A stretch of DNA of 63,923 nucleotides, counting the filler, from Olpidium bornovanus S191 (taxonomy: Eukaryota; Fungi; Olpidiomycota), in assembly GCA_017911155.1 (NCBI GenBank). It is 30 parts of 30 records of this genome, joined end to end, with 100 filler letters (N's around TTAATTAATTAA, not from the genome) between each part and the next. Parts side by side here need not be neighbours in the genome. Positions count along the whole stretch, not along the records: positions 49,309 to 51,538 come from JAEFCI010000893.1; positions 51,639 to 53,602 come from JAEFCI010008882.1; 28 more parts are not named here. One strand, given 5' to 3'. The notes beneath the pieces were generated by a model. That model ran no database searches and was not told where the DNA came from. It saw only the letters and a program-made list of their open reading frames with translations. The position numbers and the translations under genes were made by a program. Positions 1 through 63,923 of this stretch are shown piece after piece. Every line of letters begins with the position of its first letter. Position 1 is the first letter of the stretch.

Positions 1-1067
1 CATGCAGCTTACGCAGGCGAGCCTACGCACTCGCACAATACCCTCGGATGCTCCGTAGTCGAAGAACCCTTAAAAAAACAACAATCTTCACCATCTGTGT
101 CCCCTCTCTCCCCTTCTCCCCTTCTCTCCTTTTCCCCTTCTCCCCTTCTTCCCACTTCCCGCTAGGAATTTAGCAGCCGACCTTCACGCCTGAGCCCCCA
201 TCACCCCACTCAAACCCTCCTTTTTCCTTAAACCCAGCCGGACCCCGCTCCGCTTCCTGAACCATAGCAAAAGCCGTGCGCACGGCCCAAGCGGCGAAAT
301 TCCCAGGGATCGTAATATTTGTCGCAGCTAATCTCTGACCGGAAAACAAAGGAGAGAGAGGTAGAGAAAGAGGAGGGAGGAGGGGAGGGGGGGGGAGAAT
401 GAAAGAGAGAAAGAGAGGAGGAAAGGGCGGGGGGAGGCGGGGGGGAAGGAAGGGGGGGTGGGAGAGAAGAGAGGGAAGAGAGAAGCGCCGCTGTAATCGG
501 CGGGAGGGAGAAAGGGTTGGGTAGCGCGGCGGTCGTTTAAGCGAAAACCGTTCGGTGCGGGAAGCAGACGGTGTTTCTTTTTTGAAATTTGCGAAGGACC
601 CCGTGGCACCTTCCAATACGCGGGATGTGCGGCGTGTGCGTGTGCTGGTGGTGGTGGCGGCTGCGGTGAGGTAAGGCGCGCGCGGACGCGTTTTGCGACT
701 TTTTTTGTTTTTTTTTTTTTTTTTTTTCGCGACCGGCCTCCCTTCCCTCCCCCTTCCCTCCCGCCCTGACAGAGATTTACGCGTCTGCTGCGTGCGGGCG
801 GGAGGGGAGGGGGGCGGACCGGCTGCGGGGCGCGCGCGACCAAAACGTTCCCCACACCCGCCCCGCCGCACCGCTCCCCTCCTCCTCACAGCATCGCGCT
901 TTCGCCGCCTCTCGCCGCCAGTGGTCGGTCCACTCCCCTCTCCCCCCCTCTCCCACCGCAAGCAGCGCGCCACGCGCAAAACACGCAAGAAAACGGGGCT
1001 CGCGGACCCCTCCCCCGCCCCCTACCCCGCCAACACCACCTCCCCCCCAGGCGCCCACCTTCCAAGG

Positions 1068-1753
1068 ATGCTGTCGACGCGGAAAAGGAAGGAGCAGCAG
1101 CAGCAGCAGCACCTGCCGCAGAACCAGCAGCCGGAGCAGCCGCCGCCGGTCGCGGCGGAGGATCATCCGAAGCAGCCCCCTCTGCGGAACGGATCGGGCC
1201 TCGTGGTCGACGACGTCAGGGAAATATTCCGCTGCCTCCAGACCGGAGACCAGCTCGCGGCACTGCAAGTGTTGACGCACGCGCACGCACGCAGCGCACG
1301 CGGCGCGCGGGTAGAGGAGGAGGTGGCAGCGGGGTGGGGGGAGGGGGAGGGTGGGGGTTGGGTGGCGGCACGGCGTTTGCCCACGGGCGGCGTGTCCGCG
1401 ACATTATCCTCGCCTTCCGAAGAGAGCAGGGGGAAGAATCAAAAGAGAAGGAAAACCGAAAGAAATAACCCCCACCTCGCCCATATTCTTTTTTCTTTTG
1501 TTCTGTTCGGCCCCCAGAATCGTTGTCAAGGACGCCATGGGCTTTCACCCCCCCGCGATCCCGCCGTTTCCGGAGGCGGACAAATCGTCGGCGGCGGCGC
1601 TGCGGCGCGGCCTCCAGTCTTCTAGGGCTAGGGCGGACATGCTGGCCAACGCGCACTTCCAATTGCTGCTGTTTGCGCACCAGACCGGCTTCTTGGAGAC
1701 GCAGGCTCTGGCGCTGTGCTCTCTTCAGAAGGCCGTGCATGAAAATTTTGTGG
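1068..1753 (+). CDS. Putative CLAMP / flagellar C1a-32-like (CABCOCO1/C8orf74-type) protein, 5' part, spliced
   Basis: ATG 1068 opens a Q/P-rich exon. The exon at ~1518-1753 (CAG acceptor, GTGAG donor) encodes DMLANAHFQLLLFAHQTGFLETQALALCSLQKAVHENF, which resembles the family pattern (aromatic-x-x-l-l-F-a...F...q...l..l...vHe) as I remember it. The exon 1 donor is unresolved. Confidence 0.45.
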
Positions 1754-1979
1754 GTGAGAAAAAGGGGTGGTGGGATAAAAGGGGAGGTAAAAAAAAGAAA
1801 AAAAATAAAAATGCGCGACAAGCGGACCACTTCCTTCCCGTCAGTCGATGGACGGCCGCATGAGCAGTTGTCGCCGTCTGCTAACTTCCTTTTTTTGTTT
1901 TCCCTTATTTTGTTGGTTTTTTTTTCCCTCCCTCCCGTCTGGCCCGGATGAAAACAGCAGCGCTGGCGCGCGGCCGGGA

Positions 1980-2079
1980 NNNNNNNNNNNNNNNNNNNNN
2001 NNNNNNNNNNNNNNNNNNNNNNNTTAATTAATTAANNNNNNNNNNNNNNNNNNNNNNNNNNNNNNNNNNNNNNNNNNNN
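1980..2079. other. Artificial contig spacer (first of 29 identical ones)
   Basis: 44 N + TTAATTAATTAA (stops in all six frames) + 44 N. Others start at 6306, 8647, 10512, 12531, 13792, 15830, 21858, 24022, 25501, 27482, 28993, 30148, 31662, 34261, 35420, 37007, 38767, 40674, 42463, 43992, 47929, 49209, 51539, 53603, 56850, 58906, 61540 and 62706. Confidence 0.99.
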
Positions 2080-2122
2080 CAACCTGAAACCCCCCAGCCC
2101 CCCCTGAACCTGAATTCCCGCG

Positions 2123-2153
2123 CCCCCCCTCCACCCCCAACCCCCCCCCCCCC

Positions 2154-2209
<56 letters not shown>

Positions 2210-2227
2210 CCCCCCCCCCCCCCCCCC
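2123..2227 (+). repeat. Near-pure poly-C tract at contig start
   Basis: About 100 nt of almost only C, followed directly by about 30 T. Confidence 0.9.
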
Positions 2228-2230
2228 GCG

Positions 2231-2261
<31 letters not shown>

Positions 2262-2554
2262 GGTTTCACCGTTATCTCCCGCGCTGACTCCTCGTCTCCC
2301 TTTTTTCCCCTCCACACTCGCGACAAAACACGCCCAACCGCTCTCACGTGCGCGCGCCCTCGCCCTTCCCTCTCGCAAAGGGGGGGGGGAGGTTCCGACG
2401 GCGGGGTGCGGTGGAGCGCCAGGGTCGCGGGCGGAGAGGTGAAGGATCGGAGCGGGCGGGGGCCGCCGCGGAAGGGGCCCGAGCGGCGGCGGCGAGCGAG
2501 GCCGGGCCATCTCGCAATCAAAACTAAAAAAAAAATAAGAAAAAGAAAAAAAAC

Positions 2555-5500
2555 ATGGCCGCACCGGAGGCGGAGGTGACGCTCGAAAGCGCAGTCAGGA
2601 ACGTCCAGGTGACGATCGAGACGTGCCGACTCGACGGCCCCGTTTCGACCGGCGTCGTCTACACGCCCCTGTGGATGACGAACTGCATCGACCACAAGGC
2701 CTACGAGTGCGACGAATACCCCCACCTGTCGCGCGAGACGGCGTACATGACGCAGATGGAGGACGCGCTGCAGGTCGGCGAGGACTTCATGTGGATGCTT
2801 TACGCATACAGGAGCTGCGCGAGGGCGATACCGCAGGTTCGTTTGGCCGGTTAAGGGAGACGCAGATCCCTCCCTCCCCCACTTCTCCCCGAGGGTTGAA
2901 CCTGCCAAGTTGGGATTTTTGGAGCATTGGAGAGAAGGGGGGGAAAGGCGTTGTTGTCTTTTTTGCCCCTGACAGGCGAAAGATTTGCGAAATCCCGCTC
3001 CGCCTCAGCTCCAGCAAACATCGCAATCGCTCGACGGGCCGAACAAGGACGAGCTCTACCTGCTGACGTACCAGCTCCTGAAGGAGGAGGTCACGAAAAT
3101 GAAGAGGCTGAAGAAATTCTGCGATCAGATCTCGGCTCTCGTCTGCCGCGTGATCGAAGGCGTCGCGCTCGACCAACGAGAAAACTTCGCTTCGCCGGAA
3201 TTTCTGTTTACGTTGGGCAAAGTGATGAACCTGTTCGTTGTCATGGATGCTCTCAAGAACATGAAAGCGTCCTTAAATAATGATTTCTCGATGTACAAGA
3301 GGTGAGGCAAAAGCTGAACGGGAGATGGGAGGGGTCGGTGGGGGGGAGTTAGGATCAATACGGAAAAAATGTTTTCGCAATTATACCGGCTTTCAGCCCG
3401 GGCGACACTTCTTTTTGATTATAATCCTCTTTGCGGACAGGACTCTTTCAAACCTCACAAAAATGTCACATTCTATCCCGGACGAGACGGCCGAGAATCA
3501 CGAGCTCTACCTTTTTTTGGGAAACCACGACCGGTTTGCCGCCAAGCTGAAGGAGGAATTAGCAAAAGTGCGAGGTTTCGACGACGTTCTCGTCGATATG
3601 GCAAACACTTTGGCCGACATGTTTGAACGCGAAATGTACGTGCAGCCGTCATCTAAGCATCTGCTTCTAAAGGTATGGGTGGGCGCCGGGGGGGGGGGGA
3701 CCAGATTTTCTTTTTGTTTTTTTGCCAAAAAAAACATTATTCAGGGAACCCCCCCTTTTTTGCAAACAAGCATGTACTTCGCTTTCGTGTTTTTCTCAAT
3801 TTTCAAAAAAAAATTTTTTCAGGCAATGGCTTTCGGACTTTCTTTGGCCGACCTGCCGGGCGACGAGAGAGACGTCACAAAGAAGAAGAAACAACTGCGC
3901 ATCGACCGGTTTTTGAAAATCGTCCGCGCCCTGCCCGTGGTGCCCCTGTTCGGGGACATGTCCATCCGGCTGTCTTCAATATTTACCAAGACGCCGCACC
4001 TTTCGGCGCTCAAGTGGGACCCGGTCGTCGACCACCCGACAGTTGCGGCCAGTTACAGCCTGCTCGCGCACGTCGAGACCGCGCAGAAAGAGTACGACGA
4101 CTTGGTTTGCGATCTCGGGCAGACCGTGAACACCGCATACCAGATCGAGGAGGGCGACGAGCAGGCCCCCGCGGCGGCGAGGCAGGCTTACTCGATGATG
4201 CTTAAGGGTCTACTGTTCGTGTCTCAGCTGACGGCAAAAGTTTTGGAGCAGGTGGGAATTCAGCACCGTGCGTGTGAGGCGGGGGGGGGAGGAGAGGAGG
4301 AGGGGAAAAAAAAAATCTGGCGCGGGCCAAGGATTGGTACGTTCCGCTCAAATTTACTGTCGTCGGCGTCCAGAGCGCGTGGAAGTACACGCATCCAACC
4401 AATTCCCAGACAAATCCCTCGTGCCCGGAAGGAGCGACGCTCTACGAAATGGTATGCCGCGCGCGAACGGTTTCATAAACAATTTCATCCCGGTCTTCGT
4501 CGGGCCGTGCGGTCGGGGTTGGGCGGGGTAGGGGGGAGGGGTGTTCACGCCGTCCAACGCTGCGAACTTGCACGCCGGCAGGCCGTCCGCTACAACTACT
4601 CTAGCGACGAGTTGCTTGCGGCGTTCCGATACGTCTCCATGATCAAAGAGCTCGTGGGGATTCTTTCGAAGGCCGACGGTCTCCTTTTTTCCGTGATAAG
4701 GCGGCACGTCTACACGGACGTGCAGCTTTTCGTCCGGACGACTCTCGAGGAAGTAATCGGAAACACCGTCAAGCGGAAGCGGCCGATCGCCAGGTAAACA
4801 TGCGCGGGAGGAGGGAGGAGGTGGGGGAGGGGTGGTTTCCCGAGTGTTGCGAGAGGGGGGGGGGGGTGCGAGAGGGGTGTGTGTGTGTGTGGCGGGGAAG
4901 GTGGACGCTTCCGGCAAAACGCGGCTGACCTCACCGTCGCACAGCGTTCTGAAACACATACGCAACATAGCGGGGGGTTGGGCGGGCGGCGCCGACTTCC
5001 CTGACGATACCGGATTTTCGAGCCCCACGAAATCCAGCAAGCACGACGCGCCGGCGATCCCGAAGCGAAAGTGCTCCATCTCCTGCGCCCAGGTGAAGGC
5101 TCCTCCATTTATCGCAACGTCAATTTTTTTGTTTTTTTTTTCCCCTGGCCGCCCAATAAAAAAAAAAGACTGCCGCAAAGGAGGATCTTTTACCGGCGTT
5201 TCTTTTCTTACTTTTATTTTTTTTTTTTTTTTTTTGTTTTTGACGAAAACTAAAAAAAAAAAAAACTCTTTGCCCTCGCCCAGCTGCGGTTCATCCGAGC
5301 GCTCCTTGACCAGTGTTACAACGAGAAGGCCAAGGGCATGAAAGGCGGTCTGCTCAAGGAGAAGGACCTCAAGGAGAACCAGGTGGAGGAGATGAATTTG
5401 TTCTCCGACAGGTCGTTCTACTATGGCGCGATGCTGAACTACATGAGTGGGTATTGCCGACTCTTTAAGGGGTCGGAAAAGAGGGGGAAAAAATTATTCC

Positions 5501-6108
5501 CGATTGAGAAAAAGAAAAGAAAATTTCCCTTATCAGCCGGGATAATCCCCGATGTCCTTTTTTTATTCTGGTCCGACGCGTTTTACAGACGCCTTGGCCG
5601 AAAGCTCCGACCTGTCCGACCTTTGGTACAAAGAGTTTTACCTTGAACTGAGTCACGAGATCCAGGTGCGCGCACGCCTCTCTTTTTTTTTTTTTTTTTT
5701 TTTTGTTTTTTTATGTTCTTCTAAAAAGAAAAATTGTTTCGGAAAAACAAAAATTAAACAAAAAATGTTAACGTCTAAAAAAAACCCCCAGTTCCCGATT
5801 GAGATGTCACTGCCGTGGATGATCACCGAACGCGGCCTCGACGGCGAGGACGTGGAGACGCTCGAGTAAGCCTCCTACACTTTCCCCCGGCTCCTCTTCC
5901 CTTCCTTTCCCCCGTCGTCTACGGAAATGCGAAAAAAAATGTGCCCCCCCCTCCCTCTTTTCCCCCCCATCCCCCCGCCGTTCTTTTTGTTCCCTCGCCT
6001 CACGAGTCCAGGCGCCTGGTTTACCCCTTGGACATATACAACGACGCGGCAAACCGGGCTCTGCACCGAATGCGGGTGCAGTACATGTACGACGAAATAG
6101 AAGCCGAG
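2555..6108 (+). CDS. CYFIP: CYFIP/Sra1/PIR121, WAVE regulatory complex subunit, 3'-truncated
   Basis: Eleven GT-AG exons: 2555-2836, 3010-3301, 3441-3672, 3823-4251, 4374-4451, 4582-4793, 4945-5092, 5284-5446, 5589-5665, 5792-5865, 6012-6108. Conserved motifs YRSCARAIPQ, DALKNMKASLNNDFSMYKR, VVPLFGDMSI, WKYTHP, AVRYNYS, DLSDLWYKEFYLEL, FPIEMSLPW, YPLDIYNDAA, YDEIEAE. Confidence 0.95.
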
Positions 6109-6544
6109 GTAAAAAAAGACGACAAATGGTGGTGGTGGGTGGCAGCGCGGCGGCGCGAACCTTCCTCCGCGGAGTCGGGGCCCCGGTTTTTGCGACCCGC
6201 ATTTCAAAAAAGAAAAAAAAATAACTGTTAACCGACTTTTTCAAACGTGCACACTCGCACTCTCGCCCCCGCTTCGTCTTCTTTCTTCTTATTCTCCTTT
6301 TCATGNNNNNNNNNNNNNNNNNNNNNNNNNNNNNNNNNNNNNNNNNNNNTTAATTAATTAANNNNNNNNNNNNNNNNNNNNNNNNNNNNNNNNNNNNNNN
6401 NNNNNAATAAATGGGGTAGTTGTTATGGAACCAACTGCCCCATCCTGAACTTGCCATTTTCGATATAATGATTTTTTTTGCACACCACGGCAATATCGTA
6501 AAATAGAATTCTTCATCAGATGCATGCGGTGACAAAGATTGTCT

Positions 6545-6636
6545 TGCGGTCGGTCCTGGGGAATAGTCTGCGGTCGGTCCTGGGATCGTCTGCGGTCGGT
6601 CCTGGGGAATCGTCTGCGGTCGGTCCTGGGAATCGT
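6545..6636 (+). repeat. Minisatellite, ~24-bp unit x4 (CTGCGGTCGGTCCTGGG(G)AATCGT)
   Basis: Four imperfect tandem copies read directly, about 200 bp downstream of the ISU1 stop. Confidence 0.9.
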
Positions 6637-6851
6637 ATAGGGGACCCGGGGGGATGTACCGCACCGAGCCGGACAAAAAAAGAGCCTGATACCGCAAGCC
6701 AAAGGCCCCCACTCGCGCTTTCCCTGTCACGGCTATTCCCTTCCTGCTGGCCCCAACCCCCGCCCTCTCGTTATGCCGTGCTTCGCTCCGCGATCCGTGC
6801 CGCAAGCGCGCTTGTGCTTCACAATCTTTGATGACCGTTTTCCTGCGTTCG

Positions 6852-8009
6852 CTAATTGACAGGATTCGGCTTCGCGCGTTTCGACTGCCAATCTCGGATC
6901 GCTGCCTTGACCGCATCCTCTGCGAGCACTGCGTCAAGATGAAGATAAGCGACACGACAATAAGCGTTAATAGATTTGTCGCGACGCCCCACAATAAGCA
7001 CGAAAAGCAGATTCGGGAAGTGGAAAGCCGCCGTCCCCGTTTTGGATCTGCAGAAGTCGCGATAAGGTAACTTACTTGAGCAGTGCAACTTGACAGGCGG
7101 CAGAGCCAGCTCTTTGGCGATGGTCGTGTTCTTGATGCGGAGCGCCTCGTCGGCGGTTTTGCCCATCAGCAACTCCGTGGTGTACGACGAGCTCGCGATT
7201 GCCGAACCGCACCCGAAAGTTTTCTGTAGAAAAAGAAAAAAAACCCCCGCAGTCGCAAAGCGAGAAAGGGTTTTTAACGTCGAGCCCATTTGACCGTTCG
7301 GAATGTCGGGCCGTGGCGCACTTTTCGTACGTTTCGCACCACGGGCAAAAAAACGGGCCCAGACGCCACTCACAAATTTAGCGTCAGTTATCTTCCCTGT
7401 TTTCTCGTCAACGCGGATCTGCAGCCGCAGCACGTCGCTTGCAAACCGTCGGAGGGCGTTACCGGCGGCGGGTAAAAAAAAAGCCAGAGTAACTGTCAGA
7501 CCAGACGTTCGAACGCTCCGCGGAAAGCCTGCGCAAAAGCTCAGCTGCGCAGCAAACGAAAGTACCCGCAAGCCGGAGCCCCGACAAGCCCGGTGCCGAC
7601 GTCTTTGTCCGACTTCGGGAGCGAACCGACGTTGCGGGGGTTCTCGTAGTGGTCGATCACCTGGGAGTTTGGCAAATGCGAACGAGTCAGGACGTTAACC
7701 GCCAAAGGGGCGTACCAGCGGAAGGGAACGGGGATTTGGGCCGAGGCCCTCAGGATACTTGACTCCGCGGGCCAAGAGCGAAAGGGAAAAGAAATGAAGG
7801 GGAGAGGTGGGGAAGTAAGGGGCGGGAAAAGGGACGGCGTTCGGCCCGTTTCGTGGCTCAACCTCGTGCTGCGCAGCCCAGGGCACACGACTCACGTTCT
7901 GGTGGTAACCGCGGGCGAGACGAGCAACGCCAGCCGGGAGCGAGCGCAGCTCGGCCAAGGAGGCCGACCGCCGCGCGGCGCCGGCAGCAGAACGCAGGGA
8001 GGACAACAT
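6852..8009 (-). CDS. ISU1: Mitochondrial Fe-S cluster scaffold IscU/ISU1
   Basis: Exons 8009-7896, 7660-7566, 7437-7374, 7223-7076, 6928-6852. R/S-rich presequence, then [54 protein letters not shown]. Confidence 0.96.
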
Positions 8010-8234
8010 CAAGCAGGGACTCGGTAACTTCCCGGGGTTTCTCACTCTCGCTCTCGGTTGCAGGTTACGCTGTGTGCTCGGTGGGGAAGCCCGGGTGGAG
8101 GGGGGCGTTTTGTGCGCAACGAGACACGACTTCTTTTTTTTTTTTTCTTTCTTTCTTTCTTTTCTTACGTTTTCTTTTGATTGACATATTTTACTGCGCA
8201 GCAAGCACCCTGGATTTCCCCCCTCCCACTCTCC

Positions 8235-8302
8235 CCCTTCACGTCACGTGCGTGCCATTCCCTCCGCCGAACGCATCCGCCCCGCTCCCTTCACGTCACG
8301 TG
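8235..8302. promoter_or_regulatory. 16-bp direct repeat CCCTTCACGTCACGTG (E-box/CRE-like) x2 upstream of ISU1
   Basis: Exact copies at 8235-8250 and 8287-8302, about 230-290 bp upstream of the ISU1 ATG. The regulatory role is inferred only. Confidence 0.4.
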
Positions 8303-10147
8303 TTCACGAAGGGTAGAACCGAAGACGGGCAAGCGGCCCCGCTGTTACCGAGCTTCTTCGGAAGTGCTTCTGGCACGTGTTCTCTTCGACGGAACACGTT
8401 TTACAACGCCAGCGCAATACCAAATTATCCACAAACACACAACACACCAAACGGACTTCCTCACGGCCAAAGCAGACCCCGTTGCGCGCTGCCCCGTTTT
8501 CCTTAATCACGGAACGGGTCCTTCCCTCGGATGGATCCCGGAGCGGGTGTGTGTGCCGTGTGTATGCTGATCACGCACGCGTTCACAAAAACCACACGTC
8601 GCCGACAAAATTTTTTTTCTTCATTTTTTTTTCCCGCGCCGCATGANNNNNNNNNNNNNNNNNNNNNNNNNNNNNNNNNNNNNNNNNNNNTTAATTAATT
8701 AANNNNNNNNNNNNNNNNNNNNNNNNNNNNNNNNNNNNNNNNNNNNGCCATGAATACGTTCGAGCGCCAAAGGTCGAAAGGCGTAGGCTCGATACCTTGC
8801 TATGCCTTGCTTGACGCCTGTTGAGACCCCGCTTCCTTTTTCTCCCGCTCGGACCCCTTAAAAAAAACCACTCCCCCTCCTTTCCTTTTTCCCCCACACC
8901 AGACGCAACGTTGAGAACACATCGTAGGGAAAAAGAAAACATAGAACGAGAGAAACGATTGAGACGACCGGAACAGCGACTATTGGGACCAGAACTGCAG
9001 CTTCTTGTTGTTTTATTTTAGCGCGAAATCACAACGGAAAAGTCGCTTGTTGGCGCCTGGTTTAGAATTAGAATTAATCGGGCACGGAAAGGCCGGGGGG
9101 TTGAGTTGTGGGCGCTTTGCTATTCACAACAAAACCATTTGATCGGGCAGGCCAAATGACGTTTGTAGCTCGAGAACCTCGGGGGCCGAGGCATGGGCAG
9201 ACGAATTAAAGACACGCCTTCTCCGCCTTCCAGCACGCGTCCTGCACAACCGCCTGGGTGACCGCGGCATGGGCTGCTTTGTCACAGGCGGAAGACCGTC
9301 CTCCCACCCTCCTCGCCTGCATCTCCAGCGAACTCTTCCGGTTTGCGCTCGCTAGAATTCGCACGCGCACAGGAGCGCGTTCCCGTCAACGAATCCCTGA
9401 CGAATCATGTCGCGTCAATGGCGGTGCATAGCATAACGGTGTTACGTGAGGCGTCGGTCGCGCAGCAGAGGGTCTTCTGGGCGTCCGGAGAAACGCGTCA
9501 GACAACACGCGCGTCCACGTCGGTCCCGCCTCTTTCCGTCCCCCCCACACGCACACCATAGCCCCGCCTGACCGCGCGCGCGCGCCCCGCCGTTCCCACA
9601 GGCGACCCCGCGTCAGCGGCAAAACCCGCCGCAAAGGAAAATAAAAATGGAAAAAAAAGCTTGCGCAGTGCCCGCGCTCTCCTCACGATGGCCGCGTGGT
9701 GTGCTGCGGCGGCGCCCCTCGCCGCCGCCGCAAATGTCCATCCGCTCGGCGCCGCGCCCGCGCCTTCTGCGCGGCCGGTCTCGGCCTGCCTACCTCGGAC
9801 CTCCGGCAGAGGGGCGTGCTGGCCGGCCTCTCGCGGTCCGCGCTGCTGAGGCGGGCCTTCCCATCTTCTCGCCGGCCTGGGTCCCGGCGCACGCGTCGCC
9901 CTTCCGCCCGGCGGGGCCCGACAACGAGAGCGACGTGTCGTCGTCCAACGAGCTTGGGGACCTCGGGAAGCGCGCAGAGTTCCGGCGGAAGGTCGTCCGC
10001 GCAGCGATTTCCCTCGGGTTGCAGGACCGGCAAAGCCCCCGGCGTGGCGGTATGATCCGGCAGGCGGCGGCGGGTGCGGCGTTTCCTCCCCTCCCCTCCC
10101 CCGCGAGTGCTCTGGTCAGACGCGTCGCGGAGGGCACCTGCCCGGCG

Positions 10148-10511
10148 CTGCGCCTCCGAGGTACCATGGACGCAGGAATCAAGTTCGACGGGAGGGACAA
10201 AATATCAGGCTTTGTCATGTACACGGATTCCGACTGGGCTGGATGCCGCGAAACCCGGGCGTCAGATTCGTGGCCATGTACCAAGGCGGCCGGATATCCT
10301 GGAGATCAACTCGCCAAAAATGCGTGGCCACGTCGTCGTGTGAGGCCGAGTTCGTCGCAGGATCAGCAGCAGCGCCGTCTGGTTGAGATCCATGCTCAAA
10401 AGCATCGATCACGACGTTGTCAAAAATTCGACCCCGTTGCTTATAGACAACTAAGGAGCAGCGGAGTTGGCGGCGGACGCGAATTCTTCGAAAAGGTCGA
10501 AGCACGTCGAC
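10148..10511 (+). mobile_element. Degenerate Ty1/copia RNase H remnant
   Basis: LRGTMDAG..YTDSDWAGCRETR, then a frameshift to FVAMYQGGRISWRSTRQKCVATSSCEAEFVA, then IDN*GAAELA...KRSKHVD. These are the canonical copia RNase H motifs, with a frameshift and an in-frame stop. Confidence 0.85.
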
Positions 10512-11247
10512 NNNNNNNNNNNNNNNNNNNNNNNNNNNNNNNNNNNNNNNNNNNNTTAATTAATTAANNNNNNNNNNNNNNNNNNNNNNNNNNNNNNNNN
10601 NNNNNNNNNNNAAGGAGGAGCGCGACTGGAGCGAAGAGCAGCAGATGCCTGTTGTCGTTTCTGGCGTGCGTGGTTCAAGAAATCGAGATGAGCTGGGTCC
10701 CGTTCGCGCAACTTCTCAGGGCATATTCCATGACGTCATCGTTTTGTGCGTAGCTCCCGAACCGGAGGGCTTGGTTATAATACTGTTCTCGTGAACTTTG
10801 TCCCAAAAAACTCGACGGAAAAACTCCGACACAAACGGCGTCACGGGTTCGCTCGTGGATAGTAAGCGTCGACACCTCCAAACGCACGCCCCTCTTCGTC
10901 CGTCCCAAGGAGCGCGCCGACAGCCCGCAACGTGGTAGCGAGGTCGCAAGGCGTCCGGTCGCGGAAGGGTTCGGTCAATTCGGTTCTCTGGTGAGCGCCG
11001 CCTCCACTCGGATCACAACACTTTCCTTCCCCATCCCCACCGGTAGAGTGCGCCGCGCAGTCGGCCTACTCATTTCACAGCTGCAGTCGCCAGGTAGAAC
11101 CCCGTTTTCCGTCTTGAGGCCACCGTTGATCTCTTCCACCACACCGCCGCCTGGGAGTACAGAAAAAGTTACCAGCGTCTCTGCTACGACTTATCCCTGG
11201 GATCCGAACGGCAATGCTGGTCGCTGTGACGTTTCCTTGGTCCCAGA

Positions 11248-12430
11248 TCACGCGCCCGCCTCACAGCCTACTATGTCTGACCACCTTAGGTTTTGTTCCT
11301 TGAGCTTAGCCGCAACCCCCTCCTTTATCTCTGAGGTCACGAACCGACGAGGGCAGGAAGGGCGCACCCCGGTAAGCCTCAACAGTAAAACGAAACGAAT
11401 TCGCGAAACATCTTAAGTGACAATCGTAATCGATCCACACTGCTGCTGGCATCTCACCTCGCACAATCCCTGGGCCTTTGTATCCCAGCGACGTGTAAAG
11501 CTGGACGGCCGATGCTCCCGCGCGGGCATAATCGAGCGCATCGCCGGCTGTGTATATCCCGCCACATCCGATAATCGGTATTTTGCCTTCCGTCAACCTG
11601 TACACTTTTCTAACGACACGCAGGGCCAGCGGCTTCAACGGCGCGCCTGACAATCCTCCCGCTTGGGTTTTTAGCGACGGCGCTGCACGAACCGCACACG
11701 GTCAAAAGAAAATGACGATTACAAAGCGGAACGGCAACTGCCGTCGAACGGCCGCGCAGCACCACTCACGACTGCGGAGACTTGTCGGACGGCTGGTCGT
11801 GGTGTTGGACACGATGATACCATCGATCTCGCACTCGGCCGCCACGGTGGCTATGTCTGTGATTTCAGCATCTGAAAGGTCCGGCGCGATCTTCACCAGC
11901 AACGGAGGGCGCTCGTCGATCTTGTTTCGCGTCGCAACGACCTGCGGACGGAGGACGCGTGCCCGAACTAGCAGAACTGAGCGAGCGTCCAAACGACGGG
12001 TGCCTCCACACTGTAAGTAAACCCCCCTGCTGGCTACCTGCTTGACAAGACTTTGCAGCGCCTCCTTTTTCTGCAAGCCGCGCAAGCCCGGCGTGTTGGG
12101 GCTGCTGATGTTGACGACGAGGTAATCAGCATAAGGGCCGAACTTCTCGACGCCCTTTACATAATCCTCGACGTTCTCCTCAGGTGACGTTTTGTTCTTG
12201 CCGAGGTTGACGCCAAGCAGTTTCCCGTCCCGGAGGGACTTGTTCATGGGGTGAGGGTCCGCAGGTGACGCGTTGCACGGCCTCCGGCGGCTACGGGTGT
12301 AAGTGAAAAGCTGCAACCGCATCCGCAGGCGTTTGAGGACCTCGTTGTGACCCTCTGAGTTGAACCCGTATCGGTTGATCACGGCGCCGTCTTCCGGCAG
12401 TCGAAACATGCGCGGCCGGGGGTTGCCTGG
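11248..12430 (-). CDS. URA9: Dihydroorotate dehydrogenase (quinone), class 2, 5'-truncated
   Basis: Exons 12430-12038, 11941-11770, 11682-11458, 11330-11248. Motifs [85 protein letters not shown]. Confidence 0.96.
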
Positions 12431-12482
12431 CTGTGAATCGGGGATTTCGTTCAACTTTGCGCCTGTACGATGCGAACAACGT

Positions 12483-12513
<31 letters not shown>

Positions 12514-14401
12514 CGGGGGGGGGGTGCGGGNNNNNNNNNNNNNNNNNNNNNNNNNNNNNNNNNNNNNNNNNNNNTTAATTAATTAANNNNNNNNNNNNNN
12601 NNNNNNNNNNNNNNNNNNNNNNNNNNNNNNCATGGTGTCGGTCTGATCCGTCCGTTATGGATACAATCCCACGTGCGTCACCCCACTTGCCATCTGATCG
12701 TAATCATTAATGTCGCAACTACCGCAAATGTATTCACCGATCGATGCCGAGCAGGGCATTCTACAGCATTGCTCACGGTCGTTCTCGCAATGTTGCTCGT
12801 CATCACCGGCACTGACCTCACCCTCCGTTTCGTCCACGCAATGCTCCGCAGAAAATTCGCGGATCGCACTTTGCAAAACTTCCGCGGCCGCGGTAAAAGG
12901 GCCTGTCAAATCTAGAATTTGCGCTCCTGCGAGACAAGAGAGGATCCCGCCGACAGCTTATTTTGCGGTTTTCTGCAATGGAAAATGCAATAATTTTGTG
13001 GAGCGCCTCAACCAAGTGCTGGCATGATGCTTTTCGCCTCATCAGATTATGAGGCATCTTTTTCACAGCCGTGTTTTGTGCAAATCCGCGCATAATCGCC
13101 AAGCGCCAGCGGCGTTCGTGCGTTGTGGTGCTATGGGTGTAGGCGGCATGTGCCATGGCGTGGTTAAACAGTGGTCATTTTGGTCACGGAGACCTCGAAG
13201 CTGAACCCGAGACAATCACGTCAGGATCATTCACCACGGTTAGGTAGCGCCCAAGAAATTTAGCACCCGAACTTTCGGCGCCTGTCCCGCCGTTTTGCGC
13301 AGCGTCGACAGACTGTCCATCACCCAAAGCAACCGACAGGGTGGGTCGCCGTCAATCAGCTTCATGCTTCCTCGAGTCAGCTTTGAGATGCTCACGCGAA
13401 CAAGAATCAGCAGTACCTCGCTAGCTGTCCAAGGAGGCACATGACAGGTGGCCAGTGGAAAGACGGGCCCGATTGCCGGGGTTGCTGATCCTTCCGCTCG
13501 CGTCTTTCGGGGTGTTGCGCGACGTCGAGGTTTCTTCTGGGTGTGGGTGTGGCGGCGGCGGGTGTTTACCGCCCTGGGAACTTTTTTTGGGGGCGGGCGG
13601 GCGAACGCGCTCTGGCCTACCCCTTCCCTGCCCGCACTCCGCCGCTCCCGTTTCCGCCCCTCCCCGACCACGCCCCCCCCTCCCCCCCTTCCCTCCCCTC
13701 CCCTCCCCCTCCAACCTCCCTCTGTGGCGTCATCGGCAAAAAGAAAGTAAGGGACAACACGCGCGCGGGGTTCCCGCTGTTCCGCCCTCCANNNNNNNNN
13801 NNNNNNNNNNNNNNNNNNNNNNNNNNNNNNNNNNNTTAATTAATTAANNNNNNNNNNNNNNNNNNNNNNNNNNNNNNNNNNNNNNNNNNNNCTTTTGTCC
13901 CCTCACCATTGTTGCGACGTCGTACTTTTCTCCTGACGAGGTGTGGGCGTGTCGGCGGCGGCGGTCGGTTAGGGAGGAAGGAGGTCGAGCGGCGGGGGGG
14001 GGGGGGGGGGGGGGGGGGGGCGTGGTTTACGCGAGTTTCGGCGTTCGATTGCCGGGCGCTTTCCGACCGCCCCGGCTCGCTCGGCGGCTTTCCTTTTCAG
14101 CGGACGAAGGAGGGAATGCGGGGGGGTCTGTGTGTGGGAGGGGGAGAACGGGGAGGGGGAGAAGAAGAAAAAAAAAATAATCATAGCGACGGGAGACGGG
14201 AGCGTCCATGTGCGACCGCGGCGACGAGCCCTCCCGCACCGCCTGGGGCGGCGGCGCTCCCGGCAGGAGCGCTAGGAGCGGCAACGGCGCCGGAGAAGGA
14301 GCGCCCGCCGGTCGTGCTTCTCCGCGAGTCGCGGCGGCGCCCGCCTGGGGCGACGGGTCCGGGGGACAGAACGGTAAAAGCGAGACGGGACCCGCCAGCG
14401 G

Positions 14402-15766
14402 GTGTTGGAAATGCTTTGCCGTTTCTCCGAAGAGGCGCCTCCGAAGCTGACGCGAAGCAGCGCAGCATCGGGCGTCTCGCCGCGGAGGGCGCGAGCGGAA
14501 ATCAGCGACGGCGGCGGCGACGACGACGGCGACGACGACGACGACGTCTTCGAGCTTCTCGGCGCGGCCGTCGACGGCGGTTCCGGCGGGAACGACGCGG
14601 CGCCGGCGAGGAAGGCGAGGAGAGCGGCCGCCGGCGCGGACGGGGCCCGCCCCGCGACAGGCGCCGCGGCGCCGGCCCCGCGCGCGCGTGCGCCGCGGCG
14701 CGTGAAGCAGGCTGTCCCCGCCGCCCGGCGGCAGCGAACGGCCGGCGCGGTCGGAAACGCGGGGCGAGCGCCGCCGGAGGTTTTCGCGCAGGAAGGCCTC
14801 GAGAGCGCCCGGGCCGGGCGCACCGACGAGGAGATCGCAAGGCTCCTCCAGGAGCAGGAGTACGCGAGCTACCGCTCGTGGGTCGCGGCAGAGGGCGCCG
14901 CCGCGCAGGTCGGTCGGGCCGGGCCGGGCCGGCCCGGGGAGAGGGCCATCGGGTTCCGCAAAACGTGGGTTCTGGAAGCGGAGACTCGAAAATAAAAAGA
15001 ATCTTTCTCGCTTGTGACAGGCCGCGTCGCCCACGAGGCCCGCGGTTGTCCAGCCGGCGGCCGCGCAGGAACCGGTGCCGAGACGTCGCCCACAGGCGGG
15101 CACAGCGTCGACCAGGGTAGAAGGGGCGGCGTCCGTGTCAGGGTCGTCGGGCAGGTCGTCGTCCACGCGGGCGCGGCGACCAAGACCGGCGGCGCGAGGG
15201 GCCGCCGGCCCAAGAAGCAGGCGGAGACAAGCATCCGGCCGCGACTCGACCACTCGCGCGTTCGGGGGTCGCGGTCGGCGGCTAGACGGCAATGACGAGG
15301 TCAGGGACGCGGACGTGGCGGCTGTACTTGGAGCGTTCGGACCCGGCGACCGCAGTCCGACCAGAGGGGGTCGCGGTCGGAGGCCGGATTGGGATGCGGA
15401 CGTGGCTGCTGTGCTTGGGCCATTCGAACCCGGCGACCGCAGTTGGACCAGAGGGGTTCGCGGTCGGAGGCTAGACGGCAATGACGAGGCTTGGGATGCG
15501 GACGTGGCGGCTATACTCGCGACATTCGAACCCGGCGACCGCAGTTCGGCCGCCCTCTACGGGGACGCATTAGGGTAATAGTCCTGCACCGGTAGAAAGC
15601 GTTTCCAAATGAAATGGGGTTTATCTTTGGACGTAATCGCCCGCTTGATGTGGCGTCCCTTGACGTGCCCCTTCCGTTTTGTCGCAAAAACAGGTTCCCC
15701 GGACGTAGCTTAGCTGCTCACCCCGGCAACTACCTGGACGACGGCGAGATCGATATGAGCTACGAG
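14402..15766 (+). CDS. Low-complexity protein with ubiquitin-binding-like motifs, probably the N-terminal/central part of a RING-H2 E3 ligase, partial
   Basis: In-frame splicing ..14908 / 15021-15574 / 15694-15766. It encodes TDEEIARLLQEQEY, three DADVAA(V/I)L..F repeats and DDGEIDMSYE before a GT donor. MSYE(ELL) precedes the RING in RNF38/BIG BROTHER-like ligases. The start is uncertain and the RING lies outside the contig. Confidence 0.5.
15270..15549 (+). repeat. Diverged coding tandem repeat, 3 units of ~87-102 bp
   Basis: Each unit has CGCGGTCGG...GA(C/T)GCGGACGTGGC(G/T)GCT...TTCG(A/G)ACCCGGCGACCGCAGT; unit lengths keep the reading frame. Confidence 0.85.
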
Positions 15767-15929
15767 GTCGCATTCGTTTACTTGCGTTCATTTACCTGTT
15801 AATGCGGCTCCTCGTGAAGCTCCGCATGCNNNNNNNNNNNNNNNNNNNNNNNNNNNNNNNNNNNNNNNNNNNNTTAATTAATTAANNNNNNNNNNNNNNN
15901 NNNNNNNNNNNNNNNNNNNNNNNNNNNNN

Positions 15930-17762
15930 CATGGTCAGAAACGCCGGCTCGACGTTCGTCGCGCTTTTGGCCGACGTCTCCAGGAAAGGGATGCCGAGCG
16001 AGTCGGCGAATTCCTTGGTGTTAATTTTTTTTGTTGTTGTTTGTTCCCGATCGAGGGCGGCGACGTGGGAGGAGTTCAGTCGGAAAATTCATGACGCCGC
16101 CCATTGGTGCGGTCTCGTCCCGGCAATTCCGTCCCCCCCCCCCTCTCTTCCGCGGCGGCCGCCGCTACTTTCGGCTTTTCTACCCCCCGAGCCTTCCGTC
16201 CGTCCGTCTCTCACCTTTGCAGCGGTGTACTCGACGACCTTCTTGTTCGTCAGGTCGCTCTTGTTTCCGACCAGCAGCTTGTTGACGCCCTCGTTGGCGT
16301 ACCTGTCGATTTCCTGCATCCACTGCTTCACGTTGTTGAACGTCTCGCTGTCTGTCACGTCGTAGACGACGATGATCCCGTGCGCGCCGCGGTAGTACGA
16401 CGACGTGATGGTGCGGAAGCGCTCTTGGCCGGCCGTGTCCCACTCGGCTCCGGCAAGGGAAAAAAATAAAATAAAAAAGAAAACTCCCCCAAGGGGGAAA
16501 AAAATCCGATTGTGTTTTCGGCGGGAAGTGGGGGGGTTTTTTGGGGACATTGCGTTGGTTAACTCGAGCCCCCTCCCGGCTCCCTCCCTCCTCCCTCCTC
16601 CGCCTCCTCCTAGTTCTGGATTCCCCCCCCCCTCCCCCTTCAGATTCTGAATCGACGGGCAACACCGCACGTCGTTCGACGACGGCGGGACAGGAGAAAT
16701 GCCTGCGCGCCGGGTACATCGCGGACGCTTGTGCACCTACGATTTGCAGCTTTACTGTCTTGCCTTCCAACTCTATGGTACGAATTTTCTGGTGCGCGTG
16801 CAAACACCGCCACCCCCGCAACAATTAGCAGAAGCCCAGAAGGGGCGAAAGCGCAGTGACATTAACACCGCGGCTCCAAAGACGTACAAAATCGACGCCA
16901 ATGGTCGAGATGTAGCTCTCTGTGTACGTATCGTCTGCAAACCGCAAGAGCAGGCACGACTTGCCGACGCCCGAGTCCCCGATGAGGAGTAGTTTGAACA
17001 GAAAGTCGCTTCGGCCGCGGATTTGAACAAAACGTGTGTCGACGGAGGTGGGGGTGGGGAAAAAAAAAAAAAAAAAAGCGGGTCAGCTTGCTTCGAACCA
17101 AAAAAATTTTCGGGCGGGAGCGTCCTCGATATGTATGAAGAAGCTCGGCGAACAAGTAAGGTCGACGGGGCGGGGCCGTGTTCCGGGGAAAACAATAAGA
17201 GAAGTGACGTGATTGGCGGAGCAGACGGGCGCCCAAGCTGAGGACCGGCTGTTCAGGCTGCCCTCGACGCCGAAGGATGCGACGATATTGCGAGTTCCTT
17301 GTGGAAGCGATATATGCCGTGGCTCTGACGGCCACACCCCCCCCCCCTCCTTCTGCCGCGGAAGGTCCAACGACATATGTGCGAGAAGTCCCCCTTCCCG
17401 GTGGTGCCGATGCGCCAATCGGCAGTGGTAAACACCAACGCTCAGGCGGCAGCGGCCACTCCGGGGGGGGGGGACTGTGGCGATAACGTGCGCCGTGTAG
17501 CACCGCTGCGGTGCGGGCGAGAGGAGGGAATGGCGGAGGGGCCTGTCGTGGCCAGTGCCACAGAGAAGCCGAAACAAGTCCAGCAAACTCGGAAAGACGG
17601 GTTGGGCCCGGGAGAAGAGGGGAGAAGAGCGGAAGGGGCGGCGAGAGGGGGCGGGGAGAAAGAGAAAGAGCGAGAAAGCGAAAAAGAAAGAAAAAGAGAG
17701 AGAGAGAGAGAAAAAGAGAGAGAGAGGAAAAGAGAGAGAGAGACGTACTATTCGGTATTCAT
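15930..17762 (-). CDS. YPT1: Rab1/Ypt1 GTPase, 3'-truncated
   Basis: Exons 17762-17749, 17008-16888, 16788-16741, 16442-16215, 16013-15930. [81 protein letters not shown]. Confidence 0.97.
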
Positions 17763-18180
17763 GGCTTCCGCTGCGAGCTTCGGTGCGGCCCCGCCTCCGG
17801 CTGGTTGCTACTTGCGGGTGCTCTCGTCGTCCGAGCTGCGGGGAGCCGGGCGGGAGGGCGTGAGAGGGGAAACGGAGAGGGAGGGCTCTTTCTCTCTGCT
17901 CGTACGTCCTTCGCTCTCTCCGTCTCTCTCTGCTCTCTCTCTCCGTCTCTGTCTGTCTCTCTCTCTCTCTCTCGCCGGGTGCGGGTGGCGGGTGGCGGGT
18001 GTGCGGGTGGCGGGTGCGGGGTGAAGGGGCGGCCGGCAGCAGTGGCGTCCGCCTTTCTTTTTTTTTTTTCTTAAGCGGCCTGGGCGGGAAAGGAGGACCC
18101 GGGCGGAGAAGGAAGCAAGAGGGCGGCGGCGGACGCCGCAGGGCGAAGCAGCAGCAGCAGGAGAGAGAGGCGGAAGCATC

Positions 18181-18186
18181 AGCAGC

Positions 18187-18218
<32 letters not shown>
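18181..18218 (+). repeat. (CAG)n microsatellite upstream of YPT1
   Basis: About 12 GCA/CAG units read directly. Confidence 0.9.
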
Positions 18219-18219
<1 letters not shown>

Positions 18220-19561
18220 GAGACAGACGGACGGCGAGAGCCAAGAGAGACAAAGTGAGAATGACACAGGCGGCGTTGTGCCTGCCGAGGGGGGAGGGCG
18301 CGTGCGGTGTGCGTGCAAGTCTCCCGCGTCAACAAAAAAAAATAAAAATAAAAAAATGAAAAATATGAGAAATGCAACCTGCCCGCGCGCCAGTACCTCG
18401 GGCGCGCACGAGGGCAAGTTTCGCGCTCCGTCCGAACGCGCGGCTCTTCTCCCCCCCCCCCCCTTCCTCCCCCGCCTCTCGGGCTTGGCGCCGGACGCTT
18501 CTGGAAAGTGCGGCCAAGATCCGTGTGGAAGGTGCGTGAAGGGTGGAGTTTCGGTTTGTCGAGCACACTCCGAAAGCAAGCGCGAAGACTGGGAGCAAAA
18601 GACGAGCGCCCTCGCCCGCGCCCGCGCCCGGTTCGAAACGAGATGGGGGAGCGTGGGGAACGGACGTTGTGATACCTAATTGCCCGATTAGGCGGTTTGC
18701 TGGCCCTCCTCAACCGCTGACGGTCGTGGTCGCGGCGCGGGGTGTCACTGGACCAAGGACCACAGTGCCGTCGTGAACGTCGATTCGGAGGCGCTCGGCG
18801 ATAGACGGCCGTGAAAAAAACGTGGACACACTCTCTTTTAACGCGATCTGGCGATAAAGATTTTGATGGCTGATTGGGGTCCGACAATGGCCTCTCTTTT
18901 GCGAGGGTCGGCCGCGGCGTGCGGGAGGGCACCGCCATCGCGCGTTACACAGCTCAGATCGGCGAATCTCACAAGGAGATGTGGGCCCCTCAAAAGCAGC
19001 GGTTTTGTCGCGAAGACAAAACCTGCCGGCAAGCGCGCGAATTCACGGCCGGCGACGCTTGTTCTGCGTCTTTTCCCTGCGCGATGCGTCTCGTCGGGCG
19101 CGCGGTCGACTCGTTTTGCACTCGGGGAGAGAGCACCCCGCCCTTCCGGCGACGCGCCCTTTTCCTTTTTTTTTTTTTTTTTTTTTTTTTCTACCTCGGT
19201 TGAGCTCGACGGAGGAAGCGCTTCCCCGTCCCGGCCGTCGGAAGGAGGAGGCGTGGCGCCCAAAGTGCGAAGAGGAGTCGTTCCCTGGCGGCTCCTCCCG
19301 GGAATAGAGGGGCTACCTACACCCCCATGCGTAAACCAGACTAGGCGGGCAGAGGGCAGCTAGAATCGTAGAATAGAGCAGGAAGTCCTTCCTCTGCTTC
19401 CCATCTCGCCTTGGTCGCCGCACTCGGGCATTCCCCGTCGCTTACCTCTTCCTCTCGATTGGCGGGGTTCTCGCGGAGTTCTCGTTGTTTGGGCGACACC
19501 CATCCCCGCCCGCCCACCCCGCCTCCGCTCCCGCAACCCCAGTTGGAGCAGCAAGGCGAGA

Positions 19562-21032
19562 ATGTCGCGGCCGCCGCGCGCCGAAGACGCGACGCCGGTC
19601 GCCCGCGGTCAACAGCTCGTGCCGCCGAGGAACTCGGCATCCCCGCCGGGGCGGCACGGCGAGGGCGAACGGCGGCGGGGCTTCCCTGACGGCCGCTGGG
19701 AAGGCGCGGACGACGGCGGCCTCGGTGGCGGCGGCCCAAAGGCGAAGTCGGCCGCCGCCGCGGGCCGGGCTGTTGTCGAAAAAGTAGGCCCGGAGCCAGC
19801 GGCCGACGCCAACGGGGCGGGAACGGAGGACGACTACATGAGCGAGGAGTTTCTCAGAATGCTGGAAACCGAGTCCGCGGCGCCGTCGTCGGGTGGAGGC
19901 GCAACGTACTCGCAGAGGAGAGCGAAGACCGTGCGCGAGCAGAAGGAGAGGGGCAAAACCAAGCCTCTTAAAGAACGGGAACAGGAATCCCTCGAGAAAG
20001 GGCTCGCAACCAAGATCTCTTCGGACAACAGAGGGTACACGTATCGGCGCCCTGTCAGCCGTCTTTCCGTCCAAGTCGGGACTGTCCGACAGCTGTGATA
20101 TGCCTGCGGCGCCGCTGACAGCTGTTCTGATGGGACCTTTTTTTTGCCGTCGTCTCCAGATTCGTAATGCTTGCAAAGATGGGGTTCACGTAGGTTCTCC
20201 GTTCGCCGTGTGACACCGGGCGTTCGCGGGACCGCCCGCAACTCGAAGCTCTCGTGAAACGCTCTCTCGGGCCTTTCTAACCAGTTGCGGACTCGCGCCG
20301 CACACAGCGAAGGCATGACCATCGGGAAGTCGAACGACGGCCTTTCCGAGCCGCTGCCAATCACGAAGAAAATCGGTATGGGTCTTGCCCCAGTATCCTC
20401 ATTCCGCAGCCGGAGTTTCCGTCTAGGTTCGACCTGAGCGGGGAATATGCGAACGCGCAAACTAGGCAAATCCGGCATCGGCGCTTCCTCACCGACAACG
20501 AAGCGCAAGCGAGCCGAACTCGCAGAAGAAGCACAGCAGGAAGCCGATCCGTCTGCGTTCCGCTCCCGGACGCACGCTCGGTTCACTCTGCAGCGCGTAC
20601 TGGCTGATGTCGATCGGTGCAGGAAGGCGTGCGAGCATTTAGAGGTGATGACAGGCGTCGAGGACGGCGCGCGGTACTGGCGGGGGCCGCGCGCGGAATC
20701 GGGACCGGAGGAAAGGCTCCTCCTGCAAACGATGGCGGAGACGGACCCGGACGCGCTGCCGGAAGTCGTTAGGGAAAGGGCTAAGTTCGAAGCTTTGAAG
20801 GTGACCTTCTTTCTTTCTTTTTTTGGTTCATTTGACGCGGCCGTACCCGGTTTTTCCCGTGTCAACTCTCAATATTTCGAAATTGTACACGGTAAAGCCG
20901 GAGGACATGCTTTGTGAGGTGAACAATTACCTACGAGACCGGCACCATTATTGCGTTTACTGCGGAGAGAAGTACAGCAGCGCCGAAGAACTCCGCGATA
21001 TCTGCCCCGGGCCGTCAAGGGACGACCACTAA
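19562..21032 (+). CDS. GPATCH11: G-patch domain protein, GPATCH11 family (C-terminal DUF4187-like zinc site)
   Basis: EDDYMSEEFL; spliced G-patch ISSDNRG-FVMLAKMGF..GKSNDGLSEPL..GKSGIG; C-terminal YLRDRHHYCVYCGEKY..EELRDICPGPSRDDH*. Introns are GT-AG. Confidence 0.85.
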
Positions 21033-22071
21033 GTCGATCCCGCTGCGGAGTGGCGGAAATCCGCGGGTACGTTTTTAAAAGGGTTCAGCGCGTGCAGGTC
21101 GATGATCGCGGGCAAAAAAAAAAAAAAAAAAAAATCTACAAAGAACCTGGTTGACAAACCACGTTTTAATCCAGCAAGGAAATTGACGTGCTCCGCTCTA
21201 AGCGAACAGTTGCCGTCGCCTGCCTCGCCCCGTACGCCTGTAATCCCGAAGCCGCGGTTCCGGACTCCGTTCGCCGCTTTTTGCCGGGCACTGGGGTATC
21301 CCGCTTGTTGCGTTGATTTCCCGGCGGCCCTGCTGAATGCGGCCCGGACCAACTGTCGGTGTTCTGCTCGTGTCTGGCGCTCCACACAGGGTACCTTCCA
21401 GACATCCAGCCCGACCTGCGGGTCGATGGCCGGGGGCTTCTCCTTCAAAGCCATGCTCAACAGAGACAACTGGACATCGTGCCCCAGATGTCACGGGCAA
21501 GATGTAACATGTAACAATGTACAGCGGACCCGCCGACATTTCCGACAACAAGATGCTGGCAACCATCGCCGTCGGCGCCAACCTGGTCGCTGTCACCAAA
21601 GCGCCTTCCGCCTTCCGCTGTCAACCCGTGATCACCACGGTCTCTCGTCCGGCACCTGTTCGATTGCGCCTGCGCGGCTCCGTGGTCGCCGCCGCGGTCG
21701 TTTTACCGCCCGAAACCCTGTTCTAAGATGACGAATGTCATCATCTCACATTAATCCCACGCCGCATTTTCTTTTTGTGAATTGCAGCCACGATAGGCGC
21801 GCCTTTGCTCGTAGTTAAAAAAAAAAAAAAAGAGAAAAAAAAATTTCACCGGCGGCCNNNNNNNNNNNNNNNNNNNNNNNNNNNNNNNNNNNNNNNNNNN
21901 NTTAATTAATTAANNNNNNNNNNNNNNNNNNNNNNNNNNNNNNNNNNNNNNNNNNNNAAAACGAACGGAAGATTTCTGAATTTTCTTTTCCCTGCCCGTT
22001 TGTCCGCCGTGTCCATTTTTCCGTTTTTTTTTTTCGCCAAGGTTCCGAGAATGGCAGACACGCACCCGCAC

Positions 22072-23436
22072 GTCCATGAAAGGCTTCTTCGCGGCGGCGA
22101 TGACGGCCTCGTCGTAAGTAAACTGGGCCATTCGGCAAAAAAAAAAAATAAAAAAGCGGAAAACGAAAAATGCCGGGTTAAGCCCGAAACCGCCTTTTTC
22201 TTTCAAAAATAACAAGTTTGACGCTAAAATACTATCAACGCGCTAGAGAGTCCGCCTCTCTCAGATTTTTTTTTTGGCCTTCCCCTTATCCCCCCCCGCC
22301 CCGCCCACCCCCCACCGCAGCTCCTTCTTCGCACCCATTTACGTATCCGCTGGTGTTCCTCCGGCCACGTTTCCGCCAGCTTCGTGGCGTGCAACTCGAA
22401 AAAATGAAACTGGGCCCGGGGCTTATTAGTCTTCGGATCTGTCTTGTGGTGGTCGAAGCAGCCAATGCAGCCTTTTTTTGCGAAACCGACCCGGGCTCGG
22501 GGCGCGTTACGGAGCTTGAACAAGCTTTTTTTTTTTTTTTTTTTGCATCGCAGTCGACCGAACGGCAAAAACACCAGGCGACGCCGGAACAACCAGCCGG
22601 TCCCCGAGCTCACACGCATCCACCCACCGTGTATTTTCCCGATCACTCCGGCTTGCGCAGCGCGCGCGCGCGTCCCGGGTATTCAGATACCGAGGCAAGG
22701 AAGAAAAACCAAAAGAAAAAAAAAGGCGAGAGGGAGCGGCGCTTAGTTGGAGAACGGTTTTTTTTAATTACAAACAGCGAACAAAAAAAAATTCCCCGGC
22801 AGCTTCGCTTCCTGCTCATCTTTTTGTTTCCGTTTGATTTCGTACCTTCCTCCCAAGTTTCCCTCACGGCGGCTTCAACGACGCTCTCGTCGTTCTCCCA
22901 GCCACCCTTTGGCTGCTCCATCGAAAAAAGGATGGGGCGCGAAAGGTCGCCCGGGGGTCAAGCCTGGTTTCGCAAACCAGGAAAAAAAAAACAGGGACCG
23001 CAGCGAGCCTGCAGCGTACCAAGACCCTTCAAGGGGAGCGGGGACGGCGCCCGGGGTAATGAGTGAGGGGAAGGGGGGGATAATACGCGGGAAAGAGCGG
23101 CCACCGCAGGAAAAACGAAATAAAAAAAAAAGTGGGCCGGCGCGCGCAAAGCCGGCGTTAAGCCGGACCCCGCAAGGTTTTGTCAGCGGTGGACGGCGGG
23201 AGGAACGAGCGGGGAGTGGCGCGACCGACGGGACGGGACGGGACGGGGCGGAGCGGACGGAGGAGGGCGACTCACCAGTCCCCCCTGTGGCGCCTGCTGG
23301 AGACGAGCAGCACTTTCCCCTCCGGCTGGTTCACCACGACGCAGCCGGCGACCTGCCTGACGCCGTCGGTCAGCAGCTGGTTGGCGCGGCCCTGCCGCGC
23401 GTACATTGCGCAGTCGGCGGGCCTCGGGTCGCCCAT
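22072..23436 (-). CDS. DDP1: Nudix hydrolase, diphosphoinositol-polyphosphate (DIPP/Ddp1/Aps1) family, 3'-truncated
   Basis: ARQGRANQ..VRQVAGCVV..VLLVSSRR..W, then PKGGWENDESVVEAAVRETWEE-AG (Nudix box), then WPEEHQRIRKW and FTYDEA. Spliced; the exon 2 acceptor is uncertain. Confidence 0.85.
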
Positions 23437-25600
23437 CTGGCGAGGCGATTTGCGGGTGAGTGCCGGTCGGTGTGGACGGTTTGGTGTGGCGGCGGCGGCG
23501 GCGGCAGCGGGCGGGGTGTGGGTGGCGTTGGGGAGGCGAGAGAGATAAGAGAGAGGAGGAGAGAGTAGAGAGAGTGAGCAGAGAGAGCGAGAGGCCAGCT
23601 CGTCAGCGACCTAAACCAGGACGTTCCACGTGTCATGTCAGTCCACCATCCTGCAGTCTTGGCTTCACCAATGGAATGGGTAATACCAGTACCTCTAGAT
23701 CGTAACAAGGACATAAAATAACAAGTAAATAGGTGCCAAAGCACAGCGCCGGCGGCCGGGAAGCGCACCCGGCGTGAGCTGTGCAAATAACACTATATGG
23801 GATATATATAAAAATAACCTGTCTAAATGTTTACTTGTCTAACTTTTCCAGAGATCGCTGTACTGGAGCGTCAGGAAGCTCATCAGAAAATGAGGGCAAC
23901 GTGCATAGGGGTACGGAAAACCGCAATTGCTGTGATTGGAAAATATGTGTTGTAAACCCACCCACCTGAACAACCCGAAGGTAGTGGGCAAATCGTGTTT
24001 CCGCGTCGTCTGGCCGACATGNNNNNNNNNNNNNNNNNNNNNNNNNNNNNNNNNNNNNNNNNNNNTTAATTAATTAANNNNNNNNNNNNNNNNNNNNNNN
24101 NNNNNNNNNNNNNNNNNNNNNAAAAAACCACCCTTCCCCCCCCCCCCCCCCCCCCCCTCCATACCCGCCCATCCCCCGCAAATCGCCTCCTCCTCTTTCC
24201 TCCTCCTCCTCCTCCCCGCTCTCCCGCCCGCCCGCCCGCCCGCCCCCCCTTCCTCTCTCCTCCGCCCTCCTCCTCCTCCCTCTCCTCCCTCCTACCCCGC
24301 CGGCCTTTTGTCTGCTCTCACGGCCCGCTCTCCAAAAACGCTGGCCTTTGACACACGCCGCGCCCCCCGCCTCTCCGCCTTCGCTTTCCCCCGTTCTCCT
24401 TGAACCTCCACCACGGCCGACAACCCGTTGCACGTCCCGTCCCTTTGCCGGCGCGCTCGCCACCCCCAGTCCTGGCGCGTCGCTCGTTCGACAGGTAGGC
24501 GTAATTCAGGGCTTCGCCGCGCCGCGACGCGCCGCGACGCGCCGCGAGAGCGAAAAAAAAAAAAAAAAAAAAAAAAAACGGCCTTTGCGTCCGTTTTCGC
24601 AAAAGAAAAACCCCCCTCTCTTTCGCCCTTCCGCAGTTGCTGCTCCCTAACCGAGAAAAGACTGTTCCGAACGAACGGAAACGAAGCTTTCTAACCAGCA
24701 GTGACTGAAACTCTTTCCCCTCGTTTCCTCTGACGGCCGACGTCCGACCGGGTCTCGCGATTTCCGATTTGCGGCGAGAGAACAGGTTGTGGCCGCATTT
24801 CTTCATGCGATATAAGAAGGAGAACCCCACCAAGGTCCCGCTGACGGGCAACAGCAAGGCGAACGGCTACGGCACCCTTTCGTGTCTGCCAGAAGCGCAG
24901 CAATCGCGTGCGAAGTCGCCGGACGTGAGGTACCCTCCTGCGAACGGTGGACCCTACATCCTAGAGGACGAAGATGGGGGTTCCCTTTCAACGACGACCG
25001 CCGTATCCAACCAAACAGGGTTGTCCAACTGGAGCTTTTTTCTGTGCTCGCTGTGCCTTGCCGGCGTTCAGTTCCCCTGTCAGTTCTTTCGTCTTGGTAA
25101 ATTGTTTGGAGTCAACAGGGCCGCCATTAACGCCTCGCGGTGGCTTTGTGACTCAGGGACCGTGGAGGTTGCCTACGGATCCCCTTACCTACTTGATTTG
25201 GGTCTGAGCAAGCCGTTTATGTCACTTGTCTGGTTAGCGGGTCCTCTTTCGGGTAAGGTGGTGTACTTAGGTTTTGCTCGCAGGGAGGGACTTGTGACTC
25301 CTTTTGGACATCTGAGATCTGCAGCTTGTTGCCGTACTGCTGCCGCCTCACTGAATCCGCTCTTTCTTCAACTTCGTTTCATGCGTTCGTTTTGCTTCGA
25401 ACAATGTTTTTCCTCACCGGGCTTCGTTCTTTCTGCACGTCTGTTTTGTGTTTTTTTCGACGTTTAATTTTGTTTTGCTCGCTCGACCGTTGGCGCCTGG
25501 NNNNNNNNNNNNNNNNNNNNNNNNNNNNNNNNNNNNNNNNNNNNTTAATTAATTAANNNNNNNNNNNNNNNNNNNNNNNNNNNNNNNNNNNNNNNNNNNN

Positions 25601-26100
25601 CATGTAAGTCGACTTTGGGGATCCAATTCGTTAGATTTCTTTTTTAAACAGCCTCACAACCTTGTAAGGATCCGCCGACTTTTCACTCAGGATCCATTTT
25701 GAAAATCGAACTGCGGTCGTCCGGTTCTCGTCCTCAAGGTCAAATTCGGCTTGTAACTTTCCTTTGACAAACAGTCACTCGGTGGTCGATTCGGTTCCTT
25801 CCAGGACAACGTGAACGTGCGGTTCAGACTTGAGATCGACGGTTAACAAGAAAGTTTTTCGTTTTTCCGCTCCCATCAAATTCAACCGTCAAAGGTATAG
25901 ATCAAACTTCCTCAATCACGCCGAAATGTCTTTCGCGCGGAAGTAGTCATTTCTGGCCACGAACTCGCGCAACATCGTTTTGGTCTCATTCCGTCTATGC
26001 AGTTTCATCCAGTCGCAGCTGGGCTGCCAGGAGCAACTCCTCAACCCTGCGCACTGAACCGGGGTTTACCTCGATTCCTGGTCGGTTTGCCATGGAGGCC
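25601..26100 (-). mobile_element. Probable decayed LTR-retrotransposon gag fragment
   Basis: One frame reads NDYFRAKDISA*LRKFDLYL*RLNLMGAEKRKTFLLTV..EGTESTTE*LFVKGKLQAEFDLED with only isolated TGA stops. This resembles fungal Ty3/gypsy gag N-termini (F.g..vs.fL..f...W..K..L..eF). Confidence 0.45.
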
Positions 26101-28904
26101 GAAATCCCGGGCTTTAGTGGTTCGTCCTCGTCAGAGCCCGACGAAGGGCGCTCCCGCCAAGTCAAGTCGTTTCTATAAGTGCCCATATTTAGCCTTAGTG
26201 GCAGGAATGACGACGTGTCTTGCCGTCACCGGAGGTCGTCGCTCCTTGTTATCGTTAATACTACTCCGTGGTAAGCCTCGTCGTCCCCCGTCGTCGTCAT
26301 CTCCCATCGTCATCCCGTTGTCGCCCGTTGTCTCTTGTCATCGTCTGATATCGCCGTCTCTCGTCACCGTCATCGATCCACGTTGAGGTCTGCCCTCTCC
26401 GTTCGCCGTCGCCGCCTCTTTTTGCCGCTGGATCTCGTCGCTTCTAAGATCAAGTGCCGATCAAGTGCCCTTCTGCCCGGGAGCGCCAACTGTTGGGAAG
26501 TGAAGATAGCTCTCACGGCGGCGCAAAGCCTTTTTACTTGCAGGACGCTCTCCTCTCTGTATTCTTTTTACGCGTGAGGGTTTTTTCGTTTTTGGGCGTA
26601 TAGAGGAGTACGCGGGTATGCGTCGTCGCAGGAAATTATTTCTCGTACAGGGGGGGGGGGGGGAAGAAGAAGACGTCCGGGGAAATTTGCGACGCGTTCC
26701 GCTGGTCACGTTCCAGGGGCAAGACGAGGAGTGGATTTCTAGGCTAGTGTCTTAGAGTTTGGTCAACGAGTTTTGGAATTCCGCTACCAGGGATTCCCTT
26801 CTCTCCCTCGTGTCGTTTTGCTCTCCACAACAGCGGCAGAGGTTGCCAAGACAAAGCTCTGATGAGGAGCAGTTATTCTTGGAGCTTGCTCAGTGTTGGT
26901 CTCTGTCTGCCTAGCTAGCTTGAGAGTATTGACCGCAGTATTTATCATTGGAAATTTGTACGGATGCGTATGGCGGCCGGGGGAACACCGGTCGTACCGG
27001 CTCTGTGACCATCGACACCGGCGTGCACGCTGGTCGCGAGGTCATCAGCATCACACCAGAAACGAAGGCCGCAAGCTGAAGGGGGTTTCGTGGCTCGTGT
27101 GAGCTTTTAAAAAACCGGCACGGATGTTGAAGTCCTCATGCGAGCCTATGAAACCCCCAGGGATGCTGAAGTCCTGAAAAATGTTGTTGACGCCGAGACC
27201 TGCGGCGCTTATACGCATGCGGGATGGTAGAAGTCATTAACAGCACTGGTGTCAAACAACCGCTCGCAGCTCGTCGGAAAGCGCGGGAGCAACGGCATGA
27301 GGTAGGGAAAGGAACGACGCGCAGAAGGGCAAGAATTCTCCCGATCCGGCTGCGCTATTATTTCCTCATTGGGCCCATCCACCGACTTGGGACACAACGG
27401 GTTTCTCCCTCGCCTCCGGGTTCAAATATGACTATTATCATTTTTTTTTTTAAAAGAAAGTGGCGCAACGGCGAGGTGGGGNNNNNNNNNNNNNNNNNNN
27501 NNNNNNNNNNNNNNNNNNNNNNNNNTTAATTAATTAANNNNNNNNNNNNNNNNNNNNNNNNNNNNNNNNNNNNNNNNNNNNCCAATCGCGAGTCTGATGC
27601 CAAACCAAAGCAGGTCGGTTCCGATTAACCGTGCAGCCGGCAGGAACAGGTCGAGCAGGGTTCCAGGCGTCCGGGCCCACGCATAATAATAATCTACATG
27701 TCATTGTAAATGATAGTATATTTTATAATTTATACAGTAGTCTACTAAGATACGAATCGATAAAAGTCATCGCGCATCGATTCTGATTCGCAGGGATCGG
27801 GTATGGCCGTGTGAAATCTACGTGCACGACGTCGTCATTTGGGCTCGTGCTCTGGGAGTGCGGCTTGCGCGTTTGCTCTCCCAAGTTGGCAGGGTTCGCA
27901 AACCTTGCTAGGCGATAGGCACATCGAGGCGAGACCGGGCGAAGTCCCGCCACCGGAAGGGGGGCCCGTGCACACCCCGGAGATCGGAGCGGATGCGTAG
28001 CTGTCCCCGCGAATGGAGCCAGGTATACCGGGACGATGCCGACAACAGACAAGGCCGATGACCGACTTACCAAGAGGCGATCTCCGGCGAAGATGGCGAC
28101 GACCAGATGGGAATTGAAATCCCCGTCTGAGTCTCTGAGAGAAAGGCCGCACACGGGAGGAAACCCCCAAACTGTGCCTTCCCCCGGACGCAAATTGAAA
28201 CTTTTCCCGGGCACAGCCAACCGTTGATGAACAGTACTGAAGCCCGAAGCACGTCGGCGGCACTGGGGTTGCCGGCGTCGACACGCGTTCGCTCCCGGGG
28301 TGCGCACGACCTTGCGGGACCGGCTTCGCGCTCGCCACAAGATTGCGTTGGTTGACGTCAAATCAACTAACCTGGAAGGGCTCTGCCTCCGAAATCCCGG
28401 AGGCCCTCCTACTCCACGGATCTCCAGGGACGCGACTTTGCCTGCACGGGCCATTTTTCCGAAAGCAGGCCGAGTGAGCTCAGGCACCGCGGAGAAACCT
28501 CCGTCCTCCTGGTCGCAGCTTCCCGACGTTTCACTTCCGCTTCCCTGTTGTGTTTCTGATTTGCTTTGCATACAAGGGCCGGCGCAGTTGCCTTTTCTGG
28601 TAGCGCACCGATTGGCCTCAGCGGCATTTTCAAAATCTCAGCCTTTTTATCATTGGCCGAACCGTTCCGGTTGCACTGCGGGCTTCCTACGCTTTTGTTT
28701 GGTTTGCCTCGTTAAACGATTTTCGTGCTCGAACGCACTTTGAAAATCTGCAAGTGTCACCTAAATAATGCCCGCACGTCCGCCGCGTGGGCAGAGCGCG
28801 ACTGTATAAATTTCCCTTTGGCGCAAAGCGGGCCACGCGGCAGCTCGCGTGCACGTTCCGAGCGACGTTGCCGGGCTTTCGGGAGTGGGAAACACGCGAA
28901 AAGC

Positions 28905-28905
<1 letters not shown>

Positions 28906-28937
<32 letters not shown>

Positions 28938-28939
28938 AA

Positions 28940-28990
<51 letters not shown>
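28906..28990 (+). repeat. Poly-A tract at contig end
   Basis: About 85 nt of nearly pure A. Confidence 0.9.
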
Positions 28991-28992
<2 letters not shown>

Positions 28993-29577
28993 NNNNNNNN
29001 NNNNNNNNNNNNNNNNNNNNNNNNNNNNNNNNNNNNTTAATTAATTAANNNNNNNNNNNNNNNNNNNNNNNNNNNNNNNNNNNNNNNNNNNNGCGTCGGT
29101 GCCTTCTACCGAAAGAGAAAAAAGCTTTCTCCGCCACGACGCAAAGCGGGGTTTCTCTCGCTCAGAGAAACGCGGGAGTGAAGCGCGGACGCGAGCTGTC
29201 ACTCGGGCTCATGGGATTGGAATGGCGCGTGCCAAGAGGCCATGGCTGTGTCGACGCGCGTTTTCCCGCTTCTCTCTTTCTCTTACCCCTCTCTGCCGGA
29301 CCAAACCCTCCGCTCTCCGCGCTCTCCCTCTCCACCCGGCCGTCTCCCGCTGCGCGGCCGCTCCCTGCGCACCGCAAGGCTGCTCTTGCCGTTGCAGCGC
29401 GGCGCCCTTGGCCGCTCCCCCTCTCTCCCTCGCGAAAAGGCGCCCCCCGGTCACCCCGACCGGCGTGCAAAGAGAGCTTGACCCCCACAGGTTTGCTTTG
29501 CCAGCCCCGCCGCTTTTTCTTCCGCCCGTGCGCACCCGGCGCTGGCGTGCGGCTGACCCGCCCGCGTCCCCTCCCCC

Positions 29578-29622
29578 CTCCGCCCCTCCTCCCTCCGCCC
29601 CTCCTCCCTCCGCCCCTCCTCG
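29578..29622 (+). repeat. 15-bp tandem repeat (CTCCGCCCCTCCTCC) x3
   Basis: Read directly. Confidence 0.8.
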
Positions 29623-30247
29623 CTCCCGCTTTCGCTCCCTGCACAGGCACGTCCACAGTGCGGAAACCAAAGTGGTGAACGAAACCCGCCTGCGCCGCCC
29701 GCCCCGCTGTCGGCACCCGCCGCGGGGAGAAGGAAGGGCCGTCGGGCACAGACACCCCGCGAGGGAAACCGGAAGTTCGCCGCGCCGAACGGCCCCCAGC
29801 TTGCGAGCGCCTCAGCGGGGTGTACCGAGGCCGTTTTCTTCTTTCTCCCTGCCGTTCGGGTTCCCGGCAAAAACAAGTGCCAGCCGCGGCGCAGAGAAGC
29901 GTGGGGTCCTGTAAAAAGCGCTGCTTTTCCGCCCCCCGTTCGCTGTCACGTTTACCATAGTTTGCACGGTAAGCTAAACGGTCTTTAGCATGCGTCGCCG
30001 TCGGTTGCAGCGTGTTGTTCACTCCGCATGACCGTTTTGCTGATCTTGCACGCGCGCTTGACGCTGTCGTGGCCTTGGCGCCCCCCAGCAACTCGAACAC
30101 TTATTCGGTTGCGCCTTTGTTTATTTCTACACTCTCTTCGCTTTCAANNNNNNNNNNNNNNNNNNNNNNNNNNNNNNNNNNNNNNNNNNNNTTAATTAAT
30201 TAANNNNNNNNNNNNNNNNNNNNNNNNNNNNNNNNNNNNNNNNNNNN

Positions 30248-30951
30248 CATGACCGCCCGGAACAGCGACTTGAGCGCGGCCTTGATCTCTTCTTGGCACG
30301 CGGACTGCGAGACGGCCCGCTCGAGGGCAGCCGCAGTCTCCAACCCCGTGACGGCCCTGAATTCCGGGTACTCGGAAAGATGCGCAACGATCTCCGATTC
30401 CGGGCGAAAACCGCAAAGGGCCTCAAAGTCGGTGAGGGCAATTACCATCTCCGGCTTGTGATTGTCATCCTGCGCCGCGTGGATCGCACCGATTTTCCGC
30501 ATTCTCGACGTCAAAAGCCGCTGTTCAAAATGCTACAGAACCGCGCGGTGGCCGATTACCTTATAAATGTCCGGCTTCTCAGCGTGGAGCGTCTTCGCCA
30601 AAGCCTTGTCAGGATGGGCCTGCACGCTCAGCGCCTTGCGGACGCTGAGGACTTTGAAGAGGAACGGCAACACGTCGCCGTACGCGTCGTGGATCTTATT
30701 TCCGAGCGTCTGGCGGTTAAGAATGGTGGAAAGGAGTGCTTTGTCCGGGAAGACAAGCGACGGTCCGGAGGGGTGGGACCCCATCCAGAGCTTTCGCGCC
30801 CCGCAGGCGGTAAGGAAGAGAGAATTCAGCAACGTGCGTTTAGCCGACGACTAGCCGGCCCGAACGCCACCGGGCGACAGGGTTACGGTCTACGTTGCGA
30901 CGGCCCACCGCCCGAACCCGCCCACTGTGCCGCCAAGCGGCGAAACGGCAG

Positions 30952-30997
<46 letters not shown>

Positions 30998-31186
30998 CGT
31001 TCAGGTCTCGGCCTCGGGAGTGCGCACCTCGGCGTAGGGGGTCTCCGGGTCGACTCGGGTGCCCTCGGTGGTCGCTGCGTACTGCGCCACGCGCTTCCCG
31101 TCTTTCCCGAGCGAGCCCCAGTCGTACTCCTTCGTCGGGCACGCGAGCCTCCGCACCTCTGGGGCGTCTGCCGCCGTCATCGTCAT
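30248..31186 (-). CDS. PMI40: Mannose-6-phosphate isomerase (type I PMI), 3'-truncated
   Basis: Exons 31186-31028, 30790-30560, 30469-30248. Motifs YDWG, [61 protein letters not shown]. Confidence 0.96.
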
Positions 31187-31845
31187 CTCTCCGGTCACTC
31201 GGCGCGACGCCTTCCCTGCTTCCTTGGTGCGCGGAGCGGGCGGGTGGATGGAGGGGCGGAGGATGGGGTGTGGTCTGAGCGCGGTTTGAGTGCTTCTTTT
31301 TATTTTATTTCATTTTGTCTTTATAATTAATTGGCGGGAATTCCGTTGAGTGAACGCGGCCACGCAAAATGCACATTCATGCCAACATCGGGTCTACCGT
31401 GTTCCGTTCACACTCGCAAAATTCTGGTGATCAACGCGCAGTTCCGGACGGGCAACTTTATCAGCCCCCTGTGGCTCAATGACAAGCAACGGCGAACGCA
31501 GAGCGTACATAAGTACCAAACGTGAAACGATGTCTTTTTACTGGCGTCACAGATGGATATGGCCCTGCAACGTTTTCAATGGTGTCACGAGCGCTTTCCA
31601 CTCATCAACAAAGAACATTTAAGGGCCCGGTTGATCTCTTTGTCGCCAGAGCAGCCGCATGNNNNNNNNNNNNNNNNNNNNNNNNNNNNNNNNNNNNNNN
31701 NNNNNTTAATTAATTAANNNNNNNNNNNNNNNNNNNNNNNNNNNNNNNNNNNNNNNNNNNNCCAGCAAGTGCTGCTCAGGTAGGGCCCCCAAAGAAGGAA
31801 AGACATGCGCTAGGGTGGTAACGACTCCACAGGTCAGTGCCACCA

Positions 31846-31883
<38 letters not shown>

Positions 31884-32487
31884 AGAAAACCTCGCGGCAT
31901 CCATCGCCGTCGATCGTTAATCAGATTAGCGGATGTTACAGTATATTTAAGAAAACAAGATATTTTTAGAAAAAAAAAAGAAGAAAAAGTGGGGGGGAGA
32001 GAAAGTGATGCAATGCGACCTGGCGGCAACGACGTTATAATGACGAGTGACACTTTTCTTTTTTGGGGGGGGGGGGGGTTGGCGGGCTAGGTAAACTGCC
32101 GCCGTGAATAAAAAAGAAAAAAAAAAAGAAAAAACCGCGGAAAAATTTGAAGGCAGATATGCGGAATATTAGACAGACAAAAAACATTTAAGAAAAAAAA
32201 ACCAGACGAGAAGTGAAAAAAAAAAACGCGATCCGCACGCCCTCGCGCCACCACACCACGACACACACGCTCACAAAACTGCTTGGTTAAAAACGCGTTC
32301 TCTCGGCGGGGCGCATCTTTGAGAGCGCGCGCGCGCCTGAAGAGGGGGTGCGTGTGGGGGGGGGAGGGGGGGAAGGGGGCGGGGAAGGGGAAGTGAAAGG
32401 CCGTCACCAACAAATCTTTGGTTTACGGCCCACACCACCTCTCCCCCACCCCGTCTTACACCCCCACCCCTCCCCTCGGATTTCTCC

Positions 32488-34260
32488 CTACGCGTCCTTG
32501 TACCTGAGCAGCAGGTTGCCGCGGGTGGTCTTCGCCATCCTGATCTTGTAACTCAGCTCCGGCTGTTTCGTCACCTTGAGCAGGGCGGCCATGGCGTCCG
32601 TGTCCTCGCTCAGGCTGAGCGGGAGGCAGCCGCCGCCCACGACGTAGTCGTTGAGCGCCTGGCGCCGGAACGCCGCGGTCGTCGACAGCACCCTGACGGC
32701 GTCCACGACGGCGGCCTCGCTCTCCGCGGCGGCCGGGAGGATGCCGCCCGTGGCCGTCGTGAGCGGCTTGGGCTCCGCCTCCGACCGCGGCACCGCCGCC
32801 TCGCCCGTCGCCTGCAGCGCCGCCGCCGCCTCGCGCCGCACGCGCTCCGACACGTCCCCCAGCACGAGGTCGCTCAGCGCCCGGACCATGTCTCGGTTCC
32901 CCGCTACGCAGCCCAGCTTCGCCGCCGCCCGGCACGCCTCGGCCCGCACCGCCGGGTGGTGCTCGTGCGTCGCGTGGAACAGGAGCGCGTCGGTGACGTG
33001 GCGGGAGGTGCACTTCGAGCGGCCCAGCGCTGTCGCGGGGATTGCAAAACGGGGAAAGCGTGAGAGACCCCCACCAGGGAAGGGAGAGGAGGGACGGAGG
33101 GGGCGAAAAAATATGGTGCGGAACCGAACGGTACGCCGTCCGCGCGCACGCGTGCCCCGCTCGCGAGTTTCTCGCTGGGCCGTCGTCCTTTTCCGCGGCG
33201 TCGCTTTTTCTCCCTCACCTTTCAGCGCGTACGCTCTGACGCGCGTGTCGCAGTCCTCGAGAGAATCCAGCAGGGCGTCGACCACCTGCTTCTGCGGGGT
33301 CCCCAGCACGCACGCCACCTTGCACGCCTCCACTCGCACGACGACGTAGCTGTCGCGGAAGCAGTCCAGGTACGCGGGGAGGGCCGACTTCGCCAGCGTC
33401 TTGAGGCACGCCAGCGTGCGGAGGGCGTCGACCCGGCGAACGGGGTGGTCGCCCTTGATCAGCTCGACTGCCCAGAGGAAGATCGACCGCCCGGCGTCGA
33501 GCTTCGTCAGCTCCGCGCCGGCGGACGCGCGAACGTCGTGGTTCCAGTCGTTCCAAAACACGCCCAGCAGCTTCCGGAGCACCGAGGTGCACAGGTCCGT
33601 GGTCTCCCTCGCCGACGCCTCCGCCGGGTCTTCTTCCGCCGCCGGCGGCGGTCGCGCTGGCTCCTTCGCGGCGGCGAGCGCGCCGCCGCGGGCCGCCTCC
33701 GGGCGCGCCGGGGGCGGCGTCGCCGCAGCCGCCGCCGACGCTTCCGGACACCCCGCCGCCGACACCTCCTCCGGCCAGGGCTGGTCGGGCGGCAGGAGGC
33801 CAAGGATCCTGCCCGCGCACTCGGCGCACCCGTGCCGCACTCTCCAGCTGCTGGACGAGAGGCCGTTCGCCACGGCTCGCAGCACAAAACGCGCGTCGTC
33901 TTCGGCCGCCAGCTGCCGCGGGCGCCGGAGCTCCGCAAAGGCCGGGCCCTCGGCGTTGCGCAGGCGCCTCTCCGCGGCCGCGGCCGCCGCGAAGCCGACG
34001 AGCGTCTCGACCGCCGCGGCGCGGCGGCGCTTCTGCTCGGCGAACTCGGTCTTCCCCTCGTCCGTGGACAGCTCCCCGCGCTCCAGACAGTCGTCAAAAC
34101 CCTCGCGGAGGAGCTGGGCGAGCACTCCCTCCGCCCGCGCGTAGCCGAGCTTGACGAGCCCGCACGCCGCCATCCACCTCAGCCGGGCGCCCGCCGCCTC
34201 TGATTCCTGCGGCACTTCGCCGTCCCGGTCCGCTGCCTGACAAGCTACTGCGTCCATGTA
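32488..34260 (-). CDS. HEATR4: HEAT-repeat protein, HEATR4-like, 5'-truncated
   Basis: FWNDWNHDVRASAG, RVDALRTL, LPAYLDCFRDSYVVVRVEAC, VRAYALK-ALG..VTDALLFHATHEHHPAVRAEACRA follow the order and spacing of HEATR4 repeats as I remember them. One 189-nt GT-AG intron at 33218-33030. Confidence 0.72.
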   Translation of the reverse strand, partial: YMDAVACQAADRDGEVPQESEAAGARLRWMAACGLVKLGYARAEGVLAQLLREGFDDCLERGELSTDEGKTEFAEQKRRRAAAVETLVGFAAAAAAERRLRNAEGPAFAELRRPRQLAAEDDARFVLRAVANGLSSSSWRVRHGCAECAGRILGLLPPDQPWPEEVSAAGCPEASAAAAATPPPARPEAARGGALAAAKEPARPPPAAEEDPAEASARETTDLCTSVLRKLLGVFWNDWNHDVRASAGAELTKLDAGRSIFLWAVELIKGDHPVRRVDALRTLACLKTLAKSALPAYLDCFRDSYVVVRVEACKVACVLGTPQKQVVDALLDSLEDCDTRVRAYALKGEGEKATPRKRTTAQRETRERGTRARGRRTVRFRTIFFRPLRPSSPFPGGGLSRFPRFAIPATALGRSKCTSRHVTDALLFHATHEHHPAVRAEACRAAAKLGCVAGNRDMVRALSDLVLGDVSERVRREAAAALQATGEAAVPRSEAEPKPLTTATGGILPAAAESEAAVVDAVRVLSTTAAFRRQALNDYVVGGGCLPLSLSEDTDAMAALLKVTKQPELSYKIRMAKTTRGNLLLRYKDA

Positions 34261-35355
34261 NNNNNNNNNNNNNNNNNNNNNNNNNNNNNNNNNNNNNNNN
34301 NNNNTTAATTAATTAANNNNNNNNNNNNNNNNNNNNNNNNNNNNNNNNNNNNNNNNNNNNCATGTCAGCAACACTCGCCGTCGCGCCTCGCCTCCGCGTG
34401 CCTACAATCAGGACCGAGGCCAAACAGATGCCTTGAGAACGTCCAAGGGACTTCCGACCAGCAAGCCCGCTACACCACTTTTTTTTTACAGAAGCAACCG
34501 GCGCGCGATCGCGGCAAGGCCGCTAACGAGTAAGCAGGACGGCAGACAAAGGATAGTTTTCCCCGGGAAAGAGAAACGGGCGGCGAAAGGCCGCTCGGGC
34601 GCTTGCCTTATATACCCCGCTACGAAATCCTTTGCGCTTTCGGCTGTAAAACAGAGAGCAAACGGGAGAAGGCCAGGCTTGCGTCGTGAGCGCAATACGC
34701 GGCGTCGCGCCTTGGCAGCCAGCATGCCAGGAGAAACCAGCGATTGCGACCGCAAACCGATCTTTCGGCGGCCCAGGTGCTCCCCGGAGATCGTTCAGAC
34801 CCACGCACCCATTCCCGCAGAAGTGCCGCTGTGGCCTCCCTCGTACTCTCGGCCTCGACCCCAACAGGCGAAAAGAAAAGCTGACGGCGGACGGCACAAA
34901 TCCGAGGTAGTGCAACGGGCTCGCGGGCGTCGGCCGAGGGTGGCACGTTGGGCCGGCCGGGGAGGGTGGTGGTTTGGCGACTGGCGGGACCGGTGCTTTT
35001 TTATATTACTTTTCTTTTTTTTTTTTTTTTTACTTTTTTCTATTCCCGCGAGGCGATCAAAGGCTCTCCTGCCATTCTCTCCTTCCCCGTCTGCCAGGAT
35101 ACTGCCGAGCGTCCACCGGGCCGTCTTCCGGCGGTGTCGGTTCGTGCGGCCGCTTGCTCTGCTGCTGGCCGGCGGCGGGGGTCTGCGCGTGTTTTTTTTT
35201 TTTTTTTTTTTTTTGTTTGTTTCCTTCTGGTGTTTACGCGTCCGCGCCGCGGACCGCTTATTTCGCCAGCAGTCACGTGACATTGCCCAACCCATCCGGC
35301 GCTCGCGGACGTCCGTCCAATCCAGACACCCGCAGCTGCTTTCCCGACCGAGAAG

Positions 35356-35399
<44 letters not shown>

Positions 35400-35519
35400 C
35401 CCCCCCCCCCCCCCGGAAANNNNNNNNNNNNNNNNNNNNNNNNNNNNNNNNNNNNNNNNNNNNTTAATTAATTAANNNNNNNNNNNNNNNNNNNNNNNNN
35501 NNNNNNNNNNNNNNNNNNN

Positions 35520-36621
35520 CATGCACGAGGGTCCTGCCCTTATTGAACCTAGCAGCGGCGTCGCGCGCGAGGCGGTACCTTGAGCTGCGTTCGCGCTGGG
35601 TACTGCCGACTCTGGGCAGCGTGTCGACGCTGACCACGACACCGTCCAGCGTACTGTTCTGCGCATAATCGGACGGCAGGGAGGAGAAACCGAGCAGGCC
35701 TGATTGCGTGGTCGTCGCGTAGATGTTGAGACTCTGGGCGGACGTCCCCTTGCGCAAAGCGGCCTTCATATTTTGCGTGGCTTCCTCGTCATCTCCGCCG
35801 ATTTGTGCCCATTCTGCGCCCGGGCGGTGACGTGTTCGGCGCGCGAATTCCATCAGGAAGTGCAGAGCGGAGAAATAAAATCGGCCCGACCATAACGGTC
35901 AGCAGTTCTTTTTTACGAAGCGCCAGGTCGACAAATGAAAAGGCGGAGGTACGAACCGCTGTTCACGGTGAAATCCAAACCGGCGAGGTTGAAACGGACA
36001 TTCGCGGCCGCGAAGTCCCTGTTCAGCACGCCGATCTGGTTTATGACCACTTGTTCTGTCACGTTACCGTTCTGCAATCCTGGCGGAACCACAAGAAAGC
36101 GGAAGAAGAAATTGCATAATCCGACGACGAGTAAGCGCAAATCGCATTTTTTTTTCTTTTTTTCTTTGCGCTAATCGGAAGAAAAACGCGCGCTCTGCTG
36201 CGTCAAGCAACAAGAAAAACGAGGCGCATTTGCGTTGAAGGGGCGGCGGGAAGGTTAGGGCACCTGAGCCAGGATTCACGACGTGGAAGTAGACGTCCAC
36301 GGTTGACGGAAGTGGACGAGCGGGAGGAGCGGAGCCCGCGCCCCTTTCCGCCTTCGTCGTCGGGGCCCCGGCCGGGGTCTCGGCGGAGAGGAGCGCGGCG
36401 ATCGCGGCCTCGTCGGCCTTGAGCTGTCCCGGAGTGACGGGCCTCGTGCCGCAGCCTCTCGGTTGCAGTTCGTGCCCGAGGGCGGCTGCGGCCGCGGTAA
36501 CGAGGCACATTGCAAGGAGGAGCAGGCGAACGAAAGCGAAACGGGAGGGTGACGTGCGCGGCTGCCTCCGCGGCGGGCGGCGGGCAACACGGCGCGACGC
36601 GTGTCGGCGGGGAAACTCCAT
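35520..36621 (-). CDS. Secreted metalloprotease, M43B (pappalysin/ulilysin-like), 3'-truncated just inside HExxH
   Basis: Hydrophobic signal LLLLAMCLVTAAAA, Cys-switch-like RGCGT, VDVYFHVV, QIGVLNRDF, MKAALRKG..LNIY, GLLGFSSLP, DGVVV, FNKGRTLVH at the contig end. Exons 36621-36264, 36079-35957, 35813 onward. Confidence 0.87.
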
Positions 36622-37164
36622 TATAACGGGGGCGGAAGGGGCACGGCGATTGGGCGTAGAAGGGGGTGAGCGTGGCGGTCGGGGCGTACGGTGGGCGGGC
36701 GGGGCGTACGGGGGTCGGGCGCAGGGGCGTACCGGAAAAGTGGGGGGTGGGGAGTGGAAGGGAGGTGAGGGGGAAAGGGGGAAAGTGGCGGTGGGAGGGA
36801 TAAGAGGGGGAAGGGGGGGGGGGGGGGGGGGGGGGGAGGGGGGGGGAGGGGGGGGGGGGGGGGCGGGGGCGGGAACGCGTTCCGTTCATGAATCGTTTTG
36901 GTTGCCGGTGTGGTGGGGGGGCGTCGACGGACAACAAAAACAACAACAAAAAAGCAAAAAAAAAAAACAAAACAAACGCGTGCTTACGCGCCCGCGCGCC
37001 CGCGCANNNNNNNNNNNNNNNNNNNNNNNNNNNNNNNNNNNNNNNNNNNNTTAATTAATTAANNNNNNNNNNNNNNNNNNNNNNNNNNNNNNNNNNNNNN
37101 NNNNNNAAGGAGGGTGACTTTCTCATTTTCACCAGCTCACGCCTGTGCGCTACGGTTTTGAGTG

Positions 37165-37206
<42 letters not shown>

Positions 37207-38226
37207 TAAACTGTCTGCAGGGGGCCCGGGCAGCGAGAACGATGTTTCTGACTTCTTTTCTCGTCTGTAGAAAATTCCTTGCTGTGGGGTGAGAAAAAGA
37301 GAAACAATTGTCGCGGCTGCTGCCGAAGCCGAGCATGCGGTCTCTGCTGAACCTGGACCGTGCCGGCCCGTCGTCGCGTCGGTTGCCTTAAGTGTTTTTT
37401 TGGCAGAAAAGTACTGGGTTTGGGGTGTCTTTACCGCGTGCGCGCGCCCATCGTGACAAAAAAGACTGGCGCGCGTTATGCCCGGAGAAATCGCCGCAAG
37501 GCAAAACAAATGCGAGTAAACTGGCGCTACATTTCGAGAGGGTAGAAACGAGACAAAATGCGAACGCATTTTCCCGTTCCTTTCCGCCAAGATGGTCCTC
37601 CGGCACGTTGAACCTCAGGGGCGCGCGCGCGGATCGAGTTGGCCGTGGCTGTGGGGGTGTTCCGCCGCAAGCACCTGACTGGCGCGCTCGAACTGATTAT
37701 GGTTAGTGTCAACTAAACTACCTAAGGCGCCTGGTTTGCCGATGTCCCGAGATTGCACATGTGGCTGAGAAAAGGGCCAGGGACTGCGATTTTGTGCGTT
37801 TCTCAACCTCCCCGCCAAAAAAGAAAGAGAAAGAGGAGCCACAAATCTGTGCCATCATAACCCCACATTGGCGGTCCTACGTCTTCAGAGTAGTCAAAAC
37901 TGGAATTCGAGATGATCTCTGCGAAAAAAGCTGGTTTTGCAAGGTTTCTTTTTATGCCACCGCAGAACATGCCTGGGTTGTCCATGTTCTTCCCCTTGAT
38001 AATCGATCTGATCGCCGAATCTCGCGGCGCTCGGTTTCCGTTCATAAACATAAATGTATCCCTATGCGCCTGTGTAAATTTTCCGTTTCCGAGACATGCT
38101 TCTTATGTAAGCTATCGTTTCAATGCCTCTTCTCCGTCTCACTGCTTCGTAATCACATGTTGGCAAATCTGCTTTTTTTTTTCCGGAACCAGGGCTGGGT
38201 GTAATATTTGTGAACAGACACTCCCC

Positions 38227-38766
38227 TCACTCCTCGTCCCAATCCTGCTGCTGTTTTGGGGGTTTGGGACCACCGGCCGGCTTGGACATAATGATCTAAA
38301 AAAGGAAAAGCGGACATGTCAGGAGGCCGCGCACTCTTTCGCAACAATCTGCGGAAACAGCGTATACTCAAGAGGCTCGCAGCAAACGCATGCCGGTGAA
38401 CCGACCTGGTCGACTCGGAGGATTGTGAGTGCAACGTCGGTCGCGAGCTTCATAGCCCAGTATTTCGAGGCGAGCACATCGAAAATTCCGCGCTGCACGG
38501 CGTCGAGAGGGCCGTTGTTTGCGCTCTGCGGAAACGCAGTCAGTTTACCATTCTCACGTGAGCGGTGGAAACGTGCAGCGGCCAAAATTCAGCAGATGGA
38601 TGACATATTAATCACCCACCTCGATGTCCACGCCAACGCACGCGCTGTTCTCTTTCTGATGGGCGGCGTACAGCAGCGAGAGCACCTCGGTCGAATTCAT
38701 ACCCGCATTGTCGGCAAGAGTGCGTGGCACGACCTCGAAGGCGGTGGCATACTGCTTGATGGCATG
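38227..38766 (-). CDS. CCT8: T-complex protein 1 subunit theta, C-terminal exons
   Basis: AIKQYATAFEVVPRTLADNAG, IFDVLASKYWAMKLATDVALTILRVDQ-IIMSKPAGGPKPP..DWDEE*. Exons 38766-38620, 38525-38406, 38295-38227. Confidence 0.94.
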
Positions 38767-39641
38767 NNNNNNNNNNNNNNNNNNNNNNNNNNNNNNNNNN
38801 NNNNNNNNNNTTAATTAATTAANNNNNNNNNNNNNNNNNNNNNNNNNNNNNNNNNNNNNNNNNNNNCATGTCTTTACAGCCAATGCCACAGCTTTCACAG
38901 TCCAAGTCCTGAAGTGCCACGTCGAAGACCTTGTACCAACGTGTCCCAAAGGAGCCCGCTCAAGATTGTATAACCGCAAAAGAGCAGCGTGAAATCCAAA
39001 ATAACGGGAAAAAAAAGGGAAGCCACGGTGAAGGTTTTGTGCACAAAGCAACAAAAAGAAAAGACGTCGGCAAGGGCGGGGGAGTGGGAGAGGGGGTGGC
39101 AAGCAACATGGTTTGTGCAAGTTTCTGAGCATCACCGCAAGGTGTGTTTCTGATTCATTATGCGCTCACGCAATCCCAACCTGAAGGTGCTGGGCTTTCT
39201 TTGAGCGCTTTTCCAGCGCCAGAGCCGATCGTGCGTTTTCCCTCACCCCACATCCCAAAAAGAAGAAAAATTGTTTGCGTCTGGCTTGCGCGAGGCGTCG
39301 TCGGAGCAAGCCCGCGGCGAAGCGTACCCGGCGTCGTGAAACATCCCCGACTTGCGCCGGGGGCGTGTCTCGGCGAAAACTTCCCGGCGGCGAGGTCGGA
39401 GCAGAGGGGCCAGAGCGCGGTTAGGCTGAGCCCCGGGGCGCCAACGCTGTTTCCACCGGACGGACGTCCGCGGAAAGGTGGAGTGGCGGCGCATGCGGGC
39501 TGCCAGCAATTTGCTCACTCTGCCCTGTTCTAAAACCACGCTCACTTCTGTCGATAGCCCGTCGGTCGAATTCGTGGCTTCCCCGTAGGAGGGGCGGAGG
39601 AGGTGGCAGGTGTGGAGGGTGCAACGCCGCGGTCTGTGAAG

Positions 39642-40639
39642 ATGGCGTCGGTTATCCAACAATACGTAGGTGAGGAAGCTCGCTTCCCCGGACGCGCGAG
39701 CTTTGCGGAGTTTGCATCCGTCGATGGCTCTAGTCACTTCCAGGAGTCGAGATAGCGCGGAACGATGGCCAAAGCCCTGTCCCTGACCTCTCCACCTCCA
39801 TCGCGCACGCGCAGACAAGGCTTGCGACCCGTCGCTCTATCAGGCCGATTTGGCCCTGAACATGGAGATCTGCGACATTATAAACAACAAGGAAACGTCC
39901 TAGTAAGCTTTCCAGCGCTACCGAGTACAGAGATAAATCGTTTACGCTGTTGGCGGGCATCTGATTGCGGAGTCGACCGTTGTGGATATGATCTAAACTG
40001 CCGTCTCAGCCCTCGCGAAGCCGCGGTGGCCATCGTCCGCCTGGTCAACCACAGGAACCAGAACGTTGGGCTTTTAGCGCTCTCGGTACGTGCCAATAGC
40101 CTCCTGTAACCGTACAAAGTTTAATATCCACTCGCCAATATGGCTGACGTCCGAGCCTCGTTTCACAGCTCCTCGATAATTGCGTAAAAAATTGCGGCTA
40201 TCCATTCCACTTGCAAATAAGTACCAAGGAGTTTCTGAACGAGCTTGTCAAAAAATTTCCAGGGCGACCACCGGTACGCGCGAATTTTGAGTATCCACAC
40301 GCAGAATCTCTGCCGTTGCCACATGTGTCGAGGAATACTTAAGGGCGAAATGTTACTGCCGCAGTCGGTTATGACACCCGTCCAACGTCGGATTCTCGAG
40401 TTGATTCAGGAGTGGCAAAGCACCATTGCACAGACGTCGCCGTACAAAGAAGACCTCCGTCACATTGATGACATGTATCGATTGTTGTCGTATAAAGGTA
40501 TATTATGTCCCGTTTCGGCGGCGCTCGTCGGGTTGCAAGTCAGATTTGCAACCATGGCCACCATTGTCGCCGCATTGGTGCAGGGTACACCTTTCCGCGC
40601 GTCAGCCAAACTGCCAATGCCGTCTTGGCGCCGTCACAG
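39642..40639 (+). CDS. GGA2: GGA clathrin adaptor, VHS domain, 3'-truncated
   Basis: Exons 39642-39669, 39815-39902, 40010-40085, 40169-40273, 40365-40497, 40584-40639. They give KACDPSL..DLALNMEICDIIN, PREAAVAIVRLVN, LLDNCVKNCGYPFHLQISTKEFLNELVKKFP, YRLLSYKGYTFP. Confidence 0.93.
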
Positions 40640-40856
40640 GTATGTTAGCTCGATAGGTGAAGGCTGAAATGAANNNNNNNNNNNNNNNNNNNNNNNNNNN
40701 NNNNNNNNNNNNNNNNNTTAATTAATTAANNNNNNNNNNNNNNNNNNNNNNNNNNNNNNNNNNNNNNNNNNNNCATGAGGCTTCTCCTGCAGATTTTGCT
40801 GCAGCACGTCGTGCAAGATCCCGCTGTAGAATTATTCGCTTCAGGTGAAACCATAG

Positions 40857-42462
40857 ATGTCGAACACCCTGCATGCTGGCGCTCCCTCCGAGGTAGCGAT
40901 TAGTCTCGCCGAGGCGTGTAGTGAATATCCATCCTCCCGCCGGCGAGAACGGTCCGCGAAAGGTGACGACCGGTATGTGATCCTTCGCGAGCCTTTCAGG
41001 ACTTTTCTTACCGGGCAGAAGCATCCCGACGCCCGAACTCTCGCGGCACCCGCAAACCTGAGACTTTCCTCAGACCGCCAAAGGTGTCCGCTCGCCTGCA
41101 GCCTGCTTGGCCTGCCGCGCCGCGGCCGGGAAAGCACCTCGCCGCCGGGAGCGCGGCCCTGGTTGCGGAGAACGAAAGCGGTCCTTCCCCACGCCGGGAA
41201 GCGCAGCTTGGCGGTCTCCCGCGCCCTCGGCCGCGCACTCCGCACAAGCCGCTCAAGGACATGGGGCCAGGCGCCACCCGGCCGGCTCTCTCGCGCTCTT
41301 CGGTCCGCTTGGACCAGGAGCTCCGCGCCATCGCGGATGCGATCCTGGCCGAGTTTGTGCGCCCGTGGTTTTCCACATTTTCGGACGATCAGGAGTTTTA
41401 CGCGGAAGTCATCGGGTGCGTGGCCTACGCGCTTCGCGAGGTCGAGAAGCGGTGCAAGAAGGTGAGCAACGGCGCGGCCGTCCGCCCCGTCCTCCCTGCG
41501 TTAGATAGCGAAGTTTACGGCCGGCTCGGCTAATGACACACGAAGGAAATACGCATCGTTCACCGATGTGCGCCTGCGCTCGTTGCAACCGGTGCCTGGG
41601 AAGGCTGATTTCGTTTCGCTCCTTGCGCGGGACGTCCCTAACCTCCTTCAACAACACTACGCGGACTACCGGCGATGTCGGTCAGCAATCGGCTCGTCGC
41701 TATCCGGACACCGGTCTGTGGAGGAGCTGTTCCTTGGCCTTCGACCACACTTTGCCCTGGCGGGCAGTGTGACTGAAAATAGAGAAGAGGAATATGTGCG
41801 CCAGCTGTCAGATTCCCTGCTGCTTGTTCTTCTGCCATTGGAGGAGTACACCTCGGAATGCACCAGGTATCTGCTAAGGGAGATTGTCGGCCGGCGCGTT
41901 CTGCTCAGCCTGGTTGACATGCTGAGCGAACCAGACTTCGTCAACGAACTCGTTGTGAAGGTGAGCCATATTTTACGACCGCGGTTGGCTGCGGCGATTT
42001 AAATACAAATTCTGGCACGGCCACTTGCACCTAACTCTGCAAAATTTTTTCGGTCCCAAGCTGTTTCCTACAGATTCTGAAGCAATTATCCAGAACGTAG
42101 TGGAAACGGAAGAGGAGTCTGAGATGGGGATCAGGGCCGATGATGACCGCTACCAATTGGCGTCTCTCAAACCTGGTAGGACGCCGAGGACTTTTACCGA
42201 AAACGGATCTTCATCAAGCCGACGTATGCCATCACTTAAAGGGAAAAGTTCCACTTCGTCAAACTCCTCGGACGCGGGAACACGTCCGCTGGTAGCTCAA
42301 GCAACGAGCCTCGACGCCCGACGACATGCTGAGGTTACCGCCATGAGGCCCGTTTCAAGCAATTCCCAGAATTTTCGCCGAACGGCTCGGACTGGCGTAG
42401 ATTCATCGTACAGCAACATTGGTGCAAAGCTGAAGAGTTCTTCCAGTAGTCAATTTGCGCCG
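40857..42462 (+). CDS. PXA-domain sorting nexin (Mdm1/SNX13-14-19-25 family), partial
   Basis: LDQELRAIADAILAEFVRPWFSTFSDDQEF, PHFAL..EEEYVRQLSDSLLLVLLP..E..SECTRYLLREIV..VL..LVDMLSEPDFVN. Donors at 41462 and 41961; the start is uncertain. Confidence 0.78.
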
Positions 42463-43250
42463 NNNNNNNNNNNNNNNNNNNNNNNNNNNNNNNNNNNNNN
42501 NNNNNNTTAATTAATTAANNNNNNNNNNNNNNNNNNNNNNNNNNNNNNNNNNNNNNNNNNNNCCTCCTTCCCGACACAACCCCAAGGCCACATCGAGCCC
42601 TCGATGAAACAAGGCCAAACCGCCCGAGAACAAGGGCAGCTGCATCTCTTCTGCCTGTGCGGCGGCCGGTGTCGAGGAATATGAACCCTCCCTCAAGGGG
42701 TGGCAGGGGGATGGGATGGCTGGGGCCCTTGCTGGGTGCTGCGCGCAATTCCTCACGATCCAATCCCCGCAACATCGACCAAGCAATGGCAGTGGGGCAA
42801 AAACACAACCTGGAGGCGAAGCAGACGTGATGTGTACACGACGATGTCGGTACAGATACCAGGGAGAGGTTCGCGCGACATTGATTTATTTTTGCAGAAG
42901 GAGCTCGTGTTGGCTGTCTTGTGATATTTTTCGGTGATGTCGCGTTGGTGACTGCCAATATATCAATGACATATCTGGGGGGTTTGTCTCGCGCTGACTA
43001 CAACCAAAACCGGCACCCGCAGTCGACTAACGCGCACCGTCAAACGGGCGTCTACCGTCTTTGTTTCAAGTTTCGGACGGTCCTCGTCGCCCGGCCTGTC
43101 TGCCGTGGACATCCCTCACCCGCTTCCCGCAGTCTAAAGCACCCGCGATTGAGGCCGCCAGGATCTGCAAAATAGTTTATAATTCACAGCCCCTTCGCGT
43201 TTTGGGTTCCTTCAGCGTCTGCACAACCAAGGCCGCTGCGCGACATCGAC

Positions 43251-43991
43251 TTATGTCATTTTAAGTTGGGATTTAGCTTCCAGTTTCATGCGGTATGGCA
43301 AGGCCACGCACTTTCCGTCCTCGTTGAGTTGTTGTCCTGTCCACTTTCTGCCGGAAAGACGGGCGGGGAGGCAGATGGGCTTCACGTTTTTGTCACCAAA
43401 CAGAAACACTTGAGACGCTATTCTTTTTTTCTTGTTTTTCACCACCGCGCTCTTGTTGTCGTCGTACTCGAGCAACTCGTAGCACGCCTTTTTGTACGCT
43501 TCGCTCTCGACTATGGTGTTTTTCAGGATTGTCACGCAACCGGCCTTTTTCGCTCTCCAGATGTACAGGTTCGGCGAACGGGGGATTTCGAAGTCGGCTT
43601 TCTGCTTATTGTATTCGATAACGATTATGCTCACGAAAGAAAGCCTCTTCGAGGACCCTGTAGAATTTTGCGGAGTCCAGCGTCACGCTAGGGTTCCCGA
43701 AATCGGATGTGATCTCGTCCAACGTGCTGTAAGGGTTTTCTTGTTTGGCCAGCCACGGGTTGAACTTGTGCGTTTTTCTGAATTCGACAGGATCAGCGTC
43801 GAGTTTGAGGCCTTTGATCACGCAGCGGAGGAACGAGGACGCGTCCTGCTTCACTCCCACCCTCTTCACACCCTTCAAGGTGGAGAGCAGAGTTTGGATC
43901 CGGACGCCGCCCTTCCCCTCGTCTCCTTCTTCTAGTTTCCTGCGCTCTGCTGCTATACAGCAGCCCGGCATTTGTGGCTCACCAGTTCGCG
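43251..43991 (-). pseudogene. Giant-virus (Nucleocytoviricota) early transcription factor large subunit-like fragment, frameshifted
   Basis: Two overlapping intronless ORFs join by removing one base at ~43635: PGCC..RKLEEGDEG..LL..VKRVGVKQDASSFLRCV..AKQE..TLDEI..NPSVTLDSAKFYRVLEEAF/FVSIIVIEY..FEIPR..CVTILK..CYELL..QQLNEDGKCVAL. The motif order matches A7L-like VETF-L of irido/marseille/pithoviruses as I remember it; not searched. Confidence 0.65.
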
Positions 43992-44550
43992 NNNNNNNNN
44001 NNNNNNNNNNNNNNNNNNNNNNNNNNNNNNNNNNNTTAATTAATTAANNNNNNNNNNNNNNNNNNNNNNNNNNNNNNNNNNNNNNNNNNNNCATGCAAAG
44101 TAATGGGCAACTCAGCGGGAACGGGAAATGCGGTCACGGCGAAACGTGTAAGCAAAAGCTGCAACCTGCAGGTGTAGAAAGGGGGTTCGTCGTGGAAATG
44201 GTCGGTGGAATACGAAAGAAAGAAACGACGACAACAACAAAAAAAGTGTCGGTGGACGTGGAAGGTATAAATGCGCAATGCAAGTCGAGGTGACTTGTAT
44301 GAGACGGGCTGAGATGGGGGGAGGGAGGTTATGGGTAGGGGAAATCGAAAAGGGTGTGACGTAAAGAAAAAAAAAAAACTATGCAGGGTAATGTGAGCAA
44401 AATAAAAAAAGTGTGCTGTTTGGGTTTCGGCGGAGGGAACAACCCGCCCCCCCCCCCGCCTTGAACGTGCGCGAGCGTGGGCAGGTGCGAGGAAACAGTG
44501 CAGGGGGACACGATATGAAATAATGGTTGGGTGTGGAAGAGGCTCCGCGG

Positions 44551-47169
44551 TCAATTCGCCGCCTTGTTCGCGGAATTCGCGCGCGTCGTTTTCGGCCCGT
44601 TCATTCGCGCCGCGGGTGGGCTCTCGCATGATTCGGCTTTGCTGGCGTCCGCGGCCGCGCTTGAAACGCTGTCGGACGACGGCGATGAGAGCGTCGTCGA
44701 CGTCTGCATCGAGGACGACGACGACGACGACGACGAAGACAGCGACAGCGACATCGACAACGGCAACGGCAACGGTTTCTCCTGCTCGGCCGCCCGAGGA
44801 CGGCAGCGCGCGGTGTCGCCGGTTCCGCAGAACTCGAACGTGCTGACGGCGAAGCGCGGCGACTGGGTGCCGGTGTTGTGCTGGGCGGTTCCTGGCGCAG
44901 CCGAGGTCCTAAAACAGCCGCCCGGCCCGGCGAGTCCGGAAGAGATCGCATACGGAGTCGATGGCCACTGTTGTCGAGCGTGCGACTGCTGCTGCTGCTT
45001 GAGTTGTTGTTGACTGACATCCGGAGCTTGCCATATGGGGCTCTCTGTACCGCCGCCGCTCGCTGTGCCTTCGAGAGTCTGACTGTCCCTCACCCAGGGC
45101 CCGCACGAGACGCCTTCATGAGCCGCGGGCGAAGACGGCAAGCCGGCTTGAGACACGCCTGCCATGACGGCTCTAGTCATCTGGAAGCCTAGGCGGCGGT
45201 GAAGCTGGGGGCCGTTGTAGGGGACCGGCGGGGGGCTGAGGGGGCCATTGGGGATGTACAGAGAGCTGCTAGGAACGGCAAGCAACGAAGGAAATGCATG
45301 CTGTTGGGGTGGCTGCTGCTGGGGAGGCTGCTGCTGTCGGACGCCGAGTGGGTTTTTCGAATAGGAAAGGCGGACCCCGTTCTTGACGGAATTGGCGAGC
45401 ATGATCCCCTGGAGATCATGGAGAGCTGTAGATGGATAACGAACGCGGGGTCACGTGGTGCCTGTTCGCTAGAACTACCCGCCTCTCGGCGCACCACAAA
45501 GGAACGGCGGAGGACCCCTTCACTCGGTTTACCTTGTGTAGAGCACACGACGTCGTCGAACTCCACAAAACACATCGGGCCGTTGGCTTTCGGCTTGAAG
45601 CACATTCTCTTGTAGCCGCGGCGCCTGGAAAAGAGCAGACACAGCTCCTCCTCGTTTGTGTTGAGCGGCAGGTTTCCGACGTACAGGGTGTTGCAAGGCG
45701 GATTCTGGTCGCCGGGGTTCGTCGACGACGGGTTGAAACTCGGAGAGAGCGCCGTTCCCGCCGCGGAAGTCCCCAGCGGCGCGTACGCGCCAGAAACGTT
45801 CAGAGGACCGTTCGCAGCCGCGGTGTTGATCGACAGGTGCTCGAACCGAGCGGAGTGACTTCCGTCTACGAGGCCGGCCGCCGAGAGCGGCTGCGGCGGG
45901 GGAGACGTCGCATCCGACGAACAAAGGTCGCTCGCCACAGAGGGCCCGGCGGAATGGCCCTCGTAACCGGCCGAACGGCGCAAACCAGCGGCGCCGCTTG
46001 CGAACACGGAGGAGTGGAAGCTCTGGGTCTCGTTGGGCGGAGCGGACTGGAGCGCCGATCCTAAATCGGAAAGTGGCCCGCCCTCTGCCGCGCCGGATGA
46101 CCATAATTCTTGCGGGGTCGACACTGGAGCGTCTTGGAGGAGCGGCGGCCCCACCGGTTCAAGGCGCGTGATGCGCGGAGCCGAGAACTGGGCATTGATT
46201 GACGGTCGCCTTCGCCGGAGGAGCTGGTGATCACCGTAATCGCTGCTGTCGGAGGAGTTCTCCTGGTTTGGCTTCCACAAGCCGCGCAGCGAGTCGCTCG
46301 GCAAACCGAAGTAGTCAGGCGCATCGGCGGAGGCGCTGGACGCGGTCGGCTCACTCTCGGATCCAACGACCGCGTTGGGATCCGTTGAGGCCGCGCAGAG
46401 GTTGGCCGGCAGACCGCACGCGCGATCCGTGCCGGGATCTTGCGGCGACATCAGCAAACCGGACGGCAGAGACGCACTGCAGGTGGCCGGGAAAGAACAG
46501 AAAGCGTCGCACATCACCGGCGGGCAGATGATCGAGGGCAACGGTTGGAACGACTGTTTCCTGGTCACAGCCGGGGAGATCAACGGCGAGCCGCCCTGCA
46601 TGTGCGGCGCAGCCCACGGCGCGGGAGAGAACGCCGACGAAAAGTACTGCTCGTTGGAGAGCCCACGCTTGGTGTGGAGGTTCTTCTTCGCCATTTCGGC
46701 CTTCAGGACGGATCCCTTTTCCGCGTCCACCTTCCGACCGCTAAGGACGTCGCGGGCCTCAAGTGCGTCCAGCCTTGTTCGAAACTTCGCAAATCCGATC
46801 TGATATTTTAGTGCACCAGGTTCAGGATAGTCAGTGTTCGTCCCGAGTTCGACTCACCGCTCGGCATCCGAGGTCAGGTCCGGCCTCTTCCGCAGCCTGT
46901 GGAGGACGGATTTTCGGACCACTTACGATTTGCTTTCTGGGGTTGGCCATCGAGCCGCTGAGTGGATCAACATCTTCCGCGGAAAATGTCGGGATCTTCA
47001 GGGTGGCCGCCTCAAAACCGACGCAGAACACGAACATGTTCTGGAATTCGCGTTCCTGCATGTCTTCGGGAAACCCGACGACGAATATTGTGCTAGAAAA
47101 GCGGAATGTCAATAGCCGGATAATCGTCTTTCCCCGTGCCGGTGCCCTGCGACCCTTGCACCCCCCCCC

Positions 47170-47215
<46 letters not shown>

Positions 47216-47546
47216 ACCCCCCCCCCCCTCCTCCTCCTCCTCCCCACGCTCGCAAATCAACAAACACCGCAGTGCTTGAACAGCGTCGACCGCAGCGCCG
47301 GCCGAAGCCGCGGTTTCGCCAGGCGCCAACGCGCCCTCGAGGCACTCACGATATCTCCTCTCCGTTGACAGCCACGTTCGCGCTTCCGTAGCCGTTGCCC
47401 AGCAGCGCCTGCGGGGCGATCGTGGTCATCGAGACGGAGTGAACGCCGGTGGCCGCTCCCGAAGGGGCGAGCCGTTGGGCGACGGCGCCGGGCCGCGCCC
47501 ACGGCGCGGACGCGCTGTAATCGGGGGGTAGCGGCGACGCGAGCAT
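44551..47546 (-). CDS. WHI3: Whi3/Whi4/Scw1-type two-RRM RNA-binding protein
   Basis: Exons 47546-47350, 47092-46927, 46799-45533, 45425-44551. EEIS-TIFVVGFPEDMQEREFQNMF, GFAKF, KGSVLKAEMAKKNLHTKRG, DQNPPCNTLYVGNLP, GPMCFVEF, GVRLSYSKNPLGVR. Confidence 0.88.
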
Positions 47547-47850
47547 GGCCCTTCCCCCGCGGGAGCGCCGGGAACGGGGAGGGGGGAGGGGGGGGAGGAC
47601 GACCTCGCGAGGCAGACGCGGTCTCCGCCGAAAACAGGCTGAGCCAACTGCGAGCGGCCCTGATCGCGCGTGCGCGCCGCTGTCCCCCGCGAGCTCAACC
47701 CCACAGAACGACGGACGGAATCCGCGGCGGCGACCGCGGGGGGGGGGGCCGATGGGAAGGGGGGGGGAGGGGGAGGGGGGGTGAAGCGGGGGGCGCGCGC
47801 GCTCGCGCAGTTTTTTGGTCGGCGCGCGGAGGGCGGGAAAAGAGAGAAGA

Positions 47851-47915
<65 letters not shown>

Positions 47916-48052
47916 GGGGGGGGGGCGCNNNNNNNNNNNNNNNNNNNNNNNNNNNNNNNNNNNNNNNNNNNNTTAATTAATTAANNNNNNNNNNNNNNNN
48001 NNNNNNNNNNNNNNNNNNNNNNNNNNNNGGCAAAAAAAAAAACTCGGGAGAA

Positions 48053-49208
48053 TCATTTGACAAAGCAGTCGTGCACCGCCCGCATTTCGGCGTAGTCACC
48101 GAACCGGACGCACCGCCGCCGAGCGGGCACGGTCGGCGCAGCCGGCATGCGTATCCTGCCGATGTAAGGCGATGGCGCATGTGACGAGTTCTGCAACGTA
48201 GCGAACAGACAAAAAAAAAAATAAACAGTAAGCTCCCTCACTCCCTCCAGCCCGGAAAGCAAGCAGTCGGCCAAAAGAAAAGCGCTCACGTTTCCTGCTG
48301 CTGCTGCCGCCTTGGCCCGATGCTTCCCCATCTCGTCCCTGAGTATCTCGCCGCGCCGGAAAAGCGAATCCATTACCGACACGTGCACGTGATGCTGGTA
48401 GTCTGGGGAGAGCTTCAAGCTGCGCCAGGCGGGTCTTCTGGCGCCGTCCGCCGAAACGGACGCGGAAAGGTCCACGACTTTTATCGAACCGCTCGCAGAC
48501 CATATGTCCTTTTGCGCGTCGTGGTGAAAAGCAGCGGCGTCAGGCCAGTATGCTCGTCCTGGGGGAAAGTTGGTACGAGGAGACGTCGCAGATAGGATTT
48601 ACCTTAAGCAGCGTGGTGACTTCCGTTGCCGTTTTGGTTATCTTCTCCTTGTCGTTATGCACAAGCGGTGCTGTGGAGGTGATGTCGACGACATCTTGAC
48701 GGCAAATTCGGCTCCGAAGCGCGTTGTTTTCCGACCGGAGATACCGGACTGCATGTTTCAAATGCTCGACCTTGACCCAACAAAATAGGCCTCAGAAATC
48801 GTCTCATAATCGCGGTAGCGCAAAGATGCACACCCTTTGATCGCGCATTACCTCTAAAGCAACATTATGAAGTCCTTGCCCTTCGTCGGAAGTAAGTTCT
48901 CCCGTAATATCTCCAGAGTTGCTTTTCCGCAGAGAACCGAGGGTTACTGGCGGACGATTAGGAAAAAGGAAAACAGTAAAAAAAAAAAAAAAATTGACAC
49001 TTCAAGTTTCATCATCGCTATCCCGTGTTGGCGTTTCGCCAGGCACTGACCAGCCTTCTCTCCCTGCCGCAGCATTTTCTTTAACTGCATGTTTTCGCTC
49101 TCCAGAGTCTCCACCTCCGATTGCAAGTTATCGACCGCCTCCTCCAGATTCTTTTGCTGTCGCCTCAGGTTTTCGATCTCCGTCTCCTGGTGAACCACGG
49201 CGTCCGCC
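48053..49208 (-). CDS. DCTN1: Probable dynactin p150Glued C-terminal region, 5'-truncated
   Basis: Coiled coil ETEIENLRRQQKNLEEAVDNLQSEVETLESEN, then HLKHAVRYLRSENNAL, AWRSLKLSPDYQ, and terminal YIGRIRMP..RAVHDCFVK*. This matches the fungal ro-3/NudM C-terminal pattern as I remember it. Confidence 0.6.
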
Positions 49209-49308
49209 NNNNNNNNNNNNNNNNNNNNNNNNNNNNNNNNNNNNNNNNNNNNTTAATTAATTAANNNNNNNNNNNNNNNNNNNNNNNNNNNNNNNNNNNN
49301 NNNNNNNN

Positions 49309-50832
49309 CATGAAGCTGAGGCGCGAGATGAAGAAGCACGAGGCCGGCGACGTGCTGCGCAATTTCGTCAGCGAGGTCCACGACGTGTCCAAGCTAATGC
49401 GGATCATCAAGAAGTACAGGTTTTCTGGTAATAAATAACTTTACACCCCCCCGCTGCCCTCCGTTTTTCAACCTGCGCTACTGGCCGTTCCGGCCGTTAC
49501 GGGCTAAGGGCCGTTTGGCATTTTGCGACCGGGCCTGCTTTTCACGAGCGAAAACTTTTCTGAAGTGGGGAGGCGAGAGGCGGGGAGTGGAACGTGATGG
49601 AATGAGGACCGTTCATACTGACAATGCGTTCGGGATCCTGTTCGATGGTCGCAGTCGTCAAAGCTCAGAGGATCGTGCGGGAATACCTGAAAGTTCGAAA
49701 AGCGCAGTTGAAGCTGTTGATGCTCCAGTGGGACAAGCTGGAACCCTTCTGGTGGCAGGAGCGGAAGGGGAAAACCGAAAACAAAGGGCTCGTGAAAGAG
49801 GAGCCCAAAAACAGGCGGTACGGGGGCGCCCGGTCGTTCCGGGTTTCGCGAAATTCCCGGGAGATGGAAAGAAAAAAAATACAGATTTTGGGCGGAAGCG
49901 GCGTGAGGTAGCTGTGGCGTCAGGCGCGCCCGCGCGGCTGAAAATGCAAGAACGATCCCGAACGACAGGGCAAAAGGAGGGGCGGGCAGAAAAGGCGAAG
50001 ACTCTAAAGTGCCGCTTCGAATTCCCGAGTACGTTTTTTTGTGTTTCATCTGATAAATTCCCCCTCCCCTTCTTCCCTCCCCGTCCCCGTGTGCGCGCGC
50101 ACGCGCGTCCTTCGGGGGGAAAGGGGAGGAGAGGAGAGTGGGGGGGCGTGGTTGGCTGCGGTGTGTATTGCTTCTTAGAAACAAAAGTCCAGTTCCGTAA
50201 AGGCAAAGATAATTTTGGACGACTTCCTGCAACGGAGGAAGAAGTACCGAAAAGACCTCGGCGAGTACAAGTTGCAGATGGAGGCGTATCACAAAACGGC
50301 GAGGGGAAAAAAAAACAATAGAAAAAAAAAAGAAGAAAAAAGAAAAATCCGGGTACCCCCTAAAATGCCGCGGCTCAAATTTCCGAGTTTTGGGGGCCGT
50401 TCTGTCTAAATGGTCCCCCTTTTATTTTTTTTTTCTTTTACGCGGGCTGCCCAGTTTTACGTAGGCAACGACAAGAAGAAATCCGAAACGGGCGCCCAGC
50501 CCAGAGCGGGCGCAGAGGCCGCTACGGCATCGCAAGGTTATTTTTTTTCCGTTTGTTTTTCACCTTTATTATTTTCTTTTTTTCTTTTTTTTGTTTGTTA
50601 GTTTTACGCCTGCGGAACGTTTTGTTCTTCTCGGCCCAAAAATCGCTGCTGTTCCGGGCGATATTTGACGGATTCCGTTTTTCTTTTCTTTTTTTCCTTT
50701 TTTTTTTTTTACCCGACCGCTGCAGATTACGGCACACCGAAACGGCCCACGTGGTTCACGCTCCTCACGCAGGAACAGCTGTTCTCTCTGATCGCAAAAG
50801 CGGTGCTGGAAACCACGCGCTTCTCCGAGTGA
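49309..50832 (+). CDS. Uncharacterised multi-exon basic helical protein, 5'-truncated
   Basis: Exon-like frames KLRREMKKHEAGDVLRNFVSEV..RIIKKYR, VVKAQRIVREYLKVRKAQLKLLMLQWDKLE, LDDFLQRRKKYRKDL, and last exon YGTPKRPTWFTLLTQEQLFSLIAKAV..SE*. They are separated by T/A-run introns. Confidence 0.5.
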
Positions 50833-51954
50833 ACGAGGGGCGACACCGAAAGTAAACGAGGAAGAAAACTACCGTCGTTTTCGGCAGAATTGATTGTGGG
50901 GACTGGGCGTGTTGGTTTGGGCCACGAGGCGGTTACGTGTGATACCTTATATTTAGGTTAATCGTTAATTATTATTAGTGCCAAAATTTATAAGTGGAAA
51001 AGTAGTAGAGGATTATGACCGTGCCAAAAAAAAAACGAAAAAAAAACTATCTCGCGGGCAAACACAGCCAGAAAAGGCGCGCGGCTGCCGTTCGGGGAGC
51101 TTGTATTAATCCAAATTCACGCGATATTGAAAATATTTTGACCACGGAAGGAGACGCTTTCCTGTGAGGACACGTGCCGACGGCGTTAGGGGGCCAGGCG
51201 GGGGACCTCAAAAAACCCGGCGGGCTTTCCGCCGGAGACCAACTTTTCGGAGGCTGTTATTTTGTTATCCACTTTAGTGTTTATGTTTGCTGTGATTTTG
51301 GCCGGACGGGGGGGGAAAAGGCCGGCAGGTGAAAGCAAGTCGCGAAAAGACCAAGTCTGGAGCTGGTCTGGGAGTCGAGGGTTATAAAGGAAATTTCCGG
51401 GCCGGGTCGAGATTTGAGTCGCGGCTCCCAGGCGGCCGAGAGGCTTCTTCGTTTCCGGAAGGGCAAAAATGGAGCTCGCGAGCTGGCGGCCGTTGAAGGT
51501 GGCACCGGCGGAACAGGGAAGGCCCGTGCAAGCGCATGNNNNNNNNNNNNNNNNNNNNNNNNNNNNNNNNNNNNNNNNNNNNTTAATTAATTAANNNNNN
51601 NNNNNNNNNNNNNNNNNNNNNNNNNNNNNNNNNNNNNNCGGTGCGGGGCAATTTCGGCCGCCTAACGAAGTTCTAACCGTTTTGCTCCGCAAACACGCGG
51701 CGTGTTTCCCACTGGCGCGCAGAATCTACTCGAAATCTCGGCAGTCAAAGAATGCATGTCTGGGGAAGTAGCCGACGTGGCCCTTCCTGCCTCTCAGGAC
51801 CGCAAATCGGACAATCAGGATGATGACAAGTTCATTTCGACGTTTGGCAGACGTATGCACGTGGAAGCAGTCGACGCCGCTCTTCCTGCCTCTCCAAAGC
51901 AGGAGCCGGGCCTGCCAGGCCTCCCAGTGGTGGCCGAAGAGACGATGAAGGTCG

Positions 51955-52087
51955 TGTTGCGCATCAAAAGTGGGCCAACCAAGGGTCAAACTCGGGACCT
52001 TCCCTATCCCCGAGGGACGCTCCAACCAACTGAGCTATCTGCCCAATTCACCAGGTGTCCGGCTCGCCCTCTGAAGCCATTCCAACC
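51955..52087 (-). repeat. 3' LTR of the TRIM (133 bp)
   Basis: Direct repeat of 52188-52319. The first base is G instead of T, next to the G-run PPT. Confidence 0.85.
51971..52044 (-). pseudogene. Decayed tRNA-like cloverleaf inside the 3' LTR
   Basis: GGGCAGA TA GCTC AGTTGGTTG GAGC G TCCCT CGGGGAT AGGGA AGGTC CCGAG TTTGACC CTTGG TTGGCCC A (74 nt). The B-box TTCGA has changed to TTTGA by a CpG transition; CTTTT follows. Confidence 0.7.
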
Positions 52088-52175
52088 CCCCCCCTCGAAC
52101 CAGGCACCTCAGGCACTGCTGTCAATAGAGCTCGGCCACCCGCGCAACCACAACCGGAGGGATGAAGTCACGATT

Positions 52176-52187
52176 GGGCTCATAACA
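52176..52187 (-). other. Primer-binding site of half-tRNA-iMet (copia/Ty5 hemivirus) type
   Basis: TGTTATGAGCCC immediately after the LTR end. The plus strand reads GGGCTCATAAC, the anticodon arm of initiator tRNA-Met. Confidence 0.8.
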
Positions 52188-52319
52188 TGTTGTGCATCAA
52201 AAGTGGGCCGACCGAGGGTCGAACTCGGGACCTTCCCTTTCCCGGAGGGATGCTCTACCAACTGAGCTATCTGCCATATTCACCAGGTGTCTGGCTCGCC
52301 CTGCGAAGCCATTCCAACA
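52188..52319 (-). repeat. 5' LTR of the TRIM (132 bp)
   Basis: TG...CA termini with TGTTG/CAACA inverted ends. Hand alignment to the other LTR gives 14 substitutions and 1 indel (~89% identity). Confidence 0.85.
52204..52276 (-). tRNA. tRNA-like cloverleaf inside the 5' LTR (nominal anticodon GGG, lacks U33), probably not a decoding tRNA
   Basis: TGGCAGA TA GCTC AGTTGGTA GAGC A TCCCT CCGGGAA AGGGA AGGTC CCGAG TTCGACC CTCGG TCGGCCC A (73 nt). D, anticodon and T stems are perfect, the acceptor stem pairs 5/7, A- and B-boxes are intact, and CTTTT follows. Confidence 0.7.
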
Positions 52320-53460
52320 GGTCGAAAGCAAAGTACCCGGCAATTACGGCCCAACGCGGTGTTTGACGAATGTATGCTTGTGAGATCAGTCAATGTGGCC
52401 CGTCCTGCCTCACAGGTGCAGAGCACTGATGTTTTGGTCTCCCTACAGTGGCCGAAGAGACTATAGCAAAAACTAAACGCTAACTGCCCGCCCACTTCAA
52501 GGATCTGCTCGGCGGCTGCGGAAGCATTTCCGCCCATGCCGGGAAGGACGTTGGCGGCAGCGTGAATCTTAACTCGCATGATTATTCCACTCTGATGAAC
52601 GGGGAATGGCTTAATGACGAAGTACGAAATCTTTCGTATTGTCCCTTCGGCGCGAACGCATAAGACGCAGCAAACAAACAGCCGCTCTGCCGCGTTTTCC
52701 AGCTAATCAACAAGGACTTGTCTCTTATTGCCAAAAGAGGCAAAATGCCGCGTTTCCCAAGGTGCATGTTTTCAATACATTTTTTTATAAATTGCTCGTG
52801 GACGGCGGATATGACAAACTAAAGTGCTGGACAAAAGTATGGTGCCCCTCTCAGCGAATTGTTTGCCGGCACGCCGCCATGCACTCGTTTCGCGAATATG
52901 TAACGTGAGACACGGGTTTTTTCTTCCAGAAAGTAAACATTTTTGATTTTAATTTCGTTTTCGTTTCCATTCACCTTGGACGCCACTGGGTCCTGGTTGG
53001 GTGTTTTTGAGAGCTCTTGGACTATTCACTACCACCGGTCCGGTTGCTCACGGCGTTTACGTTTTGTGCGCGCTACAGGCTGCTTGGACATGAAAAAAGA
53101 AGAATTTTGTATTACGATTCTTTTCATGCCCCCAATGACAACGCCCTAAAGGTATTCCTTCGGAAGGGCCCTGCGTTAGCGAGGCGGAGACAGAGCAGAC
53201 CGTTGCGGGGAGGGGGGGGTGGGCGGGCGAGCGCAGAATTTCCCAAACGGTCACGGCTTTCAAACCAGTTCTCCCCCAGCCTCAAACCCCGACCCCCTCC
53301 CCCTCCCTTCCACCCCTCGCCACGCCTTCTCCGAGATTTTTCTCGCAACGCCTTTAAGGGACAGGGGGGTTTTTTTTTGTTGCGAAGCGGAATCTCTTGC
53401 AGAAAAATTCATCGACCTACAGGGCCCGAAGAAACGTGAATTCGCTGTCACGATGAGTCT

Positions 53461-53602
53461 CTAAAACGCGACGCGGATCCTCATGTCCTCAATCTTCTTG
53501 CTAATCTCGACCGGCGTCCGCTCGAGCTCCTCGGCGATCATCCGCTTTTTCTCCGGCGCCAAAAAATTGAACTGCTCACAGAGGTCGCCGTCTATAACGC
53601 TC
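53461..53602 (-). CDS. RSE1: Splicing factor SF3B3/Rse1, last exon
   Basis: SVIDGDLCEQFNFLAPEKKRMIAEELERTPVEISKKIEDMRIRVAF*, the conserved SF3B3 C-terminus. Not in the ORF track because it has no start codon. Confidence 0.93.
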
Positions 53603-53702
53603 NNNNNNNNNNNNNNNNNNNNNNNNNNNNNNNNNNNNNNNNNNNNTTAATTAATTAANNNNNNNNNNNNNNNNNNNNNNNNNNNNNNNNNNNNNNNNNN
53701 NN

Positions 53703-56049
53703 CATGCAAACGCTCCAGTCCGACAGGGAAGGCAAATATATCACGAAGGAATGGACGGACACCTTGGCTCGTTGCGGGATCAGGCACTAGATTTCCGCAC
53801 GAGATTTTCCTCACCAAAATGGAATGGCCGAGCGCGTCAGCCGGACTTTGGGCGAACGGATCCGGGGTCTACTTCAGCATCACAGGGCGAAAAAGAACTT
53901 CTGGGGGAAGGCGGCCGCAACGGCAGCGTAGTTATATAACCGGACAAAACATTCCGCGATCGGGAAAACTCCTTACGAGGCCTGGCACCGCAGGCAGCCA
54001 CGCCTTTGGCATTTGCGGGTGTTTGGTTGTCTGGCGGTCCTCCGAATTCCGGGCAACAAGAAGAAGCTGGACCCACGTGGTCAGCGAGCAGTCTTCTGTG
54101 GGTTATTCGGGGGAGAGGGAGCGCTGGCGGTTCTGGTTCGGCAACGAAAAAGATCGTGTGGAGTCTGGATTCCGAAATTTTCGAGGACCGCAGAGCGGCT
54201 TCATCAATAATCCAGAACAGCAGAAGCAATTGATGAGGACCCGCTTGTCGATAATATTGACAGTGCGGAGAGTGCGGTCGGTGCCGATAAACATCGATCG
54301 AAACACCTCCGATCCCGAGGGAGCGAGGCGACTCCCGTCGACGATGACGACGACAATGAGGACTTCCATGAGGCGCAGGAAGAGGCGACGACAACAACGG
54401 CGACCCTGCGACGGTCGCAGCGAGAACGGCGTCCTCTTAGCGCATGGAGCACGACATTTCGAAAGTCTGAGGAATATCAACGTGCAGCCTGGCGCTCCCT
54501 CCTCCTGTGGGATGCTGAGGCCGTCCAAAACGACGATGCAGCTCAGATCAGCTTCGCCTTGTGCTTTGCGGGCAGCGAGGGAACAGAGCCACGCAACTAC
54601 GATGAGGCGCAGAAATCTCCTGTATGGAGGGAAGCGATCGATTGGGAGCTTGCGGCGCATGCGGCACATGGGACGTGGGACCCGAAGGCAGTTCCACTCC
54701 CTGCGGGCAGATTTGCGATCAGCTGCAAATGGATTTTCAAGGCGCAGCGCCATGCAGACGGCAGCTTCAAGAAGTACAAAGCCAGGCTGGTGGCTCGCGG
54801 TTTCACGCAGCTGACAGGCGTGGATTTCACTGAAACCTTTGCCCCGGTGATGCGACTGGCTACTCTTCGGGTCTGTCTGGCACTTACAGTCGAGAAAAGG
54901 CTCGTCATGTCGGGAGCCGATGTAGCAACCGCCTACCTGAACAGCGATCTCGAGGAGGAGCTCTACCTTGCGGCACCTCCAGGCACAACGGTGCCCGACA
55001 GGCACGCACTCAGATTGCGGGGTCCAATCTACGGGTTAACGCAAGCTGTACGTGCGTGGGTGGCGCGCTGGGAAAGGGCGCTCGCCAAACAGAAATTCCA
55101 ACGGCTCCGATCAGATCCCGGCGCCTTCGTCGACGAAGAGCGTTTGACATGGGTCCTGACGTGGGTCGACGATCTCGATGATGCTGATTACAGAAGTAAA
55201 AATTTCGCGCGCGGGCGCGATCGCTTGCAGGAGATCGAAAAAGCCTTTTCCGTCGAGTTCCGAATCAACGCAGGTCCGCTGAGCTCCCTTCTAGGTCTGC
55301 GTGTCAGAACGGACGACGATTCCGTCCCGACGTCGATTTCCATCAATCAGACCGCTTATTTGCTTGCGACAAATAATTCGGCGGTTCGAAACATTCGGTC
55401 TAGATGTTGACATCATTACTCGTGTCGCTTGCCGCCTCCAATCGCGGGGAGCGCGTCGACACGAAGAGATACAAGGAGCTCGTTGGTAGCCTCCTTTTTG
55501 TTGCGATGGGAACGCGACCGGACATTGCATTCATCGTGGGCTACATCAGGAGGCACCAGTCAGATCCTCGTCAGGCGGACTGGGACGCCAGCCTGCGGGT
55601 GCTTCAGTACCTTCGTATTACCATGGATTGGGCGCTTACCTTTAAGAAGTCTGGCTCCGTCAGTAGCCGCCACTTCCAGCACCGAAGTTGAGTATATTGC
55701 GTTCGCAGAGGGCTGCAAAGAAGCTCTCTGGCTCAGACAGCTCCTTGTCGAGTTGGGCGAGAAGGCGATCAGCATCGGAGTCACGGATGACAGTCGGGGC
55801 GCGCAGGCTCTTGCGCAGAACCCAGTGCACCACCAGCGCAGCAAACATATCGACGTCCGATGGCACTTCGTGCGCAATGTCATAGCTCAGAAACAAGTCA
55901 CCATCGTCGACGGTCGGAGCGCCGATATGGTCGCCGACGTGCTTACCAAGATTCTCGACAAGGGCCGCCACGAGAAGCACGCGCGCGGGATGGATTTTGA
56001 TTCGTCGCGTTGCGCGCGCTGCGGGGGAGCGTTAGCTGTAAATTGTTAA
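53703..56049 (+). mobile_element. Degenerate Ty1/copia pol (integrase end - RT - RNase H)
   Basis: MNGRAER..TL, FWG.AAATAAY.YNR, TPYEAW, LRVFGC, KKLDPRG; EPRNYDEA, CKWIFK, YKARLVARGFTQ..GVDFTETFAPV, DVATAYLN, IYGLTQA, WVDDL; YKELVGSLLF..TRPDIAF, TSSTEVEYIA, HQRSKHIDVRWHFVR, ADVLTK. Several frameshifts, and the DxDWA segment is deleted. Confidence 0.96.
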
Positions 56050-56806
56050 ACCCCGCTGTTCTGCACTGTTACCTCTGTACCCCATAGTCGTAACTTTAAA
56101 TCAAAAAAAACAAACAACAACCACATGTTTTCCGATGTCGCACGCTTCACCTTCCATGGACCATATCAACACACGCAATCCCTGGTCCTCTACCGCATCC
56201 ACCCCTGTGATCACTGCGGAAACCGGAACAATGTGTGTCAAAGACTCCGTCAGAGACTTCGACCTTGCTAGTGCCATTTACTCTCCCCGCCTGCGTCCAC
56301 ACCCTCCTTTCTGTCGGTGTGCTGAGGAGAGGTTATGGTTTTCAAGTCTTCTTTTTATTTAATGGTTGAGTTGCGAGTTCGGCGTTGTAAGTTTCTGGTG
56401 GGGAAGAATAAGTTAAGGCGAGTTGTGCTATATATGCTCCGCTGGTCGTCCGGAGTCTCTGGTCGACAGCGGCGTCGGGAGCGGGACAGACAAAAGAGAG
56501 GGGTTTGGCAGGTGCGCCCGCGGGGCGCGCGTCGCTCATGGTCGTGCGGTTGCGACGTGGTTACTTTGTGACGGGCGTGGAGGAAGCATTTTGACGGCGT
56601 AGCCGCGTGTGCGGGTGGGGTCGGGGAGCGGTTTTGGGGGGGTCACGGGTCACGTGACCGGGACGGCCTGTTCAGATATGCGTCCTCGTTTTTGCCCCCC
56701 CCCCCCCCTTTTTCTTTTTCTCTTTTTCTTTTGACCGCCCGGCACCTCCCTGCTGTAACCGTCAACCATAGCAAATACACGAGAGAACGTTGAGCTGAAC
56801 GTAACA
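56030..56806 (+). repeat. Candidate LTR of the copia element
   Basis: PPT GCGGGGGAG at 56021-56029, then CGTTAG (TGTTAG expected), ending at GTAACA 56806 and followed by PBS-like GATTAAGAGTC. No second copy in the window to confirm. Confidence 0.45.
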
Positions 56807-59699
56807 GATTAAGAGTCTCAGCCTCTCCGCTGAGGAAGCCATCCGCCGCNNNNNNNNNNNNNNNNNNNNNNNNNNNNNNNNNNNNNNNNNNNNTTAATTA
56901 ATTAANNNNNNNNNNNNNNNNNNNNNNNNNNNNNNNNNNNNNNNNNNNNCATGAGGAGGGGGCCGGCCGCGCGCAACGCGGCGGAAGCGCCGCCACCCGA
57001 CGTCCCGGATATCATCGAGGACGCCGCCGAGCAACTCGTCCATAGCGTGATCGTACGCCTCCGCCGCCTCGACGAACTGCCGCGCGTTTTTTTTTTTCTG
57101 CAGCGTGTCTCGGCTCGTCGCTCACCTGCCTGACCTGCTCTCTAGTCTGTGCTCCCCTTGGGGTTGGCTAGGTTCAATGATTCCAGTGTGGAATCATAAA
57201 AGGCTTACTTGGTTTTCGGGTTTTCGGTGCGGGCTTTCGGTCGGCAGGGAGGGCTAGCTCACGGCGAGGAGCCCACCACCCACACCCCCTCTCCCCGTCC
57301 CCACGCCGCACTCTCTGCCACCCACGTTGTGGTGCTATTAGCAGTAACTGCAATCTAAAATCTTACACCAATTATAAAGGATTAGGTGGATTTAAACCAT
57401 TAGTATTTAATTACTATCCAATCCGGCAATACTAGCCTATTAATAGGCCCGGATCTTACCACCAGCAGGAAAGACCAGAGCAAAAAATTTTGAAACTTAG
57501 CAGGCGTATAGTACCCGACAGGGGCTTTCTGCTGACACCCTCGCTTTTGCAGGCCGAACTGGTCGTTAACACGGGGGGTCGAGGCGGCATCTTCGACCAT
57601 CAACTTGTGATGACCGAGGACGCCGACGATGCGCTGCACGTCCTGCAGATACTTGTACGCCAGGGTAAACGGGTCTTCGTGCCCGTCTCCATAATCGCCG
57701 TCATGCGAGCTGTCGAGTGCCAGTTTCGCTCGACCTGGGTGGGGGAAGTGTTATGGGGGAGCTATGTGAGATTGGCCGGTCTTCCAAGAGGGCGCTAGAA
57801 TGACCGGTTCGACTGGGTGGGAATAAGTTGCTAATCATTGCCCACTTTCTTCAAGGGAGCACAGTCGGTGGGGTGGTGGATGCGCTCGTAGAGTTCCTCG
57901 GCAAAGTAATAGACTGGGACCTCTACCCGCGCCCGCCGGTCACCGTCGACGATATCTGCGTTGTGGAGTCGTTCGAAGTGAGGGAAGCCACCATGGATGG
58001 CGGCTTTTCAAATCAAATGCTTCCAGGTCGCCTTTGTTTCTCTGCGTCATCAACGGATGTTCGTATCGATGTTCGTGGGCTGGTTGTGGGAAAACAGCCA
58101 TCTCTACCACATCGAGAAGGGGTTCTTCGCAGCAGGCTATGGCGTCGACTTGGCCTTGTACAGCGCCAAGCGGGCTGTCAGGGTGTGCGGGGCCTGGAAG
58201 GCTGTCGCCCGTTCCGGTACGCAGGGATCCGTTATCTAGCGTCGTCTAGCGGTAGAACTACAGGAACCCCCTGCCCCCTTGCGCGTGGTCGTCCTACTAG
58301 CCAACATTGAAAGTGTGACATTTTTGCGACCGAGCACGTTAACGCGCTGGTGGTCGTCAAACGTTTCCCTTAAGTTTCTGTCGAATGACATCCTGGAGAA
58401 TCCGACGCTGGAAGCCCGGATCGCCTGGTGCTCGGCCTCCCTGGTCTCGGGCAAGGCAGAAAACATTCCCCCGACGTATCCCCCGCTGGTGGGCGACAAA
58501 GGTGGTATGGACGGACGATGATCAGTGAGTGTTGGTTCTAGCTAATGCCTATTTGTATTTCTAGGCATTCTCTCCGCCACCATCGCACTTTTCCGCGAGG
58601 AGAGCCTCGCGAGGCAGGTGCAGCCCTCGCACGTAGATAGGCAAATCGAGCTGGTAATAATGCTTTATACCGTTCTACGCGTACACGCCCGGGTCACCGT
58701 GCCTAACCTAGTTTACGCGACAGACGTCACCTTGGTGGAGGGTCGAGTTTCCGGCGGCACGGTACGCCGTACGAGGAGTCGATGTCTCCAGCGAAGTCCG
58801 TCGTGTGGAGCACGCGCCAGAGCGGGCCCCGTTTATCGTCGACTTTAAGATTGGCGAGCGCGGGGAACGCGAAATTGTATATTACAAGAAAATAGCTGGA
58901 ACATGNNNNNNNNNNNNNNNNNNNNNNNNNNNNNNNNNNNNNNNNNNNNTTAATTAATTAANNNNNNNNNNNNNNNNNNNNNNNNNNNNNNNNNNNNNNN
59001 NNNNNCCATCTTCCTACAGAGAACAAGTCTGGCCACGACCTCACGTAATTGGGGGTCAAATTCTGTAACCTACGAGAAGTCCAGAACGAACAAGTTTAGT
59101 CAGTCAATTTGCCCTTGCCAGAGCCAAACCAAAAACGGTTGTCAAGCCCTTCCCTTTAGGATACCGGTCGAGGGCATACTGGTTCCTCTGACAGTTTTCC
59201 GGATGGCTGCTAAAGCAGGGCTACGGCCTTCGCATGTTTGGCGGTGGCGCACTGCCTTGAGGTGACAGCCACCTCAACCTCATTTGCGATTACTTAGGTT
59301 TCCGCGTCCACGGCCCATAGGAGGTGATTCCCATCCCCGGCAAGCAGACTCGAAGTCCAGAGCTGTTAGAATTCAGCGAAGAATCTCAATAAGTATGCAG
59401 TAACGAATTATGACCTGCAGGGAAGCCAGTCAGGGCCGTCGAAGAAAACATGGTTTCATCTTGTTTTTTTTTTGTTTGTGTGTGCCGCTCAAGCGCAGCA
59501 ATAAACTCAACGGTCTCGGGGCTTGTCGGATGGCGGCGTAAGAAGGGCGGCGCCAAGGTCGGAAAGAAAGCGCGGGGCGGCCCCCCTCCGGGCGGCGCAA
59601 ACGCGTCCCTACAGACAAAAGGACGGTGAAAACGTCCGTCAGGAAACACATCAGCGTCGACGTTGTCCGGGAAACAACGGCGCCTGACCCTTACGGACG

Positions 59700-61100
59700 C
59701 ATAAAGAAGTAATGTTTCATAATCATTGCAAGTGCGGTGACAATCACTTCTCTCTTCATGGCAACGATTAGCAGCGGTGGGTGGTCCACGTGCGGGCGTT
59801 TGCTGTGTTTCCTTCCCGCGTATTCCTCACTGCGAGCACGCCGGCCGCTATGTACAGCATGTTGTCGCAACCGTAAAAGGTCTTTGGCGGGCCTGTTCTA
59901 CGATAGCCTCCTGTTTGCCGTTAACGACAATAAAATGAAGAAAGGTGGCGATATAGTGAAATTGATGAACATCACATGCACGGTGATGTTCAGTCAGGGT
60001 ATTTCCCGGCGGCGGACGTGAGGAATAATCGCATCGTAGAAATGACGTGGGATTTTATACGCGCTCCGCCTTGCAACAAAAAAGGAAGGGGGTTGCTCGA
60101 GTACTCACGACGCCCCGGTCTTGCAGAAACAAGAAAAGTCATGCGCACCAAGCTCCTCCACAAACCCGATGAGGTAAATTACCATCCACCCTCCCCCCCT
60201 TCCCACGTTCCGCGGGCAACGCGAAAACCGGGGCAGAAATTTCCGCATTGCAATGCACGTGATAAATACTGTTATACCACTTATAATTAAACTAATAATG
60301 GAGATATCAGTATCCAATACCAAATGCATTATTATTAATGCAAAAATATACTATCCAGTAACCTGTAATGGTCATTATAAGTGCGATACCAATTTATACA
60401 AATTATAATATTAGCAAATACTACGTTTGCCGATTGATTGTTAGGTGCGTCCGGGACCAGATCCTTCAAACAAAGTGCTTTCGAATCTACTGAAAAGAAG
60501 AAAAGACGAGGCGCACACACAGGAAGGGCGGCGGGCTTGGGCGAGCGGACGTGAGTTTCCAGAAAAATGGTAAAAATGGGGGGCACGAACAAAACAGACG
60601 GGGCCGGCTTGAGGGAGCGGATGCCCCAAAATGGGGGGGGAGGAAGGAGGGGGGTGGGGGTAAACCTCCGATCTGCGCTTCGAGCGGACCATCGGCTGCC
60701 TACGTATCCGGTTGCCCAGGATCATACGTTTCGTGTAAAAAATAAATAAATAATAAATAATAATACAAATAGTGAAAAATAATGGATAACAAGTACAATG
60801 AATATTCGTCCTGCCGCCCCCGGATCTGTGCGATTCCCGTACCCGAAAGTATACGGAAAACTGCTTGCGGACGACAACGTATTGAAGTAAACTCACCAGT
60901 CCGACATCGTCGGATCTTCGGCGGCGTTGTACGCGGCGGCGGCGGTCGGGGGATCCTCAATGTAGGTTGACCATCGCACGGCGTCGTACGCGTAGTTTGA
61001 CGGCGTGCCGGCGTCCGCCGCGGCGGAGATGCTGTTGGCCGAGGATAATGCCGGCTGGGGCGCCGTGGTGCCTGTGGCGCCGGCCAGGGGGTTGAGCGAG
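59700..61100 (-). CDS. Putative multi-pass membrane protein, boundaries unresolved
   Basis: A GC-rich exon ending ..EDPTMSDW at a GTGAG donor (~60897) is followed by AT-rich hydrophobic frames CYPLFFTICIIIYYLFIFY, NVVFANIIICINWY, ISIISLIISGITVFITCIA, VMFINFTISPPFFILLSL. Family not recognised. Confidence 0.3.
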
Positions 61101-62876
61101 GGGGTTGCTGGCGGCCCGGGTTCACTCGACGTCTGACCCTACGGTGGTCACCCGCGCCGCCGGCGGCTCCCTCGCTTTCCCGCGACCGCTTCCTCCTTTG
61201 CGGCGAGGAGGCGGCCGCATTTTCGACGGGCAACCTGGCCAGTCGCTTGGAACAGGGAACGGACCTGGGGGACTCACGCGCCGCCGGGTGCGACGCCCGC
61301 CTCAGTCCTAGGCGTCGCCTGCGGTGCCGGCGATGGAGCCGGGGCCGGCAGGTGCGGGCGGATCGCGCGCACGCTTCCAGGGGTTCGCAGGCACCCTGAG
61401 GGGTCTTAAGCGGCCTCAGGTCGCGGGAGGGACGGTCCAGGAGGCCCGCGCGGGCGACTTGAGCGGCAACCTGCGTCGCCGCGATCTTTTGCGAACGACG
61501 AAGAACCGTTTGGTGGCGGGCGGGAGCGAGTTTGGGGGGNNNNNNNNNNNNNNNNNNNNNNNNNNNNNNNNNNNNNNNNNNNNTTAATTAATTAANNNNN
61601 NNNNNNNNNNNNNNNNNNNNNNNNNNNNNNNNNNNNNNNAAGGTTTTCCAGGGAACTCGAAAAGCTCAGGGCGGCGGTCGAAGAGCGCGACAGGGAAGTT
61701 CTTGCGCTGAAGGCTTTGGGCTTAGGCGTCGAAACCGGCAAGAAAATCCCCGGCCACATGCCCGGACATGCTCAAAACACGGGGGTTCCGCCCGCCGTGC
61801 TGTTGAAGAGAGAGGGCTCCGGACGCAGGGGAGCCGATAGTCGACCCGAAGAGGGACCGCCGTGGCGCCAAGACTGGCAGGAGATGTGTGATTTGGCAAT
61901 GCAGCCGGAGAACCCGCCGAGGCCGGCGTTCGTTTGGACCGGAGACGCCCGCGGCGCCGGGTTGGTCGCTTCGAAAGCGCCCGAATTGTCGTGGAATTCG
62001 GAGAGGGCGATTTTTGAGCGCGACCTCTCGCTCGCAGGGGCCGAAGGCGGGGCGAGTTTGGCTACGGCCGACCCGGCGTACTCCGACGCGAGACCCATTC
62101 GGGCCGCCCGGGAGGCCGCCGACGTCCGCAATGACGAAAAACCGGAGCCGACGAATCAGAACGCTTCGGGAAGCGCATACGGGCAGTCCGGGCCCCGAGA
62201 GCGGCGGACGGGCCGGGACGCGTTTGTGAAGCCCGGGCCCTCGTCGGCCCCCGCCTCTCCGACCCTGATTGCGGACAACCGGCACCCGGGTTTCCCCGCG
62301 CCTCCCATGGGTGCGTTTGATTTCGAGAGGCCGACGTTCGAAGCGGGGTTCGCCGCCCCCGGAGACGACCGCGGCGGTCGCGGTTTCCTCTCCAGAGATC
62401 GCGTTTCAGACTCGGCGGCCTCGCGGGACGCGCGGCCGGCAAACCCCGCCGGGGACCGAAAACCGGACGGTAAAAGCGGCGGGGATTTTTTGTCGCGTGC
62501 GCGAATTCGGGGGCGCCAAATTCCTCGGAAAGCAGGAAAGCGTCCCGGGCTCGTCAGAGAGAGAGAGAGAGAGATTTTTTCGGAACGTTCCTTCCGTTTT
62601 TCGCTCTGCTAAAGTCGGGTTTTCTGTCTCGCAAAAAAAAACAAACAAAAAAAAACAGGCGACCGCGCCAAGCCGCAGGCGGAGCCGAGGCCCGAGGAGT
62701 ACATGNNNNNNNNNNNNNNNNNNNNNNNNNNNNNNNNNNNNNNNNNNNNTTAATTAATTAANNNNNNNNNNNNNNNNNNNNNNNNNNNNNNNNNNNNNNN
62801 NNNNNACGTTCCCGGGTCCGAGCAACAATGCACGGGAAACGCGTGTCCTCTTTCACCGGGGTCTCCAAGCCCCGCA

Positions 62877-63232
62877 GCGTCTCCCGGCTCGAGCCAATGT
62901 ACGAAACCCTTTTCTTTGAACTCCCCACTCCCCACCCCTGCCCTGCTCAGCAGACACGCGTGCCGACTTCTCGCTGACACGTTCTTCCGGTCGGAAAGTT
63001 CGTATTACCGCCTTCTTCGCCTCCCCCGCCGTAGATCCCGCCCTGCCGTCTCCAAGACCGGCGGCGTCTCCCGGCTCCAACCAACGTACGGAACTTTTGT
63101 TTTTAAACTCCCACTCCCCACCCCTGCCCTGCTCAGCAGTCACGCGTGCATCTTCTCGGTGACACGTACTTCCGGTCGGAAAGTTTGTATTACCGCCTTC
63201 TTCGCCTGCCCCGCCGCACCTCCCGCCCTGCC
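62877..63232 (+). repeat. Diverged ~170-bp direct repeat x2 (period ~187 bp)
   Basis: 62877-63047 and 63064-63232 share CCCACTCCCACCCCTGCCCTGCTCAGCAG, CTTCCGGTCGGAAAGTT and GTATTACCGCCTTCTTCGCCT. Confidence 0.88.
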
Positions 63233-63294
63233 ACCTGCAGACACGTGTACCGCCTCGGCGACGTGTTATTTCGACTGGGAATCCCGGGTTCTCC

Positions 63295-63512
63295 CCTTCT
63301 TCGCCCTTCACTCTTCGCCCTTCTTCTTCGCCCTTCGCCCTTCTTCGCCCTTTTCCGCCCTTCTTCGCCGTTATTCTTCGCTCTTCACCCTCGCCCTTAG
63401 TCTTCCCCCTCCTTCTTCGCCCTTCGCCCTTCTCACCCTTAGCCTTCTCGCCCTTCGCCCTTCTTCGCCCTTCTTCGCCCTTCGCCCTCGCTCTTCGCTC
63501 TTCCGACGCCCT
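63295..63512 (+). repeat. (CTT)1-2CGCC heptamer/decamer satellite
   Basis: About 220 bp of CCTTCGC / CCTTCTTCGC units. Confidence 0.85.
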
Positions 63513-63923
63513 TCTCCATTTCCCAAAATCCCGCCCCGAGCACCACCCGCATCTTCGTATCCGGAATCGAGACACACGCGTGTTGTCTCAGTGACACGTT
63601 CTTTCTATCCCGCCCCCCGTTCGCCTTTTCCAAACCTTTCATAAATGACACTGGGGGTCAACCACGTGAAGGTTACATTGCCGCTTCTGACCAATGCCCA
63701 ATCTTTGCTCATCACTAATCACTGATCAACTCCGTCTCAACTCCTTCTTTGCTGAATAGCATCAAGCAATGAAGTTGTCTTTCCCCCGGCCTACAAAGCC
63801 CTTGGTGAGCCTTTGCAAACTGTTAAAACCACTCAGTTCTTATCATCTAACGTTCACCTCTGGCCAGCTCTCACAGCCGAGGAAGTCCGAGACGGAACCG
63901 CGTATGGAGGAAGTGTCATGGGG

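What the first reader, a model, noticed from the sequence alone, without database searches (positions are those of the whole stretch)
42563..43991. Giant-virus-like early transcription factor fragment in a fungal assembly
Seen: about 740 nt with no need for introns, whereas recognised host genes here are usually interrupted every 50-400 nt. There is a single-base frameshift at ~43635 and a stop at 43251. From my memory of the family, the ordered motifs PxCC - KxLxxGxxG - RxGVxxxxxSFLxCV - KQE - LDxxxFYRxLEExF - EIPR - CxELL - QxLxxxGKxxAL match the A7L-like VETF large subunit of irido/marseille/pitho-like viruses. Inference: this is an endogenised, decaying Nucleocytoviricota segment or a co-sequenced giant virus of a zoosporic fungus. 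The stop-ridden remainder of the contig may be further decayed ORF. Caveat: the frameshift site also reads as a GTGAG donor.
Basis: partly seen in the sequence, partly recalled or inferred. Interest (0 to 1): 0.8.

Follow-up and report, generated by a model that had tools for sequence, protein, structure and literature searches.

The report
Broken giant-virus transcription factor gene fragment
A 650-base piece of a gene matching the early transcription factor of pithovirus-like giant viruses sits, frameshifted and cut at both ends, in the draft genome of an intron-rich eukaryote, likely as a relic of past viral integration, while related copies that look unbroken turn up in RNA samples carrying the same organism.

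Summary
Mostly confirmed. The 1,429-nt contig carries a 649-nt minus-strand piece (43947-43299) of a Nucleocytoviricota early transcription factor large subunit (VETF-L). A model of its first frame matches Pithovirus sibericum VETF-L best (E 3e-5). Its closest relatives (46-52% identity) are unannotated compact 664-744-aa proteins with a predicted TBP-like plus Cys-less OTU-like build, grouping with proteins from chytrid and moss assemblies. The frameshift is real: near-identical contigs bridge it ungapped and unspliced in 3 of 4 transcriptomes, from 2 studies. Corrections: the PxCC motif is out of register, the 43251 stop lies 46 nt past the end of homology, and the flank shows no decayed viral ORF. 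One contig splices a 76-nt GT-AG intron out of the flank, pointing to a nuclear copy. Related copies that appear to run on in frame occur in all four runs; their source (other loci, sister species, live virus) is open. Best reading: an endogenous, functionless relic of a pithovirus-related lineage, of the kind reported as fundsalphaviruses; family membership untested. No host-gene junction was seen and the fungal host is not shown.

The parts
43639..43947 (-). First homologous frame (103 codons): N-terminal two thirds of the OTU-like middle domain of VETF-L
   Evidence: tblastn 51% to P0002, 47% to P0003; model pLDDT 92; Foldseek best hit P. sibericum VETF-L E 2.9e-5, TMq 0.82
43635..43638 (-). 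Frameshift: four bases against one residue of the relatives
   Evidence: crossed without gap or skip by near-identical contigs in X1, X2, X4
43299..43634 (-). Second homologous frame (112 codons): rest of the OTU-like domain and start of the C-terminal part; homology ends about 120 residues before the relatives' C-termini
   Evidence: tblastn 40% to P0002, 35% to P0003; profile E 1.4e-30
43948..43991 (-). Non-homologous 5' flank, open frame by chance, holds the out-of-register PGCC motif
   Evidence: not aligned; motif spacing; related contigs run on unlike the window beyond 43943
43236..43311 (-). 76-nt GT-AG intron removed in one transcript contig; donor lies in the last codons of the viral piece, acceptor in the flank; the frame closes 17 residues after the joint
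   Evidence: joint 43235-43312 in X2, one contig, depth 4.3, 32 nt on the short side; ends and frame
43251..43253 (-). Stop codon of frame B, outside the homologous part and inside the spliced interval
42563..43298 (.). Unrelated 3' flank with no recognisable gene; 42666-42865 is matched by several about 90%-identical contigs per run, so is likely a dispersed repeat
   Evidence: no terminal repeats or target-site duplication around the viral piece

Best explanation
The contig holds a frameshifted, doubly truncated 649-nt piece of a giant-virus VETF large-subunit gene, likely a functionless relic integrated in the host's nuclear genome and likely derived from a pithovirus-related lineage. Shown: homology, both breakpoints, the frameshift and its recurrence in other samples. 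Inferred: a virus (or an earlier endogenous copy) with a compact, roughly 700-residue VETF-L donated the DNA; an internal piece came to lie in repeat-rich host DNA, took one frameshift, and is inherited; weak host transcription reads through it and the spliceosome can use a chance donor. The intact protein would bind early viral promoters through its TBP-like domain and recruit viral RNA polymerase, as vaccinia VETF-l does (PMC12917281); this piece lacks the whole predicted TBP-like domain, so it cannot do that.
For: 13 hits among 1.84 billion representatives, best E 7e-25, none a cellular family. Foldseek of relative P0003 against viral models: 66 matches at E<=0.001; all 24 named rows of the top 27 are pitho-, soli-, solum-, orpheo-, marseille- or iridovirus proteins (best 4e-27), asfar-like first at rank 28, mimi-like at 35, vaccinia at 44. 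The window's own first frame gives the same ranking. A profile of 44 canonical relatives (43 with DUF5757) hits frame A at E 5e-10. Window + 7 compact + 4 longer proteins form one branch, 98/97 support, that includes a chytrid-assembly and a moss-assembly protein. All four laid runs hold a control host gene at 99% or better with its intron removed, and with shared differences from the window, so they are RNA of other isolates of this organism; three of them carry the same frameshift. One contig is spliced GT-AG and joins the viral piece to its flank. GC (0.52) and GC3 (0.71) are in the host range.
Against: No host gene is on the contig and no read set links it to one; no whole genome was held. 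The splice rests on one contig of depth 4.3, with the letters between the sides not known. X5 holds only the flank (42970-43132) at high identity. RNA libraries can carry DNA. No named virus is in the tree, BFVD may lack Mycodnavirales proteins, and whole-model TM-scores are low (0.2-0.33), so the order is a best match, not a placement. The compact group plus window has only 82/53 support. Pfam and NCBIfam do not recognise the piece.
Confidence: 0.72

Rival explanations
1. The piece is a broken duplicate of a host gene family that was domesticated from a viral VETF-L; the unbroken-looking transcripts are host genes for a TBP-like DNA-binding protein.
For: Related contigs that appear to continue in frame occur in 4 of 4 runs; host-like GC3 of 0.71; the compact relatives lie on short contigs (longest 2.3-14 kb).
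Against: The compact relatives are single uninterrupted ORFs, several from metagenome DNA collections, whereas host genes here are intron-rich; differences between the window and related copies are only weakly enriched at third codon positions (15 of 31 listed, p 0.06); divergent versions of the control host gene are in the same runs, so a sister species could supply the copies.
Confidence: 0.13
2. The contig comes from a co-sequenced, non-integrated virus or virus-like linear element (a defective genome) that travels with the host.
For: No host junction seen; no intron needed inside the piece; compact relatives sit on contigs up to 13-14 kb, the size of fungal helper virus-like elements (PMC13348850, parts 1-2 read).
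Against: An essential gene broken in the same place in samples of two studies, cut at both ends and flanked by a dispersed repeat; spliceosomal-type joint; no terminal repeats; the VLE paper does not mention VETF.
Confidence: 0.1
3. It is a cellular or viral OTU deubiquitinase gene piece that merely resembles VETF-L.
For: The domain has a predicted OTU fold: Z 9.9, rmsd 3.7, 134 aligned for P0003; Z 6.5, rmsd 2.5, 72 aligned for the window frame.
Against: 0 of 59 aligned rows have Cys at the place of the OTU nucleophile (Ser 52, Ala 4, Thr 3; the OTU motif itself is recalled); VETF-L models rank far above OTU proteins; relatives carry the N-terminal TBP-like domain.
Confidence: 0.02

Closest known systems
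VETF large subunit (vaccinia A7; VETF-like proteins of Pithovirus sibericum W5S6Q4, Orpheovirus, Solivirus, marseilleviruses, iridoviruses)
   Same: Predicted fold and motif order of the middle domain; relatives have the TBP-like domain.
   Different: Closest relatives are 664-744 aa and begin at the TBP-like domain, against a median 1,201 aa in 44 canonical relatives; the window copy is a broken internal third.
Fundsalphaviruses (Gong et al. 2020, PMC7017919): Pithovirus-related endogenous elements in 14 fungi of six phyla and in a moss
   Same: Pithovirus-side affinity, frameshifted copies, multiple copies per genome, fungal plus moss distribution of the clade.
   Different: Defined by DNA polymerase trees; VETF-L is not among the six shared genes and 'VETF' has 0 hits in its supplement. 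No polymerase is available here, so membership is untested.
Mycodnaviridae / Mycodnavirales (PMC13533422, PMC13524828)
   Same: Giant-virus DNA integrated in genomes of zoosporic fungi, from single genes to whole proviruses, mostly silent.
   Different: Placed basal to Imitervirales; this protein matches mimivirus-like VETF-L far worse (4e-9) than pithovirus-like (4e-27). No Mycodnaviridae VETF-L was on hand to compare.
Fungal virus-like elements, helper plasmids (PMC13348850)
   Same: Nucleocytoviricota-derived transcription genes kept in fungi; helper size 13-16 kb resembles the longest contigs of the compact clade.
   Different: No VETF-L mentioned; no terminal repeats or protein-primed polymerase seen here.

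Membership tests
VETF large subunit family | Structural or profile match to named VETF-L proteins | tested here: met
   Foldseek top hits for the window frame and for P0003; profile of DUF5757-bearing relatives hits frame A at E 5e-10, frame B at 0.01
VETF large subunit family | TBP-like domain | tested here: met
   Met in the relative P0003 only (residues 1-237, Z 8.9, rmsd 4.8, 164 aligned); the window piece starts downstream of it
VETF large subunit family | Pfam Pox_VERT_large or DUF5757 match | tested here: inconclusive
   None for the window frames or the 10 closest relatives; DUF5757 in P0011; these models cover other regions or distant families
VETF large subunit family | Intact reading frame (functional subunit) | tested here: not met
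   Frameshift and truncation at both ends
VETF large subunit family | Promoter binding with VETF small subunit | not testable with these tools
   Needs biochemistry on an intact relative
Pimascovirales | Placement in a marker-gene tree with named references | tested here: inconclusive
   Best structural matches are pitho/marseille/irido (their order is recalled), but the trees hold no named virus
Fundsalphaviruses | PolB grouping with the fungal/moss clade sister to Pithovirus | not testable with these tools
   No genome held; no context locus found for the close relatives
Fundsalphaviruses | Linked D5, SNF2 helicase, SAM methyltransferase, RPB1/2/5 genes | tested here: inconclusive
   None on the 1.4-kb contig or among 296 long frames of the window; contigs too short to tell
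Mycodnaviridae | GVOG7 or MCP placement basal to Imitervirales | not testable with these tools
   No markers available; VETF-L similarity points elsewhere but no family member was compared
Endogenous viral element | Disabling mutations inherited across isolates | tested here: met
   Same frameshift in 3 of 4 runs, 2 studies
Endogenous viral element | Physical junction to host genes at host depth | not testable with these tools
   Contig has no host gene; no DNA reads available; one spliced contig joins the piece to its flank
OTU deubiquitinases | Catalytic cysteine | tested here: not met
   0 of 59 rows; motif position recalled

The most novel reading that the evidence does not exclude
This organism persistently carries a transcribed pithovirus-related virus or reduced virus-like element with a streamlined, roughly 700-residue VETF-L; the window piece is its fossil, and the unbroken-looking copies in 4 of 4 transcriptomes from three studies are its live genes. 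That would give the fossil-only fundsalphavirus-like lineage its first extant host system, separate from Mycodnaviridae.
Probability: 0.25. Interest if true: 0.75.

Novelty: new member of a known kind. Interest (0 to 1): 0.45.

Why it matters
By itself a short broken viral gene in an early-diverging eukaryote assembly is a known kind of thing: at least five giant-virus lineages are already reported from fungal genomes (PMC13533422, Discussion). It matters as a lead. It marks an unannotated VETF-L clade that Pfam misses, shared by environmental contigs and by chytrid and moss assemblies, and it points to public transcriptomes in which related copies seem to be expressed. If those belong to an active element, a pithovirus-related virus of fungi becomes directly testable. 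The predicted inactive OTU fold inside VETF-L is a side result on how this factor was built from host parts.

Tried and rejected
No whole genome held, so the screen for MCP, PolB, A32 and RNAP could not be run. Pfam and NCBIfam: no real hit for either frame. Word-based protein search with frame A: 0 of 200 candidates. Context searches found no locus for the window or its close relatives: viral contigs, metagenome contigs (31, 52), prokaryote genomes (92); only the outgroup P0016 was found, in a giant-virus MAG contig beside an SNF2 helicase. Sequence profiles against PDB: no real hit; Foldseek PDB: none at E<=0.001, vaccinia VETF-l chain at 1.8e-3; it is not listed in the VIA runs. Atlas hits to Nucleocytoviricota clusters score under 0.9 and are leads only. 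Pfam of the 296 longest other frames (of 615 at 60 aa or more) shows only host-type families and a copia reverse transcriptase; weak, since Pfam also misses this piece. Bins without cover (for example 43955-43991) show nothing. No terminal repeats or target-site duplication; Rfam only a sub-threshold snoRNA; no copy elsewhere in the window. PDB searches with four host frames confirm eukaryotic genes but do not fix the kingdom. The full careful tree of 59 rows did not finish (one search is the quick tree); one search used 28 of the 59 rows, dropping 30 canonical relatives and one near-duplicate. Four look-ups of earlier findings returned nothing. Not in print as far as searched: searches gave no paper on VETF-L in fungal genomes, on an OTU fold in VETF-L, or on giant-virus elements in the host genus I guessed from recall; the library lacks most subscription papers, and 6 of 10 supplements of PMC13533422 were unreadable.

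Full report
Setting. The window is 30 short contigs joined by N/TTAATTAATTAA spacers; the finding is one whole contig, 42563-43991 (1,429 nt, GC 0.54, within the 0.52-0.69 range of the others). Adjacent contigs are unrelated. Other contigs carry intron-split eukaryotic genes (CYFIP, Ras family, DHODH, NifU, PXA, VHS, RRM, CCT theta, PMI) and a copia reverse transcriptase. No whole genome was held.

Observation. Two minus-strand frames overlap at about 43640. Frame A searched against 1.84 billion representatives gave 13 hits at E<=0.001: four proteins of 664-744 aa at 46-52% (E 7e-25 to 8e-19), two more of 670-690 aa, four of 1,019-1,076 aa and three of 1,097-1,327 aa. tblastn shows collinear homology at 43947-43639 and 43634-43299, with four bases against one residue at the switch; the relatives go on for about 350 residues upstream and 120 downstream. 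So the piece is 649 nt and cut at both ends. The stop at 43251 lies 46 nt beyond it. The flank has no recognisable gene.

Identity. Pfam and NCBIfam miss both frames and 12 of the 13 relatives; P0011 has DUF5757. A model of the full-length relative P0003 (pLDDT 67) gave 66 viral matches at E<=0.001; the 24 named rows in the top 27 are pitho-, soli-, solum-, orpheo-, marseille- and iridovirus proteins, most annotated as VETF large subunit (best 4e-27), with asfar-like at rank 28, mimi-like at 35 and vaccinia at 44. A model of the window's own frame A (pLDDT 92) matches P. sibericum VETF-L first (E 2.9e-5, TMq 0.82); 4 matches reach E<=0.001 and ranks 1-22 are of the same kind where named. A profile of 44 canonical relatives hits frame A at E 5e-10 and frame B at 0.01 among 1,235 pieces, and 14 of 14 other relatives at 2e-9 or better. 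Against solved structures P0003 has a TBP fold at 1-237 (Z 8.9) and an OTU fold at about 345-524 (Z 9.9); the window piece is that OTU-like domain and a little more (Z 6.5 for frame A alone, a middling value). No row of 59 has Cys where OTU enzymes have their nucleophile (motif recalled), so the fold is predicted to be inactive. Vaccinia VETF-l recognises early promoters with a TBP-like domain and pairs with a TFIIB-like factor (PMC12917281, passages only). The window piece lacks that domain.

Relatives. The window, seven compact and four longer proteins form one branch (98/97 in a 28-row tree; 99 SH-aLRT in the 59-row quick tree); compact plus window is weak (82/53). The longer group includes a protein from a Gaertneriomyces (chytrid) assembly and one from a Sphagnum assembly, each on a contig of about 105 kb. 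The nearest outgroup found in context lies in a giant-virus MAG. No context could be had for the compact group in eight scans; its contigs reach 2.3-14 kb. The trees hold no named virus, so the pithovirus-side affinity rests on Foldseek ranks.

Reads. Five runs of three studies hold part of the contig; four were laid. On a control host contig all four match at 99% or better, skip the same GT-AG intron and share single-base differences from the window: they are RNA of other isolates of this organism. Near-identical contigs cross the frameshift without gap or skip in X1, X2 and X4; X5 holds only the flank at that identity. The break is therefore real and inherited, and the 43634 donor is not used in these contigs. 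One X2 contig skips 43236-43311, a 76-nt GT-AG interval, tying the viral piece to its flank in an independent sample and suggesting nuclear transcription; it is a single contig of depth 4.3 and the frame closes 17 residues later. Depths are 2-8 against 6-70 for the host gene, but contig depth does not measure expression. The same runs hold other versions: pieces 85-91% identical along 43302-43943 in X1 and X2 (part of it in X4) that run on unlike the window past both ends, and a more distant version, matched over 41 nt, in 4 of 4 runs. Read by eye from the loose ends, these continue in frame at the frameshift site and past 43302 with residues like those of P0002. Against over-reading: versions of the control host gene at 85-90% are also present, so a sister species may be the source, and only 15 of 31 listed differences fall at third codon positions (p 0.06; 25 further rows were not shown).

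Explanation. Most likely (0.72) an internal piece of a viral VETF-L gene lodged in repeat-rich nuclear DNA, was hit by one frameshift and is passed on without function. Few other lesions and a clear coding pattern (GC1/2/3 0.51/0.36/0.71) suggest it is young. No insertion mechanism is visible. Rivals: a broken copy of a domesticated host family (0.13), a free defective element (0.10), an OTU enzyme (0.02).

Known work. Gong et al. (PMC7017919; parts 1-2 of 3 of the text, part 1 of 7 and a term search of the supplement) report Pithovirus-related endogenous elements with stops and frameshifts in 14 fungi and a moss, defined by DNA polymerase; VETF-L is not among their genes. Myers et al. (PMC13533422; abstract, first half of Results, Discussion, passages; 6 of 10 supplements unreadable and these may list relevant hosts) describe Mycodnaviridae near Imitervirales and count at least five fungal giant-virus lineages. 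PMC13524828 (passages) names Mycodnavirales. PMC13348850 (parts 1-2 of 7 and passages) covers fungal linear virus-like elements, without VETF. The finding works like a fundsalphavirus-type relic; membership could not be tested.

Verdict. Real, correctly named at the protein level, smaller than first read. A new member of a known kind, interest 0.45; the compact clade and the apparently expressed relatives are the part worth following.

Noticed in passing
P0010 (KAJ3177363.1) and P0006 (CAK9189255.1): VETF-L-like proteins annotated as hypothetical host proteins in a chytrid and a Sphagnum assembly, each on a contig of about 105 kb; these contigs may be unrecognised giant-virus or proviral sequence.
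   Followed up: partly
P0001-P0004, P0008, P0009, P0015 cluster: Compact 664-744-aa VETF-L clade that starts at the TBP-like domain and is missed by Pfam; all on contigs of 14 kb or less.
   Followed up: partly
P0003 residues 345-524; window 43947-43450 (-): The middle domain of VETF-L is predicted to be an OTU protease fold without catalytic Cys in all 59 rows; one five-term paper search found no mention.
   Followed up: partly
window 42666-42865: Short stretch matched by several about 90%-identical contigs in X1, X2 and X5; likely a dispersed, transcribed repeat; no Pfam or Rfam match.
   Followed up: partly
window 44092-47150: RRM gene with introns at 45426-45532 and 46800-46926; the runs also hold 85-90%-identical versions of its RRM exons, from paralogs or a co-occurring sister species.
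   Followed up: no
window 54211-55407 (+): Open copia-type reverse transcriptase frame (RVT_2, E 1e-36).
   Followed up: no
window 3277-6228 (+): Intron-split CYFIP/Sra1 gene; from recall, this WAVE-complex subunit is kept in early-diverging fungi and lost in Dikarya.
   Followed up: no
L001 3183-17617: Giant-virus MAG contig with VETF-L beside an SNF2 helicase, a NADAR protein, an L544-type nucleotidyltransferase and a weak Z-alpha match.
   Followed up: no
whole window: 29 artificial N/TTAATTAATTAA/N spacers join 30 contigs of 1-6 kb; gene order across them is meaningless.
   Followed up: yes

Follow-up and report, generated by a model that had tools for sequence, protein, structure and literature searches.

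A probable Helenus-type TRIM, old and decayed, with tRNA-derived LTRs in a contig assigned to Olpidium bornovanus

A 365-bp sequence on the minus strand at positions 51955-52319 of the window (the whole stretch of DNA analysed, 63,923 nucleotides with filler, along which all coordinates without a locus name are counted) is organised in the order LTR-PBS-core-PPT-LTR, and we conclude with high confidence that it is a Helenus-type TRIM. Helenus elements are TRIMs in which the LTRs derive from a tRNA (Kojima 2024, Biology 13:119, PMC10886601). The observations taken as a whole are very probably best explained by an old, decayed element of this type, with LTRs derived from a tRNA, in a contig assigned to Olpidium. 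The original prediction, made from the sequence alone, had proposed a TRIM with tRNA-derived LTRs, a PBS directed at the anticodon arm of initiator tRNA-Met and a 5-bp TSD, and this reading has been borne out by contig breaks, an empty site and further copies. Kojima interprets fungal Helenus in the same way (PMC10886601); the belief voiced with the prediction, that fungi had no described tRNA-LTR TRIM, was mistaken, Helenus being just that.

The LTRs are direct repeats of 132 and 133 nt, 89% alike, separated by 14 substitutions and one indel (K2P 0.115). The 5' LTR (52188-52319, minus strand), defined by repeat comparison and by contig breaks at its edges, has the predicted ends TGTTGG...CAACA and the predicted length of 132 nt. 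The 3' LTR (51955-52087, minus strand), defined by repeat comparison, departs from the prediction: it is 133 nt long and reads GGTTGG...CAACA, its first base being mutated from the T of the family. At 52087 nearly all other contigs have A on the plus strand, T on the element strand; the 3' LTR here begins GG, not TG. The internal region of 100 nt (52088-52187, minus strand), delimited by alignment of four copies, is without coding capacity. At one end of it the PBS, TGTTATGAGCCC (52176-52187, minus strand), adjoins the 5' LTR and complements the initiator tRNA-Met anticodon stem-loop; the family form of this site is GGTTATGAGCCC, the first base being T in the copy studied. At the other end the PPT, GAGGGGGGG (52088-52096, minus strand), a G-run, abuts the 3' LTR. 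The whole is bracketed by GGTCG, read on the plus strand, at 51950-51954 and, identically, at 52320-52324. TSD, LTRs, PBS and PPT were thus each found where the original prediction had placed them.

Other copies were sought in the same GenBank assembly, a MAG of Olpidium bornovanus, and in contigs of public runs. The resulting family occupies at least three loci and includes seven LTRs, a second TSD and an empty site. The search for a copy with a different TSD, suggested along with the original prediction, brought to light another complete copy, of 359 bp and 86.6% alike, at L002 1662-2020, with CTGAC on both sides. An allele lacking the insertion and retaining one GGTCG, also suggested then, is present in a contig of run X1, where the two flanks meet at one copy of GGTCG (joint 51954 to 52344). 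The empty-site evidence is this contig, because the flank paralogue without the element (L004), tried as a clean empty site, has also lost 29 bp around the target site. Positions 1-626 of L003 form a tandem array, LTR-core-LTR-core-LTR-core. Mean column identity is 93% in the alignment of the seven LTRs and 92% in that of the four cores; in the four-copy alignment that includes GAGGGGGGG, the PPTs of the other copies read AAAGGGGGG, AAGGGGGGGG and GAGGAGGGG. Public-run contigs of other copies stop exactly at 52188 and at 52318-52320, and beyond these LTR edges they have unlike flanks or continue into PPT and core; the loose contig ends CCCCCCCTAGAGCCAGGC beside an LTR edge likewise come from other copies in these contigs. 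Run X11, which is DNA-like, has about 10 times as much summed depth over the LTR as over single-copy parts. The two independent full copies carry perfect 5-bp duplications exactly at their LTR edges, a coincidence with a joint chance of about 1e-6; since both TSDs are perfect and edge-exact and the PBS match lies at a fixed place, chance is excluded.

LTR-core-LTR is formally equivalent to 1.57 copies of a 233-bp unit, and the L003 array has this same 233-bp period, as would suit a tRNA pseudogene or tRNA-derived SINE that had been duplicated locally in tandem, look-alikes of PBS, PPT and TSD having arisen by chance. Tandem arrays of Helenus are already known, however (PMC10886601), and a mere duplication would leave much unaccounted for: the same two end bases in copies at unrelated loci; the perfect but differing 5-bp duplications, GGTCG and CTGAC; the empty site carrying one GGTCG; and a 12-nt PBS identical to that of Pucciniales Helenus lying exactly at one LTR edge, with a G-run exactly at the other. 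We consider such a duplication extremely improbable; in practice L002 and the contig breaks refute it.

The copies found are old, differing by 6-7% from the family majority, showing CpG decay and having LTR pairs that are 89-91% alike; the rate of decay is equal across all parts of the element. Exact-pattern scans of metagenome contigs with the LTR 3' end and with the T-arm region gave no match. One metagenome contig (P0006/L005), with three 343-aa ORFs, gave a weak match (33% identity, in five stretches) that looks unrelated, and BLASTN for the element in this contig found none.

Each LTR of 132-133 nt contains a tRNA-like unit of 73-74 nt with C and TTTT directly after it. Against Rfam RF00005, for which the gathering score is 29 bits, the unit of the 5' LTR (52204-52276, minus strand) scores 51.8 bits (E 9.6e-10) and that of the 3' LTR (51971-52044, minus strand) 41.1 bits (E 8.8e-07); ARAGORN reads both as Pro-GGG, its call for six of the seven LTRs. 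The TTTT run after the 5'-LTR unit (52199-52202, minus strand) and that two bases past the 3'-LTR unit (51966-51969, minus strand) are invariant in all seven LTRs, and the latter may be a Pol III stop and the end of R. In the 5'-LTR unit the A box is TAGCTCAGTTGG and the B box AGTTCGACCC. Box A is present as TAGCT..TGG (TRGCY..YGG in Helenus); box B is AGTTC, one base off the GGTTC of Helenus, and by decay AGTTT in four of the seven copies, the 3'-LTR unit having lost C56 through CpG decay. Both boxes are kept in the family majority sequence.

Scores above the Rfam threshold for both units and the prevalence of the Pro-GGG call could suggest that these are working tRNA genes and that the element spreads functional tRNA-Pro(GGG), a proposition that we regard as very unlikely. 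Pair 5:68 is unpaired in every one of the seven LTRs; U33 is absent, with C or G in its place; GGG, the anticodon, is not known to be normal for proline in eukaryotes; and the MFE fold of neither unit is a cloverleaf, stability being no better than that of shuffles (z -0.06 and +0.58). Kojima likewise judged most Helenus families nonfunctional as tRNA (PMC10886601). The complete tRNA originally seen in each LTR therefore stands as a cloverleaf recognised above the Rfam threshold, but is functionally incomplete in pairing, position 33, anticodon and fold. Thermodynamic folding having yielded no cloverleaf, it is the covariance model that supports the tRNA call, together with a register test: 90% of cells in the family are paired, versus 25-54% with the partners slid. 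The seven LTRs show no compensatory base changes, so the fold has no evolutionary support beyond descent from a tRNA. Divergence from the majority is 6.9% in the tRNA-like part and 6.0% and 7.2% elsewhere in the element; being no better conserved than the rest, and lacking compensatory change, the tRNA-like part bears no sign of selection on fold or boxes in the copies found.

Fungal Helenus, with 113 families in Pucciniales alone and a few in Agaricomycetes, has been reported only from Basidiomycota (Kojima 2024, PMC10886601). The fungal families have 5-bp TSDs, and a PBS directed mostly, as in Ty5 and copia, against the tRNA-iMet-CAT anticodon loop; their PBS regions are common with those of Copia elements, mobilisation by Copia was inferred for them, and the lengths described for Helenus range from 311 to 1263 bp (PMC10886601). 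The Olpidium element conforms to this pattern: two short LTRs with TG...CA ends, each carrying a tRNA-like unit in its 3' half and a short T run after it; a 5-bp TSD and a PPT rich in G; the PBS GGTTATGAGCCC, matching the tRNA-iMet anticodon loop; the occurrence of tandem arrays; and LTR, core and total sizes of 132, 100 and 365 compared with 130, 95 and 355 in Helenus-4_PTrit. The 12-mer GGTTATGAGCCC starts the internal portions in the Pucciniales families sampled from the published Helenus consensus file, and the 10-mer TTATGAGCCC, with 49 occurrences in the file, starts them in the entries sampled.

The LTR was compared with this file through eleven k-mers of 9-14 nt rather than by alignment. 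Eight of the eleven are absent from the file; two generic tRNA-arm k-mers are present, and the entries seen place them in bivalve families; and the terminal 9-base TGTTGGAAT, with which the LTR starts, is found in eight LTRs, all of them from Pucciniales families. As judged by these k-mers, the Olpidium LTR is otherwise unrelated to the published consensus sequences. The original prediction had asked whether the LTR would match a described family; by the k-mers no named Helenus family does so beyond the first nine bases, which indicates a new family rather than a known one. The tRNA-like body differs as well, having the D arm TAGCTCAGTTGGTAGAGC and the anticodon GGG, and the host is assigned to Olpidiomycota, in contrast to the Basidiomycota that harbour the known fungal families. 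The novelty is confined to this: a further Helenus family, apparently the first in a zoosporic fungus. The 12-nt PBS, the TGTTGGAAT start, the layout and the TSD length are all shared with the basidiomycete families, and for that reason we considered whether the Olpidium family might be a true relative of them rather than an independent invention; we judge the idea doubtful.

Similar designs are known elsewhere. TRIMs with a Pol III-type small-RNA gene piece in their LTRs have been termed TRIMp3 by Kojima (PMC10886601). Cassandra of plants and Ajax of nemerteans, like the Olpidium element, are non-autonomous LTR elements with such a piece in each LTR, but there it is 5S (a 5S promoter in Ajax), whereas here it is tRNA-derived, and the hosts belong to different kingdoms; Rfam, scanned with E values of up to 1 allowed, found no 5S rRNA in the LTR, only tRNA. 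Copia of Drosophila and Ty5 of yeast share the 5-bp TSD and a PBS directed at the initiator tRNA-Met anticodon stem-loop instead of the tRNA 3' end, but these autonomous elements encode Gag and Pol, in contrast to the 100-nt non-coding core seen here. tRNA-derived SINEs (SINE2) resemble the element in their tRNA-derived head with A and B boxes, in being short and non-coding, and in their presumed Pol III transcript; they are, however, LINE-mobilised with a LINE-type 3' tail, have variable TSDs and lack LTRs, PBS and PPT, and the LTR, PBS, PPT and fixed 5-bp TSD of the Olpidium element, which has all the hallmarks of an LTR element, rule out its being a SINE2. Retrozymes, non-autonomous LTR elements of plants and animals in which the LTRs contain hammerhead ribozymes, are likewise TRIM-like, and carry a structured small-RNA module in the LTR in place of the ordinary promoter region; the module there is a self-cleaving ribozyme, not a tRNA-like unit, and Rfam found no hammerhead in the Olpidium element.

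Fungal Helenus, Cassandra, copia and Ty5 suggest, by analogy, a possible mode of propagation. TFIIIC and Pol III would be recruited by the A and B boxes in the 5'-LTR unit; transcription would start near the 5' end of the tRNA-like unit, leak past the weak T4 run in the 5' LTR and stop at the corresponding T4 run in the 3' LTR. The resulting RNA of about 310 nt would have the tRNA-like unit with its T run (about 78 nt) as R, with 11 nt for U5 and 43 nt for U3. A 3'-truncated initiator tRNA-Met would anneal to the PBS through its anticodon arm and prime the minus strand; the plus strand would be primed by the G-run; and RT and integrase of an autonomous Copia-superfamily element would act in trans, the integrase yielding the 5-bp duplication. 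A partner from the Copia superfamily is probable, and Pol III as the transcribing enzyme a proposition on which we put even weight. We found no autonomous partner. Pfam gave no match on the ORFs of L002 and L004, and on the flank ORFs only a sub-threshold Peptidase_C48 (15.4 versus 20.7 bits), from which it follows that no Copia domains adjoin the copies. Raw RNA runs X15 and X21 gave 2 and 0 reads, with none on the neighbouring SF3B3 exon either, and so carry no information on expression; the organism under whose label these runs stand is therefore probably not the source itself.

The tRNA-derived piece might instead be a passenger, an old SINE or tRNA retro-insertion into an LTR for example, with no promoter role, the element being transcribed, as ordinary TRIMs are, by Pol II from U3 or through read-through from a host gene. 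In keeping with this, record 3 of the spliced RNA run X1 covers at 99% the flank, the 3' LTR, the core and the 5' LTR; the tRNA-like part is not conserved above the rest; and a T4 run lies between the putative start and the PBS. From its place within the 5' LTR, part of any Pol III transcripts would end before the PBS. Pol III function in Helenus is itself without experimental validation (Kojima 2024, PMC10886601). Yet the A and B boxes are kept in the family majority, as they are across more than 200 Helenus families (Kojima 2024, PMC10886601); Cassandra, the 5S analogue, is reported to yield Pol III transcripts (PMC10886601); and a total of 359-365 bp lies in the range of Pol III. A passenger role is a serious possibility, if one to which we give rather less than even chances. 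LTR-bearing contigs also reach a high summed depth in an RNA run, which on a more far-reaching and doubtful reading would count as the first indication that LTRs of Helenus are transcribed.

Assignment of the host follows the GenBank records, in which the protein names on family contigs take the form 'MAG: ... [Olpidium bornovanus]'. This MAG label and the origin of the assembly, a metagenome bin of 29 Mb cut from a 187-Mb raw assembly of non-axenic zoospores, together with Dikarya-like matches (Coprinopsis, Ustilago) in the raw data, leave room for a real element belonging to some other root-associated eukaryote, a basidiomycete for instance, that had passed the binning. We think this unlikely: the family or its flank is on four separate contigs of the bin, and by k-mers the LTR has no match to the published basidiomycete Helenus consensus past the nine terminal bases. 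A weaker indication against it comes from the SF3B3 tail on the same contig, which scores higher with human SF3B3 (54.5 bits) than with one fungal entry (40.4 bits), which we take to be that of Chaetomium. A search of the ESM Atlas with the SF3B3 tail gave no match usable for taxonomy.

For annotation the family has practical consequences, as tRNA finders score every copy as tRNA-Pro(GGG), and four GenBank protein models on three contigs (the 169-aa model of the studied contig, KAG5459221.1, KAG5457985.1 and KAG5457986.1) are ORFs across these elements. No new mechanism is opened by the Olpidium element. What it changes is the host range of tRNA-LTR TRIMs (Helenus, of the TRIMp3 type), which in fungi would extend beyond Basidiomycota to include a zoosporic lineage, the sister of the terrestrial fungi, and this wider range bears on whether such TRIMs originated repeatedly or anciently. 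If the Olpidium family should prove a true relative of the basidiomycete ones, either fungal Helenus and its partnership with Copia would predate the split between Olpidiomycota and terrestrial fungi, or there would have been horizontal transfer among root-associated fungi.

The piece that carries the element (window 51639-53602) is an entire GenBank contig, JAEFCI010008882.1 (1964 bp, assembly GCA_017911155.1). The element itself occupies 365 bp of the minus strand (51955-52319), and the anatomy claimed in the original prediction, LTR-PBS-core-PPT-LTR with GGTCG on both flanks, was found there in full: a 5' LTR of 132 nt (52188-52319; TGTTGG...CAACA), a PBS, TGTTATGAGCCC (52176-52187), a non-coding core of 100 nt, a PPT, GAGGGGGGG (52088-52096), and a 3' LTR of 133 nt (51955-52087), all on the minus strand, with GGTCG at 51950-51954 and 52320-52324. 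Together they make up the cis-acting parts of an LTR retroelement that has no coding capacity.

Other copies were sought with the 169-aa ORF that GenBank annotates across the window element, compared with 1.8 billion protein representatives; its matches were ORFs overlying further copies, whose contigs were fetched. A second full-length copy of 359 bp, 86.6% alike to the window element, lies at 1662-2020 of contig L002 (JAEFCI010007190.1), with LTRs TGTTGG...CAACA, PBS GGTTATGAGCTC and PPT AAAGGGGGG. Its flanks form a perfect 5-bp duplication, CTGAC/CTGAC, unlike the GGTCG of the window element. Contig L003 (JAEFCI010009164.1) carries at 1-626 a tandem array, LTR-core-LTR-core-LTR-core, with at least 3 LTRs and running off the contig start; the array lies ~580 bp upstream of a PBD-domain (PAK-like kinase) gene. 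Mean column identity in the family alignment is 93% (7 LTRs) and 92% (4 cores), the four cores giving GGTTATGAGCCC as family PBS.

Contigs of two public sequencing runs, X1 and X11, were also aligned to the piece at a likeness of at least 80%. Those from other copies break exactly at LTR edge 52188 (4 in X1, 1 in X11) or at 52318-52320 (8 in X1, 2 in X11), beyond which their flanks are mutually unlike or continue as CCCCCCCTAGAGCCAGGC, the other copies' PPT and core. At 52087, the first base of the LTR, nearly all of them have the family T, where the window element's 3' LTR has G. In X11, a DNA-like run, summed depth was 37.6 over the LTR against 3.4 in single-copy parts, a ~10x excess that serves as a rough indicator only. 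A single X1 contig, with 25 nt plus 20 homologous letters on its short side, passes from 51954 through a slightly diverged 52325-52343 to 52344 onward—flank, single GGTCG, flank. This one contig shows an empty site, from an allele or a paralogue. A mobile family should include a copy with a different target duplication and an empty site with one GGTCG; both were found, if by indirect routes. Other copies, contig breaks at LTR edges and the empty site together exclude chance and mere local duplication.

Between the two LTRs of the window element there are 14 substitutions and one indel (K2P 0.115), and 7 of the 8 transitions are CpG to TpG or CpA. Divergence from the family majority is the same in the U3-like part (6.0%), the tRNA-like part (6.9%) and the core (7.2%); among 7 LTRs, 19 of 55 changes (35%) fall on 8 CpG dinucleotides that make up 12% of positions. 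This even divergence and CpG excess indicate that the copies found are old and undergoing neutral decay that bears the mark of CpG deamination. The bias suggests either that these repeats are cytosine-methylated in the host or that CpG sites are highly mutable in general.

Each LTR of the window element contains one unit of 73-74 nt that scores above the gathering threshold of the Rfam tRNA model (51.8 and 41.1 bits against 29), is called tRNA-Pro(GGG) by ARAGORN and is followed directly by C, then TTTT. Tools that find tRNAs would likewise count the family's LTRs as tRNA-Pro(GGG). Across the 7 LTRs the cloverleaf register gives standard pairs in 90% of cells, against 25-54% with partners slid. 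Box A is intact (TAGCTCAGTTGG) and box B is AGTTCGA, decayed to AGTTTGA in 4 copies. The unit is not, however, a functional tRNA: pair 5:68 is unpaired in 7/7 copies, C or G stands at position 33, the anticodon reads GGG, compensatory changes are absent among the 7 LTRs, and the fold of lowest energy is no cloverleaf and does not exceed shuffled sequence in stability.

We envisage that Pol III, via boxes A and B, would start the RNA at the tRNA-like unit of the 5' LTR, read through the weak T4 run there and stop at that of the 3' LTR, yielding an RNA of ~310 nt with R of ~78 nt, U5 of 11 nt and U3 of 43 nt. The minus strand would be primed by a 3'-truncated initiator tRNA annealed to the PBS, and the plus strand by the G-run; a Copia-type integrase acting in trans would integrate the product, making the 5-bp duplications. 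The chief alternative is that Pol II or read-through from outside produces the RNA and the tRNA piece is carried along as a passenger. Three canonical spliced joints identify run X1 as RNA, and in it the window copy lies inside a longer contig, besides many other LTR-bearing contigs; the contigs give neither strand nor ends.

The insertion lies in the upstream portion of a gene-like region on the plus strand, between degenerate tandem units of ~99 and ~149 bp, ~70% alike (51740-51954 and 52325-52470), whose number varies in paralogous contigs (joints 'goes back 149', 'skips 507'). From its motifs WLNDE, VHVFNTFFY and HW (52449-53150, plus strand) and a sub-threshold Pfam match on one piece (Peptidase_C48, 15.4 bits, cut-off 20.7), we read the region as a fragment of an Ulp1-like (Peptidase_C48-like) protease gene. 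RNA contigs delimit GT..AG introns at 52372-52448 and 52622-52702, and in the window copy the reading frame appears to shift between LIAKRGK and PKVHVFNTFFY. The region is multicopy (63 X1 contigs on the piece at 80-100% likeness; paralogues at 77-82% on contig L004 of the same assembly) and may belong to another repeat family. Converging on it from the right end of the piece are the last 46 codons of SF3B3 (53464-53601, minus strand; E 3e-14 to human SF3B3), with a 341-nt GT..AG intron in the 3'-UTR (53080-53420, RNA contigs), 41 nt after the stop codon. Within this intron, G-rich and C-rich arms of 20 nt (53208-53227 and 53288-53307) are 85% complementary; the sole Rfam match over 53203-53318, mir-483, is at chance level (21.7 bits against 60).

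Four GenBank/MAKER protein models, the 169-aa model, KAG5459221.1, KAG5457985.1 and KAG5457986.1, are antisense ORFs across LTRs and cores (window 51756-52265, plus strand; L002:1657-2078; L003:198-528), and are very probably artefacts of annotation. The ORF over the element also has a weak multi-stretch protein match to metagenome contig L005 (ENA ERZ25069853 ctg29807l, 10001-17487), which holds three 343-aa ORFs spaced ~3.0-3.4 kb; DNA similarity to the element was not found on L005, which is probably unrelated.

The original prediction knew of no tRNA-bearing TRIM described in fungi; the class has in fact been published as Helenus (Kojima 2024, PMC10886601), with 113 families in Pucciniales, a few in Agaricomycetes, and others in animals and Selaginella. 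According to that study, fungal families have 5-bp TSDs and PBS regions in common with Copia-superfamily elements (one has internal ends common to Copia-9_PGr) and are unlikely to encode functional tRNAs; tandem arrays are noted, including for a fish family, and a Pol III promoter role is put forward, explicitly as unvalidated (PMC10886601). The Olpidium element shows every defining Helenus feature that could be tested. Its dimensions (LTR/core/total 132/100/365) resemble those of Helenus-4_PTrit (130/95/355), the 10-mer TTATGAGCCC occurs 49 times in the published consensus file (PMC10886601), and in the consensus entries sampled internal portions start ggttatgagccc, exactly the family PBS. 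Eight Pucciniales LTRs begin, like that of Olpidium, with terminal TGTTGGAAT, a possible hint that the ends recognised by integrase are related.

What is new is the sequence and the host. Of 11 LTR k-mers (9-14 nt), 8 are absent from the consensus file, while two generic tRNA-arm words occur in it, in bivalve families in the passages shown; judged by k-mers, then, the LTR matches none of the published Helenus families. Fungal Helenus was previously known only from Basidiomycota (PMC10886601), in a screen that was not exhaustive, being seeded from Repbase and then extended to relatives; in the literature searched we found no paper linking O. bornovanus with retrotransposons. WGS prefix JAEFCI denotes O. 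bornovanus S191 (phylum Olpidiomycota), and in GenBank and UniProt the proteins on these contigs are entered as 'MAG: hypothetical protein BJ554DRAFT_... [Olpidium bornovanus]'. The assembly is a 29-Mb bin, taken from a raw assembly of 187 Mb, of non-axenic zoospores washed off cucumber roots, with Dikarya-like sequences in the raw data, so the element-bearing contigs could stem from a contaminant host; against this, the family or its flank is on four contigs of the bin. The element is genuine and represents a new family within a known class, Helenus; with Olpidium as its host, it is probably the first Helenus from a zoosporic fungus.
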